Source of the DNA: Callorhinchus milii
Lineage: Eukaryota
Reading direction: 5' to 3'
DNA length: 64,000 nucleotides
Assembly: GCF_018977255.1 (NCBI RefSeq)
Contig: NW_024704765.1
Span: 7,998,001 to 8,062,000 of the forward strand
Below, piece by piece: positions 1-64,000 of this stretch. Under the pieces are notes generated by a model. That model made no database searches. It was not told the origin of the DNA and saw only the letters and a list, made by a program, of their open reading frames with translations. The position numbers and the translations under genes are program-made. Each line of letters starts with the position of its first letter. The first letter of the stretch is position 1.

Positions 1-797
1 TTTTAATCGAGGGGTGGGGTTGTTGACCAGACACTGGGGAGAAATTCCCTCCTCTTTCCGAACAGCGTGGAGGGATCATTGAGGCAGATTAGACAAAACC
101 TCAATTTGTAGCGAGGTAGAGAGTCTGGCAAGACTCAGGGTATTTCTTTTGAGTTCTAATCAAGGCAGAAAGGCACAGAATCTTAAAAGGGGACTCAATT
201 AAATCCAATATTCATGCCTAATTGTCCATCATTACAGAAAATGGATTTTAGTAGCATTGCAGCTCTTTGTGATTAGTTCTTAATTGACTATCAGCAGGAG
301 CCTCAGCATCGCAACTGATTTCCATATGAGCTCGGGAAGATTGCTTTGGGTGAGGGTGTTTGACATTACTTACATGATTCAGAATTGCTGAAGTATAATA
401 AACAGATTTATCAAAACAAAAGATGTGCAAAGACTATTAACGACTCACCAGCTTTCTCGTCTCAGCTCAGATCGTTCTCTGATGATTAATTACCGAGCCA
501 CAGAAGTACTGAGGTGAATTGTGGCGTTAAATGAACAGGCTTCACTGTTTCAGCTTATGCTTTTGCGCATGTAATCAATGAATGTTTCAAGTCTCTGCAC
601 TTTGAAAAATAACAGTCTTTCAGCCTGCTCCGCACCACCCCCCCCCCCCCCCCTCGCCCCACACTCCCCCATCTGAAACCTTTAAAAGAATATTCACAAG
701 TAATGATCATCAAGTGGCTGCTTTTTGTAAGCAAATGCAGTGACCAGTTTACTTGCAGCAAGAGCCAGGAGCTGAATGATGGACTGATCTGGAGATT

Positions 798-1000
798 ACA
801 ACAACAAACTGCATTTATACAGAGCCTTTCATGTCGGGAGGGCGTCCCAAGGTACTAGACAGACGAGGGTTTGCAACCGAGCTGGGAGGGGGTGGATTCA
901 AGAGCAGAGAAGGTGAGACGAGGGGAGGCTAAGGGATTCCAGGGTGGAGTTTCAAAGAGTGGGGAATTATGCTGTAAAAAAAAAGGCAGAATTTAGGAAT
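798..1000 (-). mobile_element. L2 LINE 3' end with (GTT)n tail
   Basis: Plus strand ACAACAACAAACTGCATTTATACAGAGCCTTTCATGTCGGGAGGGCGTCCCAAGG followed by purine-rich L2 3' sequence. Confidence 0.65.
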
Positions 1001-1239
1001 GGTCGAGTTCCGATCCCTTGAAGCCATGTCCAGGTTGGTCTACAGCATTAATAATAATCACCACGGTGCTGGGGGCCATCCAGCCCCGACTAGAGGTAGT
1101 ATAAAAAAGAGCAACAAACCTCACTTCGAGAAACTGTGGCTCCACAGGCTATACTGTAAACTGCAGTGACTGTTGTGTTTTGTAGGCAAACACACAGCCA
1201 ATATTGCGAACAGCTGTCTCTCACAAACAGCCACGAATC

Positions 1240-1392
1240 CTAGATAATTATTTGGGGAGGATAAGTTTGCAGGGCTATGGGGAGGGCGCGGGGGAGTGGG
1301 ATTGATTTGGATCGCTCTTTACAAAGAGCCGGCACAGACAGGATGGACCGAATGGCCTCCTTCTGTGCTGTATAATTCTATGATTCTATGAA
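1240..1392 (+). mobile_element. CR1 LINE 3' end
   Basis: GGATGGACCGAATGGCCTCCTTCTGTGCTGTATAATTCTATGATTCTATGA, the CR1 3' UTR and octamer-type tail. Confidence 0.8.
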
Positions 1393-3499
1393 GTGAGCGA
1401 CTGATTTGACCTGGAGGGGATCGCCATTCAATCCTAAACACACCTTGCCGGTGTTACCTCTTTAATAGCATGCGTCAAAGCTAAGGCAATGCTCGCTGAG
1501 CCTTTTCAGATACACAAACGAGAATTCTCAATTACTCCCATTTCAGTCCATTCTTTGAGAACATATTGTGCTCTTCTCTCTCTCTCTTTCTCCCCCCCCC
1601 CCCCCCCCCCATTCTCCCTCCCCCGAATATTGCCACCTACATTTACACCACTCTCCTGGCAACCTGCGATAATAGCTCCAGTTCTGCATCTCAGCCTCCA
1701 GAAAAGGACTTAACAATTCTACTCGAGCCCGTGCACAGGGAAAAGGGGAAACAGGGAGAGAAACAGGGCGAGAAAGAGTAATAATGATCACATTCAGAAG
1801 CCTCCTCAATTCATCAAATAAATAAAAAGGACAATGCGTTCAACACGTTCCTGCAAAAGGGAATGGACGAGATGAAGGGAAAGAACACGAGAGAGAGATG
1901 GGGTGGGGGTGGAGGGGTGGGGAAGAGGGGGAAATAGACTTGTTATACTCACACAGTTCACCTCTCCGTTTTGCGGGAGGAAGCTGCAGGTGGGAGACAG
2001 CTGTCGAAAGCCTCCGACACAGCACCTCTGCCACTTTTCTCAAACTGCTGCTGAATTAGCAGCCGTGCATTCAGATGCAAATCGCCTTTAAGCACGCTCT
2101 CCCCGCCGACTCGCACCGGAAAATCTCGGGGACTTTGCCAGAGGTGGATCAGAATCCCAAATGCAGCCAGGGACCGATTTGAGGTGGGGGGCGGGCGGGC
2201 GGGGGTGGGGGGGGGGTGAAGAGGGGGGAGAGAGCTCGCTCGATTAGCTGAAATGACACGTGCAGATGGCAGTGACGGTCTGTGTCACACACACATACAC
2301 ACACACGCACACGCGTGCCTGCCTGGTGACACTCATCAGTTAACTTTCAAGTGGATCGGTTCCTTGCTTTGACCATTTATAGTGATGTGCATAATCGAAT
2401 TTGCTGCGGCTGCCGGGCTCAGCCGGTAGCATTGTCTCTCTCTTGTTTGCTTCTGGGTCAGGAGGTTTGGGGGTTCAAGCCCCCGCGTCAGGACTTTTGA
2501 GCTCACAGTCTAAAGTTGACTCTCCAGTGTGTGTGTGTGTATATATGTTCTGAGATGCTGCCCTGTGGAGAGGGTGTTGCATAAGTGCAAGTTGTTGGTG
2601 TGCACGTGTGTGTGTGTGTGTGTGTGAGACACAGAGAGAGAGAGAGAGGTTCCATTCTTTTAACTTGTGGATTGTGAATTTCAATCACAATTTCAGCGAC
2701 CACGGAAATCTCTGATCCCACTAAACTGCCAATCAAATTTGCTTCACGGAATCGGTCAACATCCACCAAATTTACCCGTGTTTTTGAGGGTGTTAAATTT
2801 CATCTCTCTTCCCTCCGACGGTCTGTGTTTTGACTGGAGTGGTGGTGGTGGGGGTGGGGGGGGGGGGGGGAGGGGGCGGGAGGTGAACCTTTAAAAAAAA
2901 AGTTGATTTAGTGGATTTAACAAAAAAAACAATTGTTTCTTACCAAAAATTTCTAAATTTAGAAAGCGTTGGACTGGGGTGGTGGTGGGGGGAGCGAGCG
3001 CCTGGCTCTCGCCTATATTCGGTTAAGTGGCCCCACTTCACGTGTGAGTCTAGGTGACAGAGGGTCAAGTGGCTGACATACCGTCATTGTAGACTTTGCT
3101 GGGTCCAAACTTGCTGCCAGATTTTTGCCCACAAATGAATACAGTCGTTTGCACTTGACAGCAATTACCTACGAAGTGCTCTCTTTCTCGCTCCCCCTCT
3201 CTGTTTCTCTTCCCGTTTTGCCCGCACCGTTGTTGCTGAACCATTTGCCTCTTCCCTCCCCGAATCCAACGAATACCATTTACTAGTGGTTGTAATTGGA
3301 CTGCAGAGCGGAGGTGTGAGAGCTCCCCAGGGTAATTAGCTCACTAAACACTGCCAACACACACTTTTGCTATTTCAGGCAATCAGAGTGTTATGGCAGA
3401 TCAAAAATGGAGAAGCATCATCATCATTATCATCACGTTCACATTATCTGTACACACAGGTCCAGTGTTTGGTCACTGATCGCTTCGAAACACCACCAA

Positions 3500-3925
3500 C
3501 AATAATAATTATCCTTGCCTTATCACGTCTTCTAGACGTCTTAAAGCGCTTCACAGAATATACAGTAAAGTGAATTGACTGTACATTTTGTGGGCGAAAC
3601 ACGGCAGCCAATTGTGCACAGCAGTGTCCCACAAACAGTCGTGGATTAAGTGACCAAATTATTCTGTTGGAAGGGATTATTATTAATTACCCTCTGAGTG
3701 AAAGGACTTTCTCTCTCCCCACCAGTGTCCTTGGCCAACAATCTCCCCAAAGAAAAAAAAACGGCTGTTCACTTCGTGGCTGTTTGTGGGGCATCCTGTG
3801 TGCAAACTTGCTGCCGTGTTCGCCTACAAGAGCCACAGTCACTACACTTCACAGAGTCTGTTGTGAAGCGATTCGAGATGTGCTGATGTTAAAGACTCTG
3901 TACCGCAAGGATTACTTTATAATCA
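3500..3925. mobile_element. Two SINE 3' fragments in opposite orientation (minus ~3500-3690, plus ~3700-3925)
   Basis: Both carry the TGTTTGTGGG...GTGTGCAAA.TTG.CTGCC core and the AAGCG(C/A)TT.GAGA tail. Confidence 0.75.
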
Positions 3926-5001
3926 GAAATTCCTTCTACCACCCCCCCGCCACCCCACCCACAATTTTTTTCTGTAAACAATCCAGAGGCCGTACCCTCT
4001 TGTCACACTAAATGAATTAATTTCCCTTTCCCCACCACCCACCACTTACATCCCCCCTCCTCCCCCCACCCCCATCATTTACCTTATCGCTCCTCTTCAC
4101 AATCTGTTCAGAGACCTCAGAAAAGGAGCTGAAAGACACTTCACACAACCTGGCAAATTGACTACAATGGCAGCATGACACCCGCTTTATGCTGTATGTA
4201 AAACGACTTATTATCATTCCGTATTCGCTAACCCGAAAGCGTGATTCACAAAGTCCTTTGATCATCTGTTCAAATTATTCAAATGTGCAAGGATTGGAAT
4301 CTGCAGAAACAAGGTGATCAGGCGACCGGGTTTGTGAGGCGGGGGTGGAGGGGGAGGGCGGGCAAGGAAGGGGGGGGGGGGGGGTTCGGGGAGAGGTAAC
4401 CTGGCCGAGGTACTTAAGATTGCGAAGGGTTTGAAAATTCTTTGATTCAAGTTTTTCTGCTCGGTACATAAAAATTCAATAACAATAAGACTTTGTGTCA
4501 GACTAACGAAAGACTGAGTGAATGCAGGAGATGTGCTTTTCTTTAGTTAAAAGGCAGAGAACAACCCTTTTATTCGGTACACTGCTAATAACACTCAAAT
4601 GCAGCAAAGTGCTTTGTAGGTGTGCGTTGTGAGAGAGACAGACAGACGCTGGCACTGTGTGCGTGTGTGTATAGACTGTATGTCGGGGTGACGGAAGGAT
4701 GGGGGGGGGGAAAGAAAGAGCGGGAGAGACCAGCGTAGAGCACCCGCTTACACGCTTAGAACACGGGTTCGTCATACATCCCAATCAGCAGCGCCCCATA
4801 AACAGATCACCAGCAGCAAAGTGGGCAGGGAATGGCATTTGCAGGAAGGTGGGTGTTTTTATTCCGAGCTGCTCACGTGGATGGACCCAAACTTCAATTG
4901 CAATTTCTGTCCACTTCTTCCACACACTCAGTGCTGATAATTAGAGGAATGCCTAACTGCCCTGACAACGAGCCATTATAAGTGTTTGCACTTGAATTTT
5001 T

Positions 5002-5011
5002 TTTATTTATT
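5002..5011 (-). terminator. Candidate overlapping AATAAA polyadenylation signals for TTC34
   Basis: Plus-strand tttatttatt about 1.1 kb downstream of the TTC34 stop. Motif match only. Confidence 0.3.
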
Positions 5012-5067
5012 CAGTGATACCCTGTGTGCCAGAAGGTTAAATAACAGAATGAACCCTCAGAGGAGGA

Positions 5068-5270
5068 ATAATAATAATAATAATAATCCTTGCACTTGAT
5101 ATAGCGCTTTTCACGTCGGGAGGACGTCCCAAAGCGCTTCACAGAACACACTGTAAAGTGAATTGACTGTATATTTGTGGGCGAACGCGGCAGCCAATTG
5201 CGCACAGCAATGTCCCACAAACAGTCGTAGATTGAATATGACCAATTTATTATTATTTTTGGTTTGGGAG
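5068..5270 (-). mobile_element. SINE 3' half with (AAT)n tail
   Basis: (AAT)n-CCTTGCACTTGATATAGCGCTTTTCACGTCGGGAGGACGTCCCAAAGCGCTTCACAG on the plus strand. Confidence 0.8.
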
Positions 5271-5284
5271 GGATTATTATTAGG

Positions 5285-5400
5285 CTCTGTGTGGAGTAAG
5301 GAAACTTGCCCAAGGTTTCGCCCTCTGCCTGGAATTGAACTCAGGTCTCTCGCTTGCAAAGCGAGTGCTCTAACCACTGAGCTACAGGACGCCACAATGT
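5285..5400 (-). mobile_element. Second SINE family: tRNA-Ala(TGC)-like head
   Basis: Minus strand GTAGCTCAGTGGTTAGAGCACTCGCTTTGCAAGCGAGAGACCTGAGTTCAATTCCAGGCAGAGGGCGAAACCTTGGGCAAGTTTCCTTACTCCAC; related copy at 62735-62912. Confidence 0.7.
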
Positions 5401-6116
5401 GAGAGAGAGAGAGAGAGGTTTCGAAATGATAAGGCGCTATGTCAAATTCAAGGAGAGAGAGAGAGTGTGTGTGTGTTTGAATTAGATGGAGACAGCACAC
5501 TGAAGAAGTTTACTCCAGGCAAAACACATTAATTGGGATTAGACAATATTCATAAGATCAAAACATGAACATTACGGGATTGAAATTCCCATCTGGGTCC
5601 AAATCCGGCATTTCGGAGCATCAGGAATTTTTGGCAAATTGTTGAACTCAGTCTCAGCTTTGAAGTAGATTTTCCTGCGTTTTCTTAAATGCCTTACAGA
5701 AAAGCGGCTTCGAAATTAAGTCTGGATTTAAAAACCTGCCAAATTTGGGGGCTTTAGAAAGCCGACGTGCACAGAGTACAACCTCGTGTCGGGTGGAGTT
5801 CCTCGATCAGGCAGGAACGGACCATTGTGCCAAACAAAATTGTCAAGTCCCTTTCAAGTAGTCAGGGGTTCAAACGGAGGAGGGTTGTTGTTGAATGCTG
5901 AGGTCATGGAGTTTGCTGCCTAGTAATAAGTCACAGAGAGACACACACGCACACACACACACAGTTGAAGCTTTCCTCGTGGCGCTAAATTGCGACTCAC
6001 ATCGAGACGGTCTGAAAGGCGTCGCACAAGAGGTTTGCCTTAGCGGTTCAGAACTCGTTCTCTGGGGCTCGATCAGCACCAAAATCCCGCAGGCCATCAG
6101 TCGTGGGGAGGTGCTG

Positions 6117-6625
6117 CTAGTGAACCACACAGCCTGAAGCTTCCCGCTTGATCCTGGCCTTCAGCCTCCTGAGCTCAACGTTGGCCTCGTCCACCACCAT
6201 CCCACTGTCCGCCAGGCGCCAGGCGTCCTCGAAAAGCCCCCGCTCGAAGCTGCTCAGAGCCGCGTGGTGGAAGCGCTGGGACAGGCTAAGCCGGCCCGGC
6301 CTGCGGGCGATGAGGGCCAGAGCCGCCGGCCGGTCCAGGCGCAGAGCCTCCGCGTAGTCCTCGCACGCCTCGCGGTCCGGAGGACGAGGAGCCGGACGTG
6401 GCCCCTGGCACAGTAATCTTCCACTGGCTCGGGGGAGCGACCCTGCTCGATGAGCTGGCTCAGGTCGCCCAGGGCCCTCTCGTACTGCTTCAGCCTGGCC
6501 AGGCACGTCGCCCGTGCACGCACGTACCTCGCCCTGTCGCTGGCCAGCACGGCCAGAGTGTGACACCTCAATGCCTTCTCCTGGCGATTTTCTTTGGCCA
6601 AGGCGTTCGCCTCCTGAGACGCCAC
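6117..6625 (-). CDS. TTC34: TTC34 terminal coding exon with apparent 1-bp frameshift near 6378
   Basis: Acceptor gtttgggtgtggcag|GTG (phase 0); stop TAG at 6119-6117. The 5' part reads VASQEANALAKE...RATCLARLKQYERALGDL...EDYCARGH; the 3' part, in another frame, reads DREACEDYAEAL...LRRLKARIKREASGCVVH*. Length is 509 nt, one short of a multiple of 3. Confidence 0.88.
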
Positions 6626-7574
6626 CTGCCACACCCAAACATACAAGAGAATCAAGTTCACGTTAGTCCGGTCTCCTGCTTGTCCCTCGTCCCCTCCCGC
6701 TCCACTCCTCTCCGCTCTCGGCAGACGCACTTTTAGCCACCACTCCCTCTGAAGCTTTGGAATTCTCTCCCCCTCTCCCCGCACCCCTCCACCGTGCCAA
6801 CCCCTTCCCCTCTTTTAGAACGCGACTGACGACCTTCCTCTTTGTCAGCGCTTACCAGCCGCTGTTAAGCGCTCCGATACACTGCCCCGCACGAAAGGGA
6901 GCGCAAGTTGCTGTTGTGGCTTTCGTGGTTGTTTGAAGGTTACCGCGCTGACTTGTGGGACCTGGGCAGAGGAACGGGAACAATTCCAGATGATTGCCAT
7001 TAAAATGCACCAGGAGTAATGTGTATAGCTCTGGTCACCGTGACATAAAGGGGACATGGGGCCTGCTCAGGCCCTAACAGGCCGTGCAGAGAAGAACGTT
7101 AAGATTGATCACCAGCTTCCCGTTAAGAGGAACAGACTTAAGAACATATTCGAGAGGACCCTGACTAAAACAAAGGGGCTCCGATCTTTTCCAAAAATGG
7201 GCCCCAGTGAAAGTTGCAGCAATTGAGAGTCAATCAGGGTAATTTGGAAACCCCATTAGATATTCCAAGCTTCAAGAAGATATGTTGGCAGAGCTCCCAG
7301 AACTTCCTGGAAGAGTTCCAGTGACAGTGTTTACCCTCTGGCTCTCTCAGTCCCACACATTGCTTTGGTGCAATTTACACGTTCCACGCAGGGCCTCTCC
7401 GTTTGCCTGGCAACCCTACCTTTGCCAATCAAGGACCCAAACTCAGCTGCTCCGCCCCTTACCTGTGGAACTCACTCTCTCCCTCTACCACAGGGCTGCG
7501 AAAAGGTGGAGTGCTCTGCCCAGACGAGTTGAAGAGGTGGACTTAATGGGGAAGCTTATACAGACAGAGAGTTA

Positions 7575-7690
7575 AGCAGAAGAGGTATTAAAGGGTATGG
7601 CATTGGAATTAAAGATTTGCCAAGATCTAATGTAGTGGAATAGACTTGATGGGCTGAATGACCTCCTTCCATGCCTGATCCTCTTTGATT
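7575..7690 (+). mobile_element. CR1 3' end
   Basis: AAAGGGTATGG...GACTTGATGGGCTGAATGACCTCCTTCC. Confidence 0.6.
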
Positions 7691-9830
7691 TGATCGTTGA
7701 GTAACCGCAGGGTTAAAGACTCTCGGGAGAGTCAGATATTTTGAATTACAGTAAGTCTGGGAGCCGCTGTAGAGAGAGGTGAGAGCTTCAAACCAAATAA
7801 GGAAAATAAGGCACTGGTTCCTATACTTTCCTGTGATGAGTTGTATTGCCAGGAATGTGACAGGGAGCACAAGACTAAGACGGACAGCCCCTAGGCCTGC
7901 TTTCTCAACTACAACCACTGGATGAAAACTATTTATTGCTATTCCACACCACTAAGGGTTTGCTCTTAAATAAATAAAGTCATGAGTTGGAAGAATCAAC
8001 CTAGGGTTGGCCCGCTCAACAACGACCTGATAAGAAGGGGGTTAAAAAAAAAGTTTACTGTGGCTCGGAATCTGAAATAAGTAAAGAACTCACATTTGTA
8101 TAGTACTTTCATCACTTACGATGCACCTCAGAGCGCTTCATGATTAACTGCTGTCGAGTACAGTGCCCTGTTTTTTTTAAAAAAAAGGCAAACGCAGAGG
8201 CCATTTTTCCCACAACAAGGTCCCACAAACAACCTCGAGGTGAACGGCCGACCTATCTGTAGGATTACCGGCTCGGACAAGATGGGAGAAGGTCTCCTTG
8301 CAATTAGAGTCAGAGTCAGTAAACCTAGCCTTGTGTCTCAGTCACTGTGTACATCCAAACCTTGGGCTTTCACAAACACCCAGTGCTATAAGGGAACCAG
8401 AGTTACGGCCTGAGTAGAACAGTAATTAGCCTTGAATCCCCTCGCTCTGCCACCACCACCCAAAAAATCTTCACTGTGCAAAATAGCAACCACGTTTGCC
8501 TACACCCCTCCCTCCCCACCCCACCCACCCCCCAGATAATACTAGGAGGAGCTCCATGTAAAGTGCTTTACGAGGTTACACAAATGCTGGTTCATGTACT
8601 TCGGTTGATTTAGGCAGAAAAATAGTTACTGAAGCAACTCCTGAAAGCTGGAGGAGCCTATCCATCCCATAGGTATGACGGATTAGGTATTAGGTTTACT
8701 AGCTCCCACCCACAACCCTTCAGAGAAGGGGATTATCTTCATCAATTAACTCCGCGCTACAGAGCACTGGGAAATAGAAAACAAGGAGGACAGGACGTTA
8801 AGCAGGAGGCAGTTTCGTGCCTGTTGTGCAGATACTGGACAATAATAATGATAATAATAATAATCACAATAATGCCATTCGCCTAGAACTTCAAAACACC
8901 TCAAAAGAACTTCACAGAAATTGCCGCCAGAGTATTTTTAGGTGAAAGCAATGGCCATTTTGTGCACAGCAAAATTCCCGCAAACGTGACTCAAAGCAAT
9001 CGACCATTTTCTCTGGAGGGTTGTCGGGCCCACACAGCGGGAGAGAAACTCGCTTCTCTTTTCTAATTGCGACACGTAATCGTCAGCAGAGCCTTCGGGT
9101 TTAAGGTCTCATCCGAAGGACGGCATCCATCAACGAGGGAGGCAGATTTCTGTAGGTTATTGTACGTGGACCACCAATGGGGCAAAACTCTTCACAACAA
9201 GTCAGACTCTTATAGTTGTTGACGGAGAGGAGGTGGAGAGAGGGAGGGAGGGAGGGAGGGAGAGAGAGAGAGAGAGAGAGCGCAAACTCAGAACCTTTAG
9301 TGCAACACTGATGGATAGGTCACATTGCTCATTAATTCACCTGCTGCAAAAGCACACTCTGCCTCCCCGACTCCACTTTTAAATCAATCACTTCAATAAA
9401 CAGCAGTCCATTATACTAATTAGCCGACGCTTTTAACGCCAGAAGCTCATGGCTAAAAACTTTGCAGAGAGAGAAAAAGAGAGAAAGGGGAAAACAGCAA
9501 ATAATAAATGGTGGCACTTTGAGTCTGAACTGCTGAGGCCTATACACAGTCACATACAAAATGCACCTTACGGTAAATCCTGTGAAGGGCTTCGAGACGT
9601 CCTCTTGACGTGAAAGACGCCACGAAATGTGCAGAAGTCGTAGTAAATGTATGGTCCCAAATAATACGACTCGTGTGAGATTTACTGTTGTTTTCTGGAT
9701 GAAGGGGGACACGTTCTACTGAATTAATGATAGAATAAACAACCCCAGTTGCGAGGTGGCTGAACGATAGCTAGGAAGCGCTATGGTGTGGGTTGGGAAG
9801 AAAAAGTTCCAAGTCTACGATCTCTCTTAC

Positions 9831-10045
9831 CTGAGCGATGAGGCGCCGCACTTTGATATCCAGGAATCCCAAAAGAAATCCCAAATCCCGGTTGTCCCTC
9901 TCGGCCAGGGAGCTGAGGTTCTGGGTGGCCAGCTGTAGGTTGCCCTTGGTGGCCTGGATGATGCCGTACCTGGCCTTGGCGCACACATTCCCGAGGGAAG
10001 TCCCGAAAGCCTCCTGCAAGTCTCCCAAGGCGTCTTCGTACATTC
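9831..10045 (-). CDS. TTC34: TTC34 coding exon
   Basis: Acceptor ggatttcctgcag|GA (phase 1), donor CAG|GTAAGA (phase 0), 215 nt. Encodes MYEDALGDLQEAF...AKARYGIIQATKGNLQLATQNLSSLAE...RRLIAQ. Confidence 0.92.
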
Positions 10046-10156
10046 CTGCAGGAAATCCGACCCAGGTCAGTCAGGATCGCAGGTAATAAGAACATCAGAA
10101 TTGCTCGACCAAAGTAGCGTATGTAGTGATTATGTGTTTACGGTTCGCAAACCCAC

Positions 10157-10430
10157 CTTCAGCAATTGATATGTCGACGCCCAGAAGGTGCCAGGCTGGA
10201 TTATTCTCATCGATGGTGAGTAGAGATCGACTGATCACCTGAAGATTGAGCAGCTCCTCTGGAGCCAAGCTCCCTCTGTTAGCCGCTTGGGCCCCAGTCA
10301 GGCTCCTAGTGCAGTGCTCGTGCAGCCAGCCTGTGATCAGGGCCTGGGCCTCGGGCCTCAGAGACTGCACCTCACCGAGAGCCAGGGTCTGGTCCGCCTT
10401 CAGAGCCAGGACCATGTCCTGAACCGCTTC
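10157..10430 (-). CDS. TTC34: TTC34 coding exon
   Basis: Acceptor tcttccttctgtttggcgcacag|GAA (phase 0), donor G|GTGGGT (phase 1), 274 nt. Encodes EAVQDMVLALKADQTLALGEVQSLRPEAQALIT...NPAWHLLGVDISIAE. Confidence 0.92.
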
Positions 10431-10444
10431 CTGTGCGCCAAACA

Positions 10445-10700
10445 GAAGGAAGATTCAGAACGAATCTACGGAAAAGCTACTTCAGTGAACGAATAGTAAA
10501 CCCGTGGAACAGGCTCCCTCGGGAGACGGGAAATGTTGATTCCTTCAAACTCAGATTGGACAGTTTTCTTTTAGGAAATAACATTACAAGATATAGTGCA
10601 TCGGTAACTCGGGACATATGTGCAAACAACCACCAGGAAGGTGGAAGACATACTCGGTAGAACATGGTCTCTTTTTCGTCCAGTATTTCTTATGTTCTTA
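10445..10700 (+). mobile_element. CR1 ORF2 C-terminus and 3' end, antisense to TTC34
   Basis: GRFRTNLRKSYFSERIVNPWNRLPRE..VDSFKLRLDSFL matches the CR1 ORF2 end; tail TTTCTTATGTTCTTATG. Confidence 0.85.
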
Positions 10701-12784
10701 TGCAAAATTAGCCGCACAATTTGGCCACCGCATTCACCTACAAAACACAGTCACTGCACGTTACAGTGAATCCTGCGAAGCGGTTTGGGACGTTCTCCTT
10801 GCCTCCAAGGCAGGAGAACGACATCAACACCTTGAATAGCTTTTTAATAAACAGGCAATTTGCCGTGAATCCCTGCCTGCCGTGAATTATTCAATTCTGG
10901 GTAGAGACACGAGCATTAATCATTCATAATGGAAAGCAACGTTCAAAAGGCACAAGGGATTAAAATGCATCAAAAGAAACTTTAGGCAGGTTCGACAACA
11001 CAGCGTAGGCCACAAGACTCAAAAACACCTCAACCCAATGATCAGTATTCCTCCCTTTCTAAACCTCTCTCCACTCCCCCCTCCTCCGCAGACGCAATGC
11101 ATTTCGGAGGGGGATACCGGGGGATGAGGGACTTGAAGTCCCTTAAATCATAAGACAGGCAGAACCTAAATTAACAATCATAATAAACCCAAATGTGAAA
11201 TAATGGCTAAACTTTAATTTAATTCAAAGCACTGTGATATAGGCAAAGCCAACACTTCTGGGACCAACAGTGAGATCAGAGGGCAACTTTGCTGATTTGT
11301 TTGAGGGGGGGGTGGGGGGGGAGGTTGGGGACATGTGAGAGAGAGGGAGAGGTGGGGCGTGAAAGAGACCGAACACTAGGATTTCTGAAAAACAAGGAAA
11401 GAATCCATAAAAAAATTGAAGAGGGTTTGAGGAAGGGGGTGGGGGGAGAAGAGAGGAGAGTGAAAGGGAAGAATAGAAGAGGGAAAGAGAGGGAGGAGGG
11501 ATAAAATGAGCAACTATTACCATGTAATTATGGTGCTCTCTGTCCACACAAACAACTAATGCACTGTTTATTATCTCTCTCACTCACACACTGAGATGCT
11601 CCATGGCTTTGGGCTGTTTGTTTAATAAGCACCATAGGTTCCGATGCTTTGAAAGGAAAATTATTTCGTTACGAACAAGGCCGGGCTTTCAGGTAGACGT
11701 CTTAAATTAAGTTTGTGGTCGCTGAGGGAAGGGAGATGGGCTGGGGGCGGGTGGGTGGGGTGGGGGAGAAAGAGTGAGAACCATTTTCATCCAAACAAAT
11801 TCAAATCACTTCTGCTAATGGGCTCAATGAAGGGGTTGTGGAACCAGTTATACTGAGCCCGAGGTCACTGCTCAAACGATGTGTAGCCCCCCCCCCGCCC
11901 CCCCTCTTTAAACCCCTGCACAAAAGGCGGTGGGTGGGGGGGCTTTTGATTTTAAAGCCTCGTCCGTGACCTTGATTTGTTTTGTATTTCAGTACCTGGC
12001 TTTGTGAATAGCGGCAGCACTGAAGTGGGAGTGGGACAGGCTTTTAGTGCTCTTAATTTGATCTTACATCAATGCAATACAGAGGCAGAAAGAGAGAGCG
12101 AGAGAGAGAGAGAGTGTGTGAGTTCATCAGGAAAGTCAACAGAGAAGTCTTCCGAAGGCTTCTCTGAGGAGAGAGAGCCTCAAAATTTTCCTTTCCTACA
12201 AGCTGCTCAAGAAGTCCCGTTCGCCCCAGTTTTTCTTTTGCTCTATAGTGCACCGACCAACGACTGAAACATACGGAATGGATTTGCTGTAGAAGCACTT
12301 GATTGCATTCAGCGCAAGTGTTCAATTGTACTTGGACGTCCAGGGGAAATCGGTGTGCATGAGTACGAGTCATTTTCACGGCAGATAATGACCCCTCGCC
12401 CTGTTCTGTGCCACACTGCTCGTAACATGGACGGCTGGAGAAGAGGAGATGAAAAGCATCTCCGTGCAGCTCGTTTCAGCAGCTCCGCAGCCTTGCATCG
12501 CTGCTCCCGCTAATTCGCCGGACCGCACGTTTTGCGAAGCGCTTCGAGACGTCTCGACGACGTGATGAAGCGCTGCATCAAATGCAAGGGATCGCTATTG
12601 TCGTGTGATGAACGACAACAAGGATATTTTTGTATCGCGCCTTTCTCACGTTAGGAGGACGTCCCAAGGCGCTGGGATGGGCAACGGGAGTTTGTTTCCT
12701 TGCCGGTTCTCTTCCCCTCCTCAAACCAATTCCCGCCTCAGGCCCAGCACAGGCGGCATCAGGCTGGCGACCGACCTACTGTAC

Positions 12785-12951
12785 CTTCTGTTTGCAAAGG
12801 ATGGCGTAGGTAAATGCTCGGCCGCAGAGCGCCTGCACGTGGTTAGGGCTGGTCTTCAGAATGGACCCGAAGTCAAAGATGGCCGTTTTCTTCTGGTTCA
12901 GATGCGAGTAGCATCGGGCTCTTGTCAGGAGAGCATCTGACGCAGTGCCTC
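12785..12951 (-). CDS. TTC34: TTC34 coding exon
   Basis: Acceptor ctctctccctctag|GA (phase 1), donor AAG|GTACAG (phase 0), 167 nt. Encodes GTASDALLTRARCYSHLNQKKTAIFDFGSILKTSPNHVQALCGRAFTYAILCKQK. Confidence 0.93.
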
Positions 12952-13049
12952 CTAGAGGGAGAGAGCGAGCGAGCGATTCATCGCCGGAGAAAATACCCCA
13001 CGCGAAGTTGGCACCCGCCCCGATCCCGAAAGAATTGAATAATAAGAAT

Positions 13050-13440
13050 AATCCTCGCATTTTTTTATAGCGCCTTATCACGCCATTGATTGAGATGTCT
13101 CAAAGCGCTTCGCAGAATATGCTGTAAAGTGGGTTGATTTTACGGGTGAAATCTTTCTTTTTTTAAAAACAAAATTTGCATTTTTACAGCCCCTTACGCC
13201 AAAACATCTCAAATCGCTCTACAGTACGTACTGTCAAGTGTAGGGACCATTTCTGCAGGTAAGCGGAGGAGCCATTTACCCAAGATCCCACAAATAGCCC
13301 CAAAGCAACAGACGCATTAATACGGGAGATTGGCAGCCAGGCTACTGGGAGAGAGGAACTCCCTTGTTTTTTCCCCAATAGCGCTGTGTGATCTTGAAGG
13401 TCCACTCAGAGACCCTGTCCAAAGAATGGTACCTCCGTCA
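13050..13440 (-). mobile_element. SINE fragments in a TTC34 intron
   Basis: Tail (AAT)n-CCTCGCATT...GCGCCTTATCACG...AAAGCGCTTCGCAG plus degenerate central domain. Confidence 0.65.
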
Positions 13441-13479
13441 CTGCAGCTCCTCCCACCCCCACACCACCTCAATTTGGAG

Positions 13480-13562
13480 CTGAGATAAAGATCAGCTATG
13501 ATCTAATAGAATGACGGAACGGGCTTGATGGTCTGAATAGCCGACTCCTGTTCCTATGTCCT
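13480..13562 (+). mobile_element. CR1 3' end
   Basis: GATCAGCTATGATCTAATAGAATGACGGAACGGGCTTGATGGTCTGAATAGCCGACTCCTGTTCCTATG. Confidence 0.7.
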
Positions 13563-14709
13563 ATCACTGCATTAGAGCGTCAGCCTACACTTGGGAGGTT
13601 TGAACCCACAACCTCCTGATCTGCAGGTGAGCATGCTACCAACAGAGCCAGGCTTCGAAGACGCGCTCAAACCTCTGGCAGATCTGGGAGCGCGGTGTTG
13701 TCTGCACGGCACAGCGGGGGTTAATTTAACGTGTTATCAGAAAGATTCATCTCAGAGAGAGAGAGAGAGAGAGAGAGACACAAATGTCCCATTAGCTTTC
13801 AGCCCCACTGAAATCAGTCAAGCCTCAAATCACCCGAGCTTGCAGCTAAAGGGCCGTTTCCATAATGTCCTCCTCACTTCGCTCGGCTCCCATTTGACTT
13901 GATTAATGCTCTCAATTCCAACGCCACATTCAGTTGACGGATGAGACTGTGCTCCGGTCAGGCCCGACCTGGAGATTTATTGCTCTAAAGTTGTGATAAG
14001 TAGAGCATTAAGCGATCGTTTATAACTTCTGTTCTTTCAGAAGGATATACGTGTTTATCCAACCCCCACCCCCCACCGCCTCCCCACTGCCTCCCTCTAC
14101 CAACCCTCTCTCTTCCCCCTTGAAACGCAGCCGCCCGTGCCTCAATGCGTACAGCACATCGGACAAACTTCTGGAAGCTCTTTAATGCACGATGGAGAGC
14201 GATGGTGACTGGAAGCATAGCCAGGATTTTAAAGAGGGAGGGAAGGGGCAAGGCAAAGGGAGATTTTGAGAGAGAGAGAGTTGGAGAGCATGAGCACAGA
14301 GATCGGAGAGAGTGAGGGACCTACAGTAAGTTGGAAGGGGCAAGGACTGAAGAATTGAAGCATAAGTGAGGAACCTCAAGGTTGGTTGAGATCCATCATG
14401 GGACCACACTGAGCAACAATGTGAGAGCATCAGCGTAGACAACGGATCCCAAGGCAATATTTCGAAAAAGGGACTTTCTCCCTGCGTCCGGGCTAACATT
14501 CCCCCCCAGAATTAAAAACAGTCAATTCACTTCCTGGCTGTTTGCGGGACGATGCTGCGCGCAATTGGGCTGCCGCGCTCGCCTACAGATCCACAGTCAC
14601 TCAAATTCCCAGGAGAATCCCGTGAAGCGCTCAGAGACATCGCGATGACATGACGAGCAAAGGATTATTATTTTAGGAGACGGACTGTAGTTGAGTGACA
14701 GACCCTCAC

Positions 14710-14902
14710 CCGAAGAGATGATGGCAAGAGAGAGATATGCCACAGCTTCCTTGACGTAAGTGTCCCCTTCCTTGTTCTGCAGGATCGACATCGCGTTGGA
14801 GTGGCAATGTCTCTCCATCAATGCCCGGTCGTCCGCCTTGAAGATGTCCATGATGGGCAGCAGACAGGAGGTGTCCCCGATCTGAATCACTTTCTTGATC
14901 AG
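14710..14902 (-). CDS. TTC34: TTC34 coding exon
   Basis: Acceptor ctgctttgcctttcag|CTG (phase 0), donor G|GTGAGG (phase 1), 193 nt. Encodes LIKKVIQIGDTSCLLPIMDIF...HCHSNAMSILQ...KEAVAYLSLAIISS. Confidence 0.92.
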
Positions 14903-15329
14903 CTGAAAGGCAAAGCAGAACCAATTGTTTTGCCCTCTTCCTTCGCTCCAATTCTCTCCCCTCTTCTAGTGGGGTATTGGGAGGTAAATCCTCGTGTATT
15001 AATGGAGCTAAACATTCCGAGCACAAACGAGTTCTGAACCCATTTGCCGTTTGCCTACAAATACACAGCCACTGCATTTCACAGTAAGTCCTGTGAAGCG
15101 CTTTGAGATGTCCTTCTAATATGATAAGATACTATATGAGATGCAAGGATTATTATTATTATTAATATTTGGTAGTGTTTTTGACACGTGCACTGGGCAT
15201 TTTCCGCCAATCAGAGCACCAATAGACACAACCCTACAATTTACACACTCCACACCTTTCAAGTAGGGGCAATGTCTTGGAGCAATTTACAGAGTGCGGA
15301 TGGGAGCCCAGGCGTGTGTCTGGGGGAGG

Positions 15330-15760
15330 GTTGTGTGCGCGGAAGCAAAAAGGTGCGGCCAACGAGAACTTCAAACGGGATTTGAAAGCATAGAGGGAAG
15401 GGGCGAGGCGGAGGGATTTTGAGTGGGTTCCAATGGGGGTGTGGTTGGGGGGTAGGGGGGCAAAGTTGTTGAAAGTGTTGAAGGCAATGGTCAAGGGGGG
15501 GGAGGGAAGGAGAGCGAGCGGTGGCATGAAGCAGGCTGGGCTTCAATGAAACAGGAGTGGGCATGAGAGTAGGGTTGCAAGTGCCACGTCCAGTGTGGGC
15601 AATGTCCAGGCAAACCTGCTGTGCAGTCACTGTGGCGGTGCCTGTTTTAAGTTGCAGGTTACAGCGCCCCCCCGCGGCAGCAATTGAGTGCAACACTATC
15701 CTGGGGTGGGGGGGGGATACGTGGTTAGAGCGCCTTCTGGTGGCTACACCTGAGTGCAAC
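15330..15760 (-). mobile_element. Degenerate L2 ORF2 C-terminal remnant
   Basis: Translates to ...KSLRLAPSLYAFKSRLKF and RRRSNHVSPP, resembling the L2 ORF2 end (H.SP.L...WN.LP..LR...S...FK..LK). Confidence 0.6.
15727..15745 (-). promoter_or_regulatory. CTCF-like motif in a TTC34 intron
   Basis: Minus strand GCCACCAGAAGGCGCTCT, one mismatch to the core. A weaker CCGCGGGGGGGCGCTG lies at ~15663-15678. Confidence 0.35.
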
Positions 15761-15947
15761 TGGTCCGGGGATGGATGAGGAATCTGTGGTCATAGCTCCC
15801 TCTCGTGGTAACGGAAGTTGGATCAGGTCACAACAGCAGGGAGATTGCCCCCCCCCACCCCATCAACCCTTTTGTCCGGTCACATCACACAAGGCCTTTG
15901 ACTCCTCTTTCCAGTTGACGCTGAGCCCAGTTATTGGGACACGGTAC

Positions 15948-16173
15948 CTGGTTAGCGTCGTACAGGAAGCCTTTCTTTAGCTGAAGCAGGGCAAGCCGGG
16001 CCAGCACCGACGGTCGCTGCCCTGTGCTGTTCAGAGAGACCAGCAGGAGTTTGTGAGCCTCCTCCACGCGGTCCAGCTGGTACAGAGCGTCCGCCGACAA
16101 GATTCGGGACTCGACGTCCGAAGGGTCCAACTCCAGCAGCATCGAGGCCAAGCTATGAACCCCCAGCACATCT
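15948..16173 (-). CDS. TTC34: TTC34 coding exon
   Basis: Acceptor ctttgcctcgctccag|A (phase 2), donor CAG|GTACCG (phase 0), 226 nt. Encodes DVLGVHSLASMLLELDPSDVESRILSADALYQLDRVEEAHK...VLARLALLQLKKGFLYDANQ. Confidence 0.92.
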
Positions 16174-16309
16174 CTGGAGCGAGGCAAAGAGCCACGGTTT
16201 AGTCCTGGTTTCAATGGCCGCCCGTCAGCCGCCTCCCGAGAACCACAAACCCCGCAGTGTCACAGACCAGAATAAGGCCATTTCGCCCACAAAATATCCA
16301 GTCGATTCC

Positions 16310-16545
16310 CTCTCTTCCGCCGCCCTTTGGCACTCCATCCCACAGTCCCTTCGTCTCGCTACCTCCCTCGCCTCCTTCAAGGCCCGCCTCGAGACCCTCC
16401 TCTTCTATCTCGCCTTCGGCCACCCTCCTGCCCTTACCTTCCCAGCCCTCCACCCCTCCTGATCCCAATCCCCAGCTCGGAACCAAATCCCTGACTGTCC
16501 AGAGCCTTGGGACATTCTCCCACCGTGAAAGACGCAATCTGTTGT
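16310..16545 (+). mobile_element. 5'-truncated L2 3' end in a short TTC34 intron
   Basis: LWHSIPQSLRLATSLASFKARLETLLF* followed by the GTCCAGAGCCTTGGGACATT...GTGAAAGACGC tail. Confidence 0.8.
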
Positions 16546-16566
16546 CGTTTGACTGTACAAACTTAC

Positions 16567-18042
16567 CCCTCTTTGAAGAAGGCGTTTTGGAACCCTCGCT
16601 CGGCTCCCTGCTCCCCCCTGGCCGTGGGGCTGGCCAGCGGCTGGGAGGCTTTCCCCCGAAGGATCTTCTGCCCTTCCTCTTGGAGCACCTTGAAGAGCAA
16701 ACCTCGGAGGTTCCAGGGCACATAGGACTTGGTCACGAGGGCCGTCTCATCCAGCCGGAGCCGGCAGGCCGTGATGTAGTCCAGCGCGGCGAGATAGTTG
16801 CTGCCGGCCACCATTCGTGTCAGGCCCCGGCCACACAGTGCCTTGACACAGCTGCCGGGGTGGGGAGAGTCGTGTTCCAGCACCGCCTGGAAGTCCTCCA
16901 GGGCCTCGGAGGTCTGGAGGGCCCGCAGGTGGCAGAATCCGCGGAGCGCCAGGATGGTATTGTGGTAGGTTTGCCGGTCGGAGTCCAGGAGTCGCTCGCA
17001 GGCCCGCAGGGATCCGGCGGTGTCACCGGACAGGAGGGCACAGTCGGCCAGTCGGATCTGCAGGTCCCGGTTGTTGTCCGGCTCCAGGCGGAGTACGAGT
17101 CTCAGCACCGGGAGGACCTGTGCCAGGAGCTCGGCCCCGCCCTCGCACCGCAGCTCCACCCTGCACCTCACCGTCTCCCGGTACTCGGAAAAACGCGACT
17201 CTGCGAAACGCTTGGCGTGATCCAAGATGGCGGTCGCGTCCTGGGGCGGGAAGAGCTCCCGAAAGCGCCGCTCGGCCAACCCCGGGGAGACCTCGAAGGC
17301 TGAGGCCAGATCCAACACGGCGTCGCTCTCCCCAGCGCCCGCCGCGTAACGCAAGGCCGCTCGCTCCACCAGGATCTGGGCCGGGGTCCCGGAATTCGAG
17401 GTCTCGGCTTTGCCGGGGTCGGGGCGGGGATGGGGGTCGGGGTGAGGGTGGGGCAGTGCCCTGGGGGCTACTTCCTGCAGGAAGTGTTGGCAGTCGCTCA
17501 GCAGGTGGCTGGGGGTGTCCTGATCTCGGTGATGGTGCGAGACGTAGTCGCAGAAAGCCTCCACGATGCGGGGCAAGTGGTCCCTCTGCCTGGTGGTGAT
17601 GAAGTCCAGGGTCTCCTCTCGCCGATTGGCAAAGGCCTGGAGGTAGTCCACCACCCCGTTCCTGCCGTGTCGCCCGGACAGTACCCAGGCCAACGCCCGG
17701 GTCAGCAGGAGCTGGAGCTGGAGCGAGCGTTCGGGGTGAGCGTTCAGTAGGGCGTTACAGCGTCCGATAGCTTCCTCGTGCCTGCCGCCTCGCACTAGGG
17801 CATCCACCGCCAGCGTCGAGCTCAGGGGCTCATCGGAGAGGAAGACCGCTGCCACCCCTATGTTCACCGGTGGCCCCTGCGAAGCCATCTGGTCCTCGCT
17901 CAGCCCGGACCCCGGCTGGACATTGCCGGGGGAGATTCCAGGGTGACCTCGGGGCCCGACATCCGTCGCCGAGCCCGCCCGCTCGGTTAGTCCTTCCTTC
18001 CACATCCCGGACGCCCCTTCGCCAAGCCTCGGAAATGGAAAT
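16567..18042 (-). CDS. TTC34: TTC34 large 5' coding exon (TPR repeats)
   Basis: Within ORF 16563..18170. Acceptor ...ttatttgcctgtgggtag|ATTT at 18043/18042 with upstream CTAAT and pyrimidine tract; donor GG|GTAAGT at 16567/16566 (phase 2). Peptides GRHEEAIGRCNALL, LTRALAWVLSG, ALRGFCHL, KALCGRGL, DYITACRLR and YVPWNLRGLL match TTC34 as recalled. First in-exon ATG is at 18005; the true start codon is unresolved. Confidence 0.88.
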
Positions 18043-20344
18043 CTACCCACAGGCAAATAAGTCGACGCGGAAGCAGGAAATGGAGAGGCAAACGAGAAGA
18101 TTAGATCTTTATAAATAGTCAGCGTCGTCCTTCGCCTGACGATGGGACAGGAAGAGACTCGCGCCTTCAAACCGCGAGGAAAAACGGCCCACAGGCTCGG
18201 ACGGGGTGGAATTTCAGCCTCCTCGGCCCCGCAGGGTCAAAGACCCGAGCCTCATCCATCGATGGGCCGGACAGGTGTCGCTAGCCATATCTACGGAGTG
18301 AAACCAAAATGAGTTAACATCAACTCGTTTACCTCTCTCCACAGACGCTGCCCGAGCTGCTGTGTACCTGTTCCCAGCGACTTCTGCTTTTATCGGAGAC
18401 TTCCAGCACCTGCAGGATTTCGCCTTTTGTCACTATCGAGCCTGGAGCAGATTTAATTGTCTGCTGCTCTCGAGATCAGTTTCACCCCAGAAAGAGATCT
18501 CCTCCCACAGAGGATCTCCCTCCCTCCCTCCCTCCACAGCAAAAAAACAAAACAAACCCCAGACCTGGAAGGATGAAGGGACCTGGTTGGATTTGAACCC
18601 AGAACCTTCAGCGTCCAGTGCTCACCTCACCTGACCGAGCCACCCCAGAATGTCATGACAACGCAAAAACAGAGACGAACAGTGGTGGGGTGACACCAAA
18701 GGGAACCGGGCGCTGCCCTGTAACTCGGCTCCTGAGCTGAGTGAAGAGGAGATAGAGTGAATAGAGGAGACTGTCGAGAAATGAATCGAACGCGCTGATG
18801 AAATATTCACGACATCTCCCTCGAGGCAGTGAACGCATCGGGCTGGGTGTCTGGCACCCGCAACCCGTCCAGGTGATGAATGCATCCCGGCTGTGTGAGG
18901 TACACACGTGTGCGTGCGTGCGGCGCGCGTGCATGTGTGCGTGTATGTATGTGCGCGCGTTTGTCACGGCTGTGCCTGTATTTGAGTGTGTGTGTGTGTG
19001 TGTGTGGTATAAAGCTGCATTGCCCTATATGAATGTATGCAAGCATGCGTTGGTAAACATGTGCACACACGTGTATGCGTGATTCTCGTTTGCCGACAAA
19101 TACACAGTCACTCCATGTTGACAGTAAATTCTGTAAAGCGCTTTGAGAGGTCCTTCCAATGAGATAAGGCACTGTACCAAATGCAAGGATTATTATTACG
19201 TGTGTGTGTGTGTGTCATACACCCACACAGATACACATGTGCTTCATGTGACATTTCACGCCACTTGGCAAATTGAATATCCATAAAATTGAGAAGAAAA
19301 TGGATCCCTGTGAGGTTCCCTCCCTCTCTTTCCCACAGAGGCAGTCTGTCTCTGGTTAAACAGATGGGAGGGAGCCTGTTCCTCATTTCAGAACCTCAGA
19401 TCAACAGCTTTTCCCAGAGATTAACCTGGAAACTAATCGAAACTGACAAACTGTATGTCCTTATTGCGGTATTTCTTAATAAGAAATCTGAGTTGCATCA
19501 TTATTACATGATACACGTGTGTGTGTGTGTCAAACAAGCACACACATATAATAATAAACCTTGCATTTGGTATATCACATCGAAAGGACGTCTGAAAGCG
19601 CTTCACAGGATTTACTGTTGAATGAAGTTACTGTATTATATCCTACATCCCAAGATATGAGTGGCTCCAGCCCCCCCTCCCCCCCCCACACACACACAAA
19701 CAAACCACACAATACCAGGCACAGATGGCATTACATTATTAATACATTAAAGTGGGTCGCTGGGCGACATTAATCCTTTTTTTTTCAAAAAAAAACTTCC
19801 ACACAGAAATTCCCCCAAATCTTCCAACAGTAAAAGCCAATTTTCCAAATCACCCTCATCCGAACTCAGTTGATAGGACACTAAATTTAACCCTCACCCC
19901 CTCCCTGTCCCGCTGACTCCCAAACTCAAATATTGGGTAGTAACACATAAATAAAATAAAATAAATACCTTAGAAACTTAACAGAAACTTACAATTGTCA
20001 GAGCACTCGGACGCCTTCACTCTCCCGAGTCGCTTCCCCGAGACTCTCACAAGACGTGTCCTGTTTAAGATTATCTTTTTGAGCCCGGGGCCAAATTCCA
20101 GTTCAAGCTCTCTTGTCCCCCTTATTCGTAATAAAGATGCAACCACCGCCCACCCCACCGAATGAAAGCAATCAGCAGCGGGAGGAAGCGGCTCGCTACC
20201 TGTTCCATGTTTGTGAAAGCAAATCCCCTCCTCCCTCTCGAAAACAACACCGAAGCACCCGCCTTGTTGCTGTATTTAACTTCTTATTTATCTTAAATCC
20301 CGAGTTCTGATCCCATGATGAGGAAGCTGTTGTAGGGAGGTTGC

Positions 20345-20638
20345 CCACTTCACACTCACTCACTCACCCACTCACCCACTCATTCACACACTCACTCACC
20401 CACCCACTCATTCACTCTCACACATTCATACACTCACTCACACACTCACACTCGTTCACACACATTCATTCACTCACTCACACCCTCTCTCACACACACA
20501 CACTGGCAGGTTCACTCACACTCATTCTTTCACTCACTCACACTCGTTCACACACATTCACTCACACTCTTTCTCTCTCACACACACACGTTCACACTCA
20601 TTCTTTCACTCATTCACACACTGACTCACTCACTCACC
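20345..20638. repeat. Degenerate (CACT/CATT)n low-complexity array
   Basis: About 290 bp of CACT/CACA/CATT tetramers. Its edge supplies the GTGAGT donor at 20637. Confidence 0.9.
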
Positions 20639-20661
20639 TGTAGCAGCTCTCACCTCCTTAC

Positions 20662-20720
20662 CTGGTGGCCACTTGGATACAATCAGCTGATTCTGGTCAA
20701 TTCCAACACCATGTGTTTCC
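20662..20720 (-). other. Orphan exon-like segment with two alternative donors
   Basis: Acceptor ...gctatagcaacag|GGA. Donors CAG|GTAAGG (exon end 20662) and CAG|GTGAGT (exon end 20638), 24 nt apart. Confidence 0.45.
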
Positions 20721-20980
20721 CTGTTGCTATAGCTCCACAGAAACACAAGTGGCTTCTCGTTCACCCCATCCATCTCTTTTCTTGTGAACCAAACTCCTTT
20801 TGTTGTGTGTGTGTGTGTGTGTGTGAAAATGAGAGAGAGAGAGACAGTCAGTCAGTGAGGAGGATTTAGTCTCGTTGGGTGATTTAAAGAAGTTGAAGAT
20901 GAATATTTTGTAAAACAAAATCCAGGGACACACACACACACACACACATAGATAGATATATAATAAAAAAATGAACTCAC

Positions 20981-21070
20981 CATAATTCTTGATGCTGGCC
21001 GTTCCTTGGAGAATTCAAAGCCACTGCTATCACTCGCTCTGCTTGCTAATGCAATAAATTCAATTGAATA
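20981..21070 (-). other. Orphan 90-nt exon-like segment
   Basis: Acceptor ctgcggctttctttcag|TAT and donor ATG|GTGAGT are both near consensus. Only phase 0 is open (YSIEFIALASRASDSSGFEFSKERPASRIM). Confidence 0.55.
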
Positions 21071-21569
21071 CTGAAAGAAAGCCGCAGACACACACACACA
21101 CACAGACAGAATAGCAAGGACGGCTGAAAATCACCCCTTCTCCCAGGCTGTCATTTACTGTCAATTAAAACTGTCCGGTCGTGTCAACCAAATGACGTCA
21201 CCCCCTTTCATCTGGAGCTTGAAAAGCCAAGATCCATTTAAGCGGAGTTTGGATTTGAATATTAAAACCCTCATTTAAACAACCACCCTCACGCTCAATG
21301 CCAACTGAAAGCCACAAACTTGTTGGCGAGATTAAAATGCTTCAATAAATTCTCCCCCAAATATGCACAGAAACACCACTTCACCGCAGATCCCGTGAAG
21401 CACTTTGAGATGTCTCGATGAGGTGATAAGGCGCTACATCAAGTGCATTACGGGTACATTATTAATAATGCATTATCATTATTATAATACAAACAGTCCT
21501 TGAGCTTTGTTTGTTTTGGCGCCCCTTTCAATTCTATTCCAAACGTTTTGTATTGAAACGTCATTCATT

Positions 21570-21575
21570 TTTAAT
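21570..21575 (-). terminator. Candidate polyadenylation signal (ATTAAA) for the B7-like gene
   Basis: Plus-strand tttaat, about 175 nt downstream of the stop. Motif match only. Confidence 0.3.
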
Positions 21576-21750
21576 GCAAAAAAAAACCTCACTGAAATAT
21601 GATACAAAAACAGTGCTCTCATTCGCACAAGGGGGAGAAAGAATATTTTTCCCGTTATTGTTTCTGAACAACCGGGAAAAAAGCAAACTGTACAGTGTTC
21701 CAAATAGATATTTCACACGGATGAATAACCGAGGGCCTGAGACCCACCAT

Positions 21751-23145
21751 TTACTGGTCAACAAAGAATAGGGTCGAACTAGGTTGAACCTCCAGCCAAG
21801 GGTTTGATATGGTACAAGTGAAGTGAGTTCCTTGAGACACTGAAACGGTCAGGTCACTGGAGATATCGAAATGACCGTTTGTCAGCTTGATGGATGTCCT
21901 GGAGTGAGAGGTGACATCTTTATCATTGTTGCTCAGCCAACGGATGCTTCCAAGAGGAAACCCACCTTCCGTGTAGCAGGTGAGCAGTACGTTGCTGTGC
22001 TCCTGAACTTCCGGGTCAGTGGAATACTTGATGGTTGGTTTGCTGTAAGGCGAAGCCACTCGAAGCTCCAGAAAAGCCTCGCCCATCAACTCGTTGCCTT
22101 TCTTGACCCTGCAGATGTAGTCCCCCATGTCATCGATCGAAACGTTCGCCAGCTTCAGGTCTGCTGATCCGCGAAGGAAGTTCTCCCAGGAAAGCGAAGC
22201 TCTCCCTGCGAACATTGGGTCTTGTTCCTCCAAGTGTTGCTTCTCATTCACAAAGGAGTAGGCCAAGCGTTCGGTCATATTGAGGTCCCTGTTCACCCAG
22301 TAAAACCCCAGCTCAGCAATGGTGACCGGGTCATTGCTGGGAATGTCGATATCGCAGATGAGGAGCACACTTTTCCCGCGTATTCCCAGTATATCCTTGA
22401 TTGGGGTCTGCACGGTGATCCCGGGCACAGGGACCACCCAATCCACTAGTAGATTTTCAATGTACTTGTTCCATATGCTACAGGTGTACCTCACCCCTCT
22501 CTTGGCTTTGACCATCACAGAAGTCCTCACCAGGATTTTGTGATCGATTGAGTTTCCCATCATGATGTTGGCCTTGTGGGTGATGTCGTTTCCAGCAGCG
22601 AGCCATTGGACAAGGGGCTTGGGAAACCCTGTGCCTGCCTGGCATGTTATTTGGATGTGGTCCCCTTCCACTGGCTTCTCTGGCTCGAAGCCCATGACAA
22701 TCTTGCTGAATGGGACGCATACAAAGAAGGTGAACGCACGCCGTTTTATCCCGTTCACGTAGCAAATGTATTTGCCCGTGTCTTCGATGGCGGTCGAGTC
22801 AATGTTCAAGATGGAGACGGTGGAGTTGAGAAAGCTGCCATGCAACCTTGGCTTGATCCTTTCGCTCAGGTATTGGACTGTTTCTTCGTTGGGACTGATG
22901 GAGTGGTGGAGAACCCTCTCCATGCCCTCGTTGCCAAAGCTACGCTCCCATTCGATTTCGAAGACTCCTGTAGCTGACTTAACCTGACTGAAATCACAAG
23001 CTGCTTGAAGCTTGCTCCCCTCCAGGATTCCCATGGATGTATCTGCTAATTTTTCAGACCGCCAGTGTGATTTTCCCAATGCCCTGCTTCCCAGGCAGGT
23101 TAACAGATACAAAAAATGCAGATAGGAAAACAGAGGTGGCCTCAT
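21751..23145 (-). CDS. Single-exon B7-family (CD276/HHLA2/butyrophilin-like) protein, 464 aa: signal peptide + IgV-IgC-IgV-IgC, no transmembrane segment
   Basis: Uninterrupted ORF with in-frame TGA 9 codons upstream of the ATG and A at -3. Hydrophobic leader (LFSYLHFLYLLTCLG). Four Ig domains with intact Cys/Trp: AACDF..EW..DTGKYIC; ITCQAGTGFPKPLVQW..YTC; LICD..FYW..DDMGDYICRV; LTCYTEGGFP..IRW..FTCTISNP. Motifs FAGRASL, GSADLKLANVSIDD and ASPYSKPTI are typical of B7 V/C domains. Sequons NST, NMT, NVS. Confidence 0.9.
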   Translation of the reverse strand: MRPPLFSYLHFLYLLTCLGSRALGKSHWRSEKLADTSMGILEGSKLQAACDFSQVKSATGVFEIEWERSFGNEGMERVLHHSISPNEETVQYLSERIKPRLHGSFLNSTVSILNIDSTAIEDTGKYICYVNGIKRRAFTFFVCVPFSKIVMGFEPEKPVEGDHIQITCQAGTGFPKPLVQWLAAGNDITHKANIMMGNSIDHKILVRTSVMVKAKRGVRYTCSIWNKYIENLLVDWVVPVPGITVQTPIKDILGIRGKSVLLICDIDIPSNDPVTIAELGFYWVNRDLNMTERLAYSFVNEKQHLEEQDPMFAGRASLSWENFLRGSADLKLANVSIDDMGDYICRVKKGNELMGEAFLELRVASPYSKPTIKYSTDPEVQEHSNVLLTCYTEGGFPLGSIRWLSNNDKDVTSHSRTSIKLTNGHFDISSDLTVSVSQGTHFTCTISNPWLEVQPSSTLFFVDQ

Positions 23146-23225
23146 ATTCCACCGCGGCAGTTCTACCTTTCACTGATTACTTTCCACCTCTGGAATTTTA
23201 CCATTCAGTAGCTTCCACTGTTGCC
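23146..23225 (-). other. Putative 5' UTR part of the B7-like exon, preceded by a splice acceptor
   Basis: ctatgcttattttcag|GGCAAC at 23226/23225, 80 nt upstream of the ATG, with a TTTGAC branch-like sequence upstream. Contains a short out-of-frame uORF. Confidence 0.5.
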
Positions 23226-25061
23226 CTGAAAATAAGCATAGTTGGGTTTGGGTCAAAAGTCACCTTTTTTTTTGGTGGTGGAGTGGTTGGGGGGGTGGGG
23301 GGAGAGATTTTCCAGTATTGGGTCAAACCACCACAGGAAACAATAATAATTATTTTTGCCCTATTTTCCAGGCAACAACTTTTATTTGCACAGAAATATT
23401 AGCCATGGCCCTCGTAACAGATTTGATGCGATAATTAGATGGAGTCTGTTACAGAATGTCGCGTTTTTCCCCTTCTTGGTTATTGCACTTTGTTGTTCTT
23501 TGATCCCCTTATCGGCCACTCATTCGGATGTCCTTGGCGAGTGTTGGTTGGGTCTGCACGTTGCTTTGATACCCAATTCCAGTCCCTTTCAGAGATGCTA
23601 TCTCCCACTTAAGATCTCTCACCTGACGGAAGAGATCTAGAAGATCGCAGGTTCTGGTGACGGTCACCATTGCGCTGGTCCAGTCAGTACATTGCTTTAC
23701 ACCACATGGAACTGTCATGGACACTGTGAGATCACTGAACAAGATTGTTCCATCACCGAGACCGAGCCTTCCTGTGCTGTGATCTCACAGTGCTTTGGTG
23801 TGGGTCACGGCAGAAATGGCATGGAACCCAGATTAACACACAGCCCAGCTCCAAGCCAGAGCTGCACCCTAGCCAACCTCACCCCACGTGGGACCTAGCT
23901 GAAGCAAATGACCATCACCATAAACCTACAAAAGCATCCACTCATAGCCAACCATTCTCCGCTCAAGCATTTTGAGGCATTTTGTTGTCATTAAGGAACT
24001 GTAAAAAGAACACAGGTTATTCTGAAAATCTGCCCCAAAACAACCGAGCACTTCGGAACTATACCTAAGAAAGTACTACCTTCAACAGACAGGCAAGTCT
24101 GGATATCCGAATAAACATAAATAAAATAAATAAACTGGCTATATATATATAAACAAAGTCTAATTAACAGTAGAATCACGTTTGACATAATTTTGCTAAA
24201 TATGTTTGCTTATAAAGCAGCTTCATCATTCTCAGCAGCGTTGCCAGAGGCAGTGAAGAGAAATGTGCTGAAGTTCTCTCCGAGTGCCATTTGGGTAATT
24301 ACCTCGTTGGGCGCTAAAACAAATGCCACTATTCATAATTGTGATGTTTTGGTATTCGGGCAATAATTAAGTAACCATACGGACTCCAGAGAGAGAAGGA
24401 CCCTCGTGCCTTTCTCTACTCTCTTCCCCCACCAACGCCCCCCCCCCACACCATCACCATCACCTCCGGGGCAATTTGCATGTTAATTATCAGGGTTGCT
24501 GATGGCTTAGAAACAGAGAAACAAGTTATAAACAGCTTTAATTAGCAGCTTAATCATTTTTTTTTACAAGGAACTGCGAGGCACTGTGCTGGATTCATTA
24601 GTATGCGTGCAATTAATTCAGATCGGCTTGGATGCTCATGTTTAGCGCAGAATACAGAACTGAGCTGAGAAGGAGAGACTGAGTAAACACCCCCATCCAC
24701 CTCACAAAGTATTTTGTATTCTCCTTTAAAGACCCAGGAACACAGCACCAGGAAAGGCCATTAGGGCCAGTTCCAAAGTATATATATATATGTATGTTAA
24801 AAAGTCCTCTATTTCTCATTCTTCCTTGAAGTTCTCTGCCTTATTATGTGGCTTGTATTTTACTGCTACGATCTGCTTCTCTGGGTTGCCCATTCACAGA
24901 TTGGTGCTGCGTTGTGGGCAAACTCAGGGTCCTTTAACCTCAAGACTCCTAAATCTGAATCACGCCCCTACTGATGAGGTGGGAATTGGCATGCGGAATT
25001 GGGGCAGTCTTAATCCAGCTCTCCTATTGAGCAAACCTCGACAGAAGCAAAACAAACTGCC

Positions 25062-25075
25062 GTTACGTTGGCAAT
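25062..25075. promoter_or_regulatory. RFX X-box-like motif
   Basis: GTTACGTTGGCAAT vs consensus GTNRCCNNRGYAAC. Nearby CACGCCCC GC-box (24961) and ATTGG boxes. Confidence 0.35.
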
Positions 25076-25519
25076 CTCGCTCCGAAAGGCTGCAGCAACA
25101 GGAATGACGCAGTACATTTAACCGCGGGACAAAGGTACATTATTGAGATGGAACTGAGAGAGCTTGACCCGCAATCTTAAATCCTGACCGGAGATTTAAA
25201 TCGTAGCGTCAAGACCGTTGCCTTGAAATTCAAGACCACGCAGAATTTTTTTTTAAAAATTAAAAATTCGGTTCAATAAAATTCTTTGCTCACTCCGCTC
25301 GCTGAATTCAAATTGGCTGCCCAGAAAATACACTGGTTTATTTATTTGTATGTGTGTGTGTGAGTGTGTGAGTGTGTATACACTAGTTTGCCTCCAAACT
25401 GATCAACAGCCAGTTAGCGGCTTGATCTGGATTTCAATGCGATGGCCTAGCCAGGTTAACCTGTCCGTCACTAGCGCTCTGGGTCGCTACCTTGCGTGAC
25501 GGGCGCGAGATAAATGCGA

Positions 25520-25533
25520 GTTGTCATTGCAAC
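25520..25533. promoter_or_regulatory. RFX X-box-like motif in a CpG-rich patch
   Basis: GTTGTCATTGCAAC, 2 mismatches to the GTTGCCATGGCAAC palindrome. Local CpG enrichment at 25440-25620. Confidence 0.45.
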
Positions 25534-28500
25534 TAAAGGCTTTTGTGTCAGTGACAGAAAGTGCGCAGCAGAGGGCGATGGTACACTGAGATTGGGAACG
25601 AGTTTCGCACGAGTCCTTATTCCTGGACAAGGGCTTGGGGTTCACATCAGCTCAGACGCAACACAGGTCGAGAGAAAGGCAGCTATTACCGCAGTTAGTG
25701 GTAATTTCTTTTAAATGTTAATGGGTTTACCAAGGTTTTCGGAATACATTCGTGCTATTCACTTCACCCTCGGTAATTGGCACACGGACTCAATCGCACA
25801 GCTATTGACTCATTTGAAGATAATTTTACTCCGAGACACTTCTGCAAGAACTTTACTTTGGGATTGCAATCATATAGAGAAATAAGTGCTTTAAAGTCGG
25901 CCTTACCTCCCCCTCTGGGATAATACTAACAATCCTTGCATTGCCCTTTTCATGTCAGGAGCATGTGTCAAAGTGCTTCGCATGTGCGGTGACTCTATAT
26001 CTGTAGATGATCTTAATAGCTAATTTGCACACAGTGATGTCTCCACAAAACATAGCCACATAAAGAGAGAATAATTTTAGGGAAGAGAAGAGGTGAGAAA
26101 CCAGTAGGGTTCACACAATTCAGTGACACCCACCCTTATCCACTCCTCCCTCTCTTGTGGTCAGAAATTCCAACTAATCTTAGGCTTCCGACCGTTGTGT
26201 TTCAGGTTTTACGATTAAATGCAACTCTCAGCTGTGGAGGCTGAATTCAGGGAACGTTTCCAGAGACCAGCATTGAGCACAGTTCAGAGCAGAAGAAATT
26301 CCGAGCGAGCCGAGCGGAATCGCAACAGGATTCCTCACTAAGGAATCCCACAAGTTGAACCTCGTTGTTGGCAATTTTTGAGGCAGCAATGAGCAAACTG
26401 CCGATGGGCCAGATGGGCTGTTTTGGGCTGTATCATCCGATGTAATAAATAAATGATAAGTGTTTTTTCTTAGAAAGCACATTGTTTAATTTAAAACCCA
26501 AAGCACAGGACTTACATCATTATATTAGTTGTCGGATACAGTGTAGTGCGTCCACATTGTGAGGCTTTCTATGTTTTTCATTACTGCATAATACCATAAT
26601 ACTTCAGTGCAAATTAATCTTCAACACGTGTTCCTCATAAATGCCTATAAATCCTTGGCTAATAGATTACTCACTTTGAAGAGTTCAAACTCTGCTGACG
26701 GAAAGGGATGTCACTGTGTTTCTCTTTCCCGAACGCCCAATATTCCAGAATCCTGGATTTCCCCCCTTTTAATTAAAACAGAGATGGGAGGGACCTCCAT
26801 GNTTTTTTACACACATACACCATATATCTATATAAAGGTTGTTCACTTTATGGCTGTTTGCAGGATGTTGCTCTAAGCAAACCATTTTTTCTACATGGTC
26901 AATACCCATCACACTAAAGATCAGTGAAGCGCTTTGAAACATGTCTGTAACGGGATAAGGCGCTGCATCAAATGCAAGGAATATTGTTTTTTTTCCCCAG
27001 ATCCAAGTTACAGAAACATTTAAGTGGAGACATGGCTCAATTGACACCAAACTCTCTAGCCGTGGTGGCCCACCTATTTGGTCGACCAACAAAATACATT
27101 TTCTTGATTGAATATCTCTCAAATTATGTCGTTAATCAAGAAAATATTCAATCAAGGAAAAAATTTGGAAACAAAACATTGATTTGAAACAGATTCACCT
27201 AGACTTGTGCGAATGTTAGGCTCTGGCCCATGGCCATGGGTTGGCCACCACCGCTCCATAGCCTGCCTTGAATTATCTGAAGCTACATAGAACCTTACAG
27301 CGTGGAAACAAGTCAATCTGTCCAACTAGTCAGGTCTGGTGTTTATACTCTGCATAAGCCTCCACCCCTCTATTCCCCTCTACTCCCTTTCCCCTCATTT
27401 CGCCCACAAAATATAGCCAATTCACTTTACAGTGTATTCTGTGAAGCGCTTTGAGACGTCGCGAAGACGTGACAAGGCGCTATATCAAATGCGAGGATTA
27501 TTATTGTTATAATTATGTATCAAGCTTCCTCTTGAATACGTTGACGCTTTCTGCTTTATGGAAAGGTGCGTCACACTCTCACCGTCCTCTGCGTGAAGAA
27601 GTTCCTTACTGAACTCCCTCGCGAGTCTGAAGTTTGTTATTCTGGTATTATTTCCCCAATCCCATTTAGTGCCTCACATTGCTTGACAAATGGCACTTCT
27701 ACAGGAAACAAAACTGTTGAACGGGGTTTATTAATGTTGGTGGCTGACTGTGCTTCGTATCAATACACTGCATTAAACCGCTTGACTATCAATCTGACAT
27801 CAATCGAGTGAACATTCAATTAGTCCTGCGTCCCTTTATTATATAAAAAAATCAGGCAAATAAGGATTTTTTTGGGGGGGGGATTAAATAAATTCATTCC
27901 AGCGTTTAATGAGCACCAACTATAAGGCAATGGAGTGGAGAGAGTAATTTAATTTTTTCATTAAATAGAATTATAGTTACTTACTGGAGGCTACGGCACA
28001 GTTAATTGAAAGGAAACTATTTTGTCTTAATTTACTTCCGTAGTTATGAATTACAGTTTGCCAGGCAGAAATGTATTTTTGAAAGAAAGGGGGGGGGGGG
28101 GTCGAAAGGAGAAAATTGTTGAAAATTATACTTTAAATTCCCTCCCCTCCCCCTGTCTGATATAAATATTAATAACGACAATCCTTGCATTTGATATGGC
28201 TCCTTATCGTGTTGTTGGAATTCTCAAATTGCCTGGTAGAGGTTCCTTGAGAGGTGTAGTGACTGTGTAATTAAAGGGAAGCTCTGTTGACCGGACTGAG
28301 AGGTTCCAGGTCCTGCATTAAGTAGATCTCATTACCCCACTTTGCTTGGGAAATTCCATGTGTAGTTGGGACACCTATGACATTGAACTCGCAAGGTTAG
28401 GCTGATGCTTCAGAGCGCTGCTGAGGGGTGGGGGAATGTTATCCTTCGAATGAGATGTGAAACCAAGGACCCATCTGTGCCCTGTTCAAGTGGACAACAT

Positions 28501-29085
28501 CTCATTCAGACACACTCTGCATTTGTTGGGATATGATCACGAGAGGTTGAGTTGAAAAGGGTTCTTCGACTCATTTGATCTCACCTTTGCACAACCTTCA
28601 CCCTCTCAATTTTTCTGCCTCTCTACCTCTTCCATTCCTTCTTGCCTTGTTCTATAAGGAGCTCCAGTTAACACATAGCTCCCCNCCCCCCCTCCCAATG
28701 TAAACAAGAAGGACAACTCCACTGTTCAAGTCAATTATTTTGAAAATGCAAGAGAGCGTGTGTGGCAGGAGGCCAGGATATGATATCATTGGTTTTAATG
28801 GGTTAATCAGAGAAAAAATATTCAACGCAGGCATTGTCTACGACCAGCCAAGAGACTGAAGCGAGTGATTGGGGGGAAGGGGAGTGTGTTTATGTGTGTG
28901 CGTGTGTGTGTGGGTGGAGGGGGTAGAGTGTGGATAATAGGGGTGGAAGATGGGGGAAGAGATTTTTTTTTACACAAACCGAAGGGCCGTAATTCTAAAT
29001 TTTTCTACAAACCATTTGAATATTCCATTGTCACTTTGTCCCCCACCTCTACTGGGTCTCCCTCCATCTCCCTCTTTTCCCCCCT

Positions 29086-29118
<33 letters not shown>

Positions 29119-29784
29119 CTCTCCCTCTCCCTCTCTCTCTCTCCCTCTCCCTCCTAATGCAATTAAAGTCCATTTGAAGCACTCTGGGATTTAACATTTG
29201 TTATTTTTGTAACATTACATCGCGAAAACGTGAAACCCATTTGGAAATAAAAGGCAGGCAGCATTTCAGTACAGATACAGCGCGATAACATTCTTGTTTC
29301 AAAGCTTATATGATGAAATTCTATATTGAATAGATCTCGATCTCGGGAGGGAGAGGGTTGGCGGGCGGGCGAGTGTGGGGGTGGGTGGTGGAAAGGGGGA
29401 TATTTAGGGGGTGAGATGGGGGAAGAGTAAAGATGGTTGTCCAAACATGAGATCACAGCGATGCTTAATCCTGCAAGATTTCATTTTGAGAACGTCTTTT
29501 ATGTGGGTTTTTTGCTCACCAAAGCTCCGGGATGAAGAAATTACCCTCGCACCCATTGCCAAGCAACGAGCAAGGCAGAAGGAGCAAGAAATTGAGCACC
29601 TGTAACGACTCAAAAGCTTTTACTGTCAGGTACAAACACAGAGGCTAATTGACTTCCAGCAAGACGCCACAAACAGAGATAAATGACCCATTCGTCTTGG
29701 GGATTGTCAGCCAAACACCAGAGAGAGAGAGAGAGAGAGAGACTGCCTTCTCTTTTCCAATAGCTCTTTAATGCGCAGATGGGA

Positions 29785-29990
29785 CCTTGGTCTTAATACT
29801 AATCGTTGCATTTGATACAGCGCCTTATCGCGTCTTCGAGACGTCTCAAAGCGCTGTAAAGTGAATTGACTATATTCTGTGGGCCAAACACGGCAGCCAA
29901 TTGCGCACAGCCGTGTCCCACAGACAGTCGTGGATTGAGTGACCAATCTTATGTCTTATCTAAAGAACGGTACCTCTAACAGTGAAGCTC
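29785..29990 (-). mobile_element. SINE 3' half
   Basis: GCATTTGATACAGCGCCTTATCGCGTCTTCGAGACGTCTCAAAGCGCT...GGCAGCCAATTGCGCACAGC on the plus strand. Confidence 0.8.
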
Positions 29991-32900
29991 TCTCCCGGTT
30001 ATTCTATTTGGTTCGGTTCAAGGCTGTGACCAGCGCTGCCTCTTTGCACTTGCTCCGTCTCTCATTAGAGCAAAGCTGCGAGTGATTGCATCGCAGCTAA
30101 AGATCGTATCAGTACTGACCCTAAATAGACCCCAGTGTATATCACTGAAGAGCACGAGGATATTCAGTGGCAAACTGTTGAATATGCAACTGATCTGATC
30201 AGAGAGGAAGACCTAATAATAGCTCACAGCTTCTTCCAAGGCCAAATGATAACTCTCTCTCACATTAAAGAGCTGCTTCAGCAGCAAATGCCAGGCCAGG
30301 CCTGTTGTGTCTCCTAAAATTGCCAGTCACCCACCTGAACCTACGACCCTTGTTCTCCTTCCTTCAGCAGATCTGATCGCGTTGGTCCACGTTTACTTTC
30401 TCCGTCCTGTTAAGAGAGAAAAATTAGGGTTTTTTGCAGCATTGCGAAATGTATTCTCAAAGAGCTTCACAAGCACTTCACAGTTGCCAAGTCTGGTGGT
30501 CTTGCAGGGCAAACACCAAAGGCGATTTGCTCACAGCAACGTCCCACAAACAGTAGCTCGGGTTCTGAGATTTCCTGGGGCACAGGAAGCGCCGCAGGGA
30601 ATCTCAGAATATAAACAGACCCAGAGCAACAAAAAGTATTGAGGGGCGTCTAACACTTTGTTCCTTTGGGCCAGGAAGAGCCTGATGTGCGGGAGGAGAA
30701 TCTAGTTTATTGTTTGGATCGAGCGGTTTGCGATCCGCTCCCCCATTTGCTGCCGTTCACCCCACCGGGTTCTTCCACCCCCGAAAGGCTATTAACACCA
30801 TCGCTGGGTTCCCTCGCTCCAAGACTCGACCGCGCAGGCTCGAGGAGAGTCCGAGACATACCTAGGACAGTCCAACGCTGATTTGGGCTCGAGCCCCAGG
30901 ATGTCTGGGAACGCTAACACGTGATCGGTTGTCGTGGAGTTTGACGCCACACAACACTGGCTGCGTACAGTGGTAGCAGCAGCGGCTAGTTTATGCTGCG
31001 TCGCACTGCCAGACTCTCACTCAGTCAGTGGACTCACAGAGAGACAAGCTGCCTGTGGTAATGGGGAACAGATTCGTTACAGCAATGTTCAGGCGGAGTG
31101 TGATGGCAAAGGCTGCCAGGTCCATTTCCTGGCCAAGTGTCTGGGACGTTCACAAGCCTCTCAAAAAACAATAGGGAGATGATTATAATCATAATCCTCA
31201 CGTTCGAAACAGCGCCTGATCACACTGTCGAAACATTTCAGAGGATTTTCATGGGTCCGTCAATAAATTTCTGATCAATAGTTAATGTTTCCAGCATTTT
31301 TAAAATGATTTATATTTAAAATGTCCCATTAATTAACTGGGAGGGAGGGAGGGAGGGAGGGAGTGAGCTAATTTACCTCTCTCCTTCTCTCAGAGATTCC
31401 AGTTAGAATTCCTGTCAACCTATTGGGAATCTCCGCTCTGGAAGCAACCCTTATTAATAGCCCTCTCAGTTGAAACAGCGCCTCGTAACTTGAGTGGATG
31501 TCTCGAAGCTCTTCGCTGGGATGTCTGTGAAGAATGGAGATGGTGCGTTTTGCAGGTGATCGACTGAGCCAGACTGAAACACACCATCACCTCAGAACGG
31601 ACATCAGCTCTCTGTCACTGATCCGGAGTGGACAGACCGGGAGAATCCTCGCTGGAAGATTTGAGGCCTGAAACTCCTCAGGAGTTTTAGCGTGAGGAGT
31701 TTTCGGCCTGTGTCCCTTTAGTGACATTTCGACCATTGAACCACACTGAGAGATGAACTCTGGTTCTCTCACTCCCAGTGCCCCAGTGCCTCCCTACTCC
31801 TTTAACATTTAGTGACTGGTTTTCCAAAGTGACAACGCCTTCCTTTGGCGACCAAGATATTTCAGCATTGAAAGTCCTGTTCCTCCTCTTTATATGGAGT
31901 GAGGCTAAAACAGAACGCTAATAGGACCCAATCATTTCCCTTTTCCCAACTCTTCCCGTTAGTAATCGTGCATTCGATACAGCGCCTCTAACGTTCGCTT
32001 ACAAAACGCACAGTCACTACACTTCGCATTATACCCCTGTGAAGTGCTTTGAGACTCCCTCCCGGCATGAAAAGCACTGTATCGAATGCAAGAGTTAATA
32101 ATTATTATTGACATATCTCCCAAAACGACTTAGAGTGATTTCTGTAAAAGTGTAGTGACTATGTATTTTGTCGGCAAACTCAGCAGTCAATTAACACACG
32201 GAAACTTCTGGCAAACACGCAACCAATGGGGGATCGTCGGCCAGGACATCGGGAGAGAGAGTAACTCTCGTTTCTTTTCCAATCATGTGACAGAATCTTT
32301 AACATTCACCTGAACAGGTACAGGTGGGAAGCTCGGTTCCGAGTCTCACCTGAAGGACGGCATCTGAAAAAGCAGTGTTTCCCCCCCCGCACCCCCCTCA
32401 GCTCCAAGCCCTGATGCGGTGAGGGGGTCGGGGGAAGTGTTCAGACGAAGAACTTTGCCACAGTTTCTCAAATCTCTTTGACTTACTTCAGGACAATCAG
32501 GCTACGACCAGGTGGAATTTCGGGCCTAGCCTTGCAATGTCAAGAGCCACACTCTTCTCCATTACTGTTTACATAAATGCACGCATAGGTTACCGTGATA
32601 TTAAGGCTGTAATGCTGTCAATTCCTTGTTATCCCGAACCTAATCTACAGAATCCTCGAGAGGTAACTGTAGACACGGGGGGAAGGATTGATAAGATCTA
32701 TTGAGCTGTAGTGAGGAGAGGAACTTGCAAGGATGGAGTTAATAATGTCATCTTAGAAATGTATCTGGCAGAAAGGAATGAGAAATTGAATAAAAGAGAC
32801 CGGTGTGACAATAATCAGGACCATGTGGGCACCCTCAGACAAGGATTAGGCAGTGCTCGCTCGCACTGAAGATCACTTTCAATTAGATGAGCTCAAGGCG

Positions 32901-34260
32901 AATAGACTTGGCGAAAGATTGAAACAAGGAGGAAAGGACTTTCCATTCTCTGCCCTGAGCTGACATGAGGGATTTAGTGAAAATGATGTTAATTGAAGGC
33001 ATGGGCTGCAGGGAGACTTGGCCCTAAAAGTTTCAGGACGTCAAAAAAGTTTCTCGTTCACAACGAATTTATCCGCCTCCACGTCCCACCCCTCCCCCGC
33101 CCCCCCCCCACCGCCTTGACCACCGCCCCTCTCCCCACCTCCAGCGAAAATGGTTAGGAATAAGGAGAGTCACGCAAGTTAGGAAATTGTAGGTTTGGCT
33201 GAATTCTGAAGTGTAACAGATACGATAGGACTGATTGATGATGGGTGAGAGGGTGGACCGCTGGCGGTGGGGGGGGGGGGGGGCAGGGGGTTGGGGATTG
33301 AGAAGAAAACACATCAGCGAGCTTGTAAACACAGCAAAGGAGCCTGACCCAGCTCAGGTCGGAATGAGTGCTTTGGTTTTACAGTGTGAGAAATTATCTC
33401 CCCACATACGCATACACACTTCTAGTGTTTGAGTGTTGGCACTGAGTTAGGGCTCCTGCGTTCTCATAATCCTATTTTTTTTTAAAAACCGATTTTAGTG
33501 TCTTTTTTCATTAAAAATAAACAGGAGACCGGAAACCTTCCAGCGAGGCTTTTTTAAAAAAAAATACATTGTACGCATCCAAAGTAAAAATCGAAGTGCC
33601 CTTCACCTCAGTCGCATAACAAAATAATAATGATAATCCTTGCATTTAATATAGCGCCTTATCCCGTCTTCGGGACGTCTCAAAGCGCCTCACAGCACAT
33701 ACACAAGGAATTGCAGGGCTGGGTTGAAGGGGACGGATGGATGGGAAGGAGCTTAGGAAGAGGGAGAGAGAGGGAGAGGGGGAGGGCAGGGGCGAGAAAA
33801 GACGGATAGGTTACATTTTCAACACTTTCACTGCTACTAATCCTCATTAGTGGGGCAGAAGGAGCGTTAGAGGGAGAGCGAGTGAGCGAGCGAGCGAGAA
33901 AGCGAGAGAGAGAGAGAGAAAAAAAATAAGTTACAGGTTTGACATGGGTTATTTGAAATTGGTTGCAGCTTTGGCAAAGTCCTGTCTGCAGGGTGCTGTA
34001 CCGAGACCTGATGACACTTTGCTCCAGCGCTGGCAGATCAGCGCTACTAATGTCTCTCAGATGTTGCAGGCAATTTTACAAGCTGTCTGTGTACAAATCC
34101 AGGAACTCACAGCAGCGCAACACCACAGGAAAAAACTGGAGCAAAGAAAATGCTCAGATTTATGAGGTATCGCCAAACTTCCTCTGAAAGTGCATTAACA
34201 CTTTGAGGCCTAGAAGGAGGAGAACGCCACCGACCCTTTATTTATTTACTGCGGCGAGAG

Positions 34261-34473
34261 NNNNNNNNNNNNNNNNNNNNNNNNNNNNNNNNNNNNNNNN
34301 NNNNNNNNNNNNNNNNNNNNNNNNNNNNNNNNNNNNNNNNNNNNNNNNNNNNNNNNNNNNNNNNNNNNNNNNNNNNNNNNNNNNNNNNNNNNNNNNNNNN
34401 NNNNNNNNNNNNNNNNNNNNNNNNNNNNNNNNNNNNNNNNNNNNNNNNNNNNNNNNNNNNNNNNNNNNNNNNN
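34261..34473. other. Assembly gap (213 N)
   Basis: Run of N characters. Confidence 1.
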
Positions 34474-35129
34474 CTCCACTCCTTTTTTCTGTTTTTTTTT
34501 CTCTCTGATTCTCGTTCTCTCTCCCCCCAAATTCCACAACGACCCACAAAGAGCCATGAAATGACCAATTTCATTTTCGGGGGAGTGGTGGGGCGGGAGG
34601 TGTGGGGGTGGTGGTGGGGGAGAATTATCAGCCAACATAAGGGAGAGAAACTCCCTTCTTTTCTCGAACAGGGCAACGGAGTCTTTAGTGTCCTCCCTCG
34701 ACCGGCATCGATGGCATCTCAGTTTAAGGTCTCATCTGAACGAAGCACCTTCGACAATGCGCCCCACACCCACCGCACAACACTGGAGCGTTTGGCTCAA
34801 AGAACCTCACTTATATCCCCGTGCGTTCCTGTATTTTTTTAAATTAAAAAAAAAACGCCTTTTAATTTTGGCATCTGCCACGTTGTCGCTTTTACGTTTA
34901 AAATGGCGATGTGGCAATTTACAAGCGGGTGGGGACGGACTTGTCAAGCACACTGAGCGGCAGGGAGAAGGCACCCGGCGCGAAGGAATTCATGACGCGG
35001 AGTGCTCGGGGAGGAGATGACTCTCCCTCCCTTGCCCCCACCTCCCCGTCCCCTCGTCCCACTGCTAAGCTGTTTCGGGCTTTTCGCTGGACGTACAGCA
35101 CGATGTGATCACTGCGGAGTTTTAAATAA

Positions 35130-35310
35130 TAACACTAATAATAATTCTTGCGTTTGATACAGGGCATTATCACATCTTCGAGACGTCTGAAAGCGCTTCG
35201 CAGGATATACTGTCAAGTGAATTGAATGCACTGACTGTGGGCGAAATGCGGCAGCCAATTGCGCACAGCAGCGTCCCCACAAACAGTCGTGGGTCGAGTG
35301 ACTGAATTAC
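35130..35310 (-). mobile_element. SINE 3' half
   Basis: Same tail and core motifs, reverse orientation. Confidence 0.8.
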
Positions 35311-36317
35311 TCTCCCTCCCCGTTAAACGACACCACGTCGAAAGCCAGGCTTCTTCCTGCACGGATCCGGCAGAAATCCCACGGTCCCCTCACAGACGGG
35401 CTTCCTCATGTTTCTCCGACCCAAATGTTGCTGACACAGCGCCGCTCTCCCTGTGGGAAGGAACGCTGCGAATGGTGGGCCAACCCATACATCTCTGTCA
35501 AAATATCTATGAATAAATTAACCTTCCGAAGATTAGTGCTCCCTAATGCTACTGGGGCTTTTTTTGTTGTCGTCGAAGGAATTAAAAATGGAGAACGTGC
35601 ACTCGGGTTTGATTCTGTGTCCGTCTTTCTCTCTCGTTCGCGGAATAATGTTATCCCGTTCACAAAGCGTCCGCACATCAGAGTTGTGTCCTTCCGCCAA
35701 CCACCCCCAAAAGTACCACCTGACCTATTGGTGCTATTGTGCGGTGTTTTCCTAATAGGAAAGGATTTCTTAATAAGGAAGGCTGTCGAATTACTCAGGC
35801 AACTGATCGAGCCGGAGGTATTGCCGCTGAGTTTGGCTGGCACAATAACCAATCAATAATCAATCAATAACCAAACGTTTCCTCTTAAGAAATGTGTGAG
35901 GAAATAGCGCAAAGTGCATCCTTTCCCCCCACCTCCTCCTTTCCCCTCTCTCCTTCCAGCACCAGGAAACGTGCCCTTCATTACTTAATTAAGCCCCAAC
36001 GTATTACATTATTACAATGTATTATAATACATTACAGATAATTTTACACTCCGTATTAGCACCTGGCCTATCCCAGGGAACATGTTTACCCATGGGCTAG
36101 TAGCACAAGCCGCAAATTAGACCTCAATATCTTTCTGATTATGTCAGAAATCAAAAGAATAATTCAAGGAAAATTCTTAATCGGACCATCTATTTCCATC
36201 TCACTTCCTAAATGCTTCTACATCTCGCTCATCTATCAAAACCCGTTAAAGATCCAGGTTTTCAATAGTTTGCTCTCTAATTCTCCTGTGCCTTTTGCAA
36301 TGCACCAAAAAAGACTA

Positions 36318-36720
36318 ATACAACAATGTTTGGATTTAATGCAGCGCCTTATCACGTCTTCGAGACGTCTCAAAGCGCTTCACGGGATTTTATTGTGTAT
36401 GTTGTAAGTGGACGTGGCAGCCAATTTGCACACAGCATCGTCCCACAAACAGTCATGAACTCCAGTTTTATCTGGGGGATTTGTTGTCCATGACATTGGG
36501 AGAAACTGCTCTCTCTTCTCCAGTAGTGCCATGGGAGCTTTAAAATTTGCCTGATTAGGCACAGACGAGACCTCGGTTTAATGCCTCATCTGGAGGCCGG
36601 CACCTCTGCCAAGCCAAAGCTCACCCAAGCGTCAGCCTAGACTGTGAGCTCAATGTCGTGCTGCAAAGGACTTGAACCCACAACCTCCTGAATCGGAGAC
36701 GAACCAACCGAGCTGATAGC
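36318..36720 (-). mobile_element. Near full-length tRNA-headed Deu-domain-type SINE
   Basis: On the minus strand: tRNA-like head (GGTTGTGGGTTCAAGTCC), central CCATGGCACTACTGGAGAAGAGA/TGTTTGTGGGACGATGCTGTGTGCAAATTGGCTGCC, and L2-like tail AAGCGCTTTGAGACGTCT...GATAAGGCGCT. Boundaries approximate. Confidence 0.8.
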
Positions 36721-36882
36721 TACGTTGTACAATAACAATCCACCACAAAAGAAAATAATTCTCTGCCTGGCAATGGTGGCGGCCAGGCTAGTAGGCGTTA
36801 AGAGGCGTTTAAGCAAATGTGCGTTCCCGTTTGGGATTCCATTGGGTCACTTTGACCTCCTTCACTCAGATGTTATTCCAGA

Positions 36883-36901
36883 GATCCAGAAGGTGGCGCT
36901 C
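36883..36901 (+). promoter_or_regulatory. CTCF-like motif
   Basis: GATCCAGAAGGTGGCGCTC matches the CTCF core CC(A/G)(C/G)NAG(A/G)(G/T)GGC(A/G). Confidence 0.5.
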
Positions 36902-37343
36902 GGAACACGTGCCTGCAGAGCAAATGGGAAACAGCCAGGCTCAGGGTTGAGGGATTGTAGCCTTTGGACCTCTTTAGCCAATTTAGTGGAAGATCAATTG
37001 TTATAGTCTTAGAGCCAAGAGACTCAGCAATGGCATAATAATATTCCCCCTGTATCCCCTAATAAATCCTCCTAATTATTTTCTATTGGTGTCTAATTTG
37101 ACGTATTCCTTAATGCGATTCCTTGAGGAGACGTCGTGTAAATAGCTCGAGTGTATGTAGGGAGCAATATTCCTTCCAAATGTGGTGAAAATACTACAAT
37201 ATTTATTAAGATTATTATTATTATTAATTCTGCTTACAGCCATGAAGGGATCGATCAGTTTGATGGGTGGGAGATTGGCCGAGACACATAATAACTCCAA
37301 CAGCGAAGGTTGGATTTTTTTCACTCCAATATCTTGCACTTTC

Positions 37344-37366
37344 ATATATATATATATATATATATA
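37344..37366. repeat. (TA)n microsatellite
   Basis: Perfect AT dinucleotide run; one of many (GA)n/(CA)n/(AAT)n microsatellites in the window. Confidence 0.9.
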
Positions 37367-39489
37367 AAAAACCTCAAATACAACAAAAATTACATGCGGA
37401 TAAGCTTTTCACCTGGTTGTCCTTCTAGGATCACCCTACCCATGGGGAACCATGTGGAGACTGCTATGCGCAATAGACTGCCGCGTTTCACCCAGATAAT
37501 ACACCGTGAATTCACTTTACAATGCAGCGCTTTGAGACGACTCAACAACATGATAAGGCGTTATATTAAATGCAAGGATTAATATTATTAATAACCAAGT
37601 GGGAAGATCCCTGCTCCCAGTAACCTGTCTGCTCCTCCAAGGAACCAAACCATCGAGACCGCCACAGAGGGTGGACTCGATTCCGATATTCCTTTGCCCG
37701 GCACGTCACCTTAGAGCCAATTCAACCCCAAAGAGATTTTCCCCCTCATTCACTCTGGGAGTTGAGTGACAAATCGCATTGCGCATTAAGAAATTGAGAC
37801 ATAAAAGTTGCTTCAAAATGACCTGCCATAAAAATTAACATTCCCTAGGGTTTAACTGACAATGACTTCGCACTAAAGTCTCACGGATAATAGAGCATTT
37901 GACTATCTCTCTGTTTCGATGTCTTATGTTCAACGTGGAGTTCACTGAAATCTGATCCTGATAGCCACATGCTGGAGAAAGACTACGGACCCCAAACTGA
38001 GTCAAAAACACCCCATAAAACTTTACAGTTTATATTATAAAAAATAACAGATATCCTGGAGAGATTTCAAGGTAGTAATCTGGCCTTAAATGATGGTTAT
38101 AAAAGCTGAAACCTCTCAGGCTTTATGATATCATCTGAGTACCATGGTTTGATTAATGACTTCAAACCACCACCTCTTGGGTTCTGCTCATTCTTATTTT
38201 GCTTTGTTATCAGTGAGCTCTTCGTTCTCTCGCCACTGGTGTTGGCGGTGTTTGGGGTTGGGGGGGGGGAAGGGGGAAGGGGGGGGGGGAGAAGGAAAAA
38301 CTGTTCTGCAAACATAGGGCTTTGAACCCCTAACCTTCTGCCCTAGAGCCAAGCTTGCCACCTATTCAGTCAGGCTGACCTGTACTCCCAGCTTACGATA
38401 ATGTAAGGGGATGATGGATTAGCTATTGTACATTATATGAGTACTAAGGGGTACTAAATAGGATAATTATGCGTTATATTGTACTAAATGGCAATATATC
38501 AAATATTACATTATATGAGGACTATAATACAGGAGACGTGATATATGGCATTAGTGCAGTGAAGTCATATATTCACAGACTCCAGCAGAGAGAGGGGAAG
38601 GTGAGCAGGCAATGCAGATTGAAAGCCTTTACACAGGGAGCCAGGGAGTGTGCTGGAATGAACAGTCCAGAGAGGCTAATAATAGCAATAATACTTACAT
38701 TGGTACAGCGCCTTGTCGTGCAAGCAAATTCTTGCCCCCGTGTCTCCCCGTGTGAGATGTCACACGAGATACCAACATAATAAGGCAAGCTGTCAGTTCC
38801 ACATTGACATTAAACTCACTGTCAGCTACTGTACAGAAGCAAGAAGGCAGCGCAGATGTTCAGTGCATGCAACAGCTGTCACAAATGTGTTGTCCTCTCC
38901 GCAGTAAATCACACCCTCCGCACTCAGAGATTAAGCTCTGGGCTTCGAGGACCAGCTGATGATCCACCAGGTAAGATCGGTCCTTTGCTTCGCGGCCGTT
39001 TGTGGGACGTTGCCGTGTGCGAAACAGCTGCCGCATTTGCCTACAGACTACACGCGCGCTCTCTGGGCAAGAGGCTGTCTTGAGGCACATCGATCGGAGC
39101 GATTTGTTTAACACGGCGATGGCTTTGAACAAACGAGGACCCAACCACGTGACCAGTGACCAGTCTGTCCCTCCAAGTCCTGCCGATGAGCCAGGCTGGG
39201 CTGTGCTGGTCTGATCTGCCAGCACCAGTGCCCTGGAATACTGCGGAGCTGCCTGGCTCAGAAACCGGGCTAGAGACTGCCGAGTAGCTGTGAGTGGGGA
39301 TGGGGGGCGCGGAGTTGGGGGTTGATGTCAAGAAAGAACTGGAGCAGAGGGTGCAAGCAGGGGACTGGGTCTGGGGGAAGTTGAAGAAGCAAGAATACTT
39401 GAAGATAGGGTCAGAAAGAATCTTGAATAAAGTCATGCAGAGCTGATGGGCTGGTAAATGAGTTTCTCTTCCTAATTTCTAAACCCCAA

Positions 39490-39940
39490 CAACAACAGAT
39501 GACATTTGTGTAGCTCGTTTCATGCCAGGAGGACATCCCAAGGCACTGGACAGTCAGGAATTTGCAGGGGTGGAAGCAGGGAGGCTAAGGGGTAGGAGGG
39601 TGCCCGAAGGGTGCACGGTCGAAGAGGAGGGTCTTGAAACGTGCCTTGAAGGAGGCAAAGGGGGGGAGCGAGATGAAGGGACTGTGGAATGAGGTTCCAA
39701 AGGGTAGGGGCAGAGAATCTGAAGGCTCGACCGCTGATGGTGAGGTGGTCCGGGTGGGGGACACGGAGCAGGCTGGCTCTGGTAAGGTGACGCGGTGAAG
39801 ACTAGGTGGACAGGACCAGGCAGGTAGACAGAGCCAATCCCCGCTAACCTCAAGAATGGCACGGGGGAGTCCAGCAGGTGGCAATGTGCCACTGTAACAA
39901 TGGTGAGGCTGTAGCCGAGCTGGTCGTCCACATCTGGAAT
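39490..39940 (-). mobile_element. L2 3' fragment
   Basis: Same family as 16310 and 55670 (CCTCCTTCAAGGCACGTTTCAAGACCCTCCTCTTCGACC), with a (GTT)n tail. Confidence 0.75.
39868..39886 (+). promoter_or_regulatory. CTCF-like motif (inside an old L2 remnant)
   Basis: AGTCCAGCAGGTGGCAATG. Confidence 0.4.
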
Positions 39941-41977
39941 TGTTTCTGGTGATCTAGTGTCCCCTTACTGGGCAGGAATGAGGATAAGCATTTCAGTCAT
40001 TGCCTATGAAACCTGATCCATATACATACTACCAAAGACTTAAGTCAAACCAGAATGCCTGTTAAACCATTATCTGTCTAGGTCTGGAGGTAATTAGAAC
40101 TAACCTACATTGAATTGAATGCAAAGTGACGTATTCCTGTCTAGGAATCCTTGACTCCAATTAAGCTGTGTTGGTGGTACCTTACCCCCTGGCTCTAGCA
40201 TCGAGTCTGAGATGTGCTCTGACTCTCCAGGGACTTGGCTTTGTCAAGCCCAGGCTCCAGAGGTCATTCTCTGCCTCTCTGCTCCTAATGCCAAGCCAAG
40301 CTAATGTCTCCCCTGCCTCCCCCCTCCGCCCCGTCTCTTTCAACCAGATCTCAGCCTAACCTCCCCTTTAACTCAACGTACACTATTTCCAAGTGAGCGG
40401 CTCCAACAAGGTTAAAATTGTGAATTCGCTTCACCCCCACCCCCCCACCCCACTCCCGCCTGTTCGTCCACCCCCTCCTTCCTTACATTGCTCTGGCGCC
40501 CTATTAATTATTAATAAATAAGCACCGCAGCATGAATTTAAATCGTTGTGAATTGCTGCTACACGTGAGGGCAATTCAAAATGTTTTTTTGGTTTTGATT
40601 AGAATATAAAAAGTGCCCTCCAGCAAAGAGTGTCTTAACAGGGAGGTTGGTGCCTCGGTTTGAAGGACGGGGTGTGTGTTACACACACATACACTGGTGA
40701 ATTTAGAGGGAAGAGGCCATTCAGCCCATTGAGCCTGCTCCTCCACAGACTCCCACCCTCCCCCCAAGATACTAGTTTGCTTCCTCCACCCCTCTAATCC
40801 CACTTTCATGCAATCTCATCGCCACATCCTTGAATATCCTCCTTTGGATGAGACATTAAACCTCACTCCCCGTCTGTACCACTTTCAGGCGGTTTGTTAA
40901 AGATCCCTCAGCACTATTCGAAAAGAGAAAGTAGTTTTTCTCTCTCCCGTTGTCCTGGCCAACAATCCTCCTCTCCCTCCTCCAAATACAATTGATGAGT
41001 GTTGGGTTATCAGATGTGTCGTCCTTTGGGTGAAATCTTTGCCCTTGTTCAGGCGGACATTAAAGATCCTGCAAAATGTTCGGAAGAGAGAAGGGAGTTT
41101 CTCTCTCTCCCAATGTCCTGGTTGATAATCCCCCTCAGCTAAAATGGCCGTTCACCTCTGCAGAAAACAAAATGGCCAGCAAAATGGCTACGCTAGGAAC
41201 AGAGACACCACTCTTGACAGTAATCGCCACAAACGGGCCCGGGGATGTTTTGACGCAGAAGGAGAAAATAAAAGTGTGAGTTTTTTCTTGAAGCACACCT
41301 TCCCAAACCTGCCGAACCAGCTAGCTGTTTTATTGACTCAGCTGATGGTCAACATTGAAGGGAATCCATTGTTTTGAACCAAGTTAATGATCAGTCAGAG
41401 CGAAAGGTCATCGATAGGCACCTACCCACATAGTTTCTTCCTGGTGCTACTGTAATTGCTTTCAAACAAGTTGCTCTTTGAATTGTCTTCAATGCCAAGT
41501 CTCCTCCTTAAGCTAACATTCGATAGAGACCTTGAAAGGGCTCGCAGGACAACTTTAGAAGATAAAGTCTGTGTGGGGTTGGGACACGGAACTTCATGGT
41601 GTAAGTGAATTATTAGGTTCCAGAGCAGGGTTCTGGGGGGTGGGTATGTGCGGGTGGGGAGCACTGGGACATTGCGGGTCTGCCTGCATAACACACAGTG
41701 ATGGAACTTTACGGTAAATCCTGTGAAGCGTTTTGAGAAGTTCTCCAACGTGAAAGACTCTGCATGAAACGCGAGGATTATTATTATTTTTATTATTATT
41801 ATTATTTTCACTCCAGTGTCCCTGCATCAAGGACTTGTTGCAAGTAGATAACTCCATGGATGTAAAAAGGGGAATGGGTGGTGGGTCAGTGGCTCAGACT
41901 GATGGGATACAAAGTGCCTGAGACGCTACCCCACGTGACGGGTGCTATATAAATGCAAGTAGTTGTTCTCGCTCTCG

Positions 41978-42008
<31 letters not shown>

Positions 42009-42512
42009 ATGTGGCTCTCAGTAAACGGAGTTTGGCCAAGTGTCCTTTAGTTCTGTGTGACTGCGCATCCACCACAGAAAACTGCCCATAATTCAACACT
42101 AATTGACACTTCAGAAACCACAAGCACGGCTGTGTGGGGAAACGGAATGCATAGCTGCAAGCTCGAGGCTGGGGTTAAGGTGTTCTGCTGGGGGTGGGGT
42201 GACGTAGAGGAATCGTCACCTTCCATTTGATCCTTGACTCACCTGACCTGGAAGTCCCTGAGGTTGACCTTGGTTCCCAAAGGAAAGTCGGAAAGGGTTT
42301 TTGTTTCACATCATTCACCTTGATGATTCTGCAACTCAGTTAAAAAAAAACATCACCGCCCCCCCCCCCCCCACCCCACCCCACCACTCAACTCTCCTGC
42401 CTTTTGCCCCTGAAGGCTGGTCAAATGGGGGTCAAAAAACAAAGGCACTTTGCAAATTGCCTCTTTAATTATTTCAATGGTTCCACATCTCGTGTCTTTT
42501 TTGAGGTGTCAT

Positions 42513-42802
42513 CCAGCCTGGCTCAGTCGGTAGCACCCTAAGCCTCCGAGCCAGAAGGTTGCAGGTTCAAGCCCCACGTGGGGACTTTGATCTCACGGTC
42601 TCGGGCTGACACTCCAGTGCAGTGCGGGCGAGCATGGCGTTGGATGAGATGTTAAACCGGGGTCCCAGCTGTGACTGTTTAAGTGGACGTTAAACAGCCC
42701 ATTGGCACTACAGTTACTACACCTTACCATCAATCCTTTAAAGCGCTTTGTGAAATCCTCCCACTGTGAAAGGCGCTGTATCAATTGCGAGGATTATTAT
42801 TT
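42513..42802 (+). mobile_element. Same SINE family, internally deleted copy
   Basis: AGCCTGGCTCAGTCGGTAGC...GAAGGTTGCAGGTTCAAGCCCCAC head, GGATGAGATGTTAAACCGGGGTCCC body, AAAGGCGCTGTATCAATTGCGAGGATTATTATT tail. Confidence 0.8.
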
Positions 42803-43420
42803 TCTTAAATTTCAAACCTAACTGGTGAATATCGATGGTCTTTTGGTTAAGATTATTTGGAATTTCAGGCCTCGGGAGGAGGATTGTGGTAAGTGAGTGA
42901 TGGTGGAGGGGTGGGAGGGGTGAGTGGGTGAGAGAGACTGGTCAGGAAAAATATTAGTCACTCCTTTGTATGTAATGTAATTGAAAACTTTCTGGCTTGT
43001 CAATCGTGCTGCGGAGCATGGGGATTTAAATTAATAAAATAATTAATATTAATTTACTTAAAGAGACCAACCTTTTAACTCCCTACGCGCTGCGCTGCGC
43101 TGCGAGACTGGGTGCAGTTTTACAAACAAAATACCTTTCAAGTTCGTGCGGGAGTATACGATTATCTCTCTACATTAGATATATATAAAAAGAAATTTAA
43201 AATGAATTTTAAAGTCCATGCTCTTTATTTTTGGGCGTCTTATCAATCACTCAAATTCCCTGTGAAACGTGAGGTTTAAAAATAGCCTGGCCAAACAGCA
43301 GCATATCCATCATAATGCACATTACAATTCTCTTATTGAGGACTGAAGACAGAACAAATGTTACTGTACACAGCCACAGCACCGGGGTCTGTGTCGAATC
43401 ACCCGAGAGCCTGTGGGACT

Positions 43421-43548
43421 AATGAATGGGATTGGCAGCAATGTCTTGTCAATGAGACTGGCACCTGAGCTTTGTCAAGGAGACTGGCACCAGAGCTGTG
43501 TCAAGGAGACTGGCACCAGAGCTGTGTCAATGGGGTTGGCACAGTCTG
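43421..43548. repeat. 26-bp minisatellite, about 4-5 copies
   Basis: Units TGTCAATGAGACTGGCACCTGAGCTT / TGTCAAGGAGACTGGCACCAGAGCTG x2 / TGTCAATGGGGTTGGCACAG, plus a degenerate upstream unit. Confidence 0.9.
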
Positions 43549-46389
43549 GGGGGGGTGGGGGGCAAAGCAGCTTTGAAACCATTTCCGAACGGGGATTTAC
43601 CCGGAGAAAAGCGGGACGATTCCAACGGCTTTGAGAGCAAACTGGTTGGGGTTTGGGGAATAAGACCGGGGTCTCGTCCGGGAATATTGTGCCCTCCTCT
43701 CCCCTCTTTCCATTCACACTCGATCAGGTCTTGGAGCCGGCCGGCTGGAGGCAGATTTATATCCTGCTGTCACCTCCAATAGTGAGGTAGCTCCCCTTAT
43801 GCTAATGGTTAGTTACAATGACAAACACCGATTGGAAGCAGCCAGGTGATTGATGGTTATTTGCTGAAGAATAGAAAGTGCCGCAGTAAGACCTTAATGA
43901 CAATGACACTAATCGCACGTTCATCGAGCTGAGGGCTGCCTTACTGCAATAAGTCCACGCTTGACCTTGCCGCCTTGCGAGGCCGAGACGGCTCAAAATA
44001 ATAATAATCATAATAATAATAGTCATAATAAACAAATGAAATAGAAACGAGGTCGATTCCGGTCACGGTGGGTGAGAGAGACTGGAACTGATACAGTCAC
44101 CTCCAAGGGATTGACTAAACCCCACCTGGGTTCCTTTCCTTGTGTTTTTAAAATTTAAAATCACAGCAGCCCCCTCCCTCCATCCCTCTCTCCATCCCTC
44201 CCTCCCTCCCTCCCTCCACTCCTTTCCAAAAAAATAATAAATATGAATAACCCGTGATGAATACAATATTATCAGAGGCTTTAGAAATTGTTTCAGTCGA
44301 ATAGGAGCTCATTTCATTTTAATATCGGGTTTTTATTCTCTCTCTCTCTCTCGCGCACAGCAACGCCCCACAAACACCGTTGACGTGAACGTTATCTGAG
44401 AGACTGATGACCAGGTCACCGAAAGAGAGAGAAACTCCCTTCCCTTTGAGAGTCGGGCCGCAGGATCTTTCACAGGCAGAAAGGACTTTGGCTAAACATC
44501 TGCACCTTCGACAACCCAACGCTGTGTTGGACTCCTGGCTTAGGCAGCGAGCTCAAAGGTTGGCAACAGCCGCTCATTTTGTCGGCCAACGCTGGCAAGT
44601 CAAAGCCCACACACAAAGTGAACGACCAAACTGCGCTTTGATACCGAGACACCGTACACGACGAGAGAGTGCAGTGGGTCCAGGACTTCAAAGGTCCCAA
44701 TACTATTAATAATATTGGCTGCCGTATTTCACACACAAAATACAGTCACTCTACAGTATATTCCGTGAACCCCTTTGAGACGTCTCAACGACACGATAAG
44801 GTGCTATATCAAATGCAAAGGATTATTATTATTATTATTATTATTGTGTGTGGGTGTTGGGTGGCGTGTGGTTGAGGTGGTGGGTGGGGAGCATGTCCCC
44901 AGATTGAGCCTGGACGGAATTAATAGAATGGCTGGGTGGAGGGGGGTGGAGGGGGGGGTTATTAATGAATAACCTCAGATCGTTCCTTTCATAAATTTCC
45001 AGGATCTGTGCTCTGTGCACTGAACCAGTCTGTTTCGGGCGCTTGCCAGCCCTGACATCAGAGGCACAACCTGTACACGGCATTCCTATACACCTGCACA
45101 TTTTTTAAGACTACGCTCTCTCGAAAGGTTTGCATGGGAAAGTCTATTACCGGAGCATCATTAATCTGCTAAAGCCGCCCTTGGCATTTTGTAGATATTC
45201 CATTTTATGGGGCTCTGCTCCCAAGCTCTGGAGACTGGTTGTTTCTCTTCTGATCAGCTTTGCTTAATTATCAAAATATTTGATGCAGAAAATTGCCATA
45301 AACTCCAAAGGTTTCTCCCTGTGGCAATCTTCGGAGCCTATCCCCGCACCTTTACAGCTCGCTCTTAGAGAAACACAGAGAGAGGTGGGGGGGGGGGGGG
45401 GGGGGAGAGAAAGAGAGAGAGAGAGAGAGAGGAAGGAGGGAGGTGGAGGGGAGGGGGCGAGATTGAACTAAGCACGATTTTTTGCCCAGCTAAAATCTTG
45501 TCGTTCCCTTCAGGCTACACACTCTCTCTCTCTCGCTCTCCCCCTCTCTCGTCTGGAGTTACTTGGTCAATGCTCTTTTTTTTCCCTCCCTCTGACAGTT
45601 ACTGTTATTACAGCCTGGGGGGAGTCATTTACTGAGTTCTGCCACCCACTGACCCACTACGTGACCCCCCCCAATGCTCACGCTCTCCCTACCCACACAC
45701 CCCCCCCCCCCCCCCGACCATTTTTACACCGCGCTCTCAAAGGACGCAGCGAGAGACAAGGCGAACCCAGGGTCACACCATCAGTCGTTCGCTCTCCCCG
45801 CAATACATTTTTCACACTGTTATTTTTTCTCTCTCTCTTTTATATTCAAATGATAAAAGGCGAGTAGGCATCAGGGGATAAAGCCGAGAGAAAGAGAGAG
45901 GGGGGGAAAAAAACAGCCCTTTAATTAAATATAAGAGGACTGCTTAAGAATCCTACGCTGCTGTGCTTTAGCGTGTTAGGCGATCTTAAAGGGCCAGTGC
46001 ACTCGTTCTGATAGACTTCATCCCCCGCCCCGCATATTTTACAGTCAAAGTCAGATAGACGTAGACTGAAGCTCCCTCTATTCTGCCCCCCCATCCCTTG
46101 TGCCAATGTCAGAACTCCTCTCCCCCGCGCACCCCCACCGCCTCATTGGGACAATGTCCAACCCCCCCCCCCCCCACTCCCACCATCTTTTACCTCCCTC
46201 TCTGAACAATATTGTACCAGGCAGCTTGGCAATGAAGCATTCCCCCGCGCTCCCCACATTCTCCATATCAAGTTTCCTTACTCCACACGCCTCTGTTCAC
46301 CTCACAGTAAGAAGGAACCCAGTTGTTTGTCGATTGGCGGATCGGTTTTCCGGGGTTAGAATTCCTTCAAAAAATATAATAAAATAATA

Positions 46390-46556
46390 AATTGGTCACT
46401 CAACCCACGACTGTCTGTGGGACGCTGCTGTGCGCAATTGGCTTTTCGTCCACAAATTGCACAGTCATTTCACTTTACAGTGTATCCTGTGAAGCGCTTT
46501 GAGACGTCTTGAAGACATGATAAGGCGCTGTATCAAATGCGAGGATTATTATTATA
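46390..46556 (+). mobile_element. SINE 3' half, little diverged
   Basis: TGTGAAGCGCTTTGAGACGTCTTGAAGACATGATAAGGCGCTGTATCAAATGCGAGGATTATTATTAT. Confidence 0.85.
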
Positions 46557-48084
46557 TCGGACAGCCTGGCCAAGACTGACAGAGTGACTCATCAAGGAGA
46601 GACTGAGAACAACAGTCGGCCTCTCCAGTGAGAGGCTAGCAGTGTAGTGATCGAATGAAGGCTTGTCCACTGATGGTGGTGCGGAGAGGAGAAGGGGATG
46701 CTCAGGCTTGTGTTAGCTAAGCGGGGTGGTGTGTGTGTGTGTAAGAGGGGGAGTTACGGAGGAGTGCGTTACAAGCAGCTCAAAGAGATGCAGTAGGTTA
46801 GAGACGTGACTTTGTTGACTTGCTCACCTGGAGAAACTCACCTGATGGCCAGATGCCCGCAAGCAGGCAATAACGAGTGGAAGATAGGATGTCGGGTTAA
46901 GCGCCCAGCCCCCTTCGTTAAACGCAGTAACTCGAAAAGATACTTAGCCTCTCTGTTCCGTTCACAGACCAGTTACTCTGTTACCAGTTAATGAACCAAC
47001 TAACCCTGAAGCGTGTCTTGCTCTGTTGGAGACGTGACCTTCAGCCTCGTCAAGGCCACCTCCAACTCCAACTCCGCTCCCGCTCTCTACGTTGATAAAG
47101 CCCTGTAACTTCACTACCTAAAGGGGCAACATCCCAACCGCGAGGAAGAACGAACTCGGAAATGTTCCACCCCCCCCCCTCACCCCCACCTGCCCCTGCG
47201 CTTTATCATGTTGAAGCATCTCAAAACCTCTTGGTGCCAAATACTGTTGAGTGTAGTGACTGTTTGATCTAGGCACTTTGATTGATGCACAACATGGTCC
47301 CACAACAGTTGTGTGATGAAGGACCAATTTTATCAGGGGGATTGCGGGGTGTGTGGTGGGGGTGGGGAGGGTGGGGAGCTGGACGGACGGACAGGCGGGC
47401 AGGCGGACAATGACAGAACATGGAACTGGGATTGCATATTCCTCCACTGCATGAACGCCAGCAAAGCGTCCATGGAACACAGATATCACACACCCCCTGA
47501 GCACTCAAAGGCTCTCGCCTCAGTTTCTATTTGCATTATGAATAGGCAAGAAATTATGACCATACGTGCTAATGCAAACATTGCCTCGGGTCCTGATTTC
47601 GTTTCGCCTGCGACAATGTTCTTGTGTGTGTTTTTTTCATCCCTGTGTTTTGATCTCTACTTAAAGTTTTATGTCTTTACTCCTCGAGGGTACTATTAGC
47701 TAATATGCTAATGGTGCTATGCATATTCTATTAGTGCTGTCAGAATAAGATAGAGACAGTTGGGTAGAGAGCACTGGAGGGTAATAACACAGCAGCGGGT
47801 CACAGCATTACCATATTATCAGTCATCTTTACATCTCAATGGAGCCTCTGTTGCTGAGTCACTTGGTTTAAATGACATTATCCCATTCTAGTGCTGATTT
47901 GCAGTGGAATAGCTTGTGTGCCCTCTTCTGCCACCCAAAGTTACCTGACCGAGAAAGGCTATATACTTACTCTATATAATGGTGTGACATTGCTGGGCTT
48001 AAATTGCCTTTCATATATATATATATATATTTGAAAGGAGAAGGGAGTTTTTTTCTCTCTCCTGGTGTCCTGGCCAGCTCATTC

Positions 48085-48530
48085 AGAACTCTGCCGCCCG
48101 CATACTGACCCGGACCAAACTCCGTACCCACAACTCACCGGTTCTGGCCCAGGCTCCACTGGCTCCCTATCACCGAACGGATAGGTTTCAAGGTCCTCAT
48201 ATTCTGGCACCTCCCTACCTCTCCAACCTCCTCACTCTCCAATCCACCACCCGGAACCTCCACTCGACTGGCACCGGTCTCCTGCTCGTCCCTCACATCC
48301 TTCGCCCCACCAACAGCCACTGCACCCAGATACTCTAGAACACTCTCCCTCAATCCCTCTGTCTTGTCCCCTCTCTCCTCTTTTTCAAGTCACACCTGAA
48401 GGCCTTCCTCTTCGACCGTGCTGTTGGTCACCTCCCCCAACCCCTCCGGCTTGGAGTCAGGCTCCGCCACCGTTAAGCGTTCTGAGACGCGTGGAAGGAG
48501 CTATATAAGTGCAAGTTGTTGTTGTTGTCG
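48085..48530 (+). mobile_element. L2 ORF2 3' fragment
   Basis: AARILTRTK..HNSPVLAQ/LHWLPITERIGFKVL motif, typical of the L2 C-terminus; ends GCTATATAAGTGCAAGTTGTTGTTG. Confidence 0.85.
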
Positions 48531-48559
48531 TGGCCACAATCCCCTATTTAAAATTGGTC

Positions 48560-48915
48560 ACTCACCTCATAGCTGTTTGTGGGACATTGCTGGGTGCAAA
48601 TTGACTGCTGAGTTCGCCTCTACGTTCATAGTCACTACACTTTACAACGAATCCTGTGAAGTGCTTTGAGGCAGCCTCCTGACATGAAACACTCCGTATG
48701 AAATGTAAGGATTATTATATAGTATAATATTAATTTGGTCACTCGATACACATCTGTTTGTGGGCACACTGCCGTGCGCAGTTGGCTGCCATGTTTTGCC
48801 CACAAAATATAGTCAATTCGCTTTACAGTATATTCTGCGAAGCGCTTTGAGAACGTCCCGAAGACGTGATAAGGCGCTGGATCAAATGCAAGTATTATTA
48901 TTGTTGTTGTTATTG
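48560..48915 (+). mobile_element. Two tandem SINE 3' halves (head-to-tail)
   Basis: Core plus tail at ~48560-48722 and again at ~48745-48915. Confidence 0.8.
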
Positions 48916-51074
48916 TTAATAACGCTCACCTGAACAGACACAGACCTTGGTTTACCATCTCATGTGAAGGTCGGTGCCTCTTACAACGTAGGCTCCCCCC
49001 AAGCTCAGTCCTGGAGGAGGAAGCACTGTGTTGTCTCAGGTGCCGTCCTTCAAATGAGCCATTAAAACCAAGGTCCCTTCTGTTTCTTTTAACATTGGAC
49101 ATTTAAATCCTACCAACGGAGCCAGGCTGACTGCTATAATGAACACTTAGCCCCAGAAAATGTGCCTGTGCAATGTGGCTGAGTTATTGCAACAAGCTTG
49201 TATACACACGCAGACTTCTTGAATGCAAGCGCTCTATTTCATTTCACTCCAGGCTAAACTGCCTGTTTCCTGATTACTATTTCAATGCTCCAGCCCTGGC
49301 CTGGGCTTCTGTCGGGGCTTTGGCTCTGGACTACCACTAGAGGGGGCACGAGCAAACGCCCCCCCCCCCCCCCCCGCCCACCGCCCCCCCCCACCACCAC
49401 CAAGGACTTGACTCTTTCACCAAACACATTCATTCCCCCCTCCCTCGCTCTCTTCCACTGGAACGGTCATTTGCTCCCCACTAACAAGGCTGAGATCAAG
49501 GGAGAGAGAAGGATGAACAAATGGAGGGCGGGGGAAAGAAATTGGAATCTCATTAAAACAGAACCCTCCCCCGCCCCCCGCACCCCCTTAAGAATATGGC
49601 AGCGTTCCTTATGAAGAAATCCCCTAAAAATTACAGCTTTCAGAAAGTATGAATCCACCCTGCACCAGTCTATATTTTTGTTGAAGCAAAAAAAAACAGC
49701 AGTCATTGGGGTCAGATGTCAGTGAGCCATTTAGAAAACTACTTTTTCTTCTGTTTGCATTGTTGCTGTTGCTGTCTGGTTTGGGGGGAGGGGGCTACGG
49801 GTTGGGGCGGAGACGGGGGGAGTGGGGGCGGGGCTGTTTGGAGGAGTTAACGTATGAATAAATAAACTCCGAGCAAACTCAAAGGAAAATAAAAGTCCAT
49901 TTATAGCACATTTAGAGGGGAACAAGCGCTCATTGGAACGGTAGTTTAAGAATCATCTGGAAATGTTTTCAATTTTCTTTACATGATTTCCGTGTGATTC
50001 TGCTCCTAAACGGTGTAATTTTATACAGCCCTGGCCTCTTATTGGGAACAGCGCTAGTTTTTTTCTTGCTTCTTCTGACGCAGCCTGTTTGGGGGTCTGA
50101 GTGAAAGCCAGCGAAGATCTCTCTCTCTCTCTCTTTCTCTCTCACTCTCTCTCAAAGGTACAACATGCCAGAGGTCTAACTGCCCACTTCCCCGCCCAAC
50201 ACACCTACACGCACACAAACTATCCAGGAGGGGTCACTGGTTTATTTGCTAACCCACGGTTGCTGACTGACTCTTTACACAGTTCAGAAGCTCAGCCATG
50301 GTATGGACTATCTTGGACTGTGGGCAAAGATCTTCAGTCAAGTCAATCATATGGGGAGCAGAGTGAGGCATAACGTAAAGTCCTGAATAGGTTTGAAGAC
50401 CTACTCTACTGGGGGGAGCATTGCATTGTCGGAGATGCCGTCCTTTGAGGGCATCGAACCGAGGTCCCATCCGTCTGTGTGGGTGGATGTTAAAGATCCC
50501 GCGGTGCTATTTGAAGAGAGAAGGGACGTCCTCCCGACGTGAAAGGCTCTCTATAAATGAAATCTTGTTGTTGCTGTTGTTGTTCCCTCTCACGCTGGGA
50601 TTGTCGGCCACACTAGGACAGCGTGCGAGGGAACAACAACAGCAACAACCCAGTCAAAACCCGATCGATCACTCCACCGATGCTTTTGAGGGACGTTGCT
50701 TTGTCAGCCGCAGTGTTAGCCTGCAAAATACATGGAACTGAAGGACTGCAGAACTCCAGAAAGGGGGCTTGTAAATCAAGATGAAATTAAAATTAAATAA
50801 GACAGTATAAATTGCACGATTTTACATTTTAAGACAACTTAAGCAGCTCTAAAATGTCTGCAGTTTTTCATCTTTTGTATGAAAGTGCAACAACTTTACA
50901 TAGAATTATATAGAATGTATATATAATCTCTCCCTATACTTCTCCAACCTACCCCACCCCAATCTCTCTCTCAATGATGTACTTGTATCATGTAGGACGA
51001 ACGACTAACTCACAGAGACGACAAGATGATGTATTGAGAACCATTACAAAGTGTTGACCAAAGACACGGTCAAG

Positions 51075-51200
51075 GAGAGAGGGGGGAGAGAGAGTAGGGG
51101 GCTGGGGGAGAGAGAGAGTGTGTGGGGGGCTGGGGGAGAGAGAGTGGGGGGCTGGGGGAGGAGAGAGAGAGAGAGAGAGGGGGGGAGGGGAGGGGGGAAA
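51075..51200. repeat. G-rich tandem repeat (GGGGGCTGGGGGAGAGAGAGT-like x3)
   Basis: Visible repetition with multiple G5 tracts. Confidence 0.75.
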
Positions 51201-52429
51201 AGGGATTTTTTTTTAAAACACAAAGGAGCCTGAAAATGAATTAATTTCTGGATCAGCGCACAATCATCCACTAAAACCATGCGGTTAATCTTTATTTATT
51301 CATATAGGATCATAATATTAGGATAACTGCTTTTGAACATACACAAGGGCGGGTATTCTTTTCAGATTGGGCAGGTTCCCAAAGGCTGGATTTACGGCGC
51401 TTGTGTGAGTGTGTGAGTGTGCGAGACAGAGAGAGAGAGAGAGAGAGATGTAAAGTGTATATTTTGTTGAATTATTTCACAGTCTTTCCAAAACGCTAAC
51501 TGATCATATGAGTAAATATCCCTTTAATGGGCATTAATATGGCTGTGTTTTCCGTGGCTCGGGCGCTGCCTTTGATTGAAAAGTAGCTGAGGTCGGCTGA
51601 CATAATGAAAGACTGTTGTTTTATCAATAATTCAGCTCCCCTTTTGCCCAGACGGGGAAAATTACAATCTCGCAGATGGGCCTGGATGGCGGACGGAATT
51701 TAAAAACCGAGGGAACCTTTTTTTTTAAAAAAAACACAAAAAGGACACATTTTTCAAAAAAAAATACCAGAGCTCTGTCAAATGATAAATCAACGTGTAA
51801 AATAATAAGAGACTAAATTAGGTGAAATACTCAAGATGTCCTATTATGTTGCCTCAAACAGATGAACCTCATACAGAGGTATGGAAACAATTAGGTTGGG
51901 GTTATCCTTTCACTATCCCCAGTGAAATGGACAAGCGTCTATATTTATGAACCCTGTTCCAATGCACCTCTAATGATGCAATTAAGCAAAGAGGCAGGAG
52001 ACTTTGATCTAGATGTGGTAATTTTTACAAAAATATTTCCAAGTGATGTATACTCATAATTCACAGGATTTAATTGTACTTAATTTGTTTGGACTTTGAA
52101 TGTGCTTTTAATTAGAGGGCAGATTTGCCTTTATGTTTAAAGCAAGCTGTCAAGGAAAATTAAGAACCCATTCGCCTTAGCGTTCCTGGTTTTCATCACA
52201 GTAGGGACCGCAGAACAGAAGGTAGCAGATAATTAGAGTCAGTTTAGGAGCTAAAGTACAGGCCGGAGTCATATTTTAGAACAAATCTTAAAGACACAGC
52301 ATCCTTTTATTTACAAACTGGTGCAAGCTGGGCTTTTGGACAGTCTTGTGGTATTCACCTTAAGAGCACGGCCTTGAAGATTTAAGACTCTTTTCCCCCC
52401 CCCCACCCCACTTTCAGCTCAGCGCAGAA

Positions 52430-52810
52430 ACGACCTTCACATTGAAAGCGCATTTGCAATGAATGGATTTGAACTGAGCCAACAAACAGTCGTGAAGTGA
52501 ACGACCAATTTTATCCAGGGTGGGGGGATTGTCGGCTAGGACACCTAGAGAGAGAGAGAGAAACGCCCTTCTCTTTTCGAGTAGCGCCACAGAACCCTTC
52601 ATGTCCGCCCAAACCTCACAGACGGGGAGCTCAGTTTAACGTCTCATCTGAAGGAGAGCGACCCCGATAATCCAGCGCTCCCCAAAACCAAGCACTGTCT
52701 GAGAGTGTCAGCCTGGACACTGAGATCAAATCCTGACGTGGGGTTAGAACCCCACAACCTTTTGACTTAATCAGAGGTGAGGGTGCTGCCAACTGAGCCA
52801 ACCTGGCACC
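52430..52810 (-). mobile_element. Same SINE family, 5' and central part
   Basis: Reverse-oriented head (GGCTCAGTTGGCAGCAC...GGTTGTGGGGTTCTAACCCCAC) and central domain. Confidence 0.7.
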
Positions 52811-54523
52811 TGAAATTTATTGGGTTTTACCTTCAGTTAACCTAACCACGCTCAGGCAAACTGGATCCCACACGCATGGTTAAATGCAAACACAGCAGAG
52901 AGAGCATTACATGTTTTTTTTCCTATTAGTTCCATTAAGACTCCAGGAAAAAAAGCTAATCTCCTCACCTCAACACGTTTTCCCCCCTCCACCTCCTTCT
53001 CCCCCCCTCCCCGTTTCCCCCCAGTCCTGCCCCACCTTACAGAGCGGATTGAACTTTAATTTGGAAACTGTTCAATACTATAAACATTAGCCAAATCGAT
53101 CTCTGTAATAGTGCGGTATTTGTTTTTAAAATGAGTAAACTGGAGCAGGAAATCATAAACCGTGAAATATCAGCAACTCTCTTATTGCAAACAACGCTCG
53201 TTTCGGAAAATGCCTTGACCTGTCTCTCTCTCTCTCTCTGCTTCAAAAAGCCTAAACCTGTCTCTTTCGCTCTGCCTTTGGTCGACACCCTTAAATTGAC
53301 CGCCTCACCCAGAACCCCTTCCACATCGTCCCAGGGAGAGAGCTCTCCTTTTTTGGGTCGGCCGGGTGTCCTGACACACGTGGTAACCCATCAGAGAGTT
53401 CCATAGGTGAGTGCCACTCACACATGGCGCGGCCCCCTGTGTCTGGAACGCAACGCGCACTCTCTCCCTGAAGTGGGGTGGGGGGGTCAATTTGAGAGAG
53501 AGGTTCGTTCTGCGTGAAAGAGTGCCACGTAAACGCAAGTTGATGAAATATCCTTGCGCGAGCAAATTAAAAAGCGCTGGCAAATAATCATCCCCGCGTC
53601 TGGCGTAACGCCTCATCGCGTGGTCTAAAGCGCTCGCTTCACGACTGCGCACGGAGCCGACCTCAACCCACCCACCCACCCACCCACGCTCTGCGCGGTG
53701 AAATCCCCCGAAGCGCTTCGAAACGTCGCAACGGGGCGCCGTGTCGGAGGCGAGGGTTATATTCCGGTACACAAAGAAACAGTCGGTGAGTGTGTGTAAA
53801 AAAAAATTCAGGATCAAAACTGAGACGAAAGCAGATCGATTGCTTCTGTGAGGAGGATTATATCATTTTGACATTTCTCAAAATACCGCTCTCTGGTGGG
53901 TGACAGTCAATTATCACCCTTCATTGAAAGGGCTGCTCAAATAGACATGAGAGGCACTTAACAGCAGGTACATTTTAAGCAGCGATATTCAGAATCCATC
54001 TCTGACACCTCAGGAAGCCGCTGAGTCCTTGCTCAACTGATGTCCTTTCTCCTCACGCACACCTCTTAGTGAAACCTCCTCGGTGACATTTGAAGCGCTT
54101 TCTTGAGCCGATTTTGAACGAAAGATTTGAAATCTTACGCCCCCCCGCGGAAACCTCGATGATTTTCGAGACGTTTCGAAGACCTGATAAGGCAAGGCGC
54201 TCTATCGAACGCAAGGATTTTTATTATGTTTATCACAAGTTACAGTCCGAATTTGTGCTTGAGCCGATCGCGATGATAACGGTCAGGCTTAACATCACAG
54301 CAACAGCAACTTGCGTCCTTCAAGAAGCGGAGTAGCCGTCTCAGTGGTGACAAACACACAGTCGCTACACTTGAAAGAAAACTGTTTCGGATCCTTGCGC
54401 TTTGCTATCAAGTGTTGCTTTTGCAGGCCAGACTCTCCCCCACCCACCCCTCCACCCAAAACAGGTCCATTTTGCGCTATTTTCTTAGCAGATTTCTAAG
54501 CAGGGGGATGTGTAATCATCGCA

Positions 54524-54542
54524 TGTCCACAAGGTGGCGCGC
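54524..54542 (+). promoter_or_regulatory. CTCF-like motif
   Basis: TGTCCACAAGGTGGCGCGC in unique sequence. Confidence 0.55.
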
Positions 54543-55669
54543 GCCAACGAAAGCTTTCAATGTCTTCAGGTAATAATAATAATAATAATATTAATCCTTG
54601 CATTTGATATAGCCCCTCATCACGTCTTCCAGATGTCTCAAAGCGCTTCACAGAATATCCGAATACCTCTGCCGTTTCTTACCAAGAGATCCGTTAAGCG
54701 ATCTCGCAAACTAGACGCCCAGGTTGGCTTTCGTCAACTTAAACAGGGGACCCTGCGGTTGGCTCTGGGCGGCGTGGGGGACCGGATGGGGATAAGGGAC
54801 TTGGGTCAAACCCTGGTAGAGTGGAAGCCCTGTGTCTATTGTCTATTGCCCTTGGTCCACTGAAACAGCTCCACAGACAAGAGATCTCAACAAGGACTTG
54901 AATAGAGAATCGTTTCCCCCCCCCCGCCCCCCCCCGCTTCACGTCAACCCGGTCGAAACCACTTTCTTTAATAGTCCAAAATAACACCGCAAACCTTAAG
55001 AGGCGTGAAGATAATTCTTCGTAATATCAGACAGTTCGGATCGGACTCCCTGATGCCGGTCATAGCGGTGTGTAAAACTCCTTGCCGCAGAGAAACACTC
55101 ACAAGTGTCTCTTTCAGACACTCCTGTGCACTTTACAGACCATTAGTGCCTACCAGTCTCATCAGGCATCTGTCTGTCATTATTGCCTGTCGAGGAGTGC
55201 TCTGTTCTTATAGATGCAGGTTGCCTGATCACTATCTTAAGTGGAAGGAAGTTAGCTTTTAAAATTGCTTTATCTCTTCGCCCTGACAAGGTGAAAATTA
55301 AGGGGGAAATAGACTAATGTGTACCAGTCAGGCTGTTTTGAGGCCCATTTAGTAAATCCATTGACTGGTCAGCCCAGCCCCCAGAATTAATAATTTTCAT
55401 ATCCGATGCTTCAAATTCGCATGTCTGCCATTAGCTTCAAAGTGCCTTGCGCCGATCGCTGCTGAGTGTAGTGACTTTTATTGTGTTTTGTGCATCGGCA
55501 CGCCCCACAAACAGCTGCGAGGGGAGAAACATCTCTTCTCAAATGCGAGGTGGGGGTGGTGGGTGGCATCACCTCCACCGGAACAGGCAACCACAACAAA
55601 TTTATATCGTCCAGTTACGATATAACGATGTGATAATTGCACTTTTTTGGTCTTCAGTCTCTCTGCCTC

Positions 55670-55892
55670 CCCCTCCCTTTGGAATTCCATCCCACAGTCC
55701 CTTTGCCTCGCCCCTTCCCTCCCATCCTTCAAGGCACGTTATCAAGACTCCTCCTCTTCGACCACACCTTCGGTCACCCTCCGACCCTTACCCTCCCTGC
55801 CCTCCGCCCCTCCCTGATCGCAAACCCCACGCTCGGGTCCAAATTCCCGACTGTCCAGGGCCTTGGGACGTCCTCCCGACGTGAAAGGCGCT
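55670..55892 (+). mobile_element. 5'-truncated L2 3' end
   Basis: CCCTTTGGAATTCCATCCCACAGTCCC...CTTCAAGGCACG...GTCCAGGGCCTTGGGACGTCCTCCCGACGTGAAAGGCGCT. Confidence 0.8.
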
Positions 55893-58084
55893 GGGGTGGG
55901 GGAGAGGGAGAAAAACAAAGGATTGATAATATAGAAAAATGGTAGGAAGGAGTCAATAAAATAAAACAGAGGCACTTCACCATCTTGCATAGTCTGTACA
56001 GTCCTGGCTTAAAGGGTGATTTTAACAAATAGACCCAAACCTCCCTGAATGATGCTGGTTTTGCGTTAAAGAGAGAAAAAAAAAGTACACTTTGCCAGCG
56101 ATAAATGGTGTCTGACATCTCATCTAGGTGAAGCTCAGTTTAGTAATTTTTAATGGTCGAGCATAAATCTTTTAAATAATAAATCGATAAATAGTTAATA
56201 GAATAATAGAATCTCTATAAATATTTAAATCTAAATATGCGCTGCCAGCAATGAACTGCTGGTAAACTGGAACATAAGGAGAAAATATTGCTCTTTTCGA
56301 TTCCATCAACATTTTTAAATGTAAAGATATTTCATTTTGCTGTACACGCTTGTTTTTTTCCTCCCCCGGTTTCGTTTTATGTCCAGTTATTTCAACCTAT
56401 AAAACATTAAATCCTCCAGCAATCAGGGCATGGTTTCCATTGCTACTTTGCTTCACCGCTAAGTGGATTGAGGACAACTCAAACAATGTTTGAATAACTC
56501 AGACAGAAATGGCTGATAGGTGTCAGGCTTGTCTCTGGGTATAGAGAATGTTGTAAGTTGCATACAACGGGGGATAAGAAGGAATATTGTCTCACTTGTC
56601 TTTAAATACAAACAAAATCTTCGGCACCCGCCTGAAAACAGTAAGCATTTTAACACCATATCCAGAGGACGGCACCTCCAACAACACAGCACTGACCCTG
56701 TACTGCTCAACCCCACTCCCCGATGTGGGGTTTGAACCCTTAACCTTTTGAATTAACGGTAAAAGAGCTTCGGACCCATTTACCCAAAGCTGCCATTAAC
56801 AAACCGACCAGCCTTACTGTGCTCTGAGCTAACATCTATCAAGACACCACTGAAGTGTGCGGCACCACAAAGATACATTATAAGAATGGATTTTCCTTAA
56901 CAAGCGCTTGATAGTGTTTGAGAACATTAGACTGTGCGGAGTGCTGATTCCAGTTTAATTACACATACAGCTGTCTGTCTTTACAGTGGTTTTAAGGTGA
57001 AGGTCGCGAGTGACAAAGTCGAGCTGCGTGAATACCTGCCGCTTTTTTTCATTCGTATTTCATTCAAAAAATTAGCCAAGAGCAAAATCCCCTCAGTCTG
57101 AGTAAACTGGGACGTCGCCGTGGGCAATTGGCCTCGTTCGCCTACAAATACGCAGTCACTGCACTTCGCAGCAAATCCTGTGAAGCGCTTTGAGACAGCT
57201 TCCTGAATCGAATGGCGTTCTACCAAATGCAAGGACTATTTTTATTATTATTATTGTTATTAATAAAACGGAAGAATTGTGCAATGTCATATTCTGTTCC
57301 GGGGTAGACTCAGTTTCCAAACTGTGGCTGAATTCAAGGATTTCTTTCCATCGTTCTGCACCAAGGTATATTATTTACCTTCAATATTATCACACTAAAT
57401 CTATATTTACGTCAAGGGATATAAATATAAGCCAGCCAGGATCTAATAGGGAGTTTAGGAGGAACTTTTTCAAGTAGAATCCTTACGGTATTCTATTAAA
57501 CGGGACAGTTAACTTGAAGCGGATATTAAAGATCCCACGATACTATTAGAAAAGAAAAGGTAGTCTCTCTCTCTCTTTCTTCAGTGTCCTGGCTAACAAT
57601 CCCACCCCCCCAGAAAGATTAGTCGGTCATTCACCTCAAGGCTCTTTGTGGGACCTTGCTATAGCAAATGGTTTTTGCATTTACCTGCCAAAGCAGTCAC
57701 TACACTGGACAATACCTACCAGAAAGGGCTTTGCGACTTGGAAAGAGTTCTAAAAAAAAACGCAAGTTCTTTCTCCCTCCTGTCGAATCTATCCGGTTCA
57801 TTCATCTCGTTCCTTTCTCTAATGACAATCAGTCTGCGGCAGCTGTAGCGAAGGGCGCAAGGTCTCTCCTGGACATCTTTTAATCACTGTAACAGGACCA
57901 TGAGTGGTCTTGTTAATGTGTTATTAATGGCACACCAGGGTGCAATCGTTCCTCCTTAATGGAGATTGAAGAGTATTAGTATTCTGGTGACTTCTACTTC
58001 CGTCCCACCATCCCTTACTCACCTGTACTTTGGGCTGTGCTCAAGTTTCAAGTTTCTACGCAATGTGCCAAATAGATTTACTTT

Positions 58085-58200
58085 GAACCAGAGGAGGTTA
58101 GGAGCAGGAGGAGGCCATTCAGCCCACCGAGCAAGTCTGCTCTACCCGTTTATTGCATCAATCCCAATTCAACCAATTATAATATCCACCCCCATGTGTT
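58085..58200 (-). mobile_element. CR1 3' end
   Basis: Plus strand TAGGAGCAGGAGGAGGCCATTCAGCCCACCGAGC. Similar reverse CR1 ends occur at ~40700-40860 and ~62500-62560. Confidence 0.6.
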
Positions 58201-61200
58201 TGATACGGCACATTTGCTGTCGGGGCAAACCCCTCAATGCACTTTGAAGGGCTCCTTATTAAGTGTAGTGACTCTGTCTTTGTAGAAGGCTATGGAGACA
58301 GATTCCATGTTGTTTCAGTGCCCTAAAATCTTCAGTGCGCAGGCGACCTCTGACTTTCTGGGACAGTGAAACAGAAACTCCAGTAAGTGAGCTGAGGTGG
58401 GGTGGGAGAGGGGGGGAGGAAGCCCTATTTATTAAGGAATCCCATTGAATAAAGACAGTAAATAAGACCCCATTATCCAGAGGTTGAGCGCAATCTACAG
58501 GCCTCAATTAGAGGGTTGATATCAAATGCCTGTCATTGATATCAAACATTGCGACTGACCCGGGAAATGATGTGGGCCCAGAGATGGAGAAACCAATTAA
58601 CTCTCTTATGTTAAACACCCGCGATGTTTTATTGCAAAGGCCACAGTTCTCTGCAATGCCTCCTCTCAGCCCTCCTAGCACTGGGCCCCTTGACTAACGT
58701 GGACCAGGGCCTTTTGTATTAGCTAAATTGCCATGAAATTAACTCGTCACCACAAGTGTGCAGGCTGCACGCTGCAGTGGAACTGAACCCTTAACCCTTT
58801 CCTTAACCCTTCGATTGTTGACTTGCATCACGCTCAAAGTCTTCCAAATCAGCGAACGTTTTATTTTTGGTTTCTCTTCTCCCTCCGTCCCTCCCTCCCT
58901 CCCTCCACCCTCAAACCTGAGACCCTCACGAACCACAGGCCTCACACCCCAGCCAGTAGCTTCACCAACCTAGCCAATGGAGGAACATACAACAACAGCA
59001 GCAACAACTTGCATTTACGTAGCGTCCCTCACACAGGTAGCGTCCCAGAGTGCTTGGCATTCAAACTTCCCCCAAAAATTGCCAAAGGCATACTTGTCCT
59101 TCGATTATTGGGCTCGATTGACTAAGAATCGGTGGAGAGATTAATTAAAAAATTGTTGTTTGACTGCATCCTTCGCAAGAGGTGTGGAGGGTGGACACCC
59201 CTTTGACCTTGAGTGAACGATTTCACCCTCAGAAGTTTCTCATGGGCGTCCTATTTTGCTGCTTGAAGTTTCTTTTTGGTGGGGGTGGGGAGGGGTGGGG
59301 GGGCGCGAATGGGCTTCCGCGGATTTCTTAACTTAAAAGTTGCACTTTTGAAACGGTTTTCGGGGCAGTAAGTGACAAAGAAGGTTCCCTGTGAAACGGA
59401 TTAAAGGCTCCAATTCTCCTGAAATGGAATGGGACCAATTCTCCTCGAGAAGCCTGGGGCAAGATACCATTCTGCCAAATACGTTGAAGGTGCGGAGGGG
59501 AGGGGAGGGGAGGGAGGGGGATGTTAGATGTCGTTCAGTTCCAAACCTGTCAAACCAAACGATTGAATGCGTTTTAGCAATATTGCAATTTAATCCCTTT
59601 TGGGAAAAAAAATCAAGGGGTGGGGTGGGGGGGGGGGGGGGGAAATAGGCGGAAAACAGTAACCTTGGCAACTGTCCCAACAGGTTAACTTAGGAAAGAA
59701 CGTGCTGTTTTGGTGATTAAACTCTTATTTCAAAGCTTTTAAGCGTAACATGTTAAGCCACATGCACCATTACGTTTATTCGCTAATACCTGCACATACC
59801 GTTCCTTACGATTTTAGTGAAAATCTTCTTCTTCAACCGTACTTATGGTTACCTCCTTCCACCCCCACCCCCCGGCTTACCGTCAGACTGTTAAGTGCTC
59901 CGAGACGCTGCTCTGCATAAAGGGTACTATATAAATGCAAGTTGTTGTTTTGGTTGTAGTAATACAGAGTTGGCAGCTCGATGCTCAGATTTTCCCCCAA
60001 ACTATCACTGACTTCTTGTCAATCTCTGGCTATTGCTCCGCCTATTGTAGCATGTTGTCTACTCTAAATCTTACATGCCCAGATCCTCAATACTGTGGAG
60101 ATCCTCAAGGTCCTCAATCTTCCCTTAATCCCAACATCATCCCTCACTCCTCACCTCCCTCACTCTTCCTTTCCCCTTACAACCTACAGGCCTTCAACTC
60201 AATTTCTTGAGTTAATGTCTTCTCTTCGCTACTTGACCTGTAGTGATGTCCTGCACTGAGGGCTACAGACCTTTATCCAGGTATCTCAATATGAAGCACA
60301 TGGACACCCTATTTCAGAAGATGTTGTAAAATCCAGGAGGCCTGAAGTAGCAGGCTGGGAACAGGAAGAACTTGGATCCTCTGACATCCTTGGCTGGTTA
60401 CACAGCATGCTTCAATCTCCCAAGAGGTCACTAGAGGGTTTCCCAAACAATGTTAACCATCCCTCGCTAGCCACGAGGGAGTCAATGTGGAATCCCAAAC
60501 GTAGCCTCTCTTCTCGGAGCAGGGACATGGGGGCGGGAGAAAGGATAAAAATTATTCGAGGACTTTCTCTCACTGTCTTCTCTGTAGCGATCCCCGAACA
60601 GAGAACCAGGTCTATTCGGCTGCTCTACTGAGTTGCTCACTGATGACATGTATGATTATACGGAGGGTGGGGGGTGGGGGGGGGGGGGGTGGGGGGAAGT
60701 GGGGGAGCTCATTATCTAAATTAATGCTAAATGAGAGGACAGGTCTCGTGTGAACCTCAGCCAGGAACATTATCCCTTTGAGTGATGAATCTCTCCCCTC
60801 TCAGTGGCTCACTCGCTCGCTCTGTTATCAAATCCCGTTTGAAATATGCGGCTTTTTTTTATTCTTGAGCAATGTTGAAAAAGTTATTTGAGGTTAAAAT
60901 TTCCAAGGCTTGACCTTTGATTAAGCATCTACTCTTTTTTTCTGTACATTCCATCCTTTTACATCTCCTTTCCTTTCTTCCGCCGACCCCTTTCAAGCCG
61001 CCACCTAGCCCGTCTTACCTCTCCCCTTTCTTTCTCTCTCTCTCTCTCTCTCTCTCGCTCCTTCCCTCCCTCCCACTCCTTCCTTGTGGCTTGTCAATCA
61101 GCCTTTATTCATTAATGCCGAATTTTTATACACATGTTGTGCACTGGGGAGTGAGCACCGCATTATAAAATATTTATCCTGCCTGGTATGGCCAGAAGCT

Positions 61201-62734
61201 GCATTCCTTTTCTTCATATTCCCTGACATTTCATTCATTCATTTTAATTTTCTCTGCAGATAACAGACGGACAATTTGGTCTCGGAATAGCTTGTCTCTC
61301 GGTGAGAAAGATATTTCTCTTCCACTGCCTTCCACAATCCCCTTCAGTTTCTCTCTTTACAAATAAGACAAAATCGGACGTTAACTTCGGGGCTGTTTGT
61401 GGGGACATCACTGTGTGCAAATTGGCTGCTGCACTGGCACTGCGCTTAACAGTAAAACTCTGTGAAGCGCTTTGAGATGTCCTCCCGACATGAGTAGTCA
61501 CTGTATTGAATGAAATGATTTGGTGACACACGGCAAGGTTGGTTCAAATGAAGTGAACGTTATATAGGCAAACACGACCAGATAAAATACCATTTACAAC
61601 GTCTTTCACATCAGGCGGATGTCCCAAAGTGCTTAACACTGCTGACTGCAGAGCATTGGGATGTCCTTAAGGACGTCAACGGTACAATATCAATGTGACT
61701 TTGTTGTTGTGTTGTTGTTGTTGTTGACTGGGCACCCGAGCTGGGGGTGTGAGTCGAAGAGAGGTTGGGTACAACCAGAAGTACATCATGAGTTGGGCTT
61801 TGAGTGAGGGGAAGGCTCTGGGATGGTTTTCCTGAGAGAATGGGGGTAGAATGGCTGAAAGGGGTGAATAGGGCGGGGAGACATGTAGCAGTCCATGGAA
61901 TAATAATAACGGGGTGAGCAGTTCATTCATTTGTATTTCGGGGTGAATTCAGATTGGGTTTGGGGGGGAAAGAATATAAACTAGGAGGATAATGGGATGA
62001 AAAGCCATAGGAGGGAGATGGCTTTCCCTTAACGCCTGACTCACAGAGTGGCCTGAACTAAGTGATAACGTTTTATAACCTTGTACTTAACATCAAGTTG
62101 GCAATGTCTCTCTCCTTCTACAGGCGACGCTACCAAACCCCAACTTAATCCAGAAGAAAAAACAAGTCATTTTTTTCTTTTTGCCTTGGCTTTTGCAGAA
62201 GTATTTTCAGAAGAAACGTGCCAGGCAACAAGGGTTGGAGGCTGGGGGCTAATAGAAGTGGGCAGAAGCTCCCCATTGAAAGACCCCAAATCCCAGGTAG
62301 CCCATCGGCCTCCAAGTAAATCAGCTGCCACAAAAGACGGCCCTTGTCTGCCTGTCAGGAGGCTACTTTCCGAATAAAAATTACCCTTCGTGAAAAGGTG
62401 AAATTACAGTCAGGGCCATTACCTCTCTGACTGTTGACTGATGCTTCTCTCTCTCTCGCTCTCTCACTCTGTCTGCCTGCCTGGAGATTACTTATATTTT
62501 AGGGACGTAGGAATAAAGGAGGCCATTCAGCCCATCGCCACAGTTCCCTGTATTTTTACTCTACGTCTGCGCCCAGCAAGGTCCTTCCTGCCCAACAGCG
62601 AACGAGTGAATTATCTGGAGGATTTTATCGCAGGTTCTTTGACAGCCACCTGATCAGGACACAGGTGCCCAGCCAATTGCATACAGCAATGTCCGACATA
62701 CAAACATGGATTGAGTGATCAATTTTTTTTTTTG

Positions 62735-62912
62735 AGGGCTATTTACCCCCGGAAAGCAATCCGCAAATCGACTAGCAACCGAGGCGCTACTTACTGCTAG
62801 GTAAACAGAGACGTGTGGAGCAAGGAAACCTGGCCAAGATTTCGCCCCATCTGGGAACTGAACCCAGGTCCTCTCGCTTGCGAGGTGAATGCACTAACCA
62901 CTACCCTACGGG
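62735..62912 (-). mobile_element. Second SINE family copy with downstream core
   Basis: Head GTAGTGGTTAG...GCAAGCGAGAGGACCTGGGTTCAGTTCCCAG, followed by GGGCGAAATCTTGGCCAGGTTTCCTTGCTCCAC and CTCTGTTTACCTAGCAGTAAGTAG. Confidence 0.65.
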
Positions 62913-64000
62913 ACTAATCAATGGCGGACATAAAGAAGGGAAGGGGAGAGTGGCAGAGAAAGGTCTGATTTCAGCAACAAAAAAAAGAGCTCAATTCTTT
63001 CTGTTTCTGTTAAACAAAACTTGATGGTACAGTGGAAAAATACCCCCCTCTGTGTCCTCCCCCACCAACACACTGCCCGTCACATCCTGAGGCTTTTAAA
63101 AAATGGCTCTCGATGCTGGTTCCATCCACTTTGTTGGGGAGCGCAGTAATTTTAAGAGTGAAGAATGCAATTTGGGTGCATGTGCCCCTTAATTGTGCGC
63201 TTTACGCGGAGTTAATTGTTCCACTAATGCAGGTGAGCTTCTGATATAAAAAGCCAGACTGTGCAGAGCTGGCCCTAGCGCTGGGAGCCATCTGCGTTTT
63301 ATAGTGGAACCTGGACTGTGCAAGAACGCTTGTGGGTTTGAGCTAAGTCTTTGCTAATGATTAGGAGCGTTGAATATCTCTTCCTCGGGGGGTGGGGAAG
63401 GATCTTGTCTCATTTACTTTGAGCAAAACATATTTTTTCTTTACTGCCCACCCCTCTACCCCCCCAAACAAACAGACACACACACACACTAACACCGAGT
63501 CTATATACCAATGATCTCCAGAGGGAGACAGAGAGCTGTGGGCAACTGGTTGATGTCTCAATAAAACCCTTGAGGCCCCCAAATTCTCCCCTGGTCTTAG
63601 CCTTGAGATCGTTGCTTATTCTTTCAAGATCACTCCGAGCTATGGAAAATTTGTAAACTCGCCCTTGATTTGGAAGCTGGTTTCTTGCAGGTCTTTTTAA
63701 CGCTTCTAAAATTAGGGGCTTGAATTTTTCCCTCAAATACCGCACAATTCCAAAGGGAACGAGCATTCATTGGTAAAGGCTGAATACAGCACTGAAGACC
63801 CCGCCCCACATACACACACTGAATGAAAGGATTTGTCCCTCTGAGAAACTTGCACCTCAGAACGTCTCACATCTCTTCCGAATAATTATTTGTGGTGGTT
63901 TTTTTTGACCAGTCGTGCACGTGCGCGTACTCACAAACACACACGTATACACAAGGACATACACACACACACACAGAATCAAATTCACACGCGCACACAA

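What the first reader, a model, noticed from the sequence alone, without database searches (positions are those of the whole stretch)
21751..23145. Intronless, apparently secreted four-Ig B7-family gene
Seen: one 1,395-nt ORF carries the leader and all four Ig domains (V-C-V-C), with every canonical Cys/Trp intact, and stops right after the last domain (..SSTLFFVDQ*) with no TM or cytoplasmic tail. An ATTAAA follows about 175 nt later. Established: B7/butyrophilin genes normally encode leader, each Ig domain and TM in separate exons and are type-I membrane proteins. Inference: a retroposed or otherwise intron-free B7 copy kept intact by selection, encoding a soluble co-signalling ligand or decoy in an early-diverging jawed vertebrate.
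Basis: partly seen in the sequence, partly recalled or inferred. Interest (0 to 1): 0.78.

Follow-up and report, generated by a model that had tools for sequence, protein, structure and literature searches.

The report
Ancient secreted four-Ig B7-like gene
This elephant-shark gene encodes, in one uninterrupted coding exon, a four-domain relative of the B7 immune ligands that has no membrane anchor; the same gene is kept in sharks, rays, sturgeons, paddlefish and coelacanth, was not found in teleosts or tetrapods, and I found no paper describing it.

Summary
Window 21751-23145 (-) is an intact 464-codon ORF with a leader and V-C-V-C Ig domains. All canonical Cys/Trp are present, there is no TM or GPI-type tail, and one ATTAAA lies 176 nt after the stop.

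It is not a recent retrocopy or a species oddity. Orthologues in sharks, rays, sturgeon/paddlefish and coelacanth end at the same residue. In all six loci I could read, the CDS is a single exon. dN/dS among elasmobranchs is 0.22-0.36.

The stop codon and a 3'UTR block just after it are conserved.

"Intronless" needs qualifying. A splice acceptor 80 nt upstream of the ATG is conserved in all five cartilaginous fishes, which suggests a non-coding first exon.

The closest named relative is CD276 (B7-H3), but the gene is a separate paralogue. Sharks and sturgeons carry a true CD276 as well. The two V-C halves are only 27% identical, unlike the recent mammalian 4Ig duplication.

Best reading: an old, selectively maintained, natively secreted B7-family protein. 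The ligand/decoy function is inferred, and no receptor or expression data were available. Databases name it automatically; I found no paper describing it.

The parts
21751..23145 (-). Complete coding sequence (464 codons plus TAA) of the secreted V-C-V-C B7-like protein, in one exon
   Evidence: ORF list and sequence. Orthologous CDSs in five other genomes are also single uninterrupted ranges of exactly 3 x (aa+1) nt.
23074..23145 (-). Start codon and predicted signal peptide (residues 1 to about 24, MRPPLFSYLHFLYLLTCLGSRALG)
   Evidence: Hydrophobic core FLYLLTCLG, KD9 2.0. AF2 helix at residues 5-19. The MRxL start is conserved in all chondrichthyans. An in-frame TGA lies 9 codons upstream. 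The cleavage site is inferred from the -3/-1 rule; no predictor was run.
22711..23034 (-). IgV domain 1 (residues 38-145; C50, W66, DTGKYIC128)
   Evidence: Pfam V-set and I-set hits. AF2 beta sandwich. Invariant columns.
22462..22710 (-). IgC domain 1 (residues 146-228; C168, W181, C222). Unpaired C143 sits at the V1-C1 junction in chondrichthyans only
   Evidence: Pfam I-set, C2-set_3 and Ig_3 hits; alignment; cysteine list.
22399..22461 (-). C1-V2 junction (residues 229-249, IENLLVDWVVPVPG...), the most conserved stretch of the protein
   Evidence: Mean pairwise identity is 0.65 over all 9 sequences and 0.79 among chondrichthyans, the highest of any segment. AF2 confidence is low here.
22054..22398 (-). 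IgV domain 2 (residues 250-364; C264, W283, DMGDYIC345)
   Evidence: Pfam V-set 252-363; aligns to the CD276 V domain.
21781..22053 (-). IgC domain 2 (residues 365-455; C390, W403, C444)
   Evidence: Pfam Ig_3, C2-set_3, C2-set_2 and C1-set hits at 369-456; aligns to the CD276 C domain.
21751..21780 (-). Nine-residue C-terminal tail (SSTLFFVDQ) and the TAA stop, whose position is conserved
   Evidence: All orthologues end within 0-2 residues of this point. The last 19 residues score KD 0.07.
23226..23240 (-). Conserved polypyrimidine tract plus AG splice acceptor (tatgcttattttcag|G); exon 2 would begin at 23225
   Evidence: CAACTATGYTTATTTNCAG|G aligns in all five chondrichthyans, about 80 nt upstream of the ATG. 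It is absent in paddlefish. No RNA evidence.
23146..23225 (-). 5'UTR part of the coding exon, conserved at the nucleotide level but not as a reading frame
   Evidence: Alignment. In-frame stops upstream of the ATG in C. milii and Rhinoraja.
23621..23800 (-). Second conserved upstream block, ending in a candidate donor CAG|GTGAGA (exon end 23623, GT at 23622-23621). Putative promoter and non-coding exon 1
   Evidence: The block aligns with Chiloscyllium, Narcine and Scyliorhinus. Narcine has the same CAG|GTGAGA and Chiloscyllium has GTAAGT nearby. The Ensembl-derived model A0A4W3GWH5 uses exactly this donor. This is an inference.
21681..21718 (-). Conserved 3'UTR block starting about 33 nt after the stop (GTGTGAAATATCTATTTGGAACACTGTACAGTTTGCTT)
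   Evidence: Aligns with TGTGGAATATGTGTTTGGAAAAAATATTGTATGGTTTGTT in sharks and rays.
21570..21575 (-). ATTAAA poly(A) signal, 176 nt after the stop
   Evidence: It is the only AATAAA/ATTAAA within 1.5 kb downstream.
24285..24642 (-). Conserved non-coding element linked to the gene, rich in TAATTA motifs and carrying an ATGCAAAT octamer. A possible enhancer; whether it belongs to this gene is uncertain
   Evidence: About 70% identical over 358 nt to Chiloscyllium, Narcine and Scyliorhinus, where it lies 5.7-8.8 kb upstream of the gene. It is 85% identical over 747 nt between shark and ray. It is inverted and about 1 kb downstream of the gene in paddlefish and sterlet. No Rfam match.

Best explanation
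The locus is a functional, ancient gene of Callorhinchus milii for a natively secreted member of the B7/butyrophilin family.

Shown:
- One exon carries the full 464-codon CDS: leader, IgV1, IgC1, IgV2, IgC2 and a 9-residue tail.
- There is no TM, no GPI-type tail and no cytoplasmic region.
- The same architecture, the same stop position and the same single-exon CDS occur in sharks, rays, paddlefish and sterlet. The same protein ending occurs in coelacanth.
- The gene evolves under purifying selection.
- It is a paralogue of CD276, not its orthologue.

Inferred:
- Transcription starts at a non-coding exon 1 about 0.5 kb upstream.
- A roughly 400-nt 5'UTR intron is spliced to the conserved acceptor at 23226.
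- The mRNA ends after the ATTAAA at 21575.
- The leader is cleaved at about residue 24, and the protein is N-glycosylated (N107 is widely conserved) and released.
- It acts as a diffusible ligand or decoy with two V domains, engaging an unidentified IgSF receptor of the CD28-like kind.
- The all-at-once absence of domain-boundary introns is best explained by retroposition of a spliced mRNA before the cartilaginous/bony fish split, followed by recruitment of a 5' exon.
For: - The ORF and its domains.
- Organism and orthologues: Callorhinchus (P0002), Pristiophorus, Scyliorhinus, Chiloscyllium, Narcine and Rhinoraja at 47-56% identity; the paddlefish/sturgeon cluster at 38% and coelacanth at 40%.
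- All proteins end at the same alignment position.
- The CDS is a single exon in Chiloscyllium, Rhinoraja, Narcine, Scyliorhinus, Polyodon and Acipenser ruthenus.
- dN/dS is 0.22-0.36 where dS is not saturated.
- All four domains are similarly conserved.
- Sturgeons keep two copies.
- No TM-grade hydrophobic window exists in any orthologue apart from the paddlefish leader and a V1 beta-strand stretch in Rhinoraja.
- No credible TM-coding ORF lies between the stop and the next gene; the only hits are CVCVCV microsatellite translations.
- No conserved exon lies downstream.
- The fold is four beta sandwiches, and the best PDB match is human 4Ig B7-H3 (9ly6_A, E 9.5e-25), followed by PD-L1, ICOS-L and BTN3A1.
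- In the tree, the N-halves (100/100) and C-halves (100/97) are each monophyletic across species and sit outside the CD276 and BTN/BTNL2 clades. True CD276 coexists in Scyliorhinus, Chiloscyllium and Acipenser.
Against: - No transcript, expression or protein data could be consulted for any species. Secretion, the 5'UTR intron and the poly(A) site are therefore predictions.
- The leader is only moderately hydrophobic (KD15 1.55) and no signal-peptide predictor was available.
- The only Callorhinchus database model (A0A4W3GWH5) is a differently spliced 322-aa fragment.
- The tree branch separating the family from other B7s is weak (74/53), and a sister relation to CD276 is not rejected (p-AU 0.27-0.29).
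- No receptor is known. None of the orphan CD28-family receptors described in PMC11599192 has the same species distribution.
- A tightly linked homeobox-type conserved element hints at a possibly non-immune regulation.
Confidence: 0.62

Rival explanations
1. It is a normal type-I membrane B7. The ORF's stop is bypassed by splicing from the CA|GTAAAT site, or another donor, to a downstream TM and cytoplasmic exon.
For: A GTAAAT string overlaps the stop codon. The Ensembl-derived model A0A4W3GWH5 joins part of the ORF to downstream pieces at about 21403 and 21316, which encode a partly hydrophobic tail, VLHGICGEVVFLFCGFQLALSVRVVV.
Against: - The donor is absent from all five other species, whereas the stop codon position is conserved.
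- It would be a phase-2 donor, whereas Ig-domain exons in this family use phase 1 (established knowledge).
- The 3'UTR immediately after the stop is conserved.
- No downstream block is conserved with any orthologous locus.
- The only hydrophobic ORFs before the next gene come from a TG/CA microsatellite.
- The Ensembl tail needs two GC-AG introns, removes C2 and the leader, contains E and R, and is not conserved.
- Independent gene models in at least 8 species all stop at the same place.
Confidence: 0.04
2. It is a recent processed pseudogene or a lineage-specific retrocopy that happens still to be open.
For: The CDS has none of the domain-boundary introns typical of B7 genes.
Against: - Intact orthologues with the same architecture occur in lineages that split more than 400 My ago.
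- dN/dS is 0.22-0.36.
- The 5'UTR acceptor, the 3'UTR and a linked non-coding element are conserved.
- Both copies are retained in sturgeons.
Confidence: 0.01
3. It is a secreted IgSF protein whose role is not lymphocyte co-signalling, for example developmental, neural or matrix adhesion/guidance. Its resemblance to B7 would then reflect only shared V-C ancestry.
For: - A 360-750 nt conserved non-coding element full of TAATTA homeodomain-type motifs has stayed within 1-9 kb of the gene from chimaera to sturgeon despite an inversion.
- The N-terminal half also scores against DSCAM, neurofascin, DIP and NEGR1 Ig domains.
- No immune-gene neighbours were seen. The neighbours are a TPR gene in the window and mitofusin in sturgeon and paddlefish.
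Against: - The best sequence and fold matches for both halves are B7-H3, then PD-L1, BTN and ICOS-L.
- The V-C tandem unit with B7-type C domains (Pfam C2-set_3 and C2-set_2, the CD80-like type) is the family signature.
- The conserved element may serve another gene.
- The element also contains an ATGCAAAT octamer, which is compatible with lymphoid expression.
Confidence: 0.2
4. The protein is made without its own anchor but works at the cell surface. It would be tethered by a disulphide (unpaired C143) or by non-covalent pairing to a membrane B7/butyrophilin-like or other partner.
For: - There is an extra cysteine at the V1-C1 junction in all six chondrichthyan sequences.
- Butyrophilins are known to act as hetero-oligomers, as in the BTN2A1-BTN3A1-BTN3A2 structures among the fold hits.
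- The C1-V2 junction is extremely conserved, which suggests an interaction surface.
Against: C143 is not conserved in paddlefish, sturgeon or coelacanth (D, D and T at that column), so it cannot be essential to the family's function. No partner was identified.
Confidence: 0.1

Closest known systems
CD276 / B7-H3 (including the mammalian 4Ig isoform)
   Same: CD276 is the best sequence match for both halves of the protein (PDB 9ly6/9ly5, E 1e-38 for the whole protein and 6e-15 for the N-half) and the best fold match. The mammalian isoform has the same V-C-V-C order. A sister relationship is not rejected (p-AU 0.27-0.29).
   Different: - It is not the orthologue. Catshark, bamboo shark and sturgeon have a separate 2-Ig, TM-bearing CD276 that groups with tetrapod CD276.
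- Mammalian 4Ig arose by a recent tandem exon duplication with near-identical halves (PMC3172298; the halves are identical). Here the halves are 27% identical, and each half is orthologous across species.
- CD276 is multi-exonic and type-I membrane-bound, and PMC3172298 reports its soluble form as shed from the 2Ig isoform. This gene has no anchor encoded at all.
BTNL2 (butyrophilin-like 2)
   Same: It shares the V-C-V-C ectodomain architecture, and NCBI's automatic name for several orthologues is 'butyrophilin-like protein 2'.
   Different: BTNL2 sequences from mammals and teleosts fall in a well-supported butyrophilin clade (100/96) away from this family. Their two halves are recent duplicates of each other. 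BTNL2 also has a TM segment and a multi-exon structure (established knowledge).
Soluble B7-H3
   Same: The end product is the same kind of thing: a free B7 ectodomain in body fluids that could engage or block a receptor.
   Different: PMC3172298 reports that soluble B7-H3 is shed from membrane-bound 2Ig B7-H3, so it is a by-product of a membrane-protein gene. Here the germline gene encodes only the soluble form, and has done so since before the cartilaginous/bony fish split.
Retrogenes that recruited a 5' exon
   Same: The complete CDS is in one exon, while relatives have one intron per domain. There is a probable non-coding upstream exon with a 5'UTR intron.
   Different: No parent gene, poly(A) relic or target-site duplication can be identified at this age. 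The origin therefore remains inferred rather than shown.

Membership tests
B7 / butyrophilin superfamily (broad sense) | Ectodomain built of an N-terminal IgV followed by an IgC domain of the CD80/BTN type | tested here: met
   Two V-set and two C2-set_3/C2-set_2/C1-set stretches are above Pfam cut-offs. PDB sequence hits are CD276, PD-L1, BTN3A1, BTNL8, BTN1A1 and ICOS-L. Foldseek hits are 4Ig B7-H3, PD-L1, ICOS-L and BTN.
B7 / butyrophilin superfamily (broad sense) | Type-I membrane protein with a TM segment after the last Ig domain | tested here: not met
   No hydrophobic segment follows C2, and the protein ends 9 residues after the domain in all orthologues. No TM exon lies downstream.
B7 / butyrophilin superfamily (broad sense) | Leader, each Ig domain and TM on separate exons (phase-1 introns) | tested here: not met
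   The CDS is one uninterrupted range in the window and in six loci of other species.
B7 / butyrophilin superfamily (broad sense) | Binds a CD28-family or other IgSF receptor on lymphocytes | not testable with these tools
   No binding or expression data were available. The orphan receptors described in PMC11599192 do not share its species distribution.
CD276 (B7-H3) orthologous group | Falls inside the CD276 clade and is the only CD276-like gene of the species | tested here: not met
   Both halves lie outside the CD276 clade. Scyliorhinus, Chiloscyllium and Acipenser have a distinct CD276 as well. A sister position is not rejected.
Mammalian-type 4Ig B7-H3 | V-C-V-C produced by a recent tandem duplication with near-identical halves | tested here: not met
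   The halves are 27% identical over 124 residues. The N-halves and C-halves each form cross-species clades.
BTNL2 | Groups with butyrophilins in phylogeny | tested here: not met
   The BTNL2-named sequences form a separate clade with 100/96 support.
Processed retrogene | Intron-free copy of a multi-exon parent | tested here: inconclusive
   The CDS is intron-free and the relatives are multi-exonic (established knowledge). No parent gene is visible in the window, and the rest of the genome could not be searched.
Processed retrogene | Poly(A) remnant and target-site duplications at the insertion | tested here: inconclusive
   None is evident in Callorhinchus. An A-run follows the stop in paddlefish and sterlet only. 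After more than 400 My, absence carries no information.
Functional protein-coding gene (versus pseudogene) | Open frame in distant orthologues with dN/dS well below 1 | tested here: met
   Eight or more intact orthologues; dN/dS 0.22-0.36.

The most novel reading that the evidence does not exclude
[quoted passage not shown] Its two deeply diverged V-C modules would let it bridge or block two different receptors. It and its receptor were lost together in teleosts and tetrapods. That would make cartilaginous fish, sturgeons and coelacanth the only animals in which this arm of co-signalling can be studied.
Probability: 0.15. Interest if true: 0.75.

Novelty: new variant of a known kind. Interest (0 to 1): 0.55.

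Why it matters
All characterised B7/butyrophilin ligands are membrane proteins that signal at cell contacts. Their soluble forms are by-products of shedding or splicing. A B7 paralogue that has encoded only a secreted V-C-V-C protein for more than 400 million years would show that diffusible B7-type signalling or decoying was part of the original jawed-vertebrate repertoire.

It would also add a new orphan ligand to set beside the orphan CD28-family receptors recently found in the same slowly evolving lineages.

Finally, it is a clean example of a very old gene with an intron-free CDS in a family that otherwise has one exon per domain. It is also a caution for annotation, because current names (CD276-like, BTNL2) mislabel it.

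Tried and rejected
1. Profile search with the family alignment in the word-indexed database returned only the seven proteins already known. It did not even return members of the alignment itself, so it added nothing.
2. The coelacanth locus could not be fetched, so the single-exon state is unverified there.
3. Exact look-up of the 464-aa Callorhinchus protein found no contig, so no transcript evidence was obtained.
4. A Logan contig for a sturgeon orthologue is colinear with the genome over its whole length. It therefore says nothing about splicing.
5. Synteny between Callorhinchus and paddlefish: no shared flanking genes within the stretches held. Only the non-coding element is shared.
6. Ten other long ORFs of the window gave no Pfam hit.
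7. Rfam gave nothing for the conserved element. The only match was a sub-threshold mir-466 hit in a CA-type repeat, which I took as a repeat artefact.
8. Matching the gene's species distribution to one of the orphan CD28-family receptors found no match.
9. Five literature searches found no description of this family. Flajnik et al. 2012 on B7 evolution is not held in the library, so prior mention there cannot be excluded.
10. I considered reading the in-frame peptide upstream of the ATG seen in some shark models (GEWW..VVDRI..) as coding. I rejected this because Callorhinchus and Rhinoraja have in-frame stops there.
Full report
**Observation**

The window holds a 1,395-nt ORF at 21751..23145 on the minus strand (464 aa, stop TAA). 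Pfam finds two V-set and two C-type Ig stretches above their cut-offs. The four disulphide pairs are C50-C128, C168-C222, C264-C345 and C390-C444, and the core tryptophans are all present.

The protein stops nine residues after the last domain. No 19-residue window reaches transmembrane-grade hydrophobicity, and the C-terminal 19 residues score 0.07. The N-terminus (MRPPLFSYLHFLYLLTCLGSRALG) has a modest hydrophobic core and is modelled as a helix at residues 5-19. An ATTAAA at 21575-21570, 176 nt after the stop, is the only canonical poly(A) signal within 1.5 kb.

**Whose gene it is and who else has it**

A database fragment identical to part of the ORF comes from Callorhinchus milii (UniProt A0A4W3GWH5). 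Full-length relatives at 47-56% identity occur in three sharks (Pristiophorus, Scyliorhinus, Chiloscyllium), an electric ray (Narcine) and a skate (Rhinoraja).

An exhaustive HMMER scan of 1.84 billion representatives added only two more full-length groups. One is a 463-aa protein of paddlefish and sturgeons (E 2e-94, 38% identity). The other is a coelacanth protein (E 1e-70, 40% identity).

Every other hit is either a multi-Ig giant or an ordinary B7/butyrophilin at E > 1e-40. No separate teleost or tetrapod representative appears. A search seeded with the coelacanth protein recovered only itself and sharks. Sturgeons keep two copies.

**Architecture is conserved**

All these proteins align end to end and terminate within 0-2 residues of the same column, with no TM segment. 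In Chiloscyllium, Rhinoraja, Narcine, Scyliorhinus, Polyodon and Acipenser ruthenus the annotated gene range equals exactly 3 x (aa+1) nt, so the CDS is a single exon. The coelacanth locus could not be fetched.

Among elasmobranchs, where dS is not saturated, dN/dS is 0.22-0.36. The four domains are about equally conserved. The C1-V2 junction (CSIWNKYIENLLVDWVLPLPG) is the most conserved stretch.

This rules out a recent processed pseudogene. It dates the intron-free, anchor-less architecture to before the split of cartilaginous and bony fishes.

**Is the stop real?**

- That string is not present in any orthologue, whereas the stop position is conserved.
- It would be a phase-2 donor, unlike the phase-1 boundaries of Ig exons (established knowledge).
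- A 3'UTR block about 33 nt after the stop is conserved from chimaera to sharks and rays. In elasmobranchs it is followed by ATTAAA/AATAAA-type motifs.
- Nothing downstream is conserved with any orthologous locus.
- Between the stop and the next gene, the only hydrophobic reading frames are translations of a TG/CA microsatellite.

The one dissenting model is the Ensembl-derived A0A4W3GWH5. It lacks a start codon, removes the leader, most of V1 and all of C2, needs two GC-AG introns, and ends in a non-conserved tail. I regard it as an artefact.

**Not quite intronless**

About 80 nt upstream of the ATG, a polypyrimidine tract plus CAG|G (window 23240-23226) aligns in all five cartilaginous fishes. 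The sequence between it and the ATG is conserved as nucleotides but not as a reading frame. Callorhinchus and Rhinoraja both have in-frame stops there, which also fixes the ATG at 23145 as the start.

A second conserved block lies at about 23800-23650 and ends in CAG|GTGAGA (exon end 23623). Narcine has the same motif and Chiloscyllium has GTAAGT. The Ensembl model uses exactly this donor.

The likely structure is therefore a non-coding exon 1, a roughly 400-nt intron in the 5'UTR, and one exon with the whole CDS and 3'UTR. This is an inference, because no RNA data were available. Paddlefish and sterlet lack the acceptor motif.

**Family placement**

The best PDB sequence matches for the whole protein and for each half are CD276/B7-H3, followed by PD-L1, BTN3A, BTNL8, BTN1A1 and ICOS-L. 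An AlphaFold model (pLDDT 75, four beta sandwiches) matches human 4Ig B7-H3 best, then PD-L1, ICOS-L and BTNs.

In a tree of 66 V-C units, the family's N-halves (100/100) and C-halves (100/97) each form a cross-species clade. They lie outside the CD276 clade and the butyrophilin/BTNL2 clade. That CD276 clade includes catshark, bamboo shark, sturgeon, arowana, frog, bird and mammal sequences. Because Scyliorhinus, Chiloscyllium and Acipenser have both genes, this is a paralogue.

The separating branch is weak (74/53), and an AU test does not reject a sister relation to CD276 (p 0.27-0.29).

The two halves are only 27% identical. In every other four-Ig protein in the tree, including mammalian 4Ig B7-H3, the halves are each other's nearest relatives. 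That pattern is consistent with recent exon duplication (PMC3172298). The V-C-V-C layout here is therefore ancient.

**Mechanism**

Shown: a conserved, selected gene for a leader plus four Ig domains and nothing else.

Inferred: secretion, N-glycosylation (N107 is widely conserved), and action as a diffusible B7-type ligand or decoy with two distinct V modules.

Rivals:
- A non-immune secreted IgSF role. This is suggested by a tightly linked conserved non-coding element of homeobox type.
- Surface tethering through a partner. The unpaired C143 could serve this, but it is chondrichthyan-only.

Orphan CD28-family receptors retained in the same slowly evolving lineages exist (PMC11599192). None has the same species distribution.

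**Novelty**

Public databases hold automatic models named 'CD276 antigen-like', 'butyrophilin-like protein 2' or 'uncharacterized LOC102356954'. Five full-text searches found no paper that describes the family. One key review is not held in the library, so an earlier mention there cannot be excluded.

I rate it a new variant of a known kind: a B7-family paralogue that is natively secreted and has an intron-free CDS.

Noticed in passing
window 24285-24642 (also L001:965-1709, L003:3898-4632, L004:3083-3385, L005:12228-12399, L007:12174-12215): This is a conserved non-coding element. It is about 70% identical between chimaera and elasmobranchs and 85% identical over 747 nt between shark and ray, which is higher than the neighbouring coding sequence. 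It is rich in TAATTA motifs and contains an ATGCAAAT octamer. It lies upstream of the B7-like gene in cartilaginous fishes, but inverted and about 1 kb downstream of it in paddlefish and sterlet. There is no Rfam match. It is probably an enhancer; its target gene is unknown.
   Followed up: partly
window 16563-18170 (-), with further pieces at 6257-6784 (-): A neighbouring gene with tetratricopeptide repeats lies on the same strand. Its 535-aa open first exon sits in a GC-rich stretch (GC 0.65 at 16-18 kb), about 3.5 kb downstream of the B7-like stop. Its identity was not established; TTC34-like is only a guess from memory.
   Followed up: partly
L005:1-6789 and L007:1-6858: In paddlefish and sterlet, the gene immediately upstream on the same strand is a mitofusin (Dynamin_N plus Fzo_mitofusin). 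No mitofusin exon was found in the 41 kb upstream in the Callorhinchus window.
   Followed up: partly
window 21275-21405, 22098-22855 and 23617-23757 (-): The UniProt/Ensembl model A0A4W3GWH5 for this locus is a 322-aa fragment. It skips the start codon, the leader, most of V1 and all of C2. It needs two GC-AG introns. It appears to be a mis-annotation of a single-coding-exon gene.
   Followed up: yes
window 22717-22719 (-), residue C143: There is an extra, apparently unpaired cysteine at the V1-C1 junction (FVC[VI]PF). It is present in all six cartilaginous-fish sequences and replaced by D or T in sturgeon, paddlefish and coelacanth. It is a possible site for a disulphide dimer or a tether.
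   Followed up: partly
window 20351-20637, and on to about 21130: A long, degenerate CACT/CA-type microsatellite lies between the B7-like gene and the TPR gene. It produces spurious 'TH' and 'CVCV' ORFs and a sub-threshold mir-466 Rfam hit (20804-20948, E 0.018).
   Followed up: yes
L005:11393-11430 and L007:11393-11420: In paddlefish and sterlet, an A-run of about 20 nt begins roughly 10 nt after the stop codon. It is absent in cartilaginous fishes. It is probably a simple repeat rather than a retroposition relic.
   Followed up: no
window 34261-34473 (also single N at 26802 and 28685): This is an assembly gap or masked stretch.
   Followed up: no
P0157/P0158, P0159/P0161, P0163/P0164: Each sturgeon species examined carries two full-length copies of the gene on different chromosomes. 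This fits retention of both copies after the sturgeon genome duplication.
   Followed up: no
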